From contig JBBDOA010000116.1 in assembly GCA_040877275.1 (NCBI GenBank), forward strand, positions 16,695 to 80,694: DNA of 64,000 nucleotides. The letters run 5' to 3'. Position numbers and translations under genes: made by a program. The notes under the pieces are model-generated. The model saw nothing but the letters and a program-made list of their open reading frames with translations. It had not been told where the DNA came from and ran no database searches. Each line of letters starts with the position of its first letter. Position 1 is the first letter of the stretch. Source of the stretch: Rhodospirillales bacterium (GTDB taxonomy: Bacteria > Pseudomonadota > Alphaproteobacteria > Rhodospirillales > Casp-alpha2). Positions 1-64,000 of the stretch are shown one piece after another.

Positions 1-1
1 T

Positions 2-1204
2 ACCATCAAGATTGCCGAGCGGATCAAGCGTATCGAGGCGTCGGCCAGTTCCGTCGCCTCGCAGAAAGCCCGCGCCATGAAGGCCGAAGGCAAGGACGTG
101 ATCGCGCTGTCCGCCGGCGAGCCGGATTTCCCGACCCCGGCGCATGTCATCGAGGCTGCTTTCGAAGCAGCGAAAGCCGGCGAGACCCGCTACACCAATG
201 CCGCCGGCACCCCGGCGCTGAAGCAGGCGGTGATCGACAAGTTCAAGCGCGAGAACGGGCTCAGCTACTCGATGGACGAGGTGATGGTCGGTTCCGGCGG
301 CAAACAGCTTCTGTTCGATGCCCTTGTCGCCACGGTCGAGGAAGGGGACGAGGTCATCATCCCGGCACCGTACTGGATTTCCTATGTCGATCACGTCAAG
401 TTCTCGGGCGGCACACCGGTGATCGTGCCGACCACGGTGGCCAACGAATTCAAGCTGACGCCTGCCGATCTCGAAGCGGCGATCACGGCCAATACGCGCT
501 GGCTGATCCTGAACTCGCCGTCGAACCCGTCGGGCGCTGTCTATGACAAAAAAGACCTGAAGGGTCTGGCCGAGGTTTTGCTGAGGCATCCCCACGTCGC
601 CATCTTTGCCGACGATATCTATGAGCACATCATTTTCGACGGTGCCGAGTTTTCAACCATCGCCGCCGTCGAGCCGGCCCTGAAAGACCGCACCGTGACC
701 ATGAACGGCGCGTCCAAGGTCTATTCCATGACCGGCTGGCGGATCGGGTATTGCGGGGGTCCGGCGGTGCTGATCAGGGAAATGACCAAGCTGCAGCAGC
801 AGGTCACGGGCTCCAATTCGTCTGTCAGTCAGGCGGCGGCACTGGCGGCTTTGAACGGGCCGCAGGATTTCGTGCCGAAGAACACGAAAAGCTTTCAGGA
901 CCGCCGCGATCTGGTGGTCTCGATGATCAATCAGGCGAAGGGCCTGAAATGCCCGACACCAAAGGGCGCGTTCTATGTGTTCCCGAGCTGCGCCGAACTG
1001 ATCGGCAAGAAGACGCCCGCAGGCAAGGTGATCGAAACCGATACCGATCTCGTCCTGTATTTCCTGGAAAGCGAAGGCGTCGCGGTGGTGCAGGGCGCGG
1101 CCTACGGGATGTCACCGTTTTTCCGGATTTCCTATGCCGCTTCCGAGGATGAATTGCGCAGTGCCTGCGAACGCATCCAGCGAGCCTGCGCCCAACTCAG
1201 CTGA
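2..1204 (+). CDS. Aspartate aminotransferase (PLP-dependent class I/II), 5' end truncated by window edge
   Basis: Frame open from base 2 (TIKIAERIKRIEASAS...); motifs AGEPDF, NSPSNPSG, DDIYEH, SKVYSMTGWRIG (PLP lysine). Confidence 0.93.
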   Translation, partial: TIKIAERIKRIEASASSVASQKARAMKAEGKDVIALSAGEPDFPTPAHVIEAAFEAAKAGETRYTNAAGTPALKQAVIDKFKRENGLSYSMDEVMVGSGGKQLLFDALVATVEEGDEVIIPAPYWISYVDHVKFSGGTPVIVPTTVANEFKLTPADLEAAITANTRWLILNSPSNPSGAVYDKKDLKGLAEVLLRHPHVAIFADDIYEHIIFDGAEFSTIAAVEPALKDRTVTMNGASKVYSMTGWRIGYCGGPAVLIREMTKLQQQVTGSNSSVSQAAALAALNGPQDFVPKNTKSFQDRRDLVVSMINQAKGLKCPTPKGAFYVFPSCAELIGKKTPAGKVIETDTDLVLYFLESEGVAVVQGAAYGMSPFFRISYAASEDELRSACERIQRACAQLS

Positions 1205-1210
1205 GCGTGA

Positions 1211-2398
1211 TCAAGTCTGTTCTTTGGGTGCAGGCGTCAGCATGTCGATGACGAACGCCAGCGCGATGGCGGCGGCGCTGATCTGAAACAGCACGTCATA
1301 GTGGCCGGTAATCTCGTATATATAGGAAAAAGCATAGGCGGCACCCGCCTGGCCGACGGAAAAGCCGACGGTGGCGTAGCTCCAGGCGCTGCGCTGCAGG
1401 GCAGCGTCGGTGCCGCTCATCTGATGGGCGCGGCCGACGATCAGCGGCACGATGCCGGGTACAAGGGCACCGACCAGGAAACTGGATAGCGACAATGTCA
1501 GATGTGAAGAACCGGCCACGGTCAGGGCAACGGCCAGGGACTGTACGAACAGGAAAATCCTGAGCGTTGCGCGAAAGCCGATCCTGTCGGCGATTTTGCC
1601 GGCGGCGAGTGGTCCGAGCGCAGCACCGATGCCGAAGATGACCCAGTATCCGGAGCCGACGGCGATGCCGAGCTTCAACTCCCGGGCTGCATAATCGACC
1701 AGAAACACCATGTGCGCGACCATGCCGACGGCAGCCAGGGCATAGACCACATACAGGCTTGAGAACGCCGGGCTGAAGGCCGAGCGGCGTGCATGTGTGG
1801 TCGGCGGCGTCTGGGCCGGGCCATCCGTCATCGGCCAGTAACGCCAGGCGGCGAGGCTTAAAATCAGCGAGATGATGCCGAGCCCTGCCCATGTTTCCAT
1901 AACGCCGATATGGATCAGTGCCGGCACCAGCGTGCCGCTGAGCGCGATGCCGAGGCCGACACCGGTAAAGATGATGCCGCCGGCTAGCCCGCGCTTCGAT
2001 GCCGGAACATGCGGCAGCACGGTTGCCGCCGCCATCACCATCAGCACGCCGCCGCTGACCCCGGCCAGAAAGCGCCAGACGAAAAACCACACGAAGGATA
2101 CCGGCTGCATGCAGGCGAAGAACGAAACGACCGCCAGCAGCATCATGAAGCGGAGTAGCCGGTGCGGGGCAAAGTGCGTCGCCAGCCACTTGCCGCCGAG
2201 CGCACCCGCAAGATAGCCGGCCAGATTGGCGGCACCCAGATAGATGGCGGTGATTTCGGCAAACCATCCGGCTTCGATCAGGGTCGGCAGCAAGGGGGTG
2301 TAGGCAAAGCGGGCGAGGCCGATGCCAACCAGCGACGCGGCCAACCCGGCCAGAGCAAAAGGCAGCCAGGTCTGTGTCGTGGAGGTGTTATTGCTCAT
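1211..2398 (-). CDS. MFS transporter, YbfB/YjiJ family
   Basis: GIGLARFAYTPLLP and ANLAGYLAG N-terminal motifs, about 12 hydrophobic segments; start taken at MSNN. Confidence 0.85.
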   Translation of the reverse strand: MSNNTSTTQTWLPFALAGLAASLVGIGLARFAYTPLLPTLIEAGWFAEITAIYLGAANLAGYLAGALGGKWLATHFAPHRLLRFMMLLAVVSFFACMQPVSFVWFFVWRFLAGVSGGVLMVMAAATVLPHVPASKRGLAGGIIFTGVGLGIALSGTLVPALIHIGVMETWAGLGIISLILSLAAWRYWPMTDGPAQTPPTTHARRSAFSPAFSSLYVVYALAAVGMVAHMVFLVDYAARELKLGIAVGSGYWVIFGIGAALGPLAAGKIADRIGFRATLRIFLFVQSLAVALTVAGSSHLTLSLSSFLVGALVPGIVPLIVGRAHQMSGTDAALQRSAWSYATVGFSVGQAGAAYAFSYIYEITGHYDVLFQISAAAIALAFVIDMLTPAPKEQT

Positions 2399-2479
2399 CG
2401 GCGGGCTCGTTTCATGTCGGCACAATAGAGTCCGATTAGAAATACTGTTGTAATATCAATGGATTACTATTTCATTGAC

Positions 2480-2524
2480 CGTCATCCCCGCGAAGGCGGG
2501 GTCCCCGCCTTCGCGGGGATGACG
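2480..2524. repeat. REP-like palindrome (CGTCA-ended family A), perfect 22-bp inverted repeat
   Basis: cgtcatccccgcgaaggcgggg-t-ccccgccttcgcggggatgacg. Confidence 0.85.
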
Positions 2525-2641
2525 AGGTGTTATAAATATAGTTGTTGCAACTCATTGTTACCAATTCAAAACTTTCGGATCAGATGCTGTCCCGACAAAA
2601 ATGATTGGCGCTCGGTCCTTTGAATTGGATACCCTCCGATA

Positions 2642-3052
2642 ATGTTTGAACTGCATCCAACCCTGGCCAAAGACAGTCTGCCGATCAGCGATGATGCGGT
2701 GTTCATGATCCGCCTGATCAACGATGCCCGATTTCCGTGGGTGCTGATTATCCCGAAGCGGGCCGGGGCGCAGGAGTTGCATGATCTTCCGGCCGATATG
2801 TTCGATCAGGCGATGCACCTGTCAGGACGGCTTGGCCGGATCATGAAGACCGCGTTCAGGGCCGACAAGATCAACACCGCGGCCATCGGCAATATGGTCG
2901 AACAACTGCACATTCATGTTGTTGCCCGCAGCCTGGGCGATGCCGCATGGCCGGCACCGGTATGGGGGTCCGGCCCGATGCAGCCGCTCGGCGATGCCGA
3001 GGCGGCGACACGGATCACGCTGATACGGGATGGCCTTGCAGGGCCTGGGTAA
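2642..3052 (+). CDS. HIT family protein
   Basis: FELHPTL, NDARFPW, KINTAAIGNMVEQLHIHVVAR, AWPAPVW. Confidence 0.85.
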   Translation: MFELHPTLAKDSLPISDDAVFMIRLINDARFPWVLIIPKRAGAQELHDLPADMFDQAMHLSGRLGRIMKTAFRADKINTAAIGNMVEQLHIHVVARSLGDAAWPAPVWGSGPMQPLGDAEAATRITLIRDGLAGPG

Positions 3053-3905
3053 TTTTGGCGATCTCGAAAAAGGCGTCAATCATGCGCGCATTGCGTCGTT
3101 CCATCAGGCAGTTGACGTGTGCGGTGGTGTAGATATCGGCGTCCGAAACCTCAAGAGCGTGCAGATCGGGATGCGCGATGAATTCGATATCCGAAACCAT
3201 ACCGATGCCGATGCCCTTGGCGACGGCCAGCCAGACGGCTTCACGGCTGCCGATCTCCATCACCGGATTAATACTGACGCCATGCTTCCTGAGTGCCGCT
3301 TCCAGGGCCAGACGTGTTGTCGAGCCGCGCTCGCGCAGCACCATGCGTTCGCCCTCAAGCTCGGCAATGCGGATCTGTTTTTTTCTGAAAAACCGGTGCG
3401 ACTTGTTGACGAAGATGACCACCTTGTGGCGGCTGTAGGGCATGGCAAAAATATGCGGGTCATCCTCGATGTGGGCCAGTACGGCGACATCGGCCGAATA
3501 GTCGAGCAGCTTGTTGACCATCTCGCGGGAGTTGCCGACGGTGACGGCGAGGTGAATGCCCGGATAACGCTCTGAAAATGCGCTGAGCATCTCCGTGGCG
3601 TGGAACGGACCGACGGCACCGACCCTGAGCGTGCCGGTATGGAAACCGCCAAAGGCATTCAGGACGTCGCGGGCCTCGCCTTCCAGATCAATGATCCGGC
3701 GCGTAATCACGAACAGGGCCTCGCCGGCCTCGGTCAGGGTGACTTCACGGCCCCGGCGATGGAACAGCTCTACCTTGAACATGTCCTCAAGGGCGCGAAC
3801 CTGACTGGTCAGCGTCGGCTGACCGACGTTGAGAACGCGCGATGCCGCGGTAAAGCCCCTTTCGGTGGCGACGGCGTGGAAGGATCTGAGTTGTGTAAAT
3901 ATCAT
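3015..3905 (-). CDS. LysR-family regulator, phosphonate-catabolism-associated type
   Basis: LysR HTH; GNSREM, LRERGSTTR, MEIGSREA and CLMERRNARMIDAFF resemble the aminoethylphosphonate-associated LysR clade (recalled as TIGR03339, needs HMM check); divergent from phnD. Confidence 0.85.
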   Translation of the reverse strand: MIFTQLRSFHAVATERGFTAASRVLNVGQPTLTSQVRALEDMFKVELFHRRGREVTLTEAGEALFVITRRIIDLEGEARDVLNAFGGFHTGTLRVGAVGPFHATEMLSAFSERYPGIHLAVTVGNSREMVNKLLDYSADVAVLAHIEDDPHIFAMPYSRHKVVIFVNKSHRFFRKKQIRIAELEGERMVLRERGSTTRLALEAALRKHGVSINPVMEIGSREAVWLAVAKGIGIGMVSDIEFIAHPDLHALEVSDADIYTTAHVNCLMERRNARMIDAFFEIAKITQALQGHPVSA

Positions 3906-4245
3906 TGCTTTTTTAGATATATATCATCTTAATTATGAATTTGTCCAATAGTTAGACTCGCTTCATCATCCTTCAGTCTGATGGCTTTAAAGTCGACCGC
4001 TAAAAATCGACAGGCACAGACTGGGAGAAACAATGAAAGACCCCGCGAGCATTTTTTGCGCTATCCGTGGCCGTTCTCGTTTCAGAGACGGCATGCGTGC
4101 GGACAGTGTCATCTGTCGGCGAACCCCACTGAGTGTTCAGAACAGGGGCCACGCCCAATATTCCAAAAAAGGAAATAAAAAGGAAACAGTCTGCCGGTGA
4201 TCATGCCGGCGACAAGCATACAGTCATTTTAACGGGAGACATCCA

Positions 4246-5160
4246 ATGACATCTAACAAGCATGTTTTCGGCGTGGTCGGTTTGGCTGCAGTGATCGGTC
4301 TGGCCTTCACGGGTTCGGCCAAAGCGGCAGAGTGTGAAAATCCTGATGCGCTGACGTTTGCAATCGTACCGACCGAGGAATCGGTTGCTGAATTGACACT
4401 CTACAAACCGGTTACCGACCGCATGGCCAGACTGACCGGCAAGAAAATCCAGTTCTTCATGCCGACCTCCTATGCATCCGTGGTTGAGGGCATGCTGAGC
4501 AAGTTCGTCGACGTCGCCGTGCTTGGGCCGTACGCCTATATCATTGCCAATGAAAAGGACAAGAACGTCGAGGTCTTTGCCACATACGCCAAGAAAAAGG
4601 GCGTGATGCAGGAAGAGGGCCCGGGTTACAAGGCGGCCCTGATCAGCAAGAAAGGGTCAAAATTCACGACCATCGAGTCCCTGAAAGGGGCAACGGTCGG
4701 CCTGACCGATCCGGGCAGCACGTCCGGCGAACTGATGCCGCGTGTTGTTTTCGGCAGGGTCATCGGCACGGATATTTCGAATTACTTCGGTAAAACCCCC
4801 TATACGGGCAGCCACGAGCTGTCGGCGGTCGCTGTCATGAAAGGCACCGTTGATGCGGCTTTCGTTGCGACGCACCGTTTTGACAATGTCGTTGCCAAGG
4901 GCGAAACCAGCCTCGACGACGTCAATGTGCTGTGGATGTCAAAGCCGGTTCCGCAAGACCCGTTCGTTTATCGGGGCACCCTGTGCGAAGACCTCAAGGC
5001 TAAAATTCGCGACACGTTCCTTGGCCTTTCCCAGGAATCCGCTGCGAAGAAATTCCTTGAAAACGTGAAATCGGAAAAATTCGTGCCGATGTCGTCCGAG
5101 GATTACGATATCATCCGCGATCTGAAAAAAGCCAAAGACGAGCTCAAAAAGAAAAGCTGA
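4246..5160 (+). CDS. phnD: Phosphonate/phosphite-type ABC transporter substrate-binding protein
   Basis: Signal peptide; PTSYASVVE, DPGSTSG, GSHE, PQDP motifs; RBS gggag. Confidence 0.9.
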   Translation: MTSNKHVFGVVGLAAVIGLAFTGSAKAAECENPDALTFAIVPTEESVAELTLYKPVTDRMARLTGKKIQFFMPTSYASVVEGMLSKFVDVAVLGPYAYIIANEKDKNVEVFATYAKKKGVMQEEGPGYKAALISKKGSKFTTIESLKGATVGLTDPGSTSGELMPRVVFGRVIGTDISNYFGKTPYTGSHELSAVAVMKGTVDAAFVATHRFDNVVAKGETSLDDVNVLWMSKPVPQDPFVYRGTLCEDLKAKIRDTFLGLSQESAAKKFLENVKSEKFVPMSSEDYDIIRDLKKAKDELKKKS

Positions 5161-5167
5161 GCTCTCC

Positions 5168-5220
5168 GGGCGGCCGGTTTTCCTGGTTGCACATCGACAA
5201 TCGGTCGCCCGCTTTCTTTG
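5168..5220 (+). terminator. Intra-operon stem-loop after phnD (partial terminator or mRNA stabiliser)
   Basis: gggcggccggtt...aatcggtcgccc followed by T-rich tract. Confidence 0.45.
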
Positions 5221-5267
5221 TTCATTGATTATAACCGCCTCACAAGAGACGACGGGATAGCTTTAAC

Positions 5268-6020
5268 ATGACTGTATTAAAAGTCAGCGATCTGCGAGCA
5301 CGCTATAGCGCCAGCGGACCGGAAATCCTGAAGGGTATTTCCTTCGAGGTCGAAGATAACGATTTCTTCGCGATCATCGGGCCAAGCGGTGCCGGCAAGT
5401 CGACCCTGATACGCTGTATCAACAGACTGGTTGAGCCGACGTCCGGCACAATCATCTTCGACGGGCGCAACGTGACGACCCTGAATCGCCGTGATCTGCG
5501 CCGGGTGCGCCGTGACATCGGCATGATCTTCCAGGAATTCAATCTCATCAACCGGATGAGCGTGATGGATAACGTGCTGTCGGGCAGGCTCGGCTATACG
5601 TCGGATATCAGGGCCCTGTTCAGGGCGTTTCCGCGCAAGGATATCGAACATGCGCTGATGCTGCTGGAACGGGTCGGTCTGATGGACCATGTCGACAAGC
5701 GCGCCGACGAGTTGTCCGGCGGGCAGCGCCAAAGGGTCGGTATCGCCCGGGCGCTGATGCAGAATCCCAAACTGATGCTGCTGGACGAGCCGACCTCGGC
5801 GCTGGATCCGAAGATCTCGCGCGAGGTTATGGAACTGATCAAGCAGATGGCGCAGGAACTGAAAGTGCCGTGTCTCTGCAATATTCACGACGTCCAGCTG
5901 GCAACCGAATTCTGTAACAAGATCATCGGTCTGCAGGATGGCGTCACGATGTTCTCGGGCCCGACCGAGCAAATGGACGAAGCGAAGCTTGGCGAGATTT
6001 ATGCCATGGAAGTGTTGTAG
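5268..6020 (+). CDS. phnC: Phosphonate ABC transporter ATP-binding protein
   Basis: [44 protein letters not shown]. Confidence 0.92.
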   Translation: MTVLKVSDLRARYSASGPEILKGISFEVEDNDFFAIIGPSGAGKSTLIRCINRLVEPTSGTIIFDGRNVTTLNRRDLRRVRRDIGMIFQEFNLINRMSVMDNVLSGRLGYTSDIRALFRAFPRKDIEHALMLLERVGLMDHVDKRADELSGGQRQRVGIARALMQNPKLMLLDEPTSALDPKISREVMELIKQMAQELKVPCLCNIHDVQLATEFCNKIIGLQDGVTMFSGPTEQMDEAKLGEIYAMEVL

Positions 6021-6023
6021 ATC

Positions 6024-6860
6024 ATGGCTATGAACACCCGTCTTGACGCTGCCGATTATCGCCTGCAGGCAGACGGCGTTGTCGAAAAACGCCGCCGCAG
6101 CCGATATATATCCGGTGGGGTCTACGCGTTACTGCTGGGTCTGGTGATCTGGAGTGTCGACGTTACCATCATCCAGGACACGGACTGGGAACGGATGGGT
6201 TCGCTGGGCCAGGTTCTGGAATCGGTGAACCGCTTTATCGGCTTCGATGCCGGCGTCTTCAGCGACTTGCTGGTGCCGACCATCGAGACGCTGCTGATCG
6301 CCTGTTTCGGCACATTCCTCGGTCTGATCCTGTGTATCCCGGCGGCCTGGTTCGGGGCCATGAATATCACCCCTTACAAGCCGGTCACGTATCCGCTTGC
6401 CCGGTTGATGATGACCCTCAGCCGGTCCATTCATGAAATCGTCTGGGCGCTGTTCTTCGTCTCCGTGGTCGGTCTTGGTGCCATGGCCGGGGTTCTGGCA
6501 ATTGCTGTCCGTTCCGTCGGCTTTATCGCCAAGATGACGGCCGAAGCGATCGAGGATATCGATTACGGGCCGGTCGAAGCGATCCGCGCGGTCGGCGGCT
6601 CGCCGTTTCAGGTGATCCTTTACGCCATCCTGCCGCAGGTGCTGCCGCAGATCGTCAGCGTTGTCATCTTCGAATGGGAAATCAATATTCGCCGTTCGGC
6701 GGTGCTCGGACTGGTCGGAGCCGGCGGTCTCGGCCTTGTCTTCTTCAGGCAGATGAACACCTACAACTATCACGGCGTGACGACGGTCATCCTCGCCATA
6801 CTTCTCATCATTATTGTCGGCGAGGTGGTGTCTTACTTCATCCGCCGCCGCCTGATCTAG
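6024..6860 (+). CDS. phnE: Phosphonate ABC transporter permease
   Basis: RSIHEIVWAL, EAIRAVG, WEINIRRSAVLGLVGAGGLG. Confidence 0.9.
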   Translation: MAMNTRLDAADYRLQADGVVEKRRRSRYISGGVYALLLGLVIWSVDVTIIQDTDWERMGSLGQVLESVNRFIGFDAGVFSDLLVPTIETLLIACFGTFLGLILCIPAAWFGAMNITPYKPVTYPLARLMMTLSRSIHEIVWALFFVSVVGLGAMAGVLAIAVRSVGFIAKMTAEAIEDIDYGPVEAIRAVGGSPFQVILYAILPQVLPQIVSVVIFEWEINIRRSAVLGLVGAGGLGLVFFRQMNTYNYHGVTTVILAILLIIIVGEVVSYFIRRRLI

Positions 6861-6870
6861 GGAGGACGGC

Positions 6871-7713
6871 ATGGCCTCAGAACAAACGATGTCCGTCAAC
6901 AAACCCGCCAGGCGGCAGTGGCGCCGCTTCAAGTATCCGCAATCGCTGTATTCGTATAGTGCCTGGCTGATTGTCTTCGGTGTGATCGTCTTCAGCATCG
7001 AGTTTCTGAACATTCCTCTGGACCGCCTGTTCGGTATCATGGGACGCATGGGTGATATCCTGGCGGCGCGATACTATCCGCCGGATATCGAATACATCAT
7101 GGACCGTGATTATCTCGGTTATGTCGTCGAGACGATCCAGATGGCCTATCTGGGCGCCCTGTTCGGATTGCTGATCGCCGTGCCTGTGGCGTGGTGTGCT
7201 TCCTACAACCTGACGCCCAGCCGCCGCTATGTCTATCCGGTGGCGAGACTGTTTTCCATGGCCTGCCGCGCCGTGCACGAAACGATCTGGACCATTCTGT
7301 TCGTCTCGATCCTCGGCTTCGGGATGCTGCCCGGCGTGCTCGCGCTGACTTTGTTCAGCGCCGGTTTCGCCATCAAACTTATGTCGGAAGAAATCGAATC
7401 CGTAAATATGGGGCCGGTCGAGGCGATGCGCGCGACCGGGGCCAACCTGTTTCAGGTCGTGATTTTCGGTGCCTGGCCGCAGCTCCGCGTCGCCTTTACC
7501 GGTATCGCGATCTACACCTGGGATGTCGCATTCCGGGCGGCGACTGTGGTCGGGTTCTTCGGTGCCGGCGGTATGGGCTGGTATCTGAAGCGCAACGTCT
7601 TGCAGATCGAAACCGAGCGGGTTGCTGCGATCATCCTGTCGATCATTGTCCTGGTCATTATTTCCGAAGCCTTGTCGGCCTGGGCACGCAATACCGTCAT
7701 GAAGATGAAGTAA
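6871..7713 (+). CDS. phnE: Phosphonate ABC transporter permease (second)
   Basis: EAMRATGA, WDVAFRAATVVGFFGAGGMG; RBS ggagg. Confidence 0.9.
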   Translation: MASEQTMSVNKPARRQWRRFKYPQSLYSYSAWLIVFGVIVFSIEFLNIPLDRLFGIMGRMGDILAARYYPPDIEYIMDRDYLGYVVETIQMAYLGALFGLLIAVPVAWCASYNLTPSRRYVYPVARLFSMACRAVHETIWTILFVSILGFGMLPGVLALTLFSAGFAIKLMSEEIESVNMGPVEAMRATGANLFQVVIFGAWPQLRVAFTGIAIYTWDVAFRAATVVGFFGAGGMGWYLKRNVLQIETERVAAIILSIIVLVIISEALSAWARNTVMKMK

Positions 7714-7762
7714 TACCTTAACAATGCTGTCGGTGTGAGCCGGTAAACTGGAGAATAAGAAA

Positions 7763-8857
7763 ATGACAAAGACTGGTCGTGCTGTCGTCTATGATGCGCC
7801 GAACGCACCGTTCAAAATTCGCGACTATCCGGTCCGCGATGTTGCAATCGATGAAGCACTGGTGCGGATCACCATGTCGACGATCTGTCGCTCCGACATT
7901 CATTCCTATCAGGGGCATCGGCCTAACCCGTGCCCCGGTATCCTCGGGCATGAAATCGTTGGTGTTATCGAGCAACTCGGCAAAACCATCACCCACGATA
8001 TGCGTGGCGACAAGCTGAACATCGGCGACCGGGTGACGTGGACGGAATTTTTCCATCACGGTCCGTCCTATTACCGCGATGTGCACGATATGCCGCAGAA
8101 ATCAAAGGGGCTCAGGAAATACGGCCACGATCTGGCCGAAGAAGACCCGCATTTTCTCGGTGGCTTCGCTGAGTACTGCTATATCCTGCCCGGAACAGGT
8201 ATTCTGAAACTGCCCGACGGGATCACCGATGAAGAGGCGACGCCGCTGAATTGCGGTGTGGCAACGATGATTTCCGTAACCGAAGCCGCCGCCATCGATA
8301 TCGGCGATACCGTCGTCGTGCAGGGGCTTGGTCTGCTTGGCCTATATGGTTGCGCCATCGCCAAGGCCAGAGGTGCCCGCAAGGTGATCGGACTGGACGG
8401 GGTCGCCAGTCGTCTTGATCTGGCCCGCCGTTTCGGTGCCGATGTCACTTTTGATATTTCAAAGATGAGCACCGATGATCTGGTCGCAGCGGTAAGGGCT
8501 GAATGCCCACCGGACGGTGCCGACGTCGCGATCGAGGTGTGCGGCTATGCCGACGCCGTGCCGGTCGGCGTTCGGATGCTCAGGGTCGGCGGCTGTTACG
8601 TGATCGCTGGCCTGGTCAGTCCCGACGCCAATTTCACCATAGACGGCAATCTGATCCTGCGCGGCTGGATCAACATCAAAGGGGTGCATAACTATCACCC
8701 CCGGCACCTGATCCAGGCGCTCGACTTCGTCATGAGCAACAAGGACCGGTTCCCGTTCGCAGACATGGTCGATTCGAAATTTTCCCTCGACCAGCTCGAC
8801 GAGGCGTTTGCCCGCGCTGCCGACCGCAGTGTGCTGCGGGCTGCAATCGTGCCCTGA
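7763..8857 (+). CDS. Zn-dependent (MDR) alcohol dehydrogenase, phosphonate-cluster-associated type
   Basis: ICRSDIH, GHE, PLNCGVAT catalytic Zn ligands; GLGLLG Rossmann; PQK..LRKYGH and GVHNY resemble the clade recalled as TIGR03366. Confidence 0.85.
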   Translation: MTKTGRAVVYDAPNAPFKIRDYPVRDVAIDEALVRITMSTICRSDIHSYQGHRPNPCPGILGHEIVGVIEQLGKTITHDMRGDKLNIGDRVTWTEFFHHGPSYYRDVHDMPQKSKGLRKYGHDLAEEDPHFLGGFAEYCYILPGTGILKLPDGITDEEATPLNCGVATMISVTEAAAIDIGDTVVVQGLGLLGLYGCAIAKARGARKVIGLDGVASRLDLARRFGADVTFDISKMSTDDLVAAVRAECPPDGADVAIEVCGYADAVPVGVRMLRVGGCYVIAGLVSPDANFTIDGNLILRGWINIKGVHNYHPRHLIQALDFVMSNKDRFPFADMVDSKFSLDQLDEAFARAADRSVLRAAIVP

Positions 8858-8871
8858 TCTGAAGCCGCTGA

Positions 8872-9129
8872 TTACTCGAACATCGCCCGCAGGTTAAGGA
8901 AATGCATCCCGGCACCGATACAGAGATAGAGAAAACTGCCGATACCGGCAAACATCGAGAAATTAAACGGTGGCGTATCCTCTTTTGAGGTCAGGCAGAT
9001 GATGAGCGAGAGGACACAGACAACGGCACCGATGATCCATGCCTGCACGCTGTATTTTGCAGCCCATGCGGCAAGCCCCGAGAGATACAAAGCCAATATA
9101 AATAATGCTGCAAGTTGGTTCGCGGACAT
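8872..9129 (-). CDS. Small hypothetical membrane protein (about 85 aa, about 3 TM)
   Basis: ORF from MSANQ with three hydrophobic segments. Confidence 0.55.
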   Translation of the reverse strand: MSANQLAALFILALYLSGLAAWAAKYSVQAWIIGAVVCVLSLIICLTSKEDTPPFNFSMFAGIGSFLYLCIGAGMHFLNLRAMFE

Positions 9130-9251
9130 CGGGGGTTTCTTGACGTCAGTTTCTGATATGCCGGCCACGACGAGGCAGCCCATTATGAATAGATAATAAT
9201 CCGGGGGAACGGAAGCGGAAAAACGTTTTTGCCTCCGGCAACCAGATTGCG

Positions 9252-10769
9252 TTACCGGCGCGGCAAGGTGACCATAACGGTTGTTCCCTTGCCGGGTTTA
9301 CTTTTGATATCGAGCGTGCCGTCATGGGCTTGCACCAGCGACTTGACGATGGCCAACCCCAGACCCACCCCATCCTGGGATTGGTAGGGGTCAGACACGC
9401 CCTTGACGAAGGGATCCGTGATCAGGGCTATTTTATTCTCGGGAATGCCGATACCGGTATCTGAGACCTTGAGTATATGAGACTCATCCGTTGCCTCGGC
9501 TGAAAGCGTCACGCAGCCATCACGTGGTGTGAACTTTATGGCATTGGCGAGCAGGTTGAGGATGATTTTCTTGACGGCCTGCTTGTCGGCATGAGCCGGC
9601 GGCAGATCACCGGGGATTTTCACGACGACGTCTACGCCGAGCGAACGGGCTTCGCTTTTGATGATCAACCGGCATTCCTCGACAACTTCAGCGATTTGCA
9701 CGTCCTGTTTGTTTGTGCTCAGCATGCCGGCCTCGATCGCCGTGACATCAAGTATGTCGCCGATCAGCGACAGTAAATGCTCTCCGCTCCAGCGAATGTC
9801 GTTGGCGTATTCCTGGTATCTGTCGTTGATCGCACCGAAGTATTGAAGGCTGATGGCGTCGGCAAATCCAATGATTGCATTGAGCGGGGTGCGCAGATCG
9901 TGACTCATGGCTGCCAGAAAATCGGACTTTCCGCGGTTTGCCGATTCTGCTTCCGCCATGGCGGTTTCAGCGGCTGATTTGGCGGCAATCAGGGCTATCT
10001 GGGCTTCTTTCATATCCGTAATATCGGTGCCGATGCCCCGGTACCCGAGAAATTTCCCTGCCGGACCAAAAACCGGCGTGCCGCTGATGCGTGCGAGAAT
10101 GGATTTTCCGTCATGAGCAGAAAATCCATATTCAAAATTTCTGAAGGGACGTCGGGCCTCCAGATCAGCCATATGGTTCGCCCATTTGGCCTTGTCTGCA
10201 TCCATACTGGCCGGGTCAACGTAGCGTGTCCGTGACGTGCCGATTTTGTCTTCGGGACGGAACCCGGTGATTTCAAAGTATCGTTGCGAATGATAGCTGA
10301 ACTTGAGATCCGGACCCATCTCCCAGAACCAGTCCGAGCCCAATTCGGCGAAATCCCTGAAGCGTTGCTGACTTTCCTGCGCTGCCTTTTCGGCTTGAAC
10401 CCGTTCTGTGATATCCGAATATGTCGTCACAAAGCAGCCGTTCGCCAGCGGCCTGCCGACAACTTCGACAATTCTGCCATTATATCTGTGTCGGTGGACC
10501 CGGTAGGGGGCAAATGTCCTGGCGATGGCCATGCGCTCTTCATAGCGTTCGTCGGCTGTTCCCTGGCCGCGGTAACTGCCTTGATCCGCGGCAAAGCGAA
10601 CCCACTTTGAAAAGGGATCACCCGCGGCAAACTGATCCGGGGGCATGTCGAGAATTTCAAGAAACCGGCGGTTATAGCCGAGGACGATCAAATCCTTATC
10701 ATAAACAACGACGCCCTGATCGACGTTGTCCAATGCAATTTCAAAGACGTTCCCTATGCTATTCGGCAT
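9252..10769 (-). CDS. Cytoplasmic PAS-PAS sensor histidine kinase (PleC/DivJ-like H-box)
   Basis: Two PAS-like domains (SDWFWEM), SHDLRTPLNAIIGF, NLLANAIKF, DTGIG, GVGLGL. Confidence 0.9.
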   Translation of the reverse strand: MPNSIGNVFEIALDNVDQGVVVYDKDLIVLGYNRRFLEILDMPPDQFAAGDPFSKWVRFAADQGSYRGQGTADERYEERMAIARTFAPYRVHRHRYNGRIVEVVGRPLANGCFVTTYSDITERVQAEKAAQESQQRFRDFAELGSDWFWEMGPDLKFSYHSQRYFEITGFRPEDKIGTSRTRYVDPASMDADKAKWANHMADLEARRPFRNFEYGFSAHDGKSILARISGTPVFGPAGKFLGYRGIGTDITDMKEAQIALIAAKSAAETAMAEAESANRGKSDFLAAMSHDLRTPLNAIIGFADAISLQYFGAINDRYQEYANDIRWSGEHLLSLIGDILDVTAIEAGMLSTNKQDVQIAEVVEECRLIIKSEARSLGVDVVVKIPGDLPPAHADKQAVKKIILNLLANAIKFTPRDGCVTLSAEATDESHILKVSDTGIGIPENKIALITDPFVKGVSDPYQSQDGVGLGLAIVKSLVQAHDGTLDIKSKPGKGTTVMVTLPRR

Positions 10770-10852
10770 GGGCCGATGATACGCCATTTCAACGCATTTC
10801 GAACATAAAACCTTTGGGTGGGAGCTGTTTATCAGCAGCAGACTCACGACCG

Positions 10853-12943
10853 TCACGATAATTGACCATGGCAGTGTTTATAGCGTTTGCCGGAGCCGCA
10901 AGGACAGTCGGCGTTACGCGAAACATTGCCCCAAGTATAATAGGCTTCCTGGACAAAATCCTCTTTTTCCCAATCGCCGCCTGCCTTTGCGGGTAAAATA
11001 GCTGACGGATCATTGATCGTAGCAAGTGCCATGTCCCGCATCTCATCGAGAATACCTGCGAGTTCATTGGCAATGAATGATCCAAGCAACCGACGCTTGT
11101 CATGATCATCAATGCGTCCCAGGTAATGTCGAACACATATCAGGATTGAATCCAGCGTGCCGCGGAACATCACGATGATCGCTGCGGCTGAAGAGTTCAG
11201 GGCTAATTTGCTGTCCGCCATTGTATATTCAACAGTGCGGTTTGTCAGTTCCATGAAGGCAAGCAGGTAACGTAAGTCTGTATAGGCATCGGGGTTGCCC
11301 AGTAATTCCTTTGCCCGGGTGACAAAGCGTTCGATTTCTTCAATGAGCCGGGATTCATTCCAACTGGCGCGGAACCAGTCGCTATCCATGACCACGGTCC
11401 TTTCGGAGACCCTGGTCAGATCGTGACGTTTTGCTTCCGGGCTTCCCTTAAGCTGTAATTCACCGGAACGGATGGGTTTCGCACCTTCGACACGGGCACC
11501 ATTGCTGCAGTTTACGATGCGCCGATCTGCACCAAAGAAGGCAATCGTCTCCCGGATAACCTTGAGCCCTGAAAGAAAATCCTCGGACGCAAAAAACTGC
11601 CCTTCGAAGTTGGCGGGCACCCGGGTTTCATACTTGCGCGTATAGCCGACAATTGCGTTGTCGGTGAAAAGTACGTTGTCCCTGGCGTGATCGAGGCCGT
11701 CACCACGTGAGCCAAAGTCAGTACCAAGCATGTAAATCTCGGAAGCACCGATATCCAGTGCGAGCGAAAAGCTCGCATTGACGACCAATGGCCCGGATAC
11801 GCGCAAGGACTGGCGCTCATTGCGGCAATACAATGGATGCGGACTTATGCCCTCCCGAAAGTAATAAATGACATTGTCGAAAAATGGCACGATGTGCGGT
11901 TCAATAGATGTGGTTGTCACAAGGCAAACCGGAGACAGGTCAAACTCCCGGGCCAGTTGGTTAATCGACGAAAAGACGTGAATATTTTCCATTTCGACGT
12001 GAAAATCAGGAACGATACCGTTGACCAGCATGGAACGGATCGCTGTTCCGGTTGTAATGATGATGGCGCTATCGGCGTGCTTTTTGATGAAATCCAGATC
12101 GTCGTCCAGTGATGGCCCGGCACCGACCACAAAGACAGGGGTTGAGAGGACCGGTTCTTCGGTGCGGACAAAAATCCTGTTTGGCGGGTTATGCAGGTTG
12201 AGATATGAGTTCTTCATCATCAGCGTTTCGTCGAGCATGAAGCCGGGTAAATACATAAGTGGCGCATTTAAAAGCAAACTTTGCGCAACAGCTTGCGCCC
12301 GCTCCGGATCACCATACGTAAAGATTTTGGTGCCATCGAATGCTGCCGGATTGTGCTCTGTAACGACGCGCTGAATCTGGTTCATGACGATATCTATCGG
12401 CTCGTCAATGGTTACAAACACGCCGCCGCCACCTTTTTCCATGCGTTCAAAAAGTGCATGCCACGGATAGACGTGCAGCGAGTGATGAAGGTTGTCTAGA
12501 TCTGGGTCTATGATCTGCAAGAAGACGGGAGAAACAGCGTCAACAAGTGGATCAATGTGTAATCCGAGATCAATGCCGAAAATCAGGAAAAAAAAGCACT
12601 GACCGTTCGGAGCCCCCTTGGCGAAGCTGATCGCGTTCGTGCGCGCCTGAATGAGCAGTTTTTTCAGGAACCGGTTGCCAAAGCGATCAAATCGTCCGAG
12701 TTCCGGAGGAGTCAGTGCAATTGTTGTTGGGAAATCCTTGAACTTTTGCACCAATGCGTCGGCGTGGGCACGGGCGCGATAGCCGAAAACCGCATTACCG
12801 TTCTTTAAAATTTCTGGATTGCCCGATTCATCGAACACAAGCTTTGACACGGGTCGGTGTCCGACAAGGTATTTGTGGACGTGTGGATTATGTTGTTTGA
12901 ACGCGGCAAGATTTTTTTCGAACAAGATTTCAGCGTCTTGCAT
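10853..12943 (-). CDS. Maf/DUF115 (motility-associated-factor-like glycosyltransferase) with C-terminal SEC-C motif
   Basis: [49 protein letters not shown]; C-terminal [18 protein letters not shown]. Confidence 0.8.
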
Positions 12944-13072
12944 TTAGCGGTTCTTACCTGACAAAAAAGATTTAACCAGGGACGTGATTGAGTAAATTTT
13001 CAGTCAATATACCGCGTCTGTCAGTATATTTTTCAGTTTAAGACATCATCCGCGGTTATCAACAGATGCCGT

Positions 13073-14893
13073 TCAGGGCTGAGCCTTGAAATACGGCAGA
13101 TCGTCTTCATTGGTGCAGCCAAGGGTTACCAGTCGCTCCGTTATTTTGACGGCGCGCTGATATTTCGTTTCGCATTCGCTGCGTGACAAGGCATTCATGT
13201 GCGGGCCGACAAGGGCAACGCCGTAATTGGCCTGCAGCGTCCTGACTTTTCGTCGGGTTCCGAGGCCGTCGGCAATCCAGCCCAGATCAAATTCCATCTG
13301 TTTGACGACGCTGTAACCGCGATTGAGGATATCCGCCCGCATTTCGGCTTCGGTCGCCAGGGTCGTTTCCCAATAGGCGCCTTCCGAAGTGGATGCCTCT
13401 GCCGATGCCCGAACGAAGGCATCGCAAAATAACAGATAGGCAATTTCCTGTTGTGACGCGGTGCGCCAGGCACTGTCGGCAAGGCTGTTCCAGACGGAAA
13501 TGTTCAGTCCGGCATAAATTTCCGGGACCTTGGTGAAGAAAATTTTATGCAGCTTGTTATCGTTGATCGTCAGATCGAGCCTGCGTTCCTTGTAAATATC
13601 AACCGCCGAGTAGATACCGCATACGGGACACGCATCACCTTCCGTCTCGTTTTTTCTGTAGATATGCGAACAAGGCAGGCCGCGCGCGATATCGTTTTTA
13701 CAGAGAAGATAGGTTTCCGGCTCATTCTCATCGTCCTGTTGCTGGCCGATCCAGTTGAAGCGGTTCTGAAACTGCATAAAGGATCGTGGCGGCGACCACA
13801 GGGTCCATTTGAGCTTTTCAACCGGACCAAAAGTCGTCCAGTTCGAGCTGACATCAATGACGACGCATTTTGTCTTGCCCGGCGATGAGCGCAGCCCGCG
13901 GCCGACGGACTGCCCCCACAGGACTTTCGATAACGTCGGCCGCATATGCACGATGATGTTGCATTCGGGGTTGTCCCATCCTTCCGTCAGCACGCCAACG
14001 GAAACCAGGGCCTCGATATCACCGCTGTTGTGGCCGCTCAGAATTTGGCGTCGCTCCTTCAGCGGTGTGCCGGCCGTGATGATCGCTACCGTGACGCCGA
14101 TGCTTTCGATTCTGTCGCGCGTGATCTCGGCGACCCGGATATCGGGGCAAAACCATGCTGATATCGGCTGGGCATCGATTGCCGCCCGTTCTTCCATGTA
14201 GGCACGGATGGCATAATCAAGCATGGATGATTTGATGATCTCGTCGGTCAGCCGCGAGACGGGAAATTCACCGGCACTGACATCGATATGATCCAGATCC
14301 AGATCGTGAACAAAATGCGGACGGTACTCCGGCTGGACGAGAATGCCTTCTGATATGAGATCCTGGATATCCGCACAGTCTATGATCGCATCAAACGCCA
14401 GACTGAGTTGATCGCGCTGATCCCCGGTACGCCGTTCCGGCGACGCGGTCAGGCCCATGAAGTGGGCCGTCTGTTTACCATCCTTTTTGAATTTTTCGAT
14501 GATGCGCCGGTAACCGCGCCCGTTCGGTGACACACGATGCGCCTCATCGACAATGATCAGGTCGGCCTTGGGGATGGCGTCATCCAGAACTTCCCTGGCC
14601 CGCATGCTGGTCGACAGCAGGATGTCATAATCGTCGAAAGCCGTTCCCTTGTCGGAAACGGCCAGCGTCCTGACACGCCTGCTTTCACCCAGCGCCTCCT
14701 GCAGCTGATCCAGCAGCACGAGGCGGTGGCAAAGGACAATGACTTTCTTGTCGGCATAAAACTGATCAATGATTTGCCGTGCAAGCACGGTTTTTCCGGC
14801 ACCGGTTGGTGCTTTTAATATGAACCGTTTATAGGTGGCCGAGATCGACGGGAAATCATCGATGATTTTCTGCTGCCAGTTTCGAAGCTGCAT
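13073..14893 (-). CDS. SF2 DEAD/DEAH-box helicase (RadD/Irc3-like) with Cys cluster and C-terminal extension
   Basis: LRNWQ, APTGAGKT, DEAH, GLTASPER, LTEGWD, QSVGRGLR; C..C..CPVC. Confidence 0.85.
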   Translation of the reverse strand: MQLRNWQQKIIDDFPSISATYKRFILKAPTGAGKTVLARQIIDQFYADKKVIVLCHRLVLLDQLQEALGESRRVRTLAVSDKGTAFDDYDILLSTSMRAREVLDDAIPKADLIIVDEAHRVSPNGRGYRRIIEKFKKDGKQTAHFMGLTASPERRTGDQRDQLSLAFDAIIDCADIQDLISEGILVQPEYRPHFVHDLDLDHIDVSAGEFPVSRLTDEIIKSSMLDYAIRAYMEERAAIDAQPISAWFCPDIRVAEITRDRIESIGVTVAIITAGTPLKERRQILSGHNSGDIEALVSVGVLTEGWDNPECNIIVHMRPTLSKVLWGQSVGRGLRSSPGKTKCVVIDVSSNWTTFGPVEKLKWTLWSPPRSFMQFQNRFNWIGQQQDDENEPETYLLCKNDIARGLPCSHIYRKNETEGDACPVCGIYSAVDIYKERRLDLTINDNKLHKIFFTKVPEIYAGLNISVWNSLADSAWRTASQQEIAYLLFCDAFVRASAEASTSEGAYWETTLATEAEMRADILNRGYSVVKQMEFDLGWIADGLGTRRKVRTLQANYGVALVGPHMNALSRSECETKYQRAVKITERLVTLGCTNEDDLPYFKAQP

Positions 14894-15099
14894 TAAAATC
14901 CTAACAAAATAAACAAAGCCAGCGAGTATACATGATTTACGTTGGATAGCCACAAAAGGGTGGCCGCAAGAGGTGGATACATATTGGTTCCCGACGACAC
15001 AGAAAAGGCCGCATTGTCAGGGACAACCACTGATGATGCAGGAAGTCGCTTTCAGGGACCTTACAACGCTGAAATGCGCAAGGGCCGTATTGACGTCGA

Positions 15100-16533
15100 T
15101 CAGGCCTGAACGGCGGGCAGGGTGATGGTGACCGAAAGCCCGCCTTCCTCGCGGTTGGCCAGCGAAATGTCGCCACCGTGTCGGCGGACGATGTCGCGGG
15201 CAATCGCCATGCCGAGACCAATGCCGCCGGTATCCGCGTTTCTGGATGTGTCGAGGCGGACAAACGGCTCGAATATACGTTCGAAATCATTGGCCGGAAT
15301 GCCGGGCCCTTCATCTTCAATGATGATTTGGGGGCCGGACGGCGTGTTTTTCAGTGTGACCGTGGCATGCTTGCCATACGTGGCGGCATTTTCGATCAGG
15401 TTGGTCAGCGCCCGTCTCAGCGCCGATGGTCGGCAAGGATAGACAAGCTTTGCCGGGGCATTGACCGTGATCGCATGACCAATAGCCCCCAGATCGTCAC
15501 CGACCGCCTCGATCAGGGCGGCCAGTTCGGTGGCCCGGGTCGGCTCGCTCGAGGCTTCTTCACGGGCAAAGGCCAGGGTTGCCTCGACCATGTGCTGCAT
15601 GTCGGACAGTGTGGCGATCATGCGTTCACGGGCCTCGTCATCATCGAGCATTTCGGCGCGCAGCCTGAGCGAGGTGATCGGTGTGCGGAGGTCATGGCTG
15701 ATCGCGGCCAGCATCTGCGTGCGGTCGGCGACGAACTTGTGCAGGCGTTCCTGCATCTCGTTGAAGGCGCGGATGGTTTCGCGGACATCGGCCGGGCCGT
15801 CTTCCTTGAGGGGGCTGACGGTCTCGCCGCGGCCGAGCCTGCCGGCAGCGGCGGACAACTGGCCAAGCGGCCGGGTGATGCGGCGGAGCGCAAACGCGAC
15901 GATGACACTGATGGCGATGGCGGTGACGATAAATGTAATCCAGCCATCGGTTCGGATCAGGCGGAGCGGCGGACGCGACTGCAGGGCGGCGTTCATCCAG
16001 CGATCCGGACCCAGCGCAATGGCGACAACCGTGCTGCCGTGGTCAAACTGACGGGGTGCGCCGGTGGCCGCCGGGACACCCTGTACCCTGGATTTCATTT
16101 TGTGAGGGGCATCGTCATCCTCGTCGTGCTGACGATAAACACGGATCTGGTCCGGACGCAGGTCATCCAGTTCGGCGGCGATGCGCTGGGCCAGCTCGCG
16201 GGCGCGTTTGGCGTCGCCCCGTTCGTCGCCATCGGTCGGTTTGCTGATCGCCGGCTGATCGCTGACCCACACCTGCAGGCGGCGGCTGACGAGCGCCTGG
16301 GCGATCTTGTCCTGCTGTTCGACCGGCATGTCCCTCAGCAGCGCTGCCAGCGGTGCGATACGGACCGCCATGAAACGGGTTTCGGCACCTTCAAAATATG
16401 ACTGCGTCTCGCTGCGGATGATCAGGGCGGCGGCAATCTGGGCGCTGAACAGGGCAATGATCAGCAGCATGATGGTCTGTCCCATCAGACGTTTCGGCCA
16501 CAGCTTTGCCAAAAGGACGCGGAGCGCGTTCAT
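15100..16533 (-). CDS. HAMP-domain membrane sensor histidine kinase
   Basis: Two TM segments, HAMP, SHDLRTP, NLIENA, DEGPGI, GIGLG. Confidence 0.92.
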   Translation of the reverse strand: MNALRVLLAKLWPKRLMGQTIMLLIIALFSAQIAAALIIRSETQSYFEGAETRFMAVRIAPLAALLRDMPVEQQDKIAQALVSRRLQVWVSDQPAISKPTDGDERGDAKRARELAQRIAAELDDLRPDQIRVYRQHDEDDDAPHKMKSRVQGVPAATGAPRQFDHGSTVVAIALGPDRWMNAALQSRPPLRLIRTDGWITFIVTAIAISVIVAFALRRITRPLGQLSAAAGRLGRGETVSPLKEDGPADVRETIRAFNEMQERLHKFVADRTQMLAAISHDLRTPITSLRLRAEMLDDDEARERMIATLSDMQHMVEATLAFAREEASSEPTRATELAALIEAVGDDLGAIGHAITVNAPAKLVYPCRPSALRRALTNLIENAATYGKHATVTLKNTPSGPQIIIEDEGPGIPANDFERIFEPFVRLDTSRNADTGGIGLGMAIARDIVRRHGGDISLANREEGGLSVTITLPAVQA

Positions 16534-17249
16534 GCGACGTCAACGTCAGCCGTGAATTTGTAGCCGCCGCCCCATACGGTCTGGATGATGGTCGGCTTCC
16601 TGGGATCAACCTCGATTTTTTTCCTGAGCCGGCTGACCTGATTATCGATGCTGCGGTCGAACAGCACCGCATCGCGACCGGCGGTAAGGTCAAGCAGCTG
16701 TTCGCGGCTCAGTACCCGGTTCGGGCGTTGCAGCAGAACATTGAGCAGACGGAATTCGGCGCTCGACAGCGCCACCGCGACACCATCGGTGCCGATCAGT
16801 TCGCGTCGGCGGGAATCAAGCGTCCATTGATCGAACGTGATGGTGCCGCCCGCCGGGGCTTCAATAGCCGGTGGCATGGCCTGGGTCCGGCGCAGCACGG
16901 CCTTGATACGGGCCAGCAGCTCGCGCGGGTTGAACGGTTTGGTCAGATAATCATCGGCACCAACCTCAAGGCCGACAATGCGGTCGGTTTCCTCGCTCAT
17001 CGCGGTCAGCAGGATCACCGGTAGATCGGTGGTCTCGCGCAGATGCCGGCACAGCGACAAGCCGTCCTCGCCCGGCATCATGACGTCGAGTACGACCAGA
17101 TCGGGAGCGGTATCCTTGAGCCGCTCGCGCAGCTCGGCACCGCCGCTGGCAACCGAGGTCCGCATCCCGTTTTTCGTCAGATAACGGGCCAGCGGGGTGC
17201 GGATGTCTTCGTGGTCATCGACCACCAGGATATGCGGTGTTGTGCTCAT
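16530..17249 (-). CDS. OmpR-family response regulator
   Basis: REC (VVDD, LDVMMPG, KPF) plus winged-helix (DRSIDNQVSRLRKKIE, TVWGGGY); overlaps kinase start. Confidence 0.93.
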   Translation of the reverse strand: MSTTPHILVVDDHEDIRTPLARYLTKNGMRTSVASGGAELRERLKDTAPDLVVLDVMMPGEDGLSLCRHLRETTDLPVILLTAMSEETDRIVGLEVGADDYLTKPFNPRELLARIKAVLRRTQAMPPAIEAPAGGTITFDQWTLDSRRRELIGTDGVAVALSSAEFRLLNVLLQRPNRVLSREQLLDLTAGRDAVLFDRSIDNQVSRLRKKIEVDPRKPTIIQTVWGGGYKFTADVDVA

Positions 17250-17295
17250 GGCTTCTGTTATAGCGCCTTGCAGGCCCGGCGCCGCATGCAAAATT

Positions 17296-17373
17296 TGTAT
17301 CCGGATGTGACAGCTCTGCCATTCGTCACACATTGCGACAATTGGGCAGGATGCCCGGCATAGTTTTGCGACA
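17296..17373. promoter_or_regulatory. Putative OmpR-type tandem operator in divergent promoter
   Basis: GTCACA-N4-GCGACA (17325-17340), inverted GTCACA-N4-GATACA (17296-17311), extra GCGACA (17368-17373). Confidence 0.45.
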
Positions 17374-17418
17374 AAACAGGCTTAGCTTGTCCTCATCTGA
17401 ACACACACCAATGAGGTT

Positions 17419-17880
17419 ATGAAAATGAAAAACAGAACAAAATTTCTTGCAGCGCTTGGACTGATCAGCGGCCTTGCCGTGACCGGCTATGCGCTCAACG
17501 CCGATGCCGGCGGATCACACGGCCGTGATGGCGGTCATCACAAGGGCAAGCGCATGATGCACATGATGGAGCGTTATGACGTCAACGGCGACAGTGCCCT
17601 GACCCAGGACGAAGTACTGGGCGAACGCGCGAAACAGTTCAAGACGTTCGACAAGAATACAGACGGCGTTCTTGATCTTGCCGAATACAAGGCGCTTTGG
17701 GCTGAAGCGATGAATGAACGGATGGTCAGGGGCTTCCAGCGTTACGACCGCGACGGCGACGGTAGGGTTTCCGAGCAGGATTACTCGAAAAAGATTGCCC
17801 GCATGATTGCCTGGATGGACAAAAACGGTGATGCCAAGGTCGACCGTGACGATTTCCACCGCCCGCACAAGGCCGACTGA
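17419..17880 (+). CDS. Secreted EF-hand protein (four EF-hand loops, His/Met-rich linker)
   Basis: Signal peptide; DVNGDSALTQDE, DKNTDGVLDLAE, DRDGDGRVSEQD, DKNGDAKVDRDD. Confidence 0.85.
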   Translation: MKMKNRTKFLAALGLISGLAVTGYALNADAGGSHGRDGGHHKGKRMMHMMERYDVNGDSALTQDEVLGERAKQFKTFDKNTDGVLDLAEYKALWAEAMNERMVRGFQRYDRDGDGRVSEQDYSKKIARMIAWMDKNGDAKVDRDDFHRPHKAD

Positions 17881-17908
17881 TCGCCTTCCTCACGATTGGT
17901 TGACAGTC

Positions 17909-17950
17909 AAAAAGCCGGTCAGGCCCTAACGGGTCTGGCCGGTTTTTTTT
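17909..17950. terminator. Bidirectional intrinsic terminator
   Basis: aaaaagccggtcaggccc-taac-gggtctggccggtttttttt between convergent genes. Confidence 0.8.
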
Positions 17951-17959
17951 GGCCGGTTC

Positions 17960-19117
17960 TTATAGTGGCAGATCTATTTGTATGATGTATCGCCTCGGGC
18001 CTTCCTGCAGGCTTTCGACGGTACCGCCGTGCGCCCTGACGATGGCGCGGATCAGCGGCAGGCCCTTGAACAGGCTGTCGAGATCAGGGGCACCGATAGT
18101 GCGTGCTTCGTTCGTGTTGTTGGCAGGCATCGGCGGGGTCGGTGAAATCACTTTGAGCGTCAGTCCCGTTTTGGCATCGAACGACGTCTCGACATCGATC
18201 GTCAGGCCGCGTCCGGTGGTTTCAACGGTCGCCTCGATCAGGCGCCGGATACATTGCGTAAGACGGTCCTGATCGCCGCGGATGCGGCCCTTTGTCGAGC
18301 TCCACTTGCGCCTCAGCATGACGCCACGGCGCTCTGCTGGTCCGGCGGCGGCACGGCAGGTCTTGTCGACGATTTCTTCCAGATCGATTTGCGTCATCGG
18401 CCCCAGCGGAATGTTCACGCCGTATTCCGCCAGCGTGGTGTCGACCAGGGTGTTCATGGCATCAAGCAGATGCGAGGCAGCACTGCGGATGTCGCGGGCA
18501 TACTCGGCATATCCGACGGGATGTACGGGACCCAACGTCTGATTGGCGATCATTTCGGAAAAGCCGACAATGGCGTTGAGGGGGGTTCGCAACTGGTGGC
18601 TTAACTGATTGAGCAGATTGATCAGCGGCTCCTGATCCTTGGAAAAATCGCCATGGCTGGCAGGCGGTTGTATTGCCGTGCGGGCATCGAACGTCTGCCC
18701 CATTTTTTCGGCGCATTCGCGAATGAACTTTTCAACCTCCGCCGCGACCATCGGCGAGATATCGATACGGCGGCGGCGGGCATCCTCGGCATCCGGCACC
18801 TTGCTGATCGCGCCGCGGCGTTCCAGTTCGGCAAGTCCGGAGATCGCCGTACCTTTCGACAGCCGGGTTGCAAGATAGATGTCGGTGACGTTCGGTGTGA
18901 CGCCCTGCAGATAGCTCTGCATCAGAAAATACAGGATATCCCAGGTTGATCGATTGAACGCATCCGGTTGTTTATCAATCGAAAGCAGGTCGCTTAAGCG
19001 TTCCGATATATCCCGGTGCCGGTATAATTCATAGCGAACAACATGTTCCAGAACGCGTGCGCGCTCTGAAATCTCAGGGGTTTTCTCCGATATTGTAGGC
19101 TCTGCCATCGACTCCAT
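17960..19117 (-). CDS. MarR-like winged-helix domain fused to HisKA and a degenerate HATPase (pseudo-histidine kinase)
   Basis: WDIL...LSKGTAISGLAELERRGAISKVPDAEDARRRRI; SHQLRTPLNAIVGFSEMI; N/G1/G2 boxes lost; start uncertain (19108-19138). Confidence 0.75.
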   Translation of the reverse strand: MESMAEPTISEKTPEISERARVLEHVVRYELYRHRDISERLSDLLSIDKQPDAFNRSTWDILYFLMQSYLQGVTPNVTDIYLATRLSKGTAISGLAELERRGAISKVPDAEDARRRRIDISPMVAAEVEKFIRECAEKMGQTFDARTAIQPPASHGDFSKDQEPLINLLNQLSHQLRTPLNAIVGFSEMIANQTLGPVHPVGYAEYARDIRSAASHLLDAMNTLVDTTLAEYGVNIPLGPMTQIDLEEIVDKTCRAAAGPAERRGVMLRRKWSSTKGRIRGDQDRLTQCIRRLIEATVETTGRGLTIDVETSFDAKTGLTLKVISPTPPMPANNTNEARTIGAPDLDSLFKGLPLIRAIVRAHGGTVESLQEGPRRYIIQIDLPL

Positions 19118-19240
19118 CCCACATAAGCCTGAACGCATAACCGTTCAGATCTGATCTGGCTTAGTGTAGGATTGAACCGAATACCGGTATATAGGTGTAA
19201 TCCACAGTCCTAATTAAGGACGGAATCGGTACGCAGATGG

Positions 19241-19630
19241 TTATTGGTGTTCATCACCGCTGAGGCCCAGATGCAGCATCAGGCCGATAATCATGCCCTT
19301 GAGGCGGGGCAGGAACCAGAACGTGAGGAACGCTGTCGCCGGCAGCCAGATGGATAATTGCAGGGTTATCGACGGCTGTGCCAGGCGTTCGCTGAGCAGA
19401 ACCAGCGGCACGATGATGTGGCCGACCACAACCATCGTCAGATATGGCGGAAAATCATCGGCTCGTATGCGGCCGAGCTCCCGGCTGCAGACAGCACACT
19501 GATCGACCGGCTTGAGGAATTTGCCGAACAGATGCGACTGGCCACAACCTGGACAGATCTTGCAAAAGCCCCGCCACATCAGGGTGGCAATGCCCGGGAC
19601 CGGAAGCGATGTCTCAACATGTGTGCTCAT
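19241..19630 (-). CDS. DUF983 family protein
   Basis: RG..CPGCGQSHLF, CAVC, RADDFPPY, VVGHI, LPRLKG. Confidence 0.85.
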   Translation of the reverse strand: MSTHVETSLPVPGIATLMWRGFCKICPGCGQSHLFGKFLKPVDQCAVCSRELGRIRADDFPPYLTMVVVGHIIVPLVLLSERLAQPSITLQLSIWLPATAFLTFWFLPRLKGMIIGLMLHLGLSGDEHQ

Positions 19631-19740
19631 GGCCGCTTATTAATCATGAAAAGCGCTGATCGGCAAGCTGTACTGGCATGCACCGGTAACGCTCTGTATT
19701 GTGGCAGACAGCATGCGGGAAAGCAGCGGGGCGGCGGATA

Positions 19741-20442
19741 ATGACAGGTTTCTATATCCCGGTTTACGATGTTGTCGCTGTCGCCATCTATCTGGCAGGC
19801 TGGAGCGGATATTCGCTCTACGCCGACAAGCTGGCGCTCGAACGCCGCCCGGTCGCGGTGGTCATGAGCGATTACCGGCTGCGCTGGATGGAACGTATGC
19901 TGGAACGCGACAACCGCATGCCCGACGTCAATATCATGGTTTCATTCGTTCGTTCGGCGATGATGTTCGCTTCGACGACGATCCTGCTGATGGCCGGGTC
20001 ACTGGCGATGCTGGGACAGATCGACAATGTCCGCGAGCTGATCGCCGGCTTGCCTTATGCCCGCGCCGCCAGCCGCGGCCTGATGGAAATCCAGTTGATC
20101 ATCCTGACCTCGGTCTTTGTTTTTGCCTTCTTCAAGTTCCTGTGGTCGATCCGGCTTTTCAACAACATGCTGGTGTTGCTCGGTGCCGCGCCGCAGACGT
20201 CCGACTGTGATGAGCAGATCAAACGCCAGTATCCCCTGCACATGTCCCGGTTTCTTGACCGCGCCCAGCACAACCTCAACCTCGGCACCCGGGCCTACGC
20301 CTTTGGGCTCGGCCTGCTGCCGTGGTTCCTGCATCCCGTGCTGTTGCTGATATCGACCGTTGTCGTCATTGCCATGCTGCACCGGCGCGATTTCCGCTCG
20401 CTGTCGCTGCGTGTACTGGAAGACCTGCGCGAACATCACTGA
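19741..20442 (+). CDS. DUF599 family membrane protein
   Basis: YRLRWMERMLERDNRMPD, FASTT, AFFKFLWSIRLFN, RRDFRS. Confidence 0.85.
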   Translation: MTGFYIPVYDVVAVAIYLAGWSGYSLYADKLALERRPVAVVMSDYRLRWMERMLERDNRMPDVNIMVSFVRSAMMFASTTILLMAGSLAMLGQIDNVRELIAGLPYARAASRGLMEIQLIILTSVFVFAFFKFLWSIRLFNNMLVLLGAAPQTSDCDEQIKRQYPLHMSRFLDRAQHNLNLGTRAYAFGLGLLPWFLHPVLLLISTVVVIAMLHRRDFRSLSLRVLEDLREHH

Positions 20443-20467
20443 TTTCGGTTTGAAAGCAGGTCTGTGT

Positions 20468-20560
20468 CGATGCTTCGAGACGGGTGCTTCGCGCCCTCCT
20501 CAGCATGAAGGTTGTTTTTCCTCATCCTGAGGAAGCCTGAAAGGCCGTCTCGAAGGATCG
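20468..20560. repeat. REP-like doublet (family B, CTTCGAGACG...CCTCAG)
   Basis: Inverted ends gcttcgagacg / cgtctcgaagg; homologous to 35811-35909. Confidence 0.8.
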
Positions 20561-20612
20561 TTGCTTGCCCGCACCCCTTGCGATTGCGCCCGGAGAGCGT
20601 ATATTCCCGGCC

Positions 20613-21731
20613 ATGAGCGCTTTAAACACCCAAATGCAGATCAATCCGGCAAAAGCGGCCAAAGACACCCGTGTCGTCGTCGCCATGTCCGGTGGTGTCG
20701 ACAGCTCGGTGACGGCGGCGCTGATGGCCGAGGCCGGCTATGACGTTGTCGGCGTCACGCTGCAGCTTTATGACCACGGCGAAGCGGTCCAGAAAAAGGG
20801 TGCCTGCTGCGCCGGTCAGGATATCTATGACGCCAAGCGGGTCGCCGACCGCCTTGGTATTCCGCATTACGTGCTGGATTATGAAAACCGTTTCCGTGAA
20901 CAGGTAATGGAAGATTTTGCCGACACCTACCTGCGCGGTGAAACGCCGATCCCGTGCGTGAAGTGCAATCAGACCGTCAAATTCAGGGATCTGCTCGGTA
21001 CCGCCAGGGACCTCGGTGCTGAAGCCATGGTTACCGGTCATTACGTGCGCCGCCTGGCCGGTGCGCACGGGGCCGAATTGCACCGCGCCGTCGACAAGTC
21101 AAAAGACCAGAGCTACTTCCTGTTCTCGACAACCGGCGGACAGCTTGATTTTCTGCGTTTTCCGCTGGGCGACATGGACAAGGCGGAAACCCGCCGCCAT
21201 GCGGCACGCTTCGCGCTGCCGGTCGCCGACAAGCCGGAAAGTCAGGATATCTGTTTCGTGCCGAACGGTTCCTATGCGCGAGTCGTTGAACGGCTGCGGC
21301 CGGGTGCCTGCGATCCGGGCGAGATCGTCGATCTCGACGGTAACGTGCTGGGTGCGCATGACGGCATCATCAATTTCACGGTCGGTCAGCGCCGGGGTCT
21401 TGGCGTCGCGACCGGCGAGCCCTTGTATGTGGTCAGGATTGATCCGGTTCTGAAACGCGTGCTGGTCGGACCGAAAGAAGCACTGCTGTGCGCCGAAATC
21501 GGCGTCAGCGAGATGAACTGGCTGGATCATACACCGATCAGCGAAGCGCCGCGCCGGGTGCAGGTCAAGGTGCGTTCAACGACCGAACCGGTCGCTGCAG
21601 ATATCGCGCTCAAAGATGATAAAGTCCATGTTCGCTTTGCCGAGCCGCAGGCCGGCGTTGCGCCGGGACAGGCCTGTGTCGTGTATGACGCCGACCGCGT
21701 TCTGGGCGGCGGCTGGATCGTCCGCGATTAA
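20613..21731 (+). CDS. mnmA: tRNA-specific 2-thiouridylase
   Basis: [50 protein letters not shown]. Confidence 0.97.
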
Positions 21732-21776
21732 CCCCTCTCCTTGGGGAGAGGGCGGCGCGTAGCGCCGGGTGAGGGG
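21732..21776. repeat. REP-like element (family C, CCCTCTCC..GGGAGAGGG)
   Basis: Near-identical to reverse complement of 29782-29829; between convergent genes. Confidence 0.8.
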
Positions 21777-22106
21777 TCAGCCCCTTGGTCCGAACAGGAT
21801 CACCAGCGCACCGATCACACACAGCATGACGCCGAAGCCGTCCCAGCGGTCGGGTCTGGCACCCTCGACCAGCCACATCCAGGCCATGCTGGCCATGATG
21901 TAAATTCCCCCATAGGCGGCAAAGGCGCGCCCGGCAAAGGCACTGTCAACCCGCGTCAAAATCCAGGCGAAGGCGATCAGCGCAAGGACGCCCGGGATCA
22001 TCCATAGCCCGGACCGCTCCAGCCGCAACCACGCCCAGAAAGCGAAACATCCGGCGATTTCGGCGATAGCGGCAGCGATATAAAGGGCAATATTGGATGG
22101 GGCCAT
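21777..22106 (-). CDS. YnfA/UPF0060 family membrane protein
   Basis: [23 protein letters not shown]. Confidence 0.92.
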
Positions 22107-22218
22107 GGGGCCAGCTTAGCGGATCGTCGGCCCCGCGAACAGCACCGCTCTCCCATATTGGCGCCCGCCAAATTAATTGGCGATGGAGAGGGAGGATGAG
22201 GGAAATATTTGTATGTTC

Positions 22219-22358
22219 TCGTCATCCCGGCCCAAGCAGAGCGGAGAGCCGGGACCCATCTGCACCCGTGTGCGCTGGTGCCGTGCTGAAATGGGTCCCG
22301 GATCGCTGGCTTTCCTGGCCTCGCTGCGCTCGGAGGAAAACCGCGCCCGGGATGACGA
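22219..22358. repeat. REP-like composite element (family A, long form)
   Basis: tcgtcatcccgg...gggacccat...atgggtcccgg...ccgggatgacga; homologous to reverse complement of 50937-51071. Confidence 0.8.
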
Positions 22359-22403
22359 TCAGGTAAGATACCGTCCGCCCCTCACCCTGCTCGCTGCAGG
22401 CGC

Positions 22404-24239
22404 TTAACCGTTGAGTTCATCGAGTTTCGCCGCCGCCTCGCGGGCTTCCTGCTGCCGTGTCCACATGTCGGCGTAGACGCCGCCCATAGCCAGGAGCACC
22501 GGGTGCGTACCGCGCTCGATAATCTCGCCCGACTGCAGCACCAGGATCTCGTCGGCATCGATGATGGTCGATAGCCGGTGTGCGATGGTCAGGGTCGTGC
22601 GGTCGGCGGAAACATCGCGAAAGCTGTCGAGGATTTCCTGCTCGGTGCGGCTGTCCAAGGCCGAGGTGGCCTCGTCGAAAACCAGTATGCGCGGGTTCTT
22701 GAGGATGGTGCGGGCAATGGCGACCCGCTGTTTCTCGCCACCCGACAATTTCAGGCCGCGCTCGCCGACTTTCGCCTGATAGCCGTCCGGCAGGCTCATG
22801 ATGAAGTCATGGATGCGGGCCTGACGGGCCGCCTGTTCGACCTCACCCGGCGCGGCGCCGGGGGCACCATAGGCGATGTTGTAATAGATCGTATCGTTAA
22901 ACAGCACGGTATCCTGCGGCACGATGCCGATGGCGGCGCGCAGGCTTTTCTGAGTCACGCCGGCAATGTCGTCGCCGTCGATCAGGACGCTGCCCTGATC
23001 GATGTCATAGAACCGGTAGAGGATGCGCGAGATGGTTGACTTGCCCGATCCCGACGGGCCGACAATGGCCAGTTTCTTGCCGGCGGGCACGCTGAATGAC
23101 ACATCCTTGAGGATGGCGCGTCTCGGGTCATAGGCGAACGAAACGTCCTTGAATTCGACCGCACCCGGACCGTCCCTGAGCGGCCGGGCATCCGGCGCAT
23201 CGGCGATCTCGGTCGGTTCGTGCAGCAGTTCGAACATGGATTCCATGTCGATCAGGGAACGCTTGATCTCGCGGTAAACGAATCCGAGAAAGTTCAGTGG
23301 CATGAATATCTGGATCAGATACGCATTGACCAGAACAAAATCGCCAAGCGTCATGCTGCCGTCGGCGACACCGTAGCCGGCCATGATCATGGCGGCGGTG
23401 ACGCCGAGCGAGATGATCAGTCCCTGACCGATGTTGAGGACCGCCAGCGAGGTGCCGTTCTTGACGGCGGCATGTTCATAACGGCGCAACGCCTGGTCGA
23501 AACGGTCGGCTTCGTGATCCTCGTTGCCGAAGTATTTAACGGTTTCGAAGTTGAGCAGGCTGTCGATGGCCCTGGTGTTGGCCTCGTTGTCGGTATCGTT
23601 CATGGTGCGGCGGAACTTGATCCGCCATTCGGTGACAGCCAGCGTCCAGACCACATAGATGACGAGGATGGCGAAGGTCAGGGCGGCATAGTCGAAGCCA
23701 TAGAGATTCCAAAGGATGCCGCAGACCAGGACAACTTCGAGGATCGTCGGCAGGACGTTGAACAGCATAAACCTGAGCAGAAACTCGATGCCGGCCGTGC
23801 CGCGTTCGACGGCGCGCGCGACGCCGCCGGTCTTGCGGTCGAGATGAAACCGGAGCGACAGGTGGTGCAGGTGGCGAAAGGTCTTGAGGCCGGCCAGCCG
23901 GATCGCCCGCTGCGCGACCCGGGTAAAAACCGCATCCCGTAATTCGCCAAAGGCCAGCGCCAGAACCCGGCAGATACCGTAGCCGATGATCAATGCCACC
24001 GGGACACTGACGGCGACGGGCACGCTGCCGCCAGCCGTCAGGATGTCGACAGCTTGTTTGTAGAAAATGGGTACGGATACGTTCGTTGCCTTGGCGGCGA
24101 CCAACAGGACCATGGCGATGATGACGCGGCCGCGCAATCCGCTCTCGCCTGCTGGCCACAGATAGGGCAGCAACGTCCGGATGGTCGACAATTCGCCGGT
24201 TTGGGTCATCGGACCGGGACCGGGGGTGCGGCTTCGCAT
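22404..24239 (-). CDS. ABCB/Atm1-type ABC transporter (fused permease-ATPase)
   Basis: LSLRFHLDRKTG, DSLLNFETVKYF, PLNFLGFVYREI, GPSGSGKST, LSGGEKQR; start 24239 or 24209. Confidence 0.93.
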   Translation of the reverse strand: MRSRTPGPGPMTQTGELSTIRTLLPYLWPAGESGLRGRVIIAMVLLVAAKATNVSVPIFYKQAVDILTAGGSVPVAVSVPVALIIGYGICRVLALAFGELRDAVFTRVAQRAIRLAGLKTFRHLHHLSLRFHLDRKTGGVARAVERGTAGIEFLLRFMLFNVLPTILEVVLVCGILWNLYGFDYAALTFAILVIYVVWTLAVTEWRIKFRRTMNDTDNEANTRAIDSLLNFETVKYFGNEDHEADRFDQALRRYEHAAVKNGTSLAVLNIGQGLIISLGVTAAMIMAGYGVADGSMTLGDFVLVNAYLIQIFMPLNFLGFVYREIKRSLIDMESMFELLHEPTEIADAPDARPLRDGPGAVEFKDVSFAYDPRRAILKDVSFSVPAGKKLAIVGPSGSGKSTISRILYRFYDIDQGSVLIDGDDIAGVTQKSLRAAIGIVPQDTVLFNDTIYYNIAYGAPGAAPGEVEQAARQARIHDFIMSLPDGYQAKVGERGLKLSGGEKQRVAIARTILKNPRILVFDEATSALDSRTEQEILDSFRDVSADRTTLTIAHRLSTIIDADEILVLQSGEIIERGTHPVLLAMGGVYADMWTRQQEAREAAAKLDELNG

Positions 24240-24373
24240 GGCGTTCTCGTTGCAGTTGGTGTTCGGCTTATATAGTGTGCGCGCTCGCACGCGTCACTTA
24301 AAGCGTTGGTTTGGCGCGAATAAAGCTTATCGTTGGTTTATCTTTGTCTTTGAAGACGTGTATTGAGGCCTGA

Positions 24374-24874
24374 ATGTCAGGGTACGATTTCGAAACGCTC
24401 AAGGTTCTGGTTGTTGATGACAGCCGCCCCATGCGTTCATTGATCAAAAGCTTCCTGCTCGGCTTTGGCGTCAAGGAAATGTTCGAGGCCATCGACGCCA
24501 ACGAGGCGTTCGTTGAAGTCAGGGACTCCAGCCCCGACATCGTTATTACCGACTGGCGCATGCCGCCGACCGACGGGATTGAACTGGTGCGGCAAATCCG
24601 TATGGATTTGAACAGCCCGAACCCGTATCTTCCGATTATCATGCTGACAGGATTTACCGAATTGCATCGCGTCAAACAGGCAAGGGATGCCGGGGTGACG
24701 GCGTTTCTGGCCAAGCCGATCTCGGCGCAAGCGCTGTATCGCAGGTTGTGTACGGTGATCGAGGATCAAAGACCGTTTGTGCGGGTCGGCGCGTTTTTTG
24801 GTCCTGACCGGCGCGCCAAACGCCGCTCGGAGCCGTATATGGGCGTTGAACGGCGTCATGTATATCAAGACTGA
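24374..24874 (+). CDS. CheY-like response regulator with Arg-rich C-tail (Cle-like, putative c-di-GMP binding)
   Basis: REC with intact Asp (ITDWRM); tail FFGPDRR...YMGVERR. Confidence 0.75.
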   Translation: MSGYDFETLKVLVVDDSRPMRSLIKSFLLGFGVKEMFEAIDANEAFVEVRDSSPDIVITDWRMPPTDGIELVRQIRMDLNSPNPYLPIIMLTGFTELHRVKQARDAGVTAFLAKPISAQALYRRLCTVIEDQRPFVRVGAFFGPDRRAKRRSEPYMGVERRHVYQD

Positions 24875-24879
24875 CCGGC

Positions 24880-25353
24880 ATGGCTGACAAACCTGAAAAA
24901 ATATTCCCGCCCAACCGGCTTTCCGGAAAAGTCCGCAAGACCGGCGGGCCGTCGCCTGAAAAGGCGATCCTGCGAGCACTGAACGCCGCCGAGGACCTGA
25001 TTGACAGTTATCAGGGCTGGGCTGTCGATGATCTGGCGGCATTGTGGAAAGCCTATGAGGAAACCCGCTCGAACAGCGGCAATCCTCAGCAGATATTGAA
25101 AATGTTCGAGATCGCTCATGGTATCCGTGGCGAGGGCGGCAGCTTCGGCTTTCAGCTGATCTCGACGATCGGCGATTCGCTCTGCAAGTTCCTCGAAGGT
25201 AAACGGAAACTGACGGCGTCGGGATCGGAAGTCGTCAAGGTTCACATCCTTGCCATGCGCGCCGTGTTCCGCCAGAAACTGAAGGGGCCACAACCGGCGA
25301 TGGAGCGTGATTTGCGCCAGCTTCTGGCCTTGCTGCGCCAGCGGGTCCGCTGA
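24880..25353 (+). CDS. Hpt-like phosphorelay protein
   Basis: PPNRL N-terminus; AHGIRGEGGSFGF (HxxxG Hpt-type motif); 5 nt after the regulator. Confidence 0.7.
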   Translation: MADKPEKIFPPNRLSGKVRKTGGPSPEKAILRALNAAEDLIDSYQGWAVDDLAALWKAYEETRSNSGNPQQILKMFEIAHGIRGEGGSFGFQLISTIGDSLCKFLEGKRKLTASGSEVVKVHILAMRAVFRQKLKGPQPAMERDLRQLLALLRQRVR

Positions 25354-25365
25354 TTATAGGCTGAA

Positions 25366-25812
25366 CTAGACGTCCCTGCTGTCCATGGCGATGGTGAACG
25401 GACCGTCGTTAACCAGATGCACTTTCATATCGGCGGCGAAAATGCCGGTCTCGACGCTGATTCCGTCTTCGCGCAGGACGGCACAATAGTTTTCATAGAG
25501 CATTTTGGCCCGCTCCGGCGCTTCGGCCCGGGAGAAACCGGGGCGGTTTCCCTTCCGCCAGATTGCGGCGAGTGTAAATTGACTGATTACGAGGATTTTT
25601 CCGCCTTTTTGCGCAATATCGAGGTTCGTTTTGCCGTCAGAATCGGAAAATATGCGCATTCTTGCAGCTTTATGCGCAAAGTAGGCCGCATCGTCGTCGC
25701 TGTCTCCCTGCTCGGCACAGAACAAAATCAGCAAACCCGGCCCGATTTCACCGACGATTTTCCCATCGACCGTGACCGAGGCTTCCAGAACGCGCTGCAG
25801 CACCGCCTTAAT
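25366..25812 (-). CDS. dtd: D-aminoacyl-tRNA deacylase (apparent ATT start)
   Basis: (I)KAVLQRV, RIF, ISQFTL, KGNRPGF, NDGPFT. Confidence 0.93.
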   Translation of the reverse strand: MKAVLQRVLEASVTVDGKIVGEIGPGLLILFCAEQGDSDDDAAYFAHKAARMRIFSDSDGKTNLDIAQKGGKILVISQFTLAAIWRKGNRPGFSRAEAPERAKMLYENYCAVLREDGISVETGIFAADMKVHLVNDGPFTIAMDSRDV

Positions 25813-25815
25813 GGC

Positions 25816-27384
25816 TCACTCCCACTCGATGGTGCCGGGCGGTTTCGAGGTGACGTCGTAGACGACCCGGTTGATGCCCTTGACTTCATTGACGATGCGG
25901 CTGGAAACGCGGCTCAGGAACTCGTGATCGAAAGGGAAGTAATCCGCTGTCATGCCGTCTGTTGAGGTCACGGCGCGGAGCGCACAGACGAAATCATAGG
26001 TCCGGGCGTCACCCATGACGCCGACGGTCTGCACCGGCAACAGCACGGCGAAGGCCTGCCAGATGGTGTCATAAAGGCCGGCCTTGCGGATTTCGTCCAG
26101 ATACACAACATCGGCGGCACGCAGGATGTCGAGACGGTCTTTGGTGATGACGCCGGGGATGCGGATGGCAAGGCCCGGCCCCGGAAAAGGGTGACGGCCG
26201 ACGAAGCTTTCCGGCAAGCCAAGTTCGCGGCCGAGCGCCCGGACCTCGTCCTTGAACAACTCGCGCAGGGGCTCGACCAGTTGCATGTTCATGCGTTCGG
26301 GCAGGCCACCGACGTTGTGGTGCGACTTGATGGTGACGCTGGGCCCGCCGGTGAACGACACCGACTCGATGACATCCGGATAGAGCGTCCCCTGCGCCAG
26401 AAAATCTGCACCGCCGACTTTTTTGGCTTCTTCATCAAACACATCGATGAACAGCCGACCGATGGTCTTGCGTTTCAGTTCCGGATCGGAGACGCCGTCC
26501 AGCTCGCCCAGGAACAGCGCTTCGGCGTTCCGGTGGACAAGCGGAATATTGTAGTGATCGCGGAACAGCGAGACCACTTCATCGGCTTCGTTGGCACGCA
26601 TCAGGCCATGATCGACAAAGACGCAGGTCAGCTGATCGCCGATCGCTTCGTGCAACAGAACGGCGACGACGGAACTGTCAACCCCGCCGGACAGCCCGCA
26701 AATGACACGGCCACGACCGACCTGTTCGCGGACTTTGCGGATCGCCTCGTCCTTGAACGACGCCATGGTCCAGTCGCCGCCGGCGCCGCAGATCTTGTGG
26801 GTGAAATTTTTCAGCAGTCTGGCGCCGTCCGGGGTGTGCATGACTTCCGGGTGAAACTGCACGCCATAAAGTTTGCGGGCCTCGTCGGCGATGATCGCGA
26901 ACGGCGAGCCGTCGGACGTACCGACCACCGCGAAGCCATCCGGAATCGCGTCGATCCGGTCGCCGTGGCTCATCCAGACCTGATGCTTTTCGCCGGGTTT
27001 CCAGATGCCTTCGAACAGGCAGCAGTCGGCCTTGATCTCGACAAAGGCGCGGCCGAATTCGCGGTGCGTCGAGGGCTGCACCTGGCCGCCCATCTGCTGC
27101 ACCATGGTCTGTTCGCCGTAACAGATGCCGAACACCGGCACGCCGAGCGCGAATACGGCGTCATGGGCGCGGGGCGTTGTTGCTTCGTGCACGCTGGCCG
27201 GGCCGCCGGACAGGATGATACCCTTGGGCGCATAGGCCGTGAGGCTTTCAGCGGTGATAGTGTTGAACGGGTGAATTTCGCAATAAACGCCGGATTCCCG
27301 GACCCGCCTGGCGATGAGCTGGGTCACCTGCGAGCCGAAATCGACGATCAGAATGCGGTCATGCCGGGTGCTGATATCAGTCAT
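25816..27384 (-). CDS. guaA: GMP synthase (glutamine-hydrolysing)
   Basis: [41 protein letters not shown]. Confidence 0.98.
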
Positions 27385-27538
27385 GACGTCTGATAGCGGA
27401 TCGTTCCGGAAAAGGAAAGGGGGAAGGGGGTGAGGATGCAAGTTGACGCTTCGTTAACCATTTTTCCATCGAATCGCCCGAGAATGTGGATGCCGCCCCG
27501 CCATAATTGCTGGCTTGGTCTGGAGAGGATGAGATCAA

Positions 27539-28402
27539 GTGATCACAGTTATGCCCAACTGGCGTCTGATGTGTGTGTCGTGTCTGGTGACCGGCGTGCT
27601 TGGCGCACCGGCAATCGCACAGAATAGCAAATCCGAACCGCTGATGGTGCGGATCAGCAAGCCGGACTGCCAGCGCGTTGTCCGCCATCAGGCCAGCGCC
27701 GATGTTGCCTACAAGCCGGGCGTTGATGTGCGCGGCAATGCCGTGGCACCGGCGGAGGCTTCCGGCGGCTTCACGATTCCGCTGCCCGATGTCTTTGAAT
27801 TCAACATTACCAGGGATCTGGCGGCTTATCTGGGCGGTGCCGAAGACAAGCTGGCAGCCGACAAGGCAGCGGCGATTGCTGGAGAACGCTCGGTCAGTGC
27901 CACCGATGCCGCGCTGGCATCGGCTGAAACGTCGCTGGCCGGTGCTGAAACGGCCTATGACGCCGCTGTGGCAGCGGCGACAGCGGCACCGAATGATGCC
28001 GCTCTGGCAGCAGCAGCGGCGAGCGCCGAAACCAACCTGGCGGCGACGCAGACGGCCTATGACGCAACCCAGACGGCGGCCAGTGCGGATGACGTGTCGT
28101 CAGCGCTGACCCAGTCGCAGGCAGCACTGGCCGCAGCCAAACAGACCGGCTATATCCCGGATGCTGCGGCGACAACCGAAAGCGAAACGGCATCGCAGGC
28201 AGCAGCGGATGCGGAAGCAGCCGATAAGGCCGCGCTGCAAGCAGCGGAAACCGTCGCCAAAAGTTCGGACATGACCCTTAATATCGGCACGGTGCGCTAT
28301 GACATCCGATCCGGTGCGATGACCTTCAACGGCCAGCCGCTGACCGGGCAATCCGAAGCTGATCTGGCGGCGCAATGCCGTGCCATGCTGCAGGCAAAAT
28401 AG
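27539..28402 (+). CDS. Hypothetical secreted protein with long Ala-rich insert
   Basis: Signal peptide; DVAYKPGVDVRG..VAPA and FNGQPL...C terminal segments flanking an Ala/Thr/Glu-rich middle; start 27539 or 27551. Confidence 0.7.
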   Translation: MITVMPNWRLMCVSCLVTGVLGAPAIAQNSKSEPLMVRISKPDCQRVVRHQASADVAYKPGVDVRGNAVAPAEASGGFTIPLPDVFEFNITRDLAAYLGGAEDKLAADKAAAIAGERSVSATDAALASAETSLAGAETAYDAAVAAATAAPNDAALAAAAASAETNLAATQTAYDATQTAASADDVSSALTQSQAALAAAKQTGYIPDAAATTESETASQAAADAEAADKAALQAAETVAKSSDMTLNIGTVRYDIRSGAMTFNGQPLTGQSEADLAAQCRAMLQAK

Positions 28403-28550
28403 GGATTTTGCGCATAGGCAGCAACTTCTGCCCATTATTCGGTACTAAACTGCGGATCGCGGATTGCGAAATTTCACGGCGGCGTTAACTTAAGGTCCAG
28501 TAAACGGTCGTTCATACGAATATCGACCGGTACTGCCTGGGAGGGCATAT

Positions 28551-29081
28551 TTGATGGATGGAAGTACACACCCCCACGACGCGTGGTCGCGGGCCATGTT
28601 CAAGCAGTTCAAGGACGCCGGCGTCAGGCTGTTCAGCTATATCCCCGATGCCGGCAATGCCCGGCTGTCGGTGCTGGCGGAAGAAGACAACGAGACCCGT
28701 TGCGTCCTGCTGACGACCGAGGAGGAAGGCGTATCACTGGCCGGCCGTGCCGATCTGGTCGGCCAGAAATCCGTCCTGATGATGCAGTCATCCGGCCTCG
28801 GCAATTGCCCGAACTTCCTGTCGTTCGTCAAGGGCGGCGGTTTCCCGATCCTGATGATGATCTCGATGCGTGGTGATTTCGGCGAGCAGAATCCCTGGCA
28901 GTACCCGATGGGCGAAGCGGTCGAGCCGATCCTTGAAGCGATGGGCGTGCTGATCTTCAAGGTGGATCGTGCCGACGAGGTCGAGGCGGCGACGCAGGCA
29001 GCCATCAATGCGGCGTTCAAGGGCGGCAAGTCGGCGGCGCTGATCCTGAGTCAGAAATTTCTCGGCGCCAAGGGCTTTTGA
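28551..29081 (+). CDS. ThDP-dependent phosphonopyruvate/sulfopyruvate decarboxylase, alpha (ComD-like) subunit
   Basis: YIPD, TTEEEGV, MQSSGLGN, MRGDFGEQNPWQ. Confidence 0.8.
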   Translation: MMDGSTHPHDAWSRAMFKQFKDAGVRLFSYIPDAGNARLSVLAEEDNETRCVLLTTEEEGVSLAGRADLVGQKSVLMMQSSGLGNCPNFLSFVKGGGFPILMMISMRGDFGEQNPWQYPMGEAVEPILEAMGVLIFKVDRADEVEAATQAAINAAFKGGKSAALILSQKFLGAKGF

Positions 29082-29117
29082 AGCAAAGGCGCTGAAATTC
29101 AATCATACAGTTTTCGT

Positions 29118-29178
29118 TGTCATTCCGGCACAGGCCGGAATCCAGGGAGACTGGACCCCGGCCTGCGCCGGGGTGACG
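29118..29178. repeat. REP-like doublet (family A, short form)
   Basis: gtcattccggcacaggccggaatccag...ctggaccccggcctgcgccggggtgacg; homologous to 50819-50919. Confidence 0.8.
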
Positions 29179-29192
29179 TACCGGAGGATATC

Positions 29193-29774
29193 ATGACTGA
29201 AATCACACTGAACCGTATCGGCGCATTGCCGAAGATTTTCCCGAACCCGGACGATTACCTGTTCGTCACCGGGCTTGCCGGACCGGCCCGTGATGCCGCT
29301 GCGCTGACCGGCGATGGTGCCAACATGTTCACCATGGCCGGCTGTATGGGTGCGGCGATGACCATGGGCCTCGGCATGGCGCTGGGTGCGCCCGACCGCG
29401 AGGTTGTGGTGATCGCCGGTGACGGTGAAATGATGATGAACATTGGCTCGCTGGCGACGATTGCCTCACAGGCACCGAAAAACCTGACCATCGTCTGCGT
29501 CGACAACGGCGGTCACGGCGAGACCGGCGGTCAGGACGGGCACACCTCGAAACGCACCGATCTGGCCAAAGTTGCGGACGGGTTCGGTATCGACAGCATC
29601 CTGACGGTGAGCAGTGAAGCCGGCCTCAAGGATGCTGCCAAGTTCGTTGCATCCGGTACCGGCCCGCGCTTTCTGTGGCTCCGCGTTATGGCCGGCGAGC
29701 CGACCAAATTCAAACGCAACATGAACCCGATGGAATGCCGGGTCCGGTTCCGGACGGCTTTTCAGGCGGCTTGA
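29193..29774 (+). CDS. ThDP-dependent decarboxylase, beta (ComE-like) subunit
   Basis: GCMGAA..GLG.A, GDGE...N ThDP motif, DNGGHGETGGQ; RBS ggagg. Confidence 0.8.
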   Translation: MTEITLNRIGALPKIFPNPDDYLFVTGLAGPARDAAALTGDGANMFTMAGCMGAAMTMGLGMALGAPDREVVVIAGDGEMMMNIGSLATIASQAPKNLTIVCVDNGGHGETGGQDGHTSKRTDLAKVADGFGIDSILTVSSEAGLKDAAKFVASGTGPRFLWLRVMAGEPTKFKRNMNPMECRVRFRTAFQAA

Positions 29775-29781
29775 TCTAGCA

Positions 29782-29829
29782 CCCCTCACCCGGCTCGCTG
29801 TGCGAGCCACCCTCTCCCCGAGGAGAGGG
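29782..29829. repeat. REP-like element (family C)
   Basis: cccctcacccggctcgc...ccctctccccgaggagaggg. Confidence 0.8.
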
Positions 29830-29845
29830 TGGGGCTTGACGGCCT

Positions 29846-31762
<1,917 letters not shown>

Positions 31763-31773
31763 TTATCGTTCGG

Positions 31774-31910
31774 GTTCCGATCCCTACGCCGGTGTCACCC
31801 GGATCAGGTTCGACGGGTCACCGCCGTTTCGCTGCATTGTCTGTGTGTGACCACATATGCTTGCGATAAGGCGGACTCTCAGCCCTGTTAACCAGGGCCC
31901 CCCGCGGAAC
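31774..31910 (-). ncRNA. TPP riboswitch (THI box)
   Basis: Minus strand gggg...CTGAGA...accc.tcGAACCTGATCCGGGTgacACCGGCGTAGGGA; P1 gttccg/cggaac; upstream of thiC. Confidence 0.95.
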
Positions 31911-31972
31911 AAATTACCGAACCATGGTGCGGCTTATCGGCGCTGCGGTCAAGGATACGTTACGGGTGTGAT

Positions 31973-32482
31973 TCAGGCGGGTGCCGGGGCGTGTTTTCTG
32001 TTGCCGCTCAACTTTGTGGGTGCTGTGCCGCCGGCAGGTTCTCCGCCGCCAAGATCGGCGTCCGCAATGATCTCGTCGCCCCATTCATCCAGAATCTTGC
32101 GCTGTGTGCCGCGCAGTTGCTCGAGCCGGCGCTCCGACATGACCTGAATGAACGAGGCAATGACAGGGGGGAGGGACAGATACAGCATCCAGCCCATGCA
32201 GGCTCCGCCGTACATGACCGCCAGCACGAACACGTTGGTCAGCAACTGCATGGACTGACCGAGGTTATTGTCCTGCAGCCAAAGCTCCATCAGATAGGGG
32301 AAAACACCGCAGAAATTCAGCCCGCCGACGCAAAACGTCGCCGAACGCTCTTCGGTACGGTCAATGATCAGGGCGACAATGCCGGGTAGCATGCCGAATG
32401 CCAGCAGCAAAACGGTCGGCAGGGCGGCAACCAGCAGCAGAACCACGATAATCAGGGCCCATATGACGACTTTTATATTCAT
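31973..32482 (-). CDS. Hypothetical membrane protein
   Basis: Three to four hydrophobic segments, GMLP..VA..IDR, LDEWG; 7 nt downstream of the kinase-like gene. Confidence 0.75.
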   Translation of the reverse strand: MNIKVVIWALIIVVLLLVAALPTVLLLAFGMLPGIVALIIDRTEERSATFCVGGLNFCGVFPYLMELWLQDNNLGQSMQLLTNVFVLAVMYGGACMGWMLYLSLPPVIASFIQVMSERRLEQLRGTQRKILDEWGDEIIADADLGGGEPAGGTAPTKLSGNRKHAPAPA

Positions 32483-32489
32483 CCCGGCC

Positions 32490-34532
32490 TCATAGAATTT
32501 CCGAGAAGAAGATGATCGTCACGGCAATCATTGTGGTGACGATAGAGATCGTCGCCGCCGTCTTCTGGCCGGTCTTTTCGGCTTTGATGGTCAGCTCCGA
32601 GCCCGATCCTTCGATTTCGACGATTTCATCGGCGCAGGCGATGTATTCCTCAAGGGCATCGGCATATCCGTCCTGATCCTCGCGCCGCTTTTCTGCATCA
32701 TCGATCAGATCGAACATGTCGGGCAGGCTGCCGCGGCGGACGAGCTTGGGGATTTCCTTTTCCAGTTCCCGGCGGGTAGTCCGGCTGTGATAGGCGTTGA
32801 TCGCCGGGCCCAACAGGCCGCCGACCCAACTGCTCAGGCCATAGACCGGCTCGCATTTCAGTTTCCACTGCAGATACGCGAGCAGGCTGAGCATGCCGAT
32901 CACCGACGTGCTTTCCTTGGTTGCCGCCAGGGCCCGCAGGTGCGGCAGGATGTCTTCGTCAAACCTTGCGGCGACAAAAGCCGAAACATGCCGGTCCATC
33001 GGTTTCGATTTGCCTTCGACATGGCCGGCGGCCCGGTCCAGCGCCGGCAGCAGGCCGTCGATATAAATGACCCCGTCTTCGATGATGTGTTCGCTCTGGC
33101 AGGCAAGCCCCGGGTTCATTTCATAAAGACAGCGTTCAAGCCCCTGACCCGGGTCGTTATTGGCGAGCCAGACCTTCATCTGGGCGTACTGCCGTGACGT
33201 TTCGATGGTATCGAGGACCACGGCGCGGTCGCTGGCCCAGAACTGATAGATATCGCGATTGATGATTTCCGTTATCACCTGGACGTTGCCGTTGCGAATG
33301 ACTTCCATCGCCAGCATCGGCCCGATACCGTCCAGAAAGACCGACATGCCCTTGTAGCGAATCGGCCCCAGAGGATCCATTGCCGCACAGCATCTGGCGA
33401 CCAGATACTCTTCCGTGCCCTGGAAATCGTCCTTGTGGAAATTGGCAGTATCGATAAAGCCCTTGAGGGTGTCGGACAACTCACTCTCGCCGGCAGAGCG
33501 CTTCAGCCATGCATGGAATGTCTCGTCCTTGAGGATGCGAACGGTTTCCGGGATTTGCCGGTTGAAGGCATGGGCCAGGGTGCGGACATTGGTGTGGTCC
33601 CGGCCGCCGAAACGAAACGGGGTGTCGCCTTTGCGGGCCGGCTTTTTCTGCATCGGCGACTGTTTCAGACCGTTCAGCCACATGGTGATCTGATCAAGGT
33701 TCCAGCGCTCCGAAGGGGTGTCGGACAACAGCCCACGCAGCGGCTCGAGCAAGGACATTGATATTCGCGCATTGCCGCACAGCGCCGCATAGCTGCCGAG
33801 ATTGGTGCGGCGGAACAGAAGGTCTTCGCCTTTCATCCGCTCGATCGGATTGCCGCCCAGCGCCAGAACCACCAGGGACGCGCCGAGTGCATACATATCG
33901 TCGCTAACCGAGCCGATGCCACGACCGGCCGGATTGGCCAAAGCCCGTTCCAGGGGTTCGTACATTAACGGCTGGTCAAATCCCTCCGGCGCTGTGATGC
34001 AATCGCCGAGCACGATTTCCTGACATTCCTCATCAAGAAAAAAGATGTTCTCCGGGCGGATCGCACGGTGCGGCACGTTGAGAGCCTTCATGTGCCGGAC
34101 GCCTTCAACCAGCGGCTGGATCAGTCGGCGTGGCATGTCGTATTCGGTTATGCGTACCTGACCGCTTTTGATCTGGTCGATGACGCGGCCGCCAAGGGGG
34201 CGTTCATAGATGAGAATGATCGTGCGCTGACCGATGATCGGCCAGAAAGCAGGGCCCGATTCAACGAGTTCGAGAACGCCCGGGCCGGGTGTCGATTTCA
34301 ATTGCCGGAGGGTGTGTGTTCGAATGGGGATGCCCGGCGTACAGACCAGCGCAAACAGATCACGCGAAAGATCATGCCGATCCTCCGCCATAAAAGCCCT
34401 GGCGTTCGGCGAATCCAATGCAGGTAAAGGCTTGTCACCGTTTACCAAAAACCGATCACGGAGAACAACCGAGCCGCCTCGAATTGGAGCGGATGCATCG
34501 ATTTCGTCCGCGTCAAAAGGCTCTTCTGCCAT
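32490..34532 (-). CDS. Protein-kinase-like (probable pseudokinase) with C-terminal membrane anchor
   Basis: HRAIRPENIF, VLGDC, YEPLE, DDMYALG, LRGLL...ERW; C-terminal hydrophobic tail. Confidence 0.75.
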   Translation of the reverse strand: MAEEPFDADEIDASAPIRGGSVVLRDRFLVNGDKPLPALDSPNARAFMAEDRHDLSRDLFALVCTPGIPIRTHTLRQLKSTPGPGVLELVESGPAFWPIIGQRTIILIYERPLGGRVIDQIKSGQVRITEYDMPRRLIQPLVEGVRHMKALNVPHRAIRPENIFFLDEECQEIVLGDCITAPEGFDQPLMYEPLERALANPAGRGIGSVSDDMYALGASLVVLALGGNPIERMKGEDLLFRRTNLGSYAALCGNARISMSLLEPLRGLLSDTPSERWNLDQITMWLNGLKQSPMQKKPARKGDTPFRFGGRDHTNVRTLAHAFNRQIPETVRILKDETFHAWLKRSAGESELSDTLKGFIDTANFHKDDFQGTEEYLVARCCAAMDPLGPIRYKGMSVFLDGIGPMLAMEVIRNGNVQVITEIINRDIYQFWASDRAVVLDTIETSRQYAQMKVWLANNDPGQGLERCLYEMNPGLACQSEHIIEDGVIYIDGLLPALDRAAGHVEGKSKPMDRHVSAFVAARFDEDILPHLRALAATKESTSVIGMLSLLAYLQWKLKCEPVYGLSSWVGGLLGPAINAYHSRTTRRELEKEIPKLVRRGSLPDMFDLIDDAEKRREDQDGYADALEEYIACADEIVEIEGSGSELTIKAEKTGQKTAATISIVTTMIAVTIIFFSEIL

Positions 34533-34723
34533 GCACGCGACCCTCAAGTATTACACCGGCACACACAAATAACGGTACCGGGCATCTTGGCCGAAAGAGT
34601 TTCTCTCCGGCTAACACCAGTATTCAATCGTTATTCGTGAAAAATCGCAAGCTTTTCCTGCAATTCCGGTTGCGTATGGTTAATATCCATACGTCAGAAT
34701 ATATTGCACGAACGGGGGCCATC

Positions 34724-35803
34724 ATGACGGGTGACACAAGAATTAGGACGGTTCAACTGACGCCCGTTTCGGTGCCGCTGGCGCGACCGATGCGGACAGC
34801 TTCCGGTGTCTTGCCGGGGGCCGCACTCTGTCTGATCGACGTTACGCTGGATGCCGGTGTTGTCGGCTCGAGCTATATCTTCACCTATACGCCAAAGATG
34901 CTGCCGGTGATGGCCGGCCTGCACAACCGCGTCACAGGGATGTTCGAAGGCGCAGTGGCCGATCCTGCACAGTTGTTTCAGGACTTCCAGTCGACATTTC
35001 GCCTGCTCGGCATTCAGGGATTGCTCGGCATGTATTTCTCAGGCATCGAAATGGCGGTGTGGGACGCGCTGGGTAAACTGCAGGGGCAATCCGTCTGCCG
35101 GCTGCTGGGCGGGACGGAAAAGCCGCTACCAGCTTATGACAGCTACGGATTTATCGACCCCGGCACCGACCTGGGCCTACTTGAGACAAGTCTGAAGGCC
35201 GGGTTCAAAGCGATCAAGATCAAGCTCGGCGTCGGTGCGTTCGAGGCTGATCTGGCCAGTGTCCGGGCTGTCCGGGCTGTCATTGGCCCGGATATCAGTC
35301 TGATGATTGATTACAACCAGTCGCTTGATGTTCAGACCGCGCTCGATCATGCCAAAAGGCTGGCCGAGTACAATATTTACTGGATTGAAGAACCGGTCCC
35401 GGCGGAAGATCTCGCCGGCCACGCCCGGGTCCGCAGGGACAGTCCGATCCGTGTGCAGACCGGCGAAAGCTGGTGGTTTCCGTCAGGGGCGGCGAACGCG
35501 ATCAACGCCGGAGCCAGCGACTATGTCATGCCGGACATGATGAAGATCGGCGGCTTTACCGGCTGGATGGCGGCTGCGAAAATGGCCGAGGCGGCAGGGC
35601 TGCCAGTTTCCAGCCATGCCTTTGTCGAGGTCAGCGCCCATGCGCTGGCGGCGACCAAAGGGGCGCACTGGCTGGAATACCTCGACAAGGCCAGACCCTT
35701 ACTTAAGGAGGCCTATGACGTTGAAGACGGCATGGTGACGCCCAGGGGTCCCGGCCTCGGCATCGCATGGGATCCGAAAAAAGTCGCCGAATTCGCGTTG
35801 TGA
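34724..35803 (+). CDS. Mandelate racemase-like enolase superfamily enzyme
   Basis: AYDS, KIK, DYNQ, WIEEP, TGE, MPD, SSH, HWLEY. Confidence 0.85.
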   Translation: MTGDTRIRTVQLTPVSVPLARPMRTASGVLPGAALCLIDVTLDAGVVGSSYIFTYTPKMLPVMAGLHNRVTGMFEGAVADPAQLFQDFQSTFRLLGIQGLLGMYFSGIEMAVWDALGKLQGQSVCRLLGGTEKPLPAYDSYGFIDPGTDLGLLETSLKAGFKAIKIKLGVGAFEADLASVRAVRAVIGPDISLMIDYNQSLDVQTALDHAKRLAEYNIYWIEEPVPAEDLAGHARVRRDSPIRVQTGESWWFPSGAANAINAGASDYVMPDMMKIGGFTGWMAAAKMAEAAGLPVSSHAFVEVSAHALAATKGAHWLEYLDKARPLLKEAYDVEDGMVTPRGPGLGIAWDPKKVAEFAL

Positions 35804-35810
35804 CGATCCG

Positions 35811-35909
35811 CATCCTTCGAGACGCTCGCAGGCTCGCTCCTCAGGATGAGGATGAAACTTCAACACCAACCTCATCCTGAGGAGGCCCTTAGGGCCGTCT
35901 CGAAGGATG
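35811..35909. repeat. REP-like doublet (family B)
   Basis: catccttcgagacg...cctcaggatgagg / cctcatcctgagg...cgtctcgaaggatg. Confidence 0.85.
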
Positions 35910-35921
35910 AATGACCGGGCC

Positions 35922-37214
35922 CTAGTCCTCGAACGGGTCGTGGACGAGGATCGTGTCGTCGCGTTCGGGACTGGTCGACAGCAGTGCCACCGGCGCTTCA
36001 ATCAGCTCCTCGATGCGACGGATGTACTTGATCGCCGTCGCCGGTAGCTCAGCCCATGAACGCGCCCCCTGCGTGCTATCACTCCAGCCTTCGAGGGTTT
36101 CGTAAATAGGCTTCACGCGTTCCTGGCGCACGGTCGATGCCGGCAGGTGATCAATTCTCTCGCCGTCGATGTCATAGCCGACACAGACCTTGAGTTCCTT
36201 CTGGCCATCCAGCACGTCGAGCTTGGTCAGCGCGATTCCGGTGATGCCGTTGACCTTGACGGCCTGGCGTACCAGTACGGCGTCGAACCAGCCGCAGCGG
36301 CGCTTGCGACCGGTAACGACACCGAATTCGCGGCCCTTGGCACCGAGTTGCTCACCGATTTCATCGGTCAGTTCGGTCGGGAACGGGCCGGAACCGACCC
36401 GGGTCGTATAGGCCTTGGTAATGCCGAGCACGTAATCAATGGCGCCCGGGCCCTGTCCGGAACCGATGGCGGCCTGACCGGCAACGGTGTTGGACGAGGT
36501 GACGAACGGATAGGTGCCGTGATCGATGTCGAGCATCGTTCCCTGTGCACCTTCGAACAGGATTCTGTTGCCCTTGCGGCGCATCTCGTCGAGGTCCTGC
36601 CAGACGGTTGTCGCATACGGTAACAGCAGCGGTGCCATCTGGTTCAGTTCAGCCAGCAGTGCCTGAGCATCGACTTCCGGCATGTTCAGGCCGCGCAGCA
36701 GGGCGTTGTGGTGGAACAGCAGGGCATCGACCTTGTCGGCCAGCACGTCGGTATCGGCCAGATCGCCGACGCGGATAGCGCGACGGGCCGTCTTGTCTTC
36801 ATAAGCCGGGCCGATGCCGCGACCGGTGGTGCCGATCTTGGCCTTGCCGGCGGCCTGTTCGCGAACCTGATCGAGATTTCTGTGCAGGGGCAGGATCAGA
36901 GGGCAGTTCTCGGCAACGCGCAGGTTTTCAGGTCCGACGTCGACGCCGAGCTTGCGGATGTTTTCGATTTCCGCCATCAGCGCCCACGGGTCAACGACGA
37001 CGCCATTGCCGATGATCGACAATTTGCCTTTTCTGACGATACCCGACGGCAGCAAGCTCAGCTTGTAGGTCACGCCATCAATGACAAGGGTATGACCGGC
37101 GTTATGGCCGCCCTGAAAGCGTACCACGACATCGGCACGTTCCGATAACCAGTCAACGATCTTGCCTTTTCCTTCATCGCCCCATTGCGAGCCGACGACT
37201 ACGACGTTGGCCAT
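35922..37214 (-). CDS. purA: Adenylosuccinate synthase
   Basis: [33 protein letters not shown]. Confidence 0.98.
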
Positions 37215-37233
37215 ACGAACTGTCTCCTTTGGA

Positions 37234-38406
37234 TCAATTGCCGTCGAGCGGCACAGGGGTGCCGTCGATCAAGACATGTGTACATTCAAGGTGGGCCGCT
37301 TCGGCTTTTGCGTCAGGGCCTGTTTTGTATCCCTGCAGGGTGCGGAACCCCTGGCGGCGCAGGTCGTCGCCAGTGCTTCGGGGGGTGCCGTCGGGCAGAT
37401 ACAGTTTCGAGGGTGCGATCGGCAAGGGCAGGGCCCTCAGGATGCTGTCCATGAACAGGGTAAAGCCGGTTGCCGGTTCGCCGTCGCTGAAATCATCCTG
37501 ACCGGCGATATAGCGGCCACCGCTGCCCAACTCGCCGCGCACACCCGGTGCGAAAAGCGTGAAAGTTACACCGGAATGATATTCAAAGCCGCGGTTTTCA
37601 ACGGCATCAAGGGTCAGATCAAGTGCCGGATCGGCCTGTTCGATCAGTTTGACGGTGGCCAGCAGGGCATCGCGTGCCCTGGCGGCAGCGCCCGTCAGCG
37701 CCAGGGCGGCAATCATGCTGCTGACCTTCTCGACCGGACCGGAAGCCGCCAGCAGCGCCACGAAAAGACCGCGCGTGTCGGCCGTGAACTGGTCGGACAG
37801 TGATTTCACTTCGGCCGCGTCCTTGGCATCAAGGGCGGCCCGCATCTTCGCCGCCGCTTCGCCTTCAATGGCCAGGCTTTGCATGACCAGCGGCACCAGC
37901 GTCGGCTGACACAGATCGACCTTGATATTCCTGATGCCGAGCCCGTTCAGGGATTCCGCTGCCAGCAGCACCATTTCTGCATCGGCCCGAGGGTCGGCGG
38001 TGCCGATCAGCTCTGCGCCGGCTTGCGTGAATTGCCGTTCCGGGCGCAATTGAGAACCCTTGATGCGCAAGACCTCACCGCCGTAACACAGCCGGATCGG
38101 CCTTGGCTCGTGCGACAGACGGGTTGTGGCGATTCTGGCGACCTGCGGCGTGATATCGGCGCGCAGTCCCATCATGCGCTGCGAGATCGGATCCATAAGC
38201 CGGAAAGTCTGCCCGCTCATGGCGGCACCGGTGCCGGCCAGCAGATGATCTTCAAATTCGACCAACGGCGGGGCAACCCTGTCGAAGCCATGCTGAACGA
38301 ATGCCAAAACCAGCCGCTCGCGCGTCTCGGCCTCAAATGCCGCCAGGGGGGGCAGTCCGTCCGTCAGGCCGGCGGGCAACAGAGCTTTTTCCGTCGGTTT
38401 CGTCAT
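37234..38406 (-). CDS. hisZ: ATP phosphoribosyltransferase regulatory subunit
   Basis: [30 protein letters not shown]; upstream of purA. Confidence 0.92.
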
Positions 38407-38521
38407 CTATAGTGGTCCACTGATTAACCGGGCGATGCCGGGCAGGCATGCCGCATTCGCCCGAGTTTCCTAGCGGTTTTGCGCGGGAAGGGCAAGGTTC
38501 GCCAGGACTGCGGAATGGGGA

Positions 38522-39133
38522 TTATTGGGCGGACGGTTTGTCGTTGCGAACGGTTTTGCCGATGTTATCGACCAGCGGCTTGATCATGGCCCGGTGCAAA
38601 GCGGGACCGTCGGTCTCTACGCTTTCGGCGATGATGGTCCAGCCCTGCCACAGGCGTTTGCCGTTCTGCCGATCCTCGATCACAGCATCAATACGGAATT
38701 CGCTGGGCGCAACCTGGGTGATGCCCTTGTCACGCTTCGGATTCAAAATGCCGCCCCGCTCGGAATCAAAGATATTCAGACGGACTGCCGGTGCATCCTT
38801 GCCGGTATGGTTTTCTGTATTACTGAGGTCGATCAAGCGGTTGGGGCCGCCGCCGCTCCATTTTCCGGACGTGTCGCGGGCCTCAAAACTGAGAATCAGG
38901 CGGCTTTTGTCGGCGATTGTGTAGCCTTTATCCCTGAGCTCATCCTCAAATATTTTTTTCAGCTCAAGGATCTCCTCGGCATCGTCAAAAATCTCGACGC
39001 TAACCGTCTCGTTGCTGGGAATGTCGAAAAACGAGACAGCATTGATTTCGATCTCGTCTGCACGAAGGGGGGGCGACGAAATCATGGCACTCACGGTGAG
39101 TGCGCTGAACACAAGAACGCTGAAACGCATCAA
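38522..39133 (-). CDS. Hypothetical secreted protein
   Basis: Signal peptide, RBS gagg, C-terminal GKRLWQG...IGKTV. Confidence 0.65.
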   Translation of the reverse strand: MMRFSVLVFSALTVSAMISSPPLRADEIEINAVSFFDIPSNETVSVEIFDDAEEILELKKIFEDELRDKGYTIADKSRLILSFEARDTSGKWSGGGPNRLIDLSNTENHTGKDAPAVRLNIFDSERGGILNPKRDKGITQVAPSEFRIDAVIEDRQNGKRLWQGWTIIAESVETDGPALHRAMIKPLVDNIGKTVRNDKPSAQ

Positions 39134-39218
39134 TCAATCCTCGGAGGAAAGTTAACTTTCTGAAATCAGGGAATCATTTTCACCATGCAGAGTCAACACA
39201 GAGCGCATGGGGCCGGTT

Positions 39219-40034
39219 TCAGATAATCGCGTGGCGGACCTTGGCCGAAACCCATTCGCTGACGATGACGGTCCCCAGTATAACCAGCAGGATCAGGGAA
39301 ACCTGTGTCCAGGCGACGGTATTGATCGAGGAGCTGAGCTGCAGCCCGATGCCGCCGGCCCCGACCAGGCCCAGCACCGTGGATTCACGGATGTTGATAT
39401 CCCAGCGAAACACCGAAATACCGGCAAACGCCGGCATGATCTGCGGGACAATGCCGTAATGCAGGATTTGCAGACCGCTGGCACCGGTTGCGGTGACGGC
39501 CTCGACCTGGGAAACGTCGATCTCTTCAATTGCTTCGTACAGCAGTTTGGCGCAGAAGCCGATCGAACGAATGCCGATGGCCAGCACCCCGGCCAGCACG
39601 CCGGGGCCGATGATCGTGACCAGCATAAGCGCCCACAACAGGGAATTGATGGATCTGGACGAGACAATGATGAACAGCGCTATCGGTCGGATAAAGGCCT
39701 TCGAGGGTGTGGTGTTACGGGCCGCCAGAAAGGCGATGGGAAACGCCAGGACGATGGCCATCAGGGTCCCCAGCGTGGCGATGTTGATGGTGTCCCAGAT
39801 CGCCAGCCACAGCATGTCGATATAGTCCCATGCCGGCGGCACCATGCGCGAAGCCATGTCGGCGGCCTGCGTCGGCGCATCATGAACGAATTCCCAGATG
39901 GTCCTTTCGGAAACCAGTGACCAGCAATAGGTGAAAACGATCAGGCCAAAAAGCTGCACGGCCCAGGCGGTCAGTTTGGTTCGGTTGTCACGCCGCTTCC
40001 AGAGCCGGGTATCCGCTGTTTCAATCACCGGCAT
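39219..40034 (-). CDS. phnE: PhnE-type ABC permease
   Basis: FLAARNT, RWDINIRESTVLGLVGAGGIG. Confidence 0.9.
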   Translation of the reverse strand: MPVIETADTRLWKRRDNRTKLTAWAVQLFGLIVFTYCWSLVSERTIWEFVHDAPTQAADMASRMVPPAWDYIDMLWLAIWDTINIATLGTLMAIVLAFPIAFLAARNTTPSKAFIRPIALFIIVSSRSINSLLWALMLVTIIGPGVLAGVLAIGIRSIGFCAKLLYEAIEEIDVSQVEAVTATGASGLQILHYGIVPQIMPAFAGISVFRWDINIRESTVLGLVGAGGIGLQLSSSINTVAWTQVSLILLVILGTVIVSEWVSAKVRHAII

Positions 40035-40036
40035 GA

Positions 40037-40840
40037 TTACTGCACCCATTTCCTGATATAACTGGACGAATATTCGACACCCATGACGATAATGATGATG
40101 ATCAGCAGGATCGCGGCGGCGGAATCATATTCATAGCGGTCGAACGAGGTCAGCAGTGTTGCGCCGATGCCGCCGCCACCGACGATGCCGAGGACGGCGG
40201 ATTCCCTGAAATTGATGTCGAGCCGGTACATGCCGAGACCGATCATGCGGGGCATGACCTGGGGCTGTACCGCATAGTTGAGCCACTGAAACCAGCCGGC
40301 ACCCGTTGCCTTGACGGCTTCTGCCTGGGCCGGGTCCATATCCTCGATGTCTTCAGCCAGCAGTTTTCCATAAAAACCGATGGTGCCGATCGACAACGCG
40401 ATAAACCCGGCAAACGGGCCGAACCCGAACAGCTTGACGGCAAACAGCGCGATGATGATCTCGGGGAATGTTCGTGAGACGGCAAGGATGGCACGCGACA
40501 CCAGATAGACGGGGCGGGGTGACAGATTGCGTGCTGCACCCAGCCCGACCGGGATCGATAGGGCAATGCCGACGACCGTCGAAATGATGGTGATCCACAG
40601 GCTTTCCAGGATACCATCGAGTATGGCATCCCACCGCGATACGAAATCCGGCGGAAAGAACGAGGCGACGAAACGGGCACCGCGCGGGATGCCATCGGCA
40701 ACCCGACCCCAGTTGACGTCCATGGTGCCGAAAACGACGGCGAGATAGGCGGCGCCGACGACGACAATGCCCCAGCGCAGCAGCGGGCTCTTGATAAAAG
40801 GCTGTTTTTTCCAGGTGCGGGGCGAGGCGGTAGCGTTCAT
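40037..40840 (-). CDS. phnE: PhnE-type ABC permease
   Basis: [22 protein letters not shown]. Confidence 0.9.
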
Positions 40841-41631
40841 GGGATGGGGTCTTCCTCGTCTTCGTCCTCGACCTTGGCGATGGTCGCTTCCCAGTCCTCT
40901 TCGCCGTAAATCTGCGTCAGCACATCAGAGGTCAGACCGTCGGGCGGGCCGTCATAGACGATTTCGCCAAGCTGCAGGCCGACGATGCGTTCAGCGAACA
41001 TCTGTGCCAGCAAGACGTCGTGGATGTTGATAATCGCGGCAAGGCCACGTTCTTTGCAAAGCTCGCAGATCAGCCGCATGATCTGGCGCGAGGTCTTGGG
41101 ATCGAGCGAGGCGGTCGGCTCATCGACCAGAAGCAGCTCAGGGTTCTGGATCAGCGCCCGGCAGATGCCGACCCGCTGGCGCTGGCCGCCGGACAACTCA
41201 TCGGCGCGCTTGTCGACCATTTGATCAAGGCCGACCCGGGCCAGCAGGCGAAACGCCTCGTCGATGTCCGATTGCGGAAATTTGCGGAAATAACTGCGCC
41301 AGAACGGCACATAGCCAAGCCGCCCGGAGAGCACGTTTTCCATCACGGTCAGACGTTCGACCAGCGCATATTCCTGAAAAATCATGCCCATGCGGCGTCT
41401 GGCGCGGCGCAACTGGCCCTGGTTCAGCCCGCTCAGTTCCATATCGCCGAGATAGATTTTGCCGGATGTCGGTTCAACCAGACGGTTGACGCACCGGATC
41501 AGGGTTGATTTGCCGGCACCCGACGGGCCGATCAGGGCCATGACCTGGCCGTCCGGCACCTCAAGGCTGACGCTTTTAAGCGCCTTGTCGCCTGTTTTGT
41601 ATTGTTTGACGAGATCGACAAGCCGAAGCAT
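40837..41631 (-). CDS. phnC: PhnC-type ABC ATP-binding protein
   Basis: [26 protein letters not shown]. Confidence 0.92.
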
Positions 41632-41659
41632 GAAGCGTCCCCCTCCCTGAAGATTTTTT

Positions 41660-41701
41660 CCGTGACGACGGTGCCGGTATTTCAGCCGGCACCGCCCACG
41701 G
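41660..41701 (-). terminator. Stem-loop after second phnD
   Basis: ccgtg..cggtgccgg-loop-ccggcaccg..cacgg. Confidence 0.4.
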
Positions 41702-41717
41702 TCGTTTCAGCGACGAC

Positions 41718-42677
41718 TTATTTGCATTCGTATTTGACGCCGTTGGCAGCATCAATCTTGCGAATGACTTCCCAATCCTTCTTGTGTGTGATCGGGATGA
41801 ACTTGCCTTCCTTCTTGAACTCTTTCTGCAGATCGGATCCTTCCCACGGGAATGTGAAGAAGGCTTCCTTAACCTTGGCGGCGACTGCAGGGTCGAGATT
41901 ATGGGCAAGGCCATAGCCGGTGGTCGGGAAGGTTTGCGATTTGTAGATCGAACGGATCGCATCCTTCTTGACGACGTCGCGGGTAAACATGCGGTTCATC
42001 ACCGAGTTGGCGACAGCGGCGGCGTCATAGTCCTTGTTGGCAACGCCCAGCACCGAGTTGTCGTGCTTGCCAGAGTAGGCAGATTTGTAATCCTTGTCGG
42101 CAACGAGACCGAATTCAGACTTGAGCAGTGCCGATGGTGCCTTGAAACCGGAGTTGGACGTCGGCGCGGTAAAGGCCAGCGTCCGGCCCTTCAGATCGGC
42201 CGGCGTTTTGATCGTGCTGTCGGCGGGCACGATGATTTCCATCTCGTAGCCGTACGAGCCGTCTTTTGCGGCCATCATGGTGAACGGAACGAAACCGGCG
42301 CAGGCGACCGCAATCGGGTTGGAGCCGGTGTTGAAGCCGGCAACGTGCAGACGGCCCGAGCGCATTGCCTCAAGCTGGGCGGCGTTCGACTGGACCGGGA
42401 AAAAGACCACTTTCTTGCCGGTTGTCTTTGCCATGTGCGCGATGAACCCATCCCAGACCTTGGCGTAAACGGCCGGGTCCTCGACCGGCGTGTAGGCAAA
42501 GATGATGGTGCCTGGATTGACGATCTTGCTCTTGTCAGTCGGCAGATCGGCCGTCAGATCGCCGTCGCGGTCGCAGTACTGTGCATCAAGGAAGCCGCGC
42601 GGGCAGTCTTCAGCCTGAGCGGCGCCGCCAAACAGCAGTAGGGCCGCAGCGAATGCGGCACCGAATAACTTTTTCAT
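41718..42677 (-). CDS. phnD: PhnD-type substrate-binding protein (SNSG/GKHD subfamily)
   Basis: Signal peptide, CDRDGDLTAD, TSNSG, SGKHD, FPT. Confidence 0.88.
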   Translation of the reverse strand: MKKLFGAAFAAALLLFGGAAQAEDCPRGFLDAQYCDRDGDLTADLPTDKSKIVNPGTIIFAYTPVEDPAVYAKVWDGFIAHMAKTTGKKVVFFPVQSNAAQLEAMRSGRLHVAGFNTGSNPIAVACAGFVPFTMMAAKDGSYGYEMEIIVPADSTIKTPADLKGRTLAFTAPTSNSGFKAPSALLKSEFGLVADKDYKSAYSGKHDNSVLGVANKDYDAAAVANSVMNRMFTRDVVKKDAIRSIYKSQTFPTTGYGLAHNLDPAVAAKVKEAFFTFPWEGSDLQKEFKKEGKFIPITHKKDWEVIRKIDAANGVKYECK

Positions 42678-42856
42678 ATAACCCTCCCAAATACGATGAT
42701 GTCCGTATAATTAGTTAATAATGACAACGGATCATATGGATCATGCAGACATTTTACTGATGAATCCAGTGGGTATTGTGTGACTCATTTAAGTACAGCT
42801 ATGAATGTATCCAATAACCTGAACGGGCCGGATGCGGTCAGGAGCAAAGACCGCAG

Positions 42857-43759
42857 ATGACAACTGAAATTGATGCCGCGTGGGTATTCAGGCGCTATCA
42901 GGAAATCCGCTCAAGACTGCCTGTTGCGACGTTTCCGGTCGCTTCGACCGGGTATCGGTCGCTGGCTGCCGTGACCGACGATTTCGATGTCTTTGTCTTT
43001 GACTCGTTTGGTGTTCTCAACGTCGGGGAAGCAGCTATCGGTGGCGCTGCGGCACGGATCAGTGCCTTGCGTGCCGCCGGTAAACGGGTGTTTGTGCTGA
43101 CCAATGCGGCCAGTCACCCGCTGGCACAGATCAGGAGAAAGTATCTGACTCTGGGCTTCAATTTTGATGATCGGGAAATCATTTCTTCCAGAGCCGTCCT
43201 TTATCAGGCCTTGCGAGCCTATGATGCGGGCATGCTCTGGGCCGTTGTCGCGCCTGAATCTGCCGGTATTGCGGAACTGCCGTGCCGGACGCAGCCGTTC
43301 GATGCTCCGGGGCTTGAAGAAGTCGATGGTTTTGTCCTGCTCAGCAGTTCGGGCTGGACCGCAGAACGTCAGACAGTCCTTGAACAGGCGCTGGCTTCAA
43401 ATCCGCGTCCGGTACTGGTCGGCAACCCGGATCTGGTGGCACCACGCGAACACGGGTTCAGCAGACAGGCAGGGTATTTTGCGCATAAACTTGCCGATGA
43501 ACTGGGCATACAACCGGCGTTTTTCGGCAAACCTTTCGACAATGCGTTTGCCTTGCTGCTGTCGGCGCTGCCGGAAAACATCGACCGCCGCCGGGTCCTG
43601 ATGATTGGTGACACCTTGCATACGGATATTCTGGGCGCTGCCGCAGCCAGTCTGTCGACGGCACTGGTTACGGCGGACGGCGTGCTCAGGGGGCTTGATG
43701 TCGAGCGTTGCATCGCTGAATCGGGGATCAGGCCGGATATTATTGTGCCGAGGGTTTAA
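42857..43759 (+). CDS. HAD-superfamily IIA hydrolase (NagD-like)
   Basis: FDSFGVL, LTNA, NPD, GKP, IGDTLHTDI. Confidence 0.88.
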   Translation: MTTEIDAAWVFRRYQEIRSRLPVATFPVASTGYRSLAAVTDDFDVFVFDSFGVLNVGEAAIGGAAARISALRAAGKRVFVLTNAASHPLAQIRRKYLTLGFNFDDREIISSRAVLYQALRAYDAGMLWAVVAPESAGIAELPCRTQPFDAPGLEEVDGFVLLSSSGWTAERQTVLEQALASNPRPVLVGNPDLVAPREHGFSRQAGYFAHKLADELGIQPAFFGKPFDNAFALLLSALPENIDRRRVLMIGDTLHTDILGAAAASLSTALVTADGVLRGLDVERCIAESGIRPDIIVPRV

Positions 43760-44759
43760 CAGCCGTTTCTGCGCGTTGTTTGTTGTGTATGGGATGTGTC
43801 GGCACCCGCCGGGTATCATGGCCGATGAACGCCAGCAGCAGTTGCATGCCGACGATGATGCCCAGGGCCGAAAGGACGGCTGTGCCGGCGGTCGCCGGAA
43901 TTCCGGTATCAATGCTTTGCCACCAGCGGAAAGCGCCGTAAAGACTGCCGAGCGACAGGATGAAAGTGCCGAGCAGCAGTTCCAGTGACGCGATGCCGAC
44001 TTCACGGATGAAGTAGGTGTCGACGATCCGCCGCCAGCTGTTTTTGAGATGCCCGGCAAGAAACAACCAGAAAATCCGATGGACAACCAGATGGCTGACT
44101 TCCTGGCCGTACCTGGCCCGCATTGATACGTCGCGGACCACGGCATTGATCTCATTCAGGCGAAACAGCATATCGGATTCAAAGAAGAAACCGGGCGCGA
44201 TATCATCCAAAGGCAATTCGCGGGCAACGGCGGCATGAATGGCGGTAAAGCCGTTCGTCGGGTCCATGATATTCCAGTATCCGCTCGACAGTTTCGACAG
44301 CAGGGTCAGCCCCATGTTTCCAAACAGCCGGATAACCGGCATGCCGCGCGAGGAATCGCGCCTGTGCAAGCGGTTGCCTTTGGTGTAATCGGCTTCGCCG
44401 TCGACAATCGGTAACACCAGATCGGGGATCAGGGACGGGTCCATCTGGCCGTCGCCGTCCACCTTGACGATGATTTCGGCACCGTCCTGCAAGGCCGCGC
44501 GGTAGCCGTTAAGAGTTGCGCCGCCGACACCCAGGTTATCCGGGTTGCGTAAAACCTGCACCCGTTTGTCGGTAACGCTGGCTTCCACGAAGTCACCGGT
44601 CTTGTCGGGGCAAGCGTCATCAATGACATAAATCGCCGAAATATCGGGGCCGATCTGACCCAGGACATCAAGAATATGATCCTTCTCCCGGTAACACGGG
44701 ATCACGACGGCGATCTTGCACGCTGATTTCCGGGGATTGCCTGCCTCAGTTCGGGCCAT
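43740..44759 (-). CDS. Glycosyltransferase family 2 (DPM-synthase-like)
   Basis: VVIPCY, IDDAC, NLGVG, DGDGQ, DPTNG; two C-terminal TM. Confidence 0.88.
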   Translation of the reverse strand: MARTEAGNPRKSACKIAVVIPCYREKDHILDVLGQIGPDISAIYVIDDACPDKTGDFVEASVTDKRVQVLRNPDNLGVGGATLNGYRAALQDGAEIIVKVDGDGQMDPSLIPDLVLPIVDGEADYTKGNRLHRRDSSRGMPVIRLFGNMGLTLLSKLSSGYWNIMDPTNGFTAIHAAVARELPLDDIAPGFFFESDMLFRLNEINAVVRDVSMRARYGQEVSHLVVHRIFWLFLAGHLKNSWRRIVDTYFIREVGIASLELLLGTFILSLGSLYGAFRWWQSIDTGIPATAGTAVLSALGIIVGMQLLLAFIGHDTRRVPTHPIHNKQRAETAVKPSAQ

Positions 44760-44941
44760 GTTTTTTCCTTACCGTCGGGCGCACATTAGATCACGCGGGA
44801 ATCACATCGCAAGCGTCACTATAGAATGATATCCGGCAATGAAATTGACGGGTTCGCAAATGAGATAAATTAGGTCTATGATAAGTCTTATTGAACCGGA
44901 CCCAAGTCCGGCAAGGGATAGTTTGTGCTTCGGGGGGTCTG

Positions 44942-45640
44942 ATGTCGAATAGTGAGGCATCTTCACTAAATGGTATTCGTGTGCTGGAAGGACTGGGCGC
45001 TGATATGCTCGGTTCCCTTGAAAAGGCATGCACATGGCGTCGGTATGTCGATCACGAACAGATTATCGACCGCCAGAGCGACTCGACGGATGTTTTCTTT
45101 GTCGTCGAAGGACGGGTTCGTATCGTCAACTATTCCCTGTCGGGTAAGGAAATAACGCTGGAAGATCTGGATGCCGGCAGCCATTTCGGTGAACTGTCGG
45201 CACTCGACGGGCAACCCCGTTCGGCCAGCGTGATGTCACTGGATCATTGTCTGATTGCAGCGCTCGCCCAGGAACGCTTCCTGAGCCTGCTGCGTGAAAA
45301 TGCCGATATTTCATTTCGGCTGTTGCGCGCCCTTGCCGGCATTATCCGCAATTCAACGGACCGGATCATGGATCTCAGCACACTGGCCGCCAACAACAGG
45401 GTCCAGGCGGATTTGCTGCGCCAGGCCCGTAGCGGTCTGATCGGCGAGAATCAGGCGGAAATCCGCCCTATTCCGGTGCATGGTGATATTGCCAGCCGGG
45501 TCTCGACAACACGCGAAACCGTGGCCCGGGTGCTCAGCGACCTGGCTCGCCAGAACATCGTTGAGCGTAAAAAGAATGCCCTTTTGATCAAGGATCTGGC
45601 GCAACTGCGAGAGATGGTCGAAGAGGTCAGGGGCGAATAA
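44942..45640 (+). CDS. Crp/Fnr-family transcriptional regulator
   Basis: FGELSALDGQPRSA cNMP pocket; TTRETVARVL HTH. Confidence 0.9.
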   Translation: MSNSEASSLNGIRVLEGLGADMLGSLEKACTWRRYVDHEQIIDRQSDSTDVFFVVEGRVRIVNYSLSGKEITLEDLDAGSHFGELSALDGQPRSASVMSLDHCLIAALAQERFLSLLRENADISFRLLRALAGIIRNSTDRIMDLSTLAANNRVQADLLRQARSGLIGENQAEIRPIPVHGDIASRVSTTRETVARVLSDLARQNIVERKKNALLIKDLAQLREMVEEVRGE

Positions 45641-45750
45641 TCCTGGTTATTTTACCATTCGTGAGCGTCATCACAGACTGTTAACCATATTTTTGCCATC
45701 TTCCTGTCTAATCTGGAAACAGATAAGCCGATAGTTCGGAGGATAGGATC

Positions 45751-45846
45751 ATGACGACCTGGAAGGCTTTCAGTCTGGCTCTGACGCTGACGATTGTGAC
45801 TGTCATTATGGCTTTTGAGTTGAATGGCGGCATGGCCCCGTTCTGA
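45751..45846 (+). CDS. Putative 31-aa single-pass membrane peptide (not in ORF track)
   Basis: GGAGG RBS; MTTWKAFSLALTLTIVTVIMAFELNGGMAPF. Confidence 0.55.
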   Translation: MTTWKAFSLALTLTIVTVIMAFELNGGMAPF

Positions 45847-45996
45847 TTTGACGGCCTACTGGATTAGGTCGATAGCCCGACGCAGCACCATTTGACTCAT
45901 ACAAGGTATTATACCATTCTCTGGCCGATTTTCAGGGGCTGGCCCTTTTCAATTATTACGGCCATAATGCCTTATGGTCTTGCAAGGATGCATCTG

Positions 45997-46362
45997 ATGG
46001 CGAGTAAAATCCTTATCGTTGAAGACAACGATCTCAACATGAAATTGTTCAACGATCTGCTGCAGGCGCATGGCTACGAGACCATACAGACAGTTGACGG
46101 GCGTGACGCGCTGAAACTGGCAAGGGAACATTCGCCCGATCTGATCCTTATGGATATTCAACTGCCGGAAATTTCCGGTCTTGAAGTCACCAAGATGCTC
46201 AAGGCCGACGACGACCTCAAGGGGATTCCGGTCATTGCCGTGACCGCGTTCGCCATGAAGGGTGACGAAGAGAAAATCCGTGAGGGCGGCTGTGAAGGGT
46301 ATATCGCCAAGCCGATATCCGTGCCGCATTTTCTGGAAACCGTGAAGAAATTCCTGAGCTGA
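45997..46362 (+). CDS. divK: Cell-cycle single-domain response regulator DivK
   Basis: [47 protein letters not shown]. Confidence 0.93.
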
Positions 46363-46479
46363 GCGTCCCGCTCTCAATTTTCAGCCTGTAAACACAGCCT
46401 GTAAAAGCGAAAACGCGCCGCTTTTCAAGGGCGCGTCAGCACGTGTGTTTGGCGGTCTGTGCCGCCATGCATGGCGTGA

Positions 46480-46647
46480 TTACTTGATCTTTGCTTCCTT
46501 GAACATGACATGCTTGCGGACGACCGGATCATATTTCCGCATCTGGAATTTTTCAGTCGAATTTCTCGGGTTCTTCTTGGTGATGTAGAAGAAACCCGTA
46601 TCCGCCGTGCTCACAAGACGAATTTGTATGGTCGCCGGTTTCGCCAT
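46480..46647 (-). CDS. rpmG: 50S ribosomal protein L33 (missed by ORF track, 55 aa)
   Basis: [55 protein letters not shown]. Confidence 0.97.
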
Positions 46648-46775
46648 GTTTTTGATATCCCGTTCAAGTCTAAAACGCCAAGCGTTCCAAGAGGCGGCAA
46701 CATAACGCCAACGTCGGCCAAGTCAAGTCCTTTGCAGGGCTGGCGTGCCGGGTAAATTGACGGGCTGAAAGGGTT

Positions 46776-48392
46776 CTAGTTGATGGCCTGGGCCGTCGCC
46801 GTGCTCATCCTGAGCGCCCGCGCATGCAGGCGATCGTTGAGGATCAGGCGTTTGGCGATTTCCACGTCGATCGGCCCTTTGCGGGTTTCTGCCGGACAGC
46901 CGTCACGCATTTTCTGCCGTTCCTCATCATGCAAAAGGGCACGCCGTCGCCAGGAAACCGATTTCGCTGCCTGATTGCCCTGAAGCGCGGATTCAATGAT
47001 CTTGGCGACGTCTCCGGTTTCCGCCTGACCGCTGGTGCATATGGTGGGAACCACACCCAAACCGTGCAGATAATACCCGGATGGTGCGACGAATTTCGAC
47101 CAGGTCAGGGTAATTTCCCCGTCATTCGGCAAACGGATGACAGTCTGAACACTGCCCTTGCCATACGATGAAGTGCCGATAACCACGGCCCTGTCGCGGT
47201 CCTGCAGGGCTGCGGCCACGATTTCCGCAGCCGACGCCGACTTGCCGTCAATAAGGACCACTAGTGGTCGTCCGGCGGCAAAATCACGTCCACCGGCCTT
47301 GTAATGGTGCAGGCTGTCGGGATGCCGGCCCTGGGTAGAAAGGATGTCGCCTTGTGTCAGCAGCAGATCTGCAACCTGGACCGATTGCCGCAACAGGCCA
47401 CCCGGATTGCCACGCAGATCCATGATCAGGCCGGCCAGCGGCGTCGCATCCGGGGCCATTACCCGGTTGAGGACCATTTCCAGGGAATTTGCTGTTTCCT
47501 GATTAAAACTGGAAATCGTGATGATGCCGATGCCGTTTTCAACCCGCCATGCCACGGATTCCGGCACAATATGGGTCCGGGCCACAGTAATGGTGAAAGG
47601 CTGTACGGCTTCCGGGCGCGACAGGGTCAGGTTGAGCGGTGCATGAACCGGACCACGGATCATCTGTGTCACGGCCAGACTGCTCATGCCCTTGATCGGA
47701 TGGCCGTCGATCTTGACGATAAAATCACCCGGCCGAATGCCGCTTTCGAAAGCCGGTGTCGCAGGCAGGACCCTGGTGACGACGGCATAGTTGTCTTCCA
47801 TCCTGAAGCGGATGCCGATGCCGCCGAAGCCGTCCCTGATGGCGCGGTTTCGTGTTGCCTCCATCGTGCCGGCATAACGCGAGAAAATATCAAGATCGGA
47901 TAACGCCCCGTCAAAAAGGGCTTCGTAGATTTTTTCGGATGAGGCGGCTCTGATTTCAGTTGAGTTATGACGTGCCATTTCGGTCAGGGCGACCACAGCG
48001 GCAGCCCAGGCGCGGACATCGGCTTCCGGTGGGAATCGCAGGCGGCCGATTTCCTGAGTGTGTTCATACATGACGATTTCATTGGACTGCTCGGTCAGGC
48101 TGAGACCGGCATCAATCGTGCCCAGACCACGCAGCCCCTCGATGCTGATGCGGCGAAGTTGCACAGGCTCGATGTATTTATCGGTGATGTTGTCGAAACC
48201 GACGGCGATCACTTCGGCTGCGGCAGGCTGGGCAAAGCTGTCCTGAGCCTGCTGATCCTGGGTACCGGGAATCGCGCAAGCGCCAAGTACCAGCACGGCA
48301 AGCAGGCTCGTCGGTCGCAGCAGGAATAAGAATTTTCCAGACATTCTGATATTTAAAACCATCCAGGGGGATGTGTATATGTTCTCCGTCAC
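46776..48392 (-). CDS. S41 carboxy-terminal processing protease (PDZ), probable lipoprotein
   Basis: GGIGI, DLRGNPGG, SASAAE, YGKGSVQ; LGAC lipobox; start uncertain. Confidence 0.88.
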   Translation of the reverse strand: MTENIYTSPWMVLNIRMSGKFLFLLRPTSLLAVLVLGACAIPGTQDQQAQDSFAQPAAAEVIAVGFDNITDKYIEPVQLRRISIEGLRGLGTIDAGLSLTEQSNEIVMYEHTQEIGRLRFPPEADVRAWAAAVVALTEMARHNSTEIRAASSEKIYEALFDGALSDLDIFSRYAGTMEATRNRAIRDGFGGIGIRFRMEDNYAVVTRVLPATPAFESGIRPGDFIVKIDGHPIKGMSSLAVTQMIRGPVHAPLNLTLSRPEAVQPFTITVARTHIVPESVAWRVENGIGIITISSFNQETANSLEMVLNRVMAPDATPLAGLIMDLRGNPGGLLRQSVQVADLLLTQGDILSTQGRHPDSLHHYKAGGRDFAAGRPLVVLIDGKSASAAEIVAAALQDRDRAVVIGTSSYGKGSVQTVIRLPNDGEITLTWSKFVAPSGYYLHGLGVVPTICTSGQAETGDVAKIIESALQGNQAAKSVSWRRRALLHDEERQKMRDGCPAETRKGPIDVEIAKRLILNDRLHARALRMSTATAQAIN

Positions 48393-48406
48393 ATTGACGG
48401 AAGCCG

Positions 48407-50725
48407 TTAACGTTTAGGCCGGGCTTTTCTGGAGGGATTTGCGCTCTTTTTGCCGTCGCTGTCCAGCGTGTTTCGTTTCTGACGGCGCGATGCGCGGCTT
48501 TTCCCTTTGATTTTTTTAGGCGTTTTGCCTTTTTGCAGGGAATTGGCGGGACTGCGCCTTGTCTGCTGCTTGTTTTTGTTGGTGCTTGGTGCTGCGCCTC
48601 CCATCACCTCGAACAGCATGCCGCCGGTGATCGGTGTGACTTCACGCAGCACAACCTCGATTCGGTCGCCCAGACGGTAGATAATCCCGTTGTTGCGACC
48701 CTTCAGCAGGTGCCGTTCTTCGTCGTGAATATAATAATCGCTGGGCAGGGTCTTGATCGGGACCAGCCCGTCGGCACCGATGTCGTCGACGGAAATGAAC
48801 AATCCGAAGCGCGTGACACCGGAAATCCTGGCGCTGAAACCGGCGCCGACCCTGTCTTTCAGGAAATAGGCGCTGTATCGGTCCATGGCGCTGCGCTCGG
48901 CGGCCTGGGCGCGGCGTTCGGTGACAGACAGATGCTCACCGATTCTGACGAAATCACCGGAATCTTCGGGCAAGGCACCGGTGTTCGGCTTCATGCCCCG
49001 GATCAGAGCCCGATGCACCAGCAGATCGGCATAACGGCGGATCGGCGAGGTGAAGTGGCAATAGCGCTTCAGCGACAGGCCGAAGTGGCCGATATTGTTC
49101 GGATCGTACATGGCCTGCGCCTGGCTGCGCAGGACAATATCGTTGATCATCTGTGCGTGCGGCGTGCCGCGGGCTTTATCGAGTATCCAGTTGAAGCGGT
49201 GCGGCGTGACCGGCTGGCCCTTGTCGAAGCGAATCTGCACGCTGTCCAGTACCTCGGCCAGTGCCTCGATTTTCGACAGCGACGGCTGGTCATGGACCCG
49301 GTACATGCAGGGCCGGTTCTTTTCTTCCAGAAATTCTGCGGCAGCGACGTTGGCCAGCACCATGAATTCCTCGATCAGCTTGTGGCTGTCGAGGCGTTGG
49401 CGCGGCTCGATACCGGTAATCTCGCCTGCATCATCAAGGACGATCCTGCGTTCCGTCGCATCCAGTTCCAGCGCGCCGCGTTCTTCACGCGCTGTCACCA
49501 GAATGGCGAACGCGGCATATAGCGGGGCGATGACGCTGTTCAGCAGTGGCGCGGTCATCTCATCAGGTGCGCCGTCCTGTGCTGCCTGCAGTTGCTCATA
49601 GGTCAGCCGGGCGTGCGAGCGCATCAGGGCGCGCTTGAAGCGCTTGGCCAGCAGCGCGCCTGACTTGTTGATCTTCAAATGCGCGACCAGACACGGGCGT
49701 TCTTCATCGGGTTTCAGCGAGCACCAGCCGTTCGACAGCGGCTCGGGCAGCATCGGCACCACGCGGTCCGGGAAATAGACCGAGTTGCCGCGCTCGAACG
49801 CAGCCCTGTCCAGCGCGTCACCCGGTCTGACGTACCAGGCGACATCGGCGATGGCGACGATCAGCTTGAATCCGCCCGGGTTTTTCGGATCGTCATCGGG
49901 CTCGGCGAAGACCGCATCGTCAAAATCGCGGGCATCGGCGCCATCGATGGTGACCAGCGGGATATCCCTGAGGTCATCCCGCTCGCCCAGCGGTGCGGCC
50001 TTTGACTTGTCGGCCTGACGCAGGGCGTCTTCGGGAAAGGCCACGGGAATGCCCTGCTGGTGGATCGAAATCAGGCTGATCGCCTTGGCCCCGGTCTCAT
50101 CAGACAGTCGTTCGATGACGCGGGCGCGTTTCAGGCCCAGACGCGATGAATTGATGCCCTGGGCCAGAACCAGTTCACCGACCTCGGCACCTTTGTCGGC
50201 GCCGGGTGCAATAACCAGCTCAAAGCGTTCTTTCTTGTCGACCGGACGGATGCGGCGCTCGCCGTCAACCTCGATAACGATACCAAGAATGTCCGCCGGT
50301 GCGGCGGAGATGCGGCGGATGATCCGGGCGTTATAGCCGTCTTCTGTTTCGCTCAGGCGAGCCAGAACCCGCTCGCCGATACCGGGTGCGGAGCCTGCTT
50401 TGTCGTCCGGCTGCAGATAAATTTTCGGGGGAGTTGCCCGGCTTTCCCATTTGACCGGCTTGGCCAGAACTTCGCCGTCGAGATCGACGCCGGTGATTTC
50501 TAATACCGATACGTTCGGGAGTTGTTCGGGGTCGGCCAGTTTCCTGCCGCGTCCTGCGGTCAGGCTGCCTTCGTCTTTCATTTCCTTGAGTACTTTCTTG
50601 AGCCGGCGCTTCTGCTCGACATCGAGTTTGAACGCTCTGGCGATTTCACGTTTGCCGACATGCCCCTGAGCGTCGCGGATAAAATCGGCGATCTGCTGCT
50701 TGCTTGGGAAGGGAGCGTCGGTCAT
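48407..50725 (-). CDS. rnr: Ribonuclease R
   Basis: TIDGADARDFDDA, IEEFM, HFTSPIRRYADL, S1 domain, basic tail. Confidence 0.96.
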   Translation of the reverse strand: MTDAPFPSKQQIADFIRDAQGHVGKREIARAFKLDVEQKRRLKKVLKEMKDEGSLTAGRGRKLADPEQLPNVSVLEITGVDLDGEVLAKPVKWESRATPPKIYLQPDDKAGSAPGIGERVLARLSETEDGYNARIIRRISAAPADILGIVIEVDGERRIRPVDKKERFELVIAPGADKGAEVGELVLAQGINSSRLGLKRARVIERLSDETGAKAISLISIHQQGIPVAFPEDALRQADKSKAAPLGERDDLRDIPLVTIDGADARDFDDAVFAEPDDDPKNPGGFKLIVAIADVAWYVRPGDALDRAAFERGNSVYFPDRVVPMLPEPLSNGWCSLKPDEERPCLVAHLKINKSGALLAKRFKRALMRSHARLTYEQLQAAQDGAPDEMTAPLLNSVIAPLYAAFAILVTAREERGALELDATERRIVLDDAGEITGIEPRQRLDSHKLIEEFMVLANVAAAEFLEEKNRPCMYRVHDQPSLSKIEALAEVLDSVQIRFDKGQPVTPHRFNWILDKARGTPHAQMINDIVLRSQAQAMYDPNNIGHFGLSLKRYCHFTSPIRRYADLLVHRALIRGMKPNTGALPEDSGDFVRIGEHLSVTERRAQAAERSAMDRYSAYFLKDRVGAGFSARISGVTRFGLFISVDDIGADGLVPIKTLPSDYYIHDEERHLLKGRNNGIIYRLGDRIEVVLREVTPITGGMLFEVMGGAAPSTNKNKQQTRRSPANSLQKGKTPKKIKGKSRASRRQKRNTLDSDGKKSANPSRKARPKR

Positions 50726-50818
50726 CGCTCAAAAGTAAGCGTGTGCCGGCTTTGCCACAAGGGGGCCGTTGTATGGCGATTGAAACACCTCGTCATCAAC
50801 TCTGTTCATGGATGGCAC

Positions 50819-50919
50819 CGTCACCCCGGTGCAGACCGGGGTCCAGTGATGCACAGTCGTATCTCGCAGGGACAAGGCCGTGCCAGCCGCTCTGGATTCC
50901 GGCGTGCGCCGGAATGACG
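50819..50919. repeat. REP-like doublet (family A, short form)
   Basis: cgtcaccccggtgcagaccggggtccag...ctggattccggcgtgcgccggaatgacg. Confidence 0.8.
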
Positions 50920-50936
50920 AGCATTTACATATACTT

Positions 50937-51071
50937 CGTCATCCCGGGCGTTAGCCGAGCCCGGAACCATCAGGTTTCGGGAGCGAGGATTGCGATCCGG
51001 GACCCATGGTGGCAATGCGTCGGGTATTGAAATGGGTCCCGGTTCTCCGCTTCGCTGCGACCGGGATGACG
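50937..51071. repeat. REP-like composite element (family A, long form)
   Basis: cgtcatcccggg...gggacccat...atgggtcccgg...ccgggatgacg. Confidence 0.8.
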
Positions 51072-51089
51072 TCATTTAATAGCAGGGGG

Positions 51090-53726
51090 TTATTCTGCGG
51101 CGTCGGAGTCCGGCTTGGCGGCAGGTTTCTTTTTGGCTGCGGTTTTTTTCTTTGCTGCGGGTTTCTTTTTGGCAGCGGCCTTCTTCGCCGGTGCTGTGGA
51201 GGCCGTTTTGCCGCCGCCCTTGCCGTTCGTGCCCTTGGCATCGATCAGGCCGAGGGCGACCTCCAGCGTCACATCTTCCTTGGTCATGTCTTTGGGCAGG
51301 CGTGCCATGGTCCGGCCATTCTGCACGAACGGCCCCCAGCGGCCGTCCTTGACCATGATCGGCTTTTTGTTCTTCGGGTGCTTGCCAAGCTCGATCGGCG
51401 GGTCCTTGCGCGGTTTGTCGCCGAGCAGCGCAACCGCCCGGTTGAGGCCGATGGTCAGTACATCATCCTCGTCACCCTTGAGCGAGACATAGGTGCCGCC
51501 GACCAGCAGGAACGGGCCGAAGCGACCGATGTTGGCGCGGATTTCCATACCGGACATCGGGTCTATGCCGACCAGACGCGGCAGCGACAGCAGCGCCACC
51601 GCCTTGTTGAAATCGACAGAGGCCGGATCAACACCCGCAGGCAGCGAGGCGCGCCTGGGTTTGATTTTCTTTTTGCCGACGACTTCTTCTTCACCGATCT
51701 GGATATAGGGCCCGTACGGACCCTGACGCAGCGTCAGCGCCTTGCCGGTTTCCGGATCGATGCCGAGTTCCCTGGGCCCGTCGCCGAGCACGTTTTCCGA
51801 TGGATCGCCACCCAGGGGCGTCGTGAAGTTGCAGTCCGGATAACGCGAGCAGCCGAGGAACGCGCCATGCCGGCCAAGCTTGATCGACAGCTCGCCCTCT
51901 TTGCACTTCGGGCAGCTTCTTGGGTCCGAGCCGTCGGCGCGGTCGGGGAAGAAGTGTGGCCTGAGTTCCTCGTTCAGCACGTCCAGAACATTGCGCACCG
52001 TCAGATCTTTGGTGTCGTCGACCTTTTCCTTGAAGGCCACCCAGAAATCCCGAAGCACCTGCTTCCAGGCGATCTGGCCGCCGGAAATATCGTCGAGCTG
52101 GGCTTCCAGATTGGCGGTGAAATCATATTCGACGTAGCGTTCAAAAAAGCTGGAAAGGAAAGTCGTTACCAGCCGGCCGCGATCTTCGGGAATGAAACGG
52201 CGCTTGTCCAGCTGCACATAGTTGCGGTCCTGCAGCACGGTTATGATCGAGGCATAAGTCGACGGTCGGCCGATACCAAGTTCTTCGAGCTTTTTGACCA
52301 GCGACGCTTCGCTGTAGCGGGGCGGTGGCTGGGTAAAGTGCTGCTCGGGCAGGGTCTCGGTCCTGGGCGTCTCTTCGCCCTCGTTCATGACAGGCAGCAG
52401 ACGGTTGCCGTCATCGTCCTCGGCGCTGTCATCGCGGCCTTCGCTGTAAACCCTGATGAAGCCGTCAAAGGCGATCACCGAGCCGTTGGCTCGGAACGTC
52501 ACGGCGCGGTCGTCGGACGTCAGGTCGACCGCGACCTGATCGAGCACGGCGGCTTCCATCTGGCTGGCGACAGTCCGTTTCCAGATCAGTGAGTACAGCT
52601 TGAGCTGGTCGGGGCTCAGATACTGGCTTAAGGATTCCGGCGTGCGGCGAAGATCCGTCGGACGTACCGCTTCGTGTGCTTCCTGAGCATTTTTGGCCTT
52701 GGTTTTATAAACACGCGGGCTGTCGGGCACGTATTTCGAGCCGAATTTTTCCTGAATGACGTTTCTGGCGGCGTTGATCGCCTCTTGCGCCATCTGCACG
52801 CCGTCGGTCCGCATATAGGTAATCAGGCCGACGGTGTCCGAACCGATCCGGACGCCTTCATACAGGTTCTGCGCCACCTGCATGGTTTTGCGGGCCGGGA
52901 AGTAGAGCTTGCGCGAAGATTCCTGTTGTAGCGTCGAGGTGGTGAACGGCGGCGACGGAAAGCGCCTCGACTGCTTGCGTTCGATCTTGCCGGTCTTGTA
53001 GGTCCGGGCCTCGACGGCGGCCACGGCCTGTTCGGCGAGGGCCTCGGAGTTGATCGAAAACTTGGTCAGCTTCTCGTTGTTCAAGTGCGTCAACGTCGCC
53101 TTGAAGGCATCACCGCGCGGTGTTTTGAACAGTGCATCGACGGACCAGTATTCCTCGGCCCTGAACATCTCGATTTCAAGTTCCCGCTCGCAAATCAGTC
53201 TGAGCGCCACCGACTGCACGCGCCCGGCTGAGCGCGACCCGGGCAGTTTTCGCCACAAGACAGGCGACAGGGTAAAGCCGACCAGATAATCGAGTGCGCG
53301 ACGAGCCATGTAGGCATCGACCAGTTCATGATCCAACTCACGCGGATGGGCGAAGGCTTCCCTGATTGCATCCTTGGTGATCTCGTTGAAGACGACGCGC
53401 TTGACCGGCTTGCCGGTCAGCAGCTTCCTGCCTTCAAGGACTTCCTTGATGTGCCAGGAGATGGCCTCGCCTTCGCGGTCCGGGTCGGTTGCGAGAAACA
53501 GACTGTCGGCGGACTTCAAGGCCCGGGCAATTTCATCGACGTGCTTTTTCGAGCGCCCGTCGATTTCCCAGGTCATGGCGAAATCATCGTCCGGATCGAC
53601 CGAGCCGTTCTTCGACGGCAGGTCGCGGATATGGCCATAGCTGGCGAGCACAACATACTCGTCACCGAGATACTTGTTGATCGTCTTGGCCTTGGCCGGT
53701 GATTCGACGACGACGACGCTGGTCAT
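51090..53726 (-). CDS. topA: DNA topoisomerase I
   Basis: VESPAKAK, DPDREGE, SAGRVQS, ITYMRTD, GIGRPST; Lys/Ala tail. Confidence 0.98.
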   Translation of the reverse strand: MTSVVVVESPAKAKTINKYLGDEYVVLASYGHIRDLPSKNGSVDPDDDFAMTWEIDGRSKKHVDEIARALKSADSLFLATDPDREGEAISWHIKEVLEGRKLLTGKPVKRVVFNEITKDAIREAFAHPRELDHELVDAYMARRALDYLVGFTLSPVLWRKLPGSRSAGRVQSVALRLICERELEIEMFRAEEYWSVDALFKTPRGDAFKATLTHLNNEKLTKFSINSEALAEQAVAAVEARTYKTGKIERKQSRRFPSPPFTTSTLQQESSRKLYFPARKTMQVAQNLYEGVRIGSDTVGLITYMRTDGVQMAQEAINAARNVIQEKFGSKYVPDSPRVYKTKAKNAQEAHEAVRPTDLRRTPESLSQYLSPDQLKLYSLIWKRTVASQMEAAVLDQVAVDLTSDDRAVTFRANGSVIAFDGFIRVYSEGRDDSAEDDDGNRLLPVMNEGEETPRTETLPEQHFTQPPPRYSEASLVKKLEELGIGRPSTYASIITVLQDRNYVQLDKRRFIPEDRGRLVTTFLSSFFERYVEYDFTANLEAQLDDISGGQIAWKQVLRDFWVAFKEKVDDTKDLTVRNVLDVLNEELRPHFFPDRADGSDPRSCPKCKEGELSIKLGRHGAFLGCSRYPDCNFTTPLGGDPSENVLGDGPRELGIDPETGKALTLRQGPYGPYIQIGEEEVVGKKKIKPRRASLPAGVDPASVDFNKAVALLSLPRLVGIDPMSGMEIRANIGRFGPFLLVGGTYVSLKGDEDDVLTIGLNRAVALLGDKPRKDPPIELGKHPKNKKPIMVKDGRWGPFVQNGRTMARLPKDMTKEDVTLEVALGLIDAKGTNGKGGGKTASTAPAKKAAAKKKPAAKKKTAAKKKPAAKPDSDAAE

Positions 53727-53989
53727 GTCTGCCCGTTCAAAAGTTTCGACTTATATATATGCCCCGCAGTGCACCGCACCCTCAGGGCCGGGGAGAATTG
53801 GCGATAAAAGCAACACTCGTCAACCGTCGAAATGCGGGGCATGCAAAAAACTGTCACCATGCTAAGGTAAAATATTGTTCAATAACATAAGGTTATAGTG
53901 TTGTTAAAAATATTTTGACGGCATAAATAAGCCGATAGGCCAAATCAGTGACGATTTTCAGAGATAGAATGGCTGCCTAATGCCATCGC

Positions 53990-55123
53990 TCAGTCGCTGA
54001 GCAACGCCACTTTATTGCCCGCCTGACGCTCCAGCCGACCGGCGATTTCCAGTTCCAGCAGTACCACCGAGATGACGGCGGCTGGCTTGCCCGTGGCGCG
54101 GATAATGTCGTCGATGTCGGTCGGACCGTAATCCAGCGCCTCTAACACCTCACCGCGTGCCGCATCGACGGAGGGGCTATCGACGGAATGGTCCGTGTTG
54201 CCGGTAACGGCGCGGCGGCGTCCTTCGGCAAGGGTGTTGGGTGACATTTCTGCCAGCACCCGCAGTACATCGTCGGCGTTTTCCGTGAGGTATGCACCAT
54301 CCCGGATCAGCATGTTCGAGCCTTTGACGCGCGGGTCCTGTGGTGGGCCCGGCACCGCGAACACTTCGCGTCCCTGTTCAAGCGCCATCCGTGCGGTGAT
54401 CAGGGACCCTGATTTGGCACCGGCTTCAAGCACGACGATGGCCCGGGCTATGCCGGATATGATGCGGTTGCGTCTTGGAAAATGACGGGCCTGCGGCGTC
54501 GTGCCGGCGGCCACTTCGGTACAGACGGCACCGGTTGTGATCAGGTCGTTGTATAGTTGCTGGTTCTCACGCGGATAGACAATATCGACGCCGCCGCCCA
54601 TGACGGCGACAGTGCCTGTTGCCATGGAGCCCTGATGGGCCGCCGTGTCGATGCCGCGCGCCATTCCCGATACGATCAGATAGCCGGCACTCCCCAGCCG
54701 CTCGGCCATGTTTGCGGCGAAGCGGCGACCGTTGACCGAGGCATTGCGTGAGCCGACCAGGGCCACGGCCTTTTTGCTAAGCAGATGCGCATGCCCCCGC
54801 ACGAACAGAACTGGCGGCGGATCCTCGATATGGGCCAGCAGGGGCGGATAGGCGGCTTCCCCCCAGAACACCATGTCGCCGCCGAGTTCCCGCATGCGGG
54901 CGATTTCATCTTCGGCCAGGGGCTGTGGACATACTTTCAGGGCCTTGCTGCGACCGCCGTTGCGGGCCAGTTCGGGCAGTGCTTCCAGGGCCTGACGGGC
55001 ATTGCCGTACCGTTGCAGCAAGCGAAAGAATGTGACCGGGCCGACGTTTTCCGAACGGATCAGCCTGAGCCGCGCCAGCTTTTCCTGTTCGTTCAAGGCG
55101 AGTGCCTGTTCGGATATCTGCAT
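53990..55123 (-). CDS. dprA: DNA-processing protein DprA
   Basis: VGSR, SGMARGID, FPRRNRIISG, SGSLITA. Confidence 0.96.
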   Translation of the reverse strand: MQISEQALALNEQEKLARLRLIRSENVGPVTFFRLLQRYGNARQALEALPELARNGGRSKALKVCPQPLAEDEIARMRELGGDMVFWGEAAYPPLLAHIEDPPPVLFVRGHAHLLSKKAVALVGSRNASVNGRRFAANMAERLGSAGYLIVSGMARGIDTAAHQGSMATGTVAVMGGGVDIVYPRENQQLYNDLITTGAVCTEVAAGTTPQARHFPRRNRIISGIARAIVVLEAGAKSGSLITARMALEQGREVFAVPGPPQDPRVKGSNMLIRDGAYLTENADDVLRVLAEMSPNTLAEGRRRAVTGNTDHSVDSPSVDAARGEVLEALDYGPTDIDDIIRATGKPAAVISVVLLELEIAGRLERQAGNKVALLSD

Positions 55124-55207
55124 ATGCTGTCCCTTTTCGTATCCGAAGAGGGCTATGCAAGGCTCAGGCGGGAAATTTCTCCACCGCTGACAGAATAAGG
55201 TGTTTCG

Positions 55208-56776
55208 TCAGGATTTCTTTTTGGAGGAGCGGGCCAGCATCATGGCCGGGATCAGGGCGATGATGAAGGCAACGGAGACGATCAGGAAGGTATCCTGAAA
55301 TCCGAACGTCCGGGCCTGCGCATAAATGGTCCGGCTGAGATAATCATAGGCCCCCCATTCCAGTGCCTGATGCGTCAGCCCGCCTTCCTGAAGCAGGCGC
55401 GTGACCTGTTCAAGCAGTTCCCGGGTAAAGTCGTTACCCGATGTCTGCGTCGCCGTCAGCCAGTCGGCGTGCTGGGCGCTCCGGTATTCGATCAGTGCCG
55501 CTGTGATATTGACGCCGAATGCACCGCCGGTCTGGCGGATGAAGTTATAGGCACCTGCGGCGGCGTTGAGTTTCTCGGTGGTGATCGAGCGCATGGCGGC
55601 ACCACCCAGATTGGGCATCACCAGCCCGAGCGCAGCGCGGCTTAATACCGTCAGCCAGGCGATGGTCCAGAACGTCGTGTTGACATCGGATGACGCAATC
55701 AAATACGTCGACAAGGCAAAGATCAGGCAGCCGGCGATGATCGGGTAATGCGGCGGAACGGTATCGGCGATGCGGCCTGAAATCGGAATCAGGGCGAACA
55801 GGAATAATCCGGCCGGGACCAGCACCATACCGGCTTCGGTTGGAGAAAAGTGCTGGATTGTCTGCACAAAGACCGGAATTGCATAATTGGTGGCGAAATT
55901 CCCGGCGCCGAACGCGAAACCGATGGCCATGGCAGCGGCGAATTTGGGATCGAGGAACAGCGTCGGGTCCAACAGCGGCGACTTGGTCTTGAGTTGTGAA
56001 TAGATGAAAAAGGCAAAGATTATGACGCCGCCGATTGCCGTCAGCAGGGTCATGTCCGAAGTCCATCCCCAGCGTTGTCCGTTGCCGATGGCGCGCATGA
56101 TCATGACCAGCGATACGCAAAGCAGGATAAACCCGATCCAGTTGAACGGGGGCAAGCGGCGTTCGAATTTCTTTCCGGGCATGAAGATCAGCCCACCGAT
56201 AAAAGCAATCAGGACAAGCGGTAGCGGCATCAGAAAGGAATGCCGCCAGGTCAGAAGATCAATCGTCACACCACCGACAAGGGGGCCGAAACTGGGTGCC
56301 AGTGTGACGCCCAGGCCGTACATACCGACGGCAAAGCCGCGCCGGTTTCTTGGAAAAACCGCGACCATGGTGGCCAGTACCAGCGGCTGGATGATGCCGG
56401 CAGAAAAGCCCTGCATGATACGACCAAGGATCAGGATGTCGATATTCGGGCTGAATGCGCAGACAAACGAGCCGACAACAAAAACGATGAGGGTCATGGA
56501 ATAGGCCGAACGCTGACCCATCGCCCGGACGACCCAGGAATTCAGCAACTGACTGGCGACCATGGTCGTCAGGAAGGCTGTCGCCGCCCATTGTGCAACA
56601 TCCTGCCCGATGCCATAGGCCCCCATGATGCTCGGCACGGCGACATTGACGATAGTGGCCGACAGGATCATGGCAATCGCGCCGATCAGCCCGGCACCGG
56701 TCACCAGCCAGCGATAGCCTGGTCCATAGCGGTCGAATTTTTCCTGTATAGCCGGATCGTCATAGGTATCGGCCAA
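55208..56776 (-). CDS. DHA2 (EmrB/QacA) MFS efflux permease
   Basis: About 14 TM, TIVNVA, GRIMQG, APSFGP, RQTGG; TTG start. Confidence 0.88.
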   Translation of the reverse strand: MADTYDDPAIQEKFDRYGPGYRWLVTGAGLIGAIAMILSATIVNVAVPSIMGAYGIGQDVAQWAATAFLTTMVASQLLNSWVVRAMGQRSAYSMTLIVFVVGSFVCAFSPNIDILILGRIMQGFSAGIIQPLVLATMVAVFPRNRRGFAVGMYGLGVTLAPSFGPLVGGVTIDLLTWRHSFLMPLPLVLIAFIGGLIFMPGKKFERRLPPFNWIGFILLCVSLVMIMRAIGNGQRWGWTSDMTLLTAIGGVIIFAFFIYSQLKTKSPLLDPTLFLDPKFAAAMAIGFAFGAGNFATNYAIPVFVQTIQHFSPTEAGMVLVPAGLFLFALIPISGRIADTVPPHYPIIAGCLIFALSTYLIASSDVNTTFWTIAWLTVLSRAALGLVMPNLGGAAMRSITTEKLNAAAGAYNFIRQTGGAFGVNITAALIEYRSAQHADWLTATQTSGNDFTRELLEQVTRLLQEGGLTHQALEWGAYDYLSRTIYAQARTFGFQDTFLIVSVAFIIALIPAMMLARSSKKKS

Positions 56777-56784
56777 GGCGGCGG

Positions 56785-57948
56785 CTACTCTTTGATGGCG
56801 ATCTTCACCTCGACCATCATACCCGGTCGAAGGCGCGGATCGGGATTCTCGATGGCGATGCGGATCGGCAGACGCTGTGTGATTTTGGTGAAGTTGCCGC
56901 TCGGATTGGGAGTCGGCAGCAGCGCAAACTGGCTGGTGGCGGCTGATCCGATTGTCTGCACAATGCCCGGAAAGAGCTCGTCCGGATAGGCGTCGATATG
57001 GATATCAACGGCCTGACCGACGCGCAGTTTGCGGATCACGGTTTCCTTGACGTTGGCCTCAACCCAGATGTTTTTTGGATTGTGCGTCAGCAAAAGACGC
57101 TGTCCGGGCGTCACATATTCACCGACATCAACGAAAGTCTTGTCGATGATGCCGTTGATCGGACTCTTCAGGGTACGGTCGAGGACATCAAGGCGCTGGC
57201 GTTCGATACGGGCGCGAATTTCCGCTTCGCGCTGCTCAAGAACCAGAACCTCGGCGGCCAGGACATCAAGTCGGGCACGGTCGGCTTCAACCTCGGCAAT
57301 GCGCGACTTGGCCGACTGCAACTCAGCGACAGCAATGCGGTATTCGCGGTCAAGCTGCTGATGTTTGGTGTCGGCTTCGTCAAGCTGCCGTCTTGAGGAG
57401 ACCTTGTCTTCATAGAGCTTTCTGGCGCGGTTCAATTCGCGTTCGGTCAGTTCGCGCTGCGGCTTGAGCGATGAGACGACAACTTCGGCGGCGGAAACCC
57501 GGGACCGTTCGGACTGCAGCCGGCTGTCGATCTGGCTGGCGACGAGGTTTTTTTCAGCCGCGAGACGGGCGCGTTCGGCATTGGCGGCGGCAGCCTGGGC
57601 TTCAAGCTCGTTCTGCAGGATATTGGATTCCCGGTCATCGATCTGCACCATTACGGTGCCTTCCTGAACGGTGTCACCTTCGGCGGCAGGCATTTTGGTG
57701 ATCCAGCCGGCGACGCGTGAAGACACGGTAACCATATCGGTAAGGATGCGCGCATCTTCCTCGAAAACGAAGGTCAGGCGCTTATGCACCTCAAGAAACC
57801 CGAAATAGACGGCGGCAACAAGGGTGAGCGCAGAAATAATGAACACTGGACGGATGCGCCAGGCAGGTCGCTGGGTCGTCATCGCGGTGCTATCTGTGAC
57901 CTTGGCGTCGGATGTGACGCGGCCATCTGCTTTGCTCTCATCGGGCAT
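56785..57948 (-). CDS. EmrA/HlyD membrane fusion protein
   Basis: WVEANVKET, DAYP, NPSGNFTKITQR. Confidence 0.9.
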   Translation of the reverse strand: MPDESKADGRVTSDAKVTDSTAMTTQRPAWRIRPVFIISALTLVAAVYFGFLEVHKRLTFVFEEDARILTDMVTVSSRVAGWITKMPAAEGDTVQEGTVMVQIDDRESNILQNELEAQAAAANAERARLAAEKNLVASQIDSRLQSERSRVSAAEVVVSSLKPQRELTERELNRARKLYEDKVSSRRQLDEADTKHQQLDREYRIAVAELQSAKSRIAEVEADRARLDVLAAEVLVLEQREAEIRARIERQRLDVLDRTLKSPINGIIDKTFVDVGEYVTPGQRLLLTHNPKNIWVEANVKETVIRKLRVGQAVDIHIDAYPDELFPGIVQTIGSAATSQFALLPTPNPSGNFTKITQRLPIRIAIENPDPRLRPGMMVEVKIAIKE

Positions 57949-58110
57949 GTTTCAATTCCCATGTGCCCAATACAGGGCTACTGATGGCCCGGACACGCTG
58001 ATAAGTTTGCATCCTCTGAGTGTGTTTGGAAAGACCCCGAGGCGCATTATTGTCTGTTATCAGGCGCTTCGCGTTGATTTTATGTATTTAACCTTGCATC
58101 AAGATTTATA

Positions 58111-58141
58111 TTGAGCTTCTAGTAACTGGAAGCTTTATCAT
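58111..58141 (+). promoter_or_regulatory. CueR-type promoter/operator of copA
   Basis: -35 TTGAGC, 19-bp spacer, -10 TATCAT; dyad AGCTTC-N9-GAAGCT. Confidence 0.85.
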
Positions 58142-58171
58142 GCGTGTATCGTTAATATAGGGAACCGAAAA

Positions 58172-60607
58172 ATGCAGATGCACGGGCGTGAATTGAAGGC
58201 GGAAACCCACAGTTTCGGGATAACAGGGATGACCTGTGCCGGTTGCGCCAGCCGTGCTGAGCGCGCCCTCAAGGCATTGCCCGGACAGTCGGAGGCACGT
58301 GTCGATTTCGCAACCGAACGGGCTACGGTTGAGCATTCCGGTGCCACCGCAACAGAAATTCTCAAGGCCGTCGAGGGTGCCGGGTTTCATGCCGAATTGA
58401 CCGGGCTCGATCTCGATATCGGCGGCATGACCTGCGCCGGCTGTGCCGCCAATGTCGAAAAGGCGCTCATCGCCGTTCCGGGTGTCGTCGCTGCCGAGGT
58501 CAATCTGGCGATGGAGCGGGCGCATGTAACCTGGCTTGGCCATGATATCGCCGGCAAGACGCTGATTGAGGCCGTCAAAGCTGCCGGTTACCGTGCCGAA
58601 GCCAGGGCAACGGACGCCGACGTGCGCCGCCGACAGGCTGCGGAACAGGCGAAAAGGGATGCCGTCGCGCATAAGAAGGAAATCGTGATGGTGGCGGTTT
58701 CCGTGATCCTGACGCTGCCTTTGCTGGCGATGATGGTGCTGCCGACCCTGGGAGTGACCTATCATGTTCCGGCGTGGCTGCAGCTTGCGCTTTGTCTGCC
58801 GGTGCAGTTCTGGATCGGCAGCCGTTTTTATGTCGGGTCCTGGAAGGCGCTGAAGGCCGGTAGCGGTAATATGGACGTGCTGGTTGCGCTTGGTACTTCG
58901 GCGGCGTTCGCGCTGAGTAGTTGGCTGATCTGGCGTGATGGCTGGCAGACCACAGAACATCTGTATTTTGAAGCATCAGCCGTGGTCATTACGCTGGTGA
59001 TCATCGGCAAGCTGATCGAGAACAGGGCCAAACGCGGCACCACCGAAGCGATCCGGACATTAATGGCGTTACGCCCGGAACGGGCCCGGGTTGTGCGCGA
59101 CGGAGCGGTCATGGAAGTTGCCGTCGAAGCCGTGCTTGAGGGCGATCTGGTGATCGTCCGCCCGGGCGAACGGATACCGGTCGATGGCATCGTGCAGGCG
59201 GGAACATCAGAGGTCGACGAGTCCCTGATTACCGGCGAGAGCATCGCCATTACCAAAGCGTCAGGCGACACGGTGACCGGTGGTGCCATCAATGGACCCG
59301 GCGAATTGCAGATCACCGTTACCCGCGTCGGCGAGGATACGACGCTGGCGAAGATCGTGCGACTGGTTGAAAATGCGCAAAGCGGCAAGGCACCTGTGCA
59401 GCGTCTGGTCGACAGGATCAGCGCAATCTTTGTGCCGGTTGTCGTCGTCATCGCCGCCGCCGCCTTCGTCGGCTGGCTTGTCGCCGGGGCCGGTTACGAG
59501 GTCGCCATCATCAATGCTGTTTCGGTACTGGTCATCGCGTGCCCGTGTGCGCTCGGACTGGCGACACCGACGGCGATTGTTGCCGGAACCGGGGCGGCGG
59601 CGCGTGCCGGCATTCTGATAAAAGACGTTGCTGTTCTGGAACGCGCCTATGCGGTTGACATCGTTGCTTTCGACAAGACAGGCACATTGACCAAAGGTCG
59701 CCCGACACTGACTGACATTATAGCCTTTGACATTGCCGAGGATGACATGCTGGGGAGCGCCGCTGCTGTGCAGTCGGGCTCGGAGCACCCGCTGGCGCGT
59801 GCCGTTGTCGATGCGGCTGTCGGGCGCGCCCTGAAAATAGTCGCGGCAACGGGTGTCCAGGCGCATATCGGCAGCGGCGTCGAAGGAACGGTCGAGGGCG
59901 TGCCGGTACTGATCGGCAACCGGTCGCTGATGCAGGCGCAATCCATTGATAGCGCCGATGCCGCAGAAATTCTGGAAAAACTGGAAGCTGAGGGCAAAAC
60001 GGCGGTGCTGGTCGCCATCGACGGCAAGCTCGCCGGTGTGCTGGCGATGCGTGACGCGGTCAGGGCGGAATCCGCTCAGGCGATCACGCTGCTGCATGCT
60101 CTGGGTATCGGCTCGGTGATGTTGAGCGGCGATGCCAACCGTGTCGCAGAAGCCATTGGTGCCGAGATCGGTATTGATGACGTCAGGGGGGCGTTGAAGC
60201 CTGATCAGAAAGTCGCAGCACTTGAAGCGTTCCGCTCTGAAGGCCGCCATACGGCGATGGTCGGCGACGGCATCAATGATGCCCCGGCCCTGGCCGCTGC
60301 GGACGTCGGCATTGCGATGGGGTCCGGAACAGATGCGGCGATGGAAACGGCCAGCATCACGCTGATGCGCCCGGACCCCCGGCTCGTTGCGGGTGCCATG
60401 CAGATCGCCCGCGCGACATGGCTCAGGGTGCGCTGGAATTTGTTCTGGGCCTTCATTTTCAACGTCATCGGGTTGCCGCTGGCGGCGCTGGGGTATCTGT
60501 CACCCGGGATCGCCGGTGCGGCAATGGCGCTAAGCTCGGTCACCGTGGTCAGCAGTTCGCTGTTGTTGCGCGGCTGGCGGCCACAAGGAATGGGAGAGAG
60601 CGCATGA
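58172..60607 (+). CDS. copA: Cu(I)-exporting P1B-type ATPase
   Basis: Two GMTCAGC domains, CPC, DKTGT, TGES, GDGIND, MALSS. Confidence 0.93.
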   Translation: MQMHGRELKAETHSFGITGMTCAGCASRAERALKALPGQSEARVDFATERATVEHSGATATEILKAVEGAGFHAELTGLDLDIGGMTCAGCAANVEKALIAVPGVVAAEVNLAMERAHVTWLGHDIAGKTLIEAVKAAGYRAEARATDADVRRRQAAEQAKRDAVAHKKEIVMVAVSVILTLPLLAMMVLPTLGVTYHVPAWLQLALCLPVQFWIGSRFYVGSWKALKAGSGNMDVLVALGTSAAFALSSWLIWRDGWQTTEHLYFEASAVVITLVIIGKLIENRAKRGTTEAIRTLMALRPERARVVRDGAVMEVAVEAVLEGDLVIVRPGERIPVDGIVQAGTSEVDESLITGESIAITKASGDTVTGGAINGPGELQITVTRVGEDTTLAKIVRLVENAQSGKAPVQRLVDRISAIFVPVVVVIAAAAFVGWLVAGAGYEVAIINAVSVLVIACPCALGLATPTAIVAGTGAAARAGILIKDVAVLERAYAVDIVAFDKTGTLTKGRPTLTDIIAFDIAEDDMLGSAAAVQSGSEHPLARAVVDAAVGRALKIVAATGVQAHIGSGVEGTVEGVPVLIGNRSLMQAQSIDSADAAEILEKLEAEGKTAVLVAIDGKLAGVLAMRDAVRAESAQAITLLHALGIGSVMLSGDANRVAEAIGAEIGIDDVRGALKPDQKVAALEAFRSEGRHTAMVGDGINDAPALAAADVGIAMGSGTDAAMETASITLMRPDPRLVAGAMQIARATWLRVRWNLFWAFIFNVIGLPLAALGYLSPGIAGAAMALSSVTVVSSSLLLRGWRPQGMGESA

Positions 60608-60990
60608 ACGTTCGTGATGCGGGAAAACGAAGCGGATTACCGTCAAAGACCATCCGCTACTATGACGAGATCGGCCTCGTGGTGCCGGACCGTCGCGAGA
60701 ATGGTTATCGGGACTATGATAACCAGGCGGTGCAGAAGCTGGCATTTCTCAAACGAGCCCGGCAGCTCGGTTTTTCCATCGAAGACTGCCGCCAGCTATT
60801 GTCGCTGTATGAAGACAAGGAACGCGCCAGCGCCGATGTGAAGATGCTCGCCGAAAAGCATCTGACGGAAATCGACAAACGACTGGAAGAATTGCAGCAG
60901 CTCAGAAGCACCCTCAAGCATCTGGTGCACGCCTGCCATGGCGATGAGCGTCCTGATTGCCCGATCCTGGCGGACCTGTCCGGTCAATAA
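60604..60990 (+). CDS. cueR: Cu(I)-responsive MerR regulator
   Basis: KTIRYY, LGFS, CHGDERPDCPIL. Confidence 0.95.
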   Translation: MNVRDAGKRSGLPSKTIRYYDEIGLVVPDRRENGYRDYDNQAVQKLAFLKRARQLGFSIEDCRQLLSLYEDKERASADVKMLAEKHLTEIDKRLEELQQLRSTLKHLVHACHGDERPDCPILADLSGQ

Positions 60991-61110
60991 GCGCCCTGAG
61001 GCTGAGGGGGGTGTGTGGAAAACCCTCATATCCCCGATTGCGTTCTTCCGTCATCTTTAAGCGGATTTGCTAATCCCTCTTGCAGTAATATCCATTGCAA
61101 CGGGAAGCTG

Positions 61111-61689
61111 ATGGCAGAACCGGGCACCCTTCATATGCTGATCGAAAAACAGATTAATGTGCCGGACTCCCTTGCGCCCGGGTACATGAGTGCCCCCGGT
61201 ATTCGTGATTTTTATGCACGGACATCGGCGTTGATGCAGGGCCGGCATCCGGCACGATTTGCCGATCTTGATCTGATGTCCATGCACCGCCTGGCACCTG
61301 ATGTCATGATTATCGATGTTGATCCTGCGACCTGCCGGAAGTTGCTGCGGTTTGTTGGAACACGCATTGTCGATGTGTTCGGTCAGGAAACCACAGGTAT
61401 GTATCTCGATCAGATTGATATCGGGCCTTTCCGCTCGCAACAGTTGGCGGCCTTCAATATGGCCGTGGCAGCCAAAAGGCCGCAATGGACCCGCGTCAAC
61501 GCCCTGTTGGCAAATGATCACACGCCGTTACACAGGGCACTTGGCGGGATGACCTATGAGCGGCTGGTCGTGCCGTTCACGGATAAATCAGGGCAGGTCA
61601 CACATCTCGCAGCAATGACGGCCTGCACGGAAACGGCAAATGCCGATAACAGGTTCGAGCACCGGGAAGTTGATTTAGGCCTGAATTGA
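61111..61689 (+). CDS. Stand-alone PAS-like (PAS_5-type) protein
   Basis: P.F.DLD, RFVGT, ETTG.YL, YERLVVP; start uncertain. Confidence 0.6.
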   Translation: MAEPGTLHMLIEKQINVPDSLAPGYMSAPGIRDFYARTSALMQGRHPARFADLDLMSMHRLAPDVMIIDVDPATCRKLLRFVGTRIVDVFGQETTGMYLDQIDIGPFRSQQLAAFNMAVAAKRPQWTRVNALLANDHTPLHRALGGMTYERLVVPFTDKSGQVTHLAAMTACTETANADNRFEHREVDLGLN

Positions 61690-61718
61690 CGATGAGCGGC
61701 ATCAGGTGCTTAACAAAT

Positions 61719-62162
61719 TCAGGCTTTTTGCAAATAAAGCGCCGACAGCATTTCACCAAAATCTCTCAGAAGCTCCTGTAGCTCAGGTTCTTCCACGGCA
61801 TGTGCGGCAGCAGGAAAATCCATCCAGACGCGGTCACGCTGGTGCTTTTCGGGCCAATCATCGGCCAGCGTAGAGACCTGCATCGGGTAGACTTTGACCC
61901 GGTAGGCATGATCGTCCCTGTCATCAGCCTTGAAATAGGAATAGGTGCCGATCTTGGTTTCGGCGAGCTGCCCCTTGATGCCCGCTTCCTCAAATGCTTC
62001 ACAGAGTGCCGCTTCTCTCGCATTCTGGCCGGTCTCGACATGCCCTTTTGGCAACACCCAGCGACCGCGACCCCGTGATGTCACCAAAAGCACCTTCGGG
62101 ATGCCGGAATCGATGCTGTAGGCAAGAACGGCCGATTGCGGGATGCTGTTGTTGGAGGCCAT
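61719..62162 (-). CDS. NUDIX hydrolase (Ap6A/polyphosphate-type)
   Basis: LLVTSR..GRWVLPKG, AALCEAFEEAG, WPEKHQR. Confidence 0.88.
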   Translation of the reverse strand: MASNNSIPQSAVLAYSIDSGIPKVLLVTSRGRGRWVLPKGHVETGQNAREAALCEAFEEAGIKGQLAETKIGTYSYFKADDRDDHAYRVKVYPMQVSTLADDWPEKHQRDRVWMDFPAAAHAVEEPELQELLRDFGEMLSALYLQKA

Positions 62163-62266
62163 GCCGGGGTCCTGTTAAAGCCGAGAGGTCAATCGCAATT
62201 CGAAATGACAAACTTGTTTTTGTCCCCATGACTATCAGGCATCGGTCTTTTTATTTGGTTAATCGT

Positions 62267-62284
62267 ATGACACTTTTATGACAG
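62267..62284 (-). promoter_or_regulatory. Pho box (PhoB site)
   Basis: Minus strand CTGTCAT-AAAA-GTGTCAT between the NUDIX gene and pit. Confidence 0.75.
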
Positions 62285-62368
62285 TCATCGAGATCAGTAA
62301 AATATCGACGCCGACCCACGCTTCCGGCGCTATCGCAGCACATTAGTTTCAGGCAGGACCGAACGTTT

Positions 62369-63895
62369 ATGGGTCTCTTCAGCGGCAAATCTGATACGCC
62401 GATCAATCTCAAGGCACAGCCGCTCGACAAGGATCTGAAGCGGATCGTGCAACTTGAGCACGCCGCCAAGGAAGCCGGCACGAGTTATCTCAGCCTTGGG
62501 CTCGGACTATTTTTCCTGATCGGCGTGTGGATCTTCACATACGTTTATTCCGGCGGCAATGCGAGCGCGACGCTGATCGTGGCGGCGGTTATCGGCGGCT
62601 ACATGGCCATCAACATCGGTGCCAATGATGTCGCCAATAATGTCGGGCCGGCGGTTGGCTCAAAAGCGTTGACCATGTTCGGCGCGCTGATCATCGCTGC
62701 AGTATTCGAATCAGCCGGTGCCCTGCTTGCCGGCGGTGAGGTCGTGTCGACGATATCGAAGGGCATCATTTCAACCAGCTCGATCACTGACGTTGATGTG
62801 TTTGTCAGGGCCATGATGGCGGCCCTGTTGTCGGCGGCGCTTTGGATCAATCTGGCGACCTATCTGGGGGCACCCGTCTCGACGACGCATTCGATTGTCG
62901 GCGGGGTTATGGGTGCGGGGATCGCCGCAGCAGGGCTTGGCGCTGTCAATTGGTCGATGATGGGTGCGATTGCGGCGAGCTGGGTGATTTCGCCGGTGAT
63001 GGGCGGGCTTGTCGCGGCCGTGTTTCTGACTTTCATCAAAGGAGCCATTTTATATAAGCCGGACAAGGTCGCAGCGGCCCGCAAATGGGTGCCGGTACTG
63101 GTTTCCGTGATGGCGGCGACGTTCTCGGCCTATCTGATGCAGAAGGGGCTCAAGCAAGTCTGGAAACCTGATTTGACGACCCAGACAGTGATTATCGCCA
63201 GCGTGCTTGTGGGCTCCTATGTCTGGTCCAGAATTTCCGTTAACCGGGCTGCGGTCGGTATGGAAAACAAGAAAAAATCAGTGGCCAAGCTGTTCACGCT
63301 GCCGCTGATCTGTTCGGCGGCGCTGTTGTCCTTCGCGCACGGCTCAAACGATGTCGCCAATGCCGTCGGGCCGCTGGCGGCAATCGTTAACGCCATCGCT
63401 TTTGGTGAAATCACCACCACGGCGACGCTGCCGTTCTGGGTGCTGCTGATCGGTGCGCTCGGTATTTCGGTCGGTCTGGCACTTTTCGGGCCGAGAATCA
63501 TCCGTCTGGTCGGTGAAAAAATCACCAGGCTCAACCAGGTACGGGCCTTTTGCGTTGCCCTGTCTGCGGCCATTACCGTGATCATAGCGTCAGCGTTCGG
63601 GCTGCCGGTCAGTTCAACGCACATTGCCATCGGTGCCGTTTTCGGCGTCGGGTTTGTGCGTGAGGCGATCACCAACAGAGGCGGTGGCGATAATTTCAGT
63701 GAATTTTCCCGAAATCCTGATGCACTGTCGGGGCTTGATCAGGGCAAGCTGTTCAAATCCTGGCGTAAATATCGAAAACGCAAGCTGGTTCGCCGGCAGC
63801 ATATCCTTTCGATTGTGGCAGCCTGGATCATAACGGTGCCGGCATCCGCGCTTTTGGCGGCCGTACTGTTCTTTGTGATCGACGGGTTGCGCTAA
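62369..63895 (+). CDS. pit: Inorganic phosphate transporter (PiT family)
   Basis: GANDVAN, PVSTTH, HGSNDVAN, PVSSTH. Confidence 0.93.
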   Translation: MGLFSGKSDTPINLKAQPLDKDLKRIVQLEHAAKEAGTSYLSLGLGLFFLIGVWIFTYVYSGGNASATLIVAAVIGGYMAINIGANDVANNVGPAVGSKALTMFGALIIAAVFESAGALLAGGEVVSTISKGIISTSSITDVDVFVRAMMAALLSAALWINLATYLGAPVSTTHSIVGGVMGAGIAAAGLGAVNWSMMGAIAASWVISPVMGGLVAAVFLTFIKGAILYKPDKVAAARKWVPVLVSVMAATFSAYLMQKGLKQVWKPDLTTQTVIIASVLVGSYVWSRISVNRAAVGMENKKKSVAKLFTLPLICSAALLSFAHGSNDVANAVGPLAAIVNAIAFGEITTTATLPFWVLLIGALGISVGLALFGPRIIRLVGEKITRLNQVRAFCVALSAAITVIIASAFGLPVSSTHIAIGAVFGVGFVREAITNRGGGDNFSEFSRNPDALSGLDQGKLFKSWRKYRKRKLVRRQHILSIVAAWIITVPASALLAAVLFFVIDGLR

Positions 63896-64000
63896 GGGCA
63901 CTTTCCGACCGGGCTGCGGTTGTTGCGCTTTCAAATCCCCGGGGGCGTCAGTAAGCTACACGATAATCAAGAAGTTATCGGGCAAAATGCCCAAGGGAGG

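Follow-up and report, generated by a model that had tools for sequence, protein, structure and literature searches.

The fold of histidine kinases can be reused for sensing, for relaying or for inhibiting, as is exemplified by DivL, ChpT and RetS, respectively. To our knowledge, all pseudo-histidine kinases that have been described act on other signalling proteins. ChpT and Spo0B are four-helix-bundle dimers that bear a histidine and are combined with a CA-like domain that is unable to bind ATP. RetS is a membrane-located hybrid kinase with receiver domains, which acts by DHp heterodimerization with GacS. DivL carries PAS domains at its N-terminus as well as a membrane anchor, lacks a DNA-binding domain, and signals to the kinase CckA rather than to DNA. 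In DivL of Caulobacter crescentus the transmitter has taken on the role of a sensor for phosphorylated DivK, and ATP binding is weak (PMC4211667).

The protein analyzed here is encoded in a stretch of 64,000 nt of DNA, which is called "the window" throughout. It consists of a MarR-fold winged helix, a flexible linker, a HisKA DHp domain with His181, and a CA-like domain, in this order. It shares with DivL the retention of the HisKA/HATPase_c fold without kinase action, and R184, N/T188 and F193 of the window family are the counterparts of the DivL contact residues R553, T557 and Y562. In contrast to the window protein, which has kept the histidine and has lost the ATP boxes, DivL has a tyrosine in place of the histidine and its CA boxes are still recognizable. 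With ChpT and Spo0B the window protein has in common a DHp domain with a histidine and an ATP-dead CA-like domain. These two proteins are devoid of a DNA-binding domain, however, and in two species of the window family the histidine appears to be dispensable. RetS of Pseudomonas aeruginosa (PDB 6dk7, 7n0e), which appeared high in the fold and sequence searches, also has a transmitter that functions in the absence of normal autophosphorylation, but it has a GacS-type partner, and nothing comparable is indicated for the window protein. Each part by itself is of a known kind, the MarR fold as well as the pseudo-histidine kinase. A fusion of a MarR domain with a histidine kinase and a graded series of losses were not found described in the literature searched, which is not a proof of absence.

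Domain architecture of the window protein

The initial annotation had proposed a reverse-strand reading frame that encodes a winged-helix domain together with a transmitter that retains the histidine and is ATP-dead. The reading frame was verified with the ORF list (Table 1), and both parts of the proposed architecture were recovered by Pfam, structure searches and an alignment to intact relatives. The N-termini of the homologues fall 16–25 residues ahead of a conserved ER.RV motif in the alignment, and the Atlas record of the window protein opens at residue 11. Therefore, Met11 at position 19108 is probably the true start, which would result in a protein of 382 aa; its codon is preceded by GGAG. 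At E values of up to 1 Pfam reported only HisKA, HATPase_c, MarR_2, MarR and HTH_27, and neither a receiver domain nor a PAS domain nor a phosphotransferase family was matched. A transmembrane segment was also not detected (maximum Kyte-Doolittle value over 19 residues of 0.82), and thus the absence of transmembrane and receiver domains had been annotated correctly.

Table 1. Coordinates of the window gene, its domains and its upstream element, and of proteins with related N-terminal domains. Positions without a locus number are those of the window.
Feature	Coordinates	Strand	Basis or origin
Whole ORF	17960..19138	(-)	ORF list; 392 aa including stop
MarR-type winged helix, residues ~21-146	18701..19078	(-)	Pfam, PDB profile, AF2, Foldseek
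Variable linker, residues ~147-169	18632..18700	(-)	pLDDT and alignments
HisKA DHp, residues ~170-240	18419..18631	(-)	Pfam HisKA, AF2 helices
Degenerate CA (HATPase_c-like), residues ~249-392	17963..18394	(-)	Pfam, alignment, AF2, Foldseek
Conserved non-coding element with TAGG-N13-CCTA	19187..19215	(-)	Upstream alignment
Stand-alone N-terminal domain, 132 aa	L100 1484-1882	(-)	Sister genus
N-terminal domain and vestigial DHp without H box, 220 aa	L101 1000-1659	(+)	Sister genus
N-terminal domain and PAS domains, no kinase	L102 694-2349	(-)	Sister genus
N-terminal domain and PAS-kinase, 688 aa, G1 and G2 degenerate	L103 621-2684	(-)	Sister genus

The N-terminal domain was assigned with several approaches. 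A profile that had been built from 18 N-terminal domains matched only PDB chains of the MarR family, with MepR as the best match (E 7e-6, chain residues 12–126), and all Foldseek matches of the N-terminal AlphaFold model were also members of this family. Structure prediction of the protein alone yielded a confident MarR-type domain and a retained DHp/CA fold. The pLDDT values were 85–97 over the MarR-type domain; the mean was 86 for the model of the full protein, and the N-terminal domain modelled alone reached 85. The model exhibits the MarR order of helices, with a recognition helix at residues 95–107 and a two-stranded wing at residues 111–127. In the alignments, S94-K95-G96-T97-A98-I99 of the recognition helix was called invariant, and the wing has the motif D116..D119-x-R121-R-R. 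The residues S94, K95 and T97 of the helix and D119 and R121 of the wing were found unchanged in 59 sequences, including relatives with only about 25% identity. Taken together, the N-terminal ~125 residues share with the MarR family (e.g., MepR, PDB 4lll) the fold, the recognition helix and the beta wing with its D-x-R motif, and stand-alone relatives of the domain exist as well. Unlike in the MarR family, the model (a monomer prediction) does not contain a C-terminal dimerization helix after residue 145, and the window protein has the disordered linker and a putative, kinase-derived dimer module instead. A further difference is that the MarR_2 match of the window protein (residues 62–122, E 6.6e-5, 23.4 bits) stays below the curated cut-off of 27, which is exceeded by the relatives P0122 and P0125.

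The linker is predicted to be disordered, with pLDDT values below 50 for residues 148–166, and its length and sequence differ among the homologues. The HisKA match of the DHp domain (residues 174–234, E 1.4e-9) passed the curated cut-off of 26.9 with a score of 38.3 bits, and the two DHp helices were predicted at residues 170–198 and 209–238. The H box reads S-H181-Q-L-R-T-P-L, the codon of His181 being located at 18596–18598, in agreement with the annotated histidine that is followed by Gln at H+1. This Gln is found in the window sub-clade, and position H+4 is occupied by a nearly invariant Thr (T185). Across 59 sequences R184 and L187 are invariant, and P186 is, like T185, nearly so. PdhS and DivJ provided, with their DHp-CA cores, the best partial NCBIfam matches, and the best PDB sequence match of the window protein was DivL (PDB 4q20, E 1.3e-8), which supports the proposal that the DHp domain is PleC/DivJ-like.

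The HATPase_c match of the CA domain (residues 288–391, E 3.4e-4, 21.5 bits) did not reach the curated cut-off of 26.4. The alignment to intact relatives revealed that the N box, G1 and G2 have indeed been lost as initially described. The Asn of the N box (NLLxNAIKYTP in intact relatives) is replaced by Ala303, and across the clade this position is occupied by Ala, Gly, Val or Ser. The G1 motif DxGxG has been changed to Ser332-Pro-Thr-Pro-Pro (VISPTPP), with Ser332 at the position of the Asp, and the G2 motif GxGLGL to F-K-G-L-P-L. In addition, about 10 residues of the ATP lid have been deleted, including the F box. In the AF2 model the alpha/beta fold of the CA domain is kept and the lid has a low confidence; the top Foldseek matches of the kinase half were ZraS, RetS, HK853 and DivL.

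Relatives, descent and selection

About 55 protein clusters with lengths of 380–400 residues are 50–100% identical to the window protein, and beyond these there is a sharp drop to ordinary kinases. An exhaustive HMMER search uncovered further full-length relatives, which have identities of about 30% to the window protein. P0122–P0125, P0128, P0138 and P0152, with identities of 24–29% in the alignment, have the N-terminal domain in common with the window protein, together with HATPase_c matches of 58–100 bits and, as the alignment revealed, canonical N, G1, F and G2 boxes. As the boxes have been kept, these relatives should be active kinases. The intact wHTH-histidine kinases (loci L043–L046), which are uncharacterized, have the N-terminal domain and the type of DHp domain in common with the window protein and match it in length, and they differ from it by having kept the canonical boxes that it has lost. 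Therefore, homologues with the annotated fusion do exist, but the fusion is not limited to the dead clade, since intact kinases share the N-terminal domain.

In genomes as well as in metagenome contigs the locus of the window type has the order ABC transporter, mnmA, DUF599, DUF983 and the gene itself. The genes of the intact relatives L043 and L044/45 adjoin DUF599, mnmA or both, as well as the ABC gene. Another group encodes proteins of 252–262 aa, which consist of a MarR domain and a His-bearing DHp domain and have no CA domain, and its genes are found at the same ABC-mnmA-DUF599 locus as the window gene. As intact kinases that share the N-terminal domain occupy the same locus in related bacteria, the window protein is a derived pseudokinase, and the fusion is older than the window clade. 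The protein goes back to a small group of working wHTH-histidine kinases that are found at this locus in related marine Rhodospirillales. In a tree built on the N-terminus and the DHp domain, intact lineages separate the branch of the degenerate-CA clade (100/99) from that of the CA-less clade (100/99). This placement and the implausibility of a regain of the canonical boxes argue that the kinase function was lost twice, independently, among the descendants of an active wHTH kinase, although long branches call for some caution.

The retained parts are all under purifying selection, with Nei-Gojobori dN/dS values of about 0.0–0.14 in close pairs with an unsaturated dS of 0.3–0.9; the values are rough, because dS is high in most pairs. 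The DHp domain is the best-conserved part of the protein, with a mean pairwise identity of 79% and dN/dS values of 0–0.03 in close pairs, compared with 0.06–0.12 for the N-terminal domain and 0.05–0.14 for the degenerate CA domain, and hence neutral decay of the kinase half was not seen. In the CA-less clade the N-terminus and the DHp domain together have dN/dS values of 0.03–0.05, and the short tail is nearly neutral. A histidine is present at the position of His181 in 20 of the 22 aligned family members and is replaced by Arg in the sister species with loci L030 and L031. Between these two the DHp domain has a pN of 0.12 versus a pS of 0.66, and the dN/dS is about 0.08. Because selection persists despite the loss of the ATP boxes or the histidine, ATP binding and, in one lineage, the phospho-acceptor seem not to be needed for the selected function. 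The shared denominator is the MarR domain and the surface of the DHp domain. The reading frame is unbroken at every locus of the clade apart from L026, where the assembly is fragmented and the adjacent genes are interrupted as well. The dN/dS values in close pairs, including the His-to-Arg and the CA-less lineages, led to the rejection of neutral decay.

A search with the full protein at E <= 1e-40 had indicated a restriction to one genus. This turned out to be a threshold artefact when the N-terminal profile was used, with which the domain was found in 37 of 81 genomes and in 9 of 18 genera of the GTDB family of the window. In the genus of the window the gene is single-copy, and it was present in all 13 genomes searched. 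A second genus carries the same degenerate clade (L104), and another genus has the intact type, with one copy frameshifted in its assembly. In this copy (G605; L097, 512–1685, reverse strand) the intact-type orthologue is split into frames of 296 aa and 93 aa, which could be an assembly error or a third, ongoing decay.

Further versions are encoded in sister genera (Table 1). As the N-terminal domain stands alone and also joins many different C-terminal modules, its distribution has the pattern of a DNA-binding output domain. A natural series from a working kinase to a stand-alone domain thus exists in one bacterial family, with several of the forms at one locus, and it is useful for asking which parts of a transmitter matter once catalysis is gone. 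In a distant alphaproteobacterium (G518; L042, 230–1923, reverse strand) an ORF of 419 aa encodes a MarR-PAS-HisKA protein and is followed immediately, in another frame, by an ORF of 145 aa with an intact HATPase_c domain; this gene pair represents a wHTH-PAS-kinase gene that has been either split or frameshifted.

The region upstream of the window gene

The upstream regions of orthologues with saturated synonymous sites were aligned. The alignment revealed a conserved element of ~30 nt directly after the stop codon of DUF983, the core of which is the inverted repeat TAGG-N13-CCTA at 19192–19212, followed by TATAC. The repeat has a fixed distance to the coding sequence in three groups, and the 13-nt spacer differs between clades. 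It is found in this form in most of the window clade, as AAGG..CCTA in the CA-less clade, and as TAGG..CCGA in one intact relative, and the full repeat is missing from the intact relatives L043 and L044. Two palindromes that had been annotated as candidate autoregulatory sites both exist as written. ATACCGGTAT is not kept at orthologous loci and was therefore rejected as a conserved site, whereas GTCCT-N5-AGGAC overlaps the left arm of the conserved repeat.

The repeat TAGG-N13-CCTA is regarded as a candidate operator. Its right arm runs on as CCTATATAC, which resembles the alphaproteobacterial -10 consensus CTATAT, and overlaps a -10-like CTATAT. Due to this overlap the element could be a promoter only, or the site of another factor, and it may thus represent a promoter, an operator or both. 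In addition, the arm centres of classical MarR dimer sites are usually roughly 10 bp apart, in contrast to the 17 bp of the candidate operator. A search for a regulon revealed no enrichment, as TAGG-N13-CCTA occurs 4 times in the genome, compared to 1–3 times for other spacings; likewise, six-base arms with up to one mismatch were not enriched genome-wide. In five relatives TAGG-N13-CCTA is found 4–6 times, and the reversed control is much more frequent than the repeat (89–162 occurrences).

A second conserved palindrome, AATAGGTCA-N7-TGACCTA(TT), was found at G000:C124:8268–8288 (locus L071, 2069–2089). Its outer arms and their spacing are as in the repeat upstream of the window gene. This palindrome is flanked by two divergently oriented genes, one for a TPP-dependent enzyme and one for an NAD-dependent epimerase. 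Of 8 genomes of the genus, 7 have the orthologous site, which might serve as a second operator or be bound by a different factor. In the window sub-clade the spacer of the repeat upstream of the window gene (19198–19206, reverse strand) reads TGTGGATTA, and it is absent in this form from other clades; TGTGGATTA matches the DnaA-box consensus at 8 of 9 positions.

Possible modes of action and gene neighbourhood

The preferred reading, to which a probability of about 0.5 is assigned, is that the window protein is a MarR-type DNA binder that would be dimerized by its DHp domain, would act on its own promoter, and would have kept the kinase-dead transmitter as a docking or regulatory input. It would be a cytoplasmic regulator, in which a flexible linker of ~20 residues tethers the MarR-type domain to the ATP-dead transmitter. 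The four-helix bundle of the DHp domain would dimerize the protein, and the two MarR domains could then be positioned on an inverted repeat, for which TAGG-N13-CCTA in the promoter of the gene itself is the best candidate. The kinase-dead DHp/CA module would serve as the input. A response regulator would dock on the H-box surface formed by R184, T185, P186 and L187, and the module would function either as a sensor of whether the regulator is phosphorylated, as in DivL, or as an ATP-independent phosphatase. Docking of the regulator on the DHp/CA module would change DNA binding.

Several points argue against the preferred reading. The linker, which is flexible in the prediction, does not offer an obvious route for allostery. 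Furthermore, the Pfam scores for MarR_2 and HATPase_c are below the cut-offs, and no response-regulator gene was found linked in all clades at the compared loci. At the candidate operator, the overlap with the -10-like sequence, the spacing of the arms and the lack of the full repeat in L043 and L044 have to be considered as well.

A more specific version is that the protein is a transcription factor that reads the phosphorylation of a response regulator, e.g., DivK, directly at the promoter, so that the two-component information flow would be reversed and short-circuited. It is tempting to speculate along this line, but we regard this version as doubtful. If the MarR-type domain binds DNA, the phosphorylation state of a regulator could be read at a promoter without a kinase step. 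If, in addition, the promoter-reading view is true, the family would document the stepwise conversion of a kinase into a one-component regulator, via intact proteins, a dead CA domain, no CA domain, no histidine and a vestigial DHp domain.

DivK had been named as a possible partner in the initial annotation. A stand-alone DivK orthologue is indeed encoded in the window (45988–46359, forward strand); it was identified by comparison with Caulobacter DivK (PDB 1m5t, E 2.3e-57), and NCBIfam is without a model for alphaproteobacterial DivK. The gene is flanked by genes for a Crp-family regulator and an S41 peptidase, and an adjacent PleD gene is not present. At least 11 kinases with PleC/DivJ-like cores are encoded in the genome, and among 41 genomes of the bacterial family 37 encode DivK, irrespective of the presence of a gene of the window type. 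Co-occurrence with DivK was therefore uninformative as evidence for a partner. A DivK gene is present in the window and the core is PleC/DivJ-like, but neither co-occurrence nor the DHp type singles out DivK.

As an alternative, the window protein could be a cytoplasmic response-regulator phosphatase or a DivL-like adaptor without any contact to DNA, with the MarR-like domain as an inherited input domain that binds a ligand or a protein or senses redox conditions. In the intact relatives the MarR-like domain occupies the position of a kinase sensor domain, and no regulon is apparent beyond one or two sites. In HisKA kinases Thr or Asn at H+4 serves the phosphatase activity, and Glu or Asp at H+1 the kinase activity. 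The nearly invariant T185 and the exchange of the acidic H+1 residue for Gln in the window sub-clade are consistent with a phosphatase. However, a pure sensor role would leave unexplained the invariant recognition helix, the Arg-rich wing, the stand-alone versions of 132 aa and the inverted repeat that is conserved in the promoter of the gene itself. Moreover, sensor domains are usually joined to the DHp domain by continuous signalling helices, which the disordered linker does not resemble. Taken together, this alternative is considered rather unlikely, although it fares better than the other ones.

A histidine phosphotransferase of the ChpT/Spo0B type, which would relay phosphate between receivers via His181 and possibly while bound to DNA, is an unlikely explanation. 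ChpT is built in the same way, from a His-bearing DHp domain and an ATP-dead CA-like domain, and the histidine has been kept in 20 of the 22 aligned members and also in the CA-less clade. On the other hand, a phosphotransferase family is missing from the Pfam results, and the H box is that of a canonical HisKA domain. The presence of His181 is in accord with the phosphate relay considered in the initial annotation, but the Arg in the two sister species, in which the DHp domain is still under purifying selection, argues against an obligatory phosphorelay.

Even less probable is that the dead transmitter acts like RetS, i.e., that it forms DHp heterodimers with a PleC/DivJ-like kinase and thereby blocks this kinase. 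Structures of the RetS kinase region were among the best structural and sequence matches, and potential partners with closely related cores are numerous in the genome. But a linked kinase partner gene that is conserved across clades was not found at the compared loci, and neither the conservation of the MarR domain nor the upstream repeat would be explained. Lastly, although the catalytic motifs are gone, a functionless, decaying remnant of a kinase can practically be dismissed in view of the single-copy gene in all 13 genomes that were searched in the genus, the frame that is intact except at L026, dN/dS values far below 1 in every domain, and the confidently predicted fold.

Downstream of the window gene and next to it, a gene for an EF-hand protein with a signal-peptide-like N-terminus (17419–17880, forward strand) lies beside a gene pair for an OmpR-type regulator and a HAMP kinase (15100–17333, reverse strand). 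This trio (15100–17880) adjoins the gene in most of the clade and is absent from L030–L034, which are the loci that diverge most. A gene for a ResIII/DEAD helicase-like protein of 626 aa (13073–14953, reverse strand) is shared, among the compared loci, only with the closest relative L026, and it may be a recent insertion.
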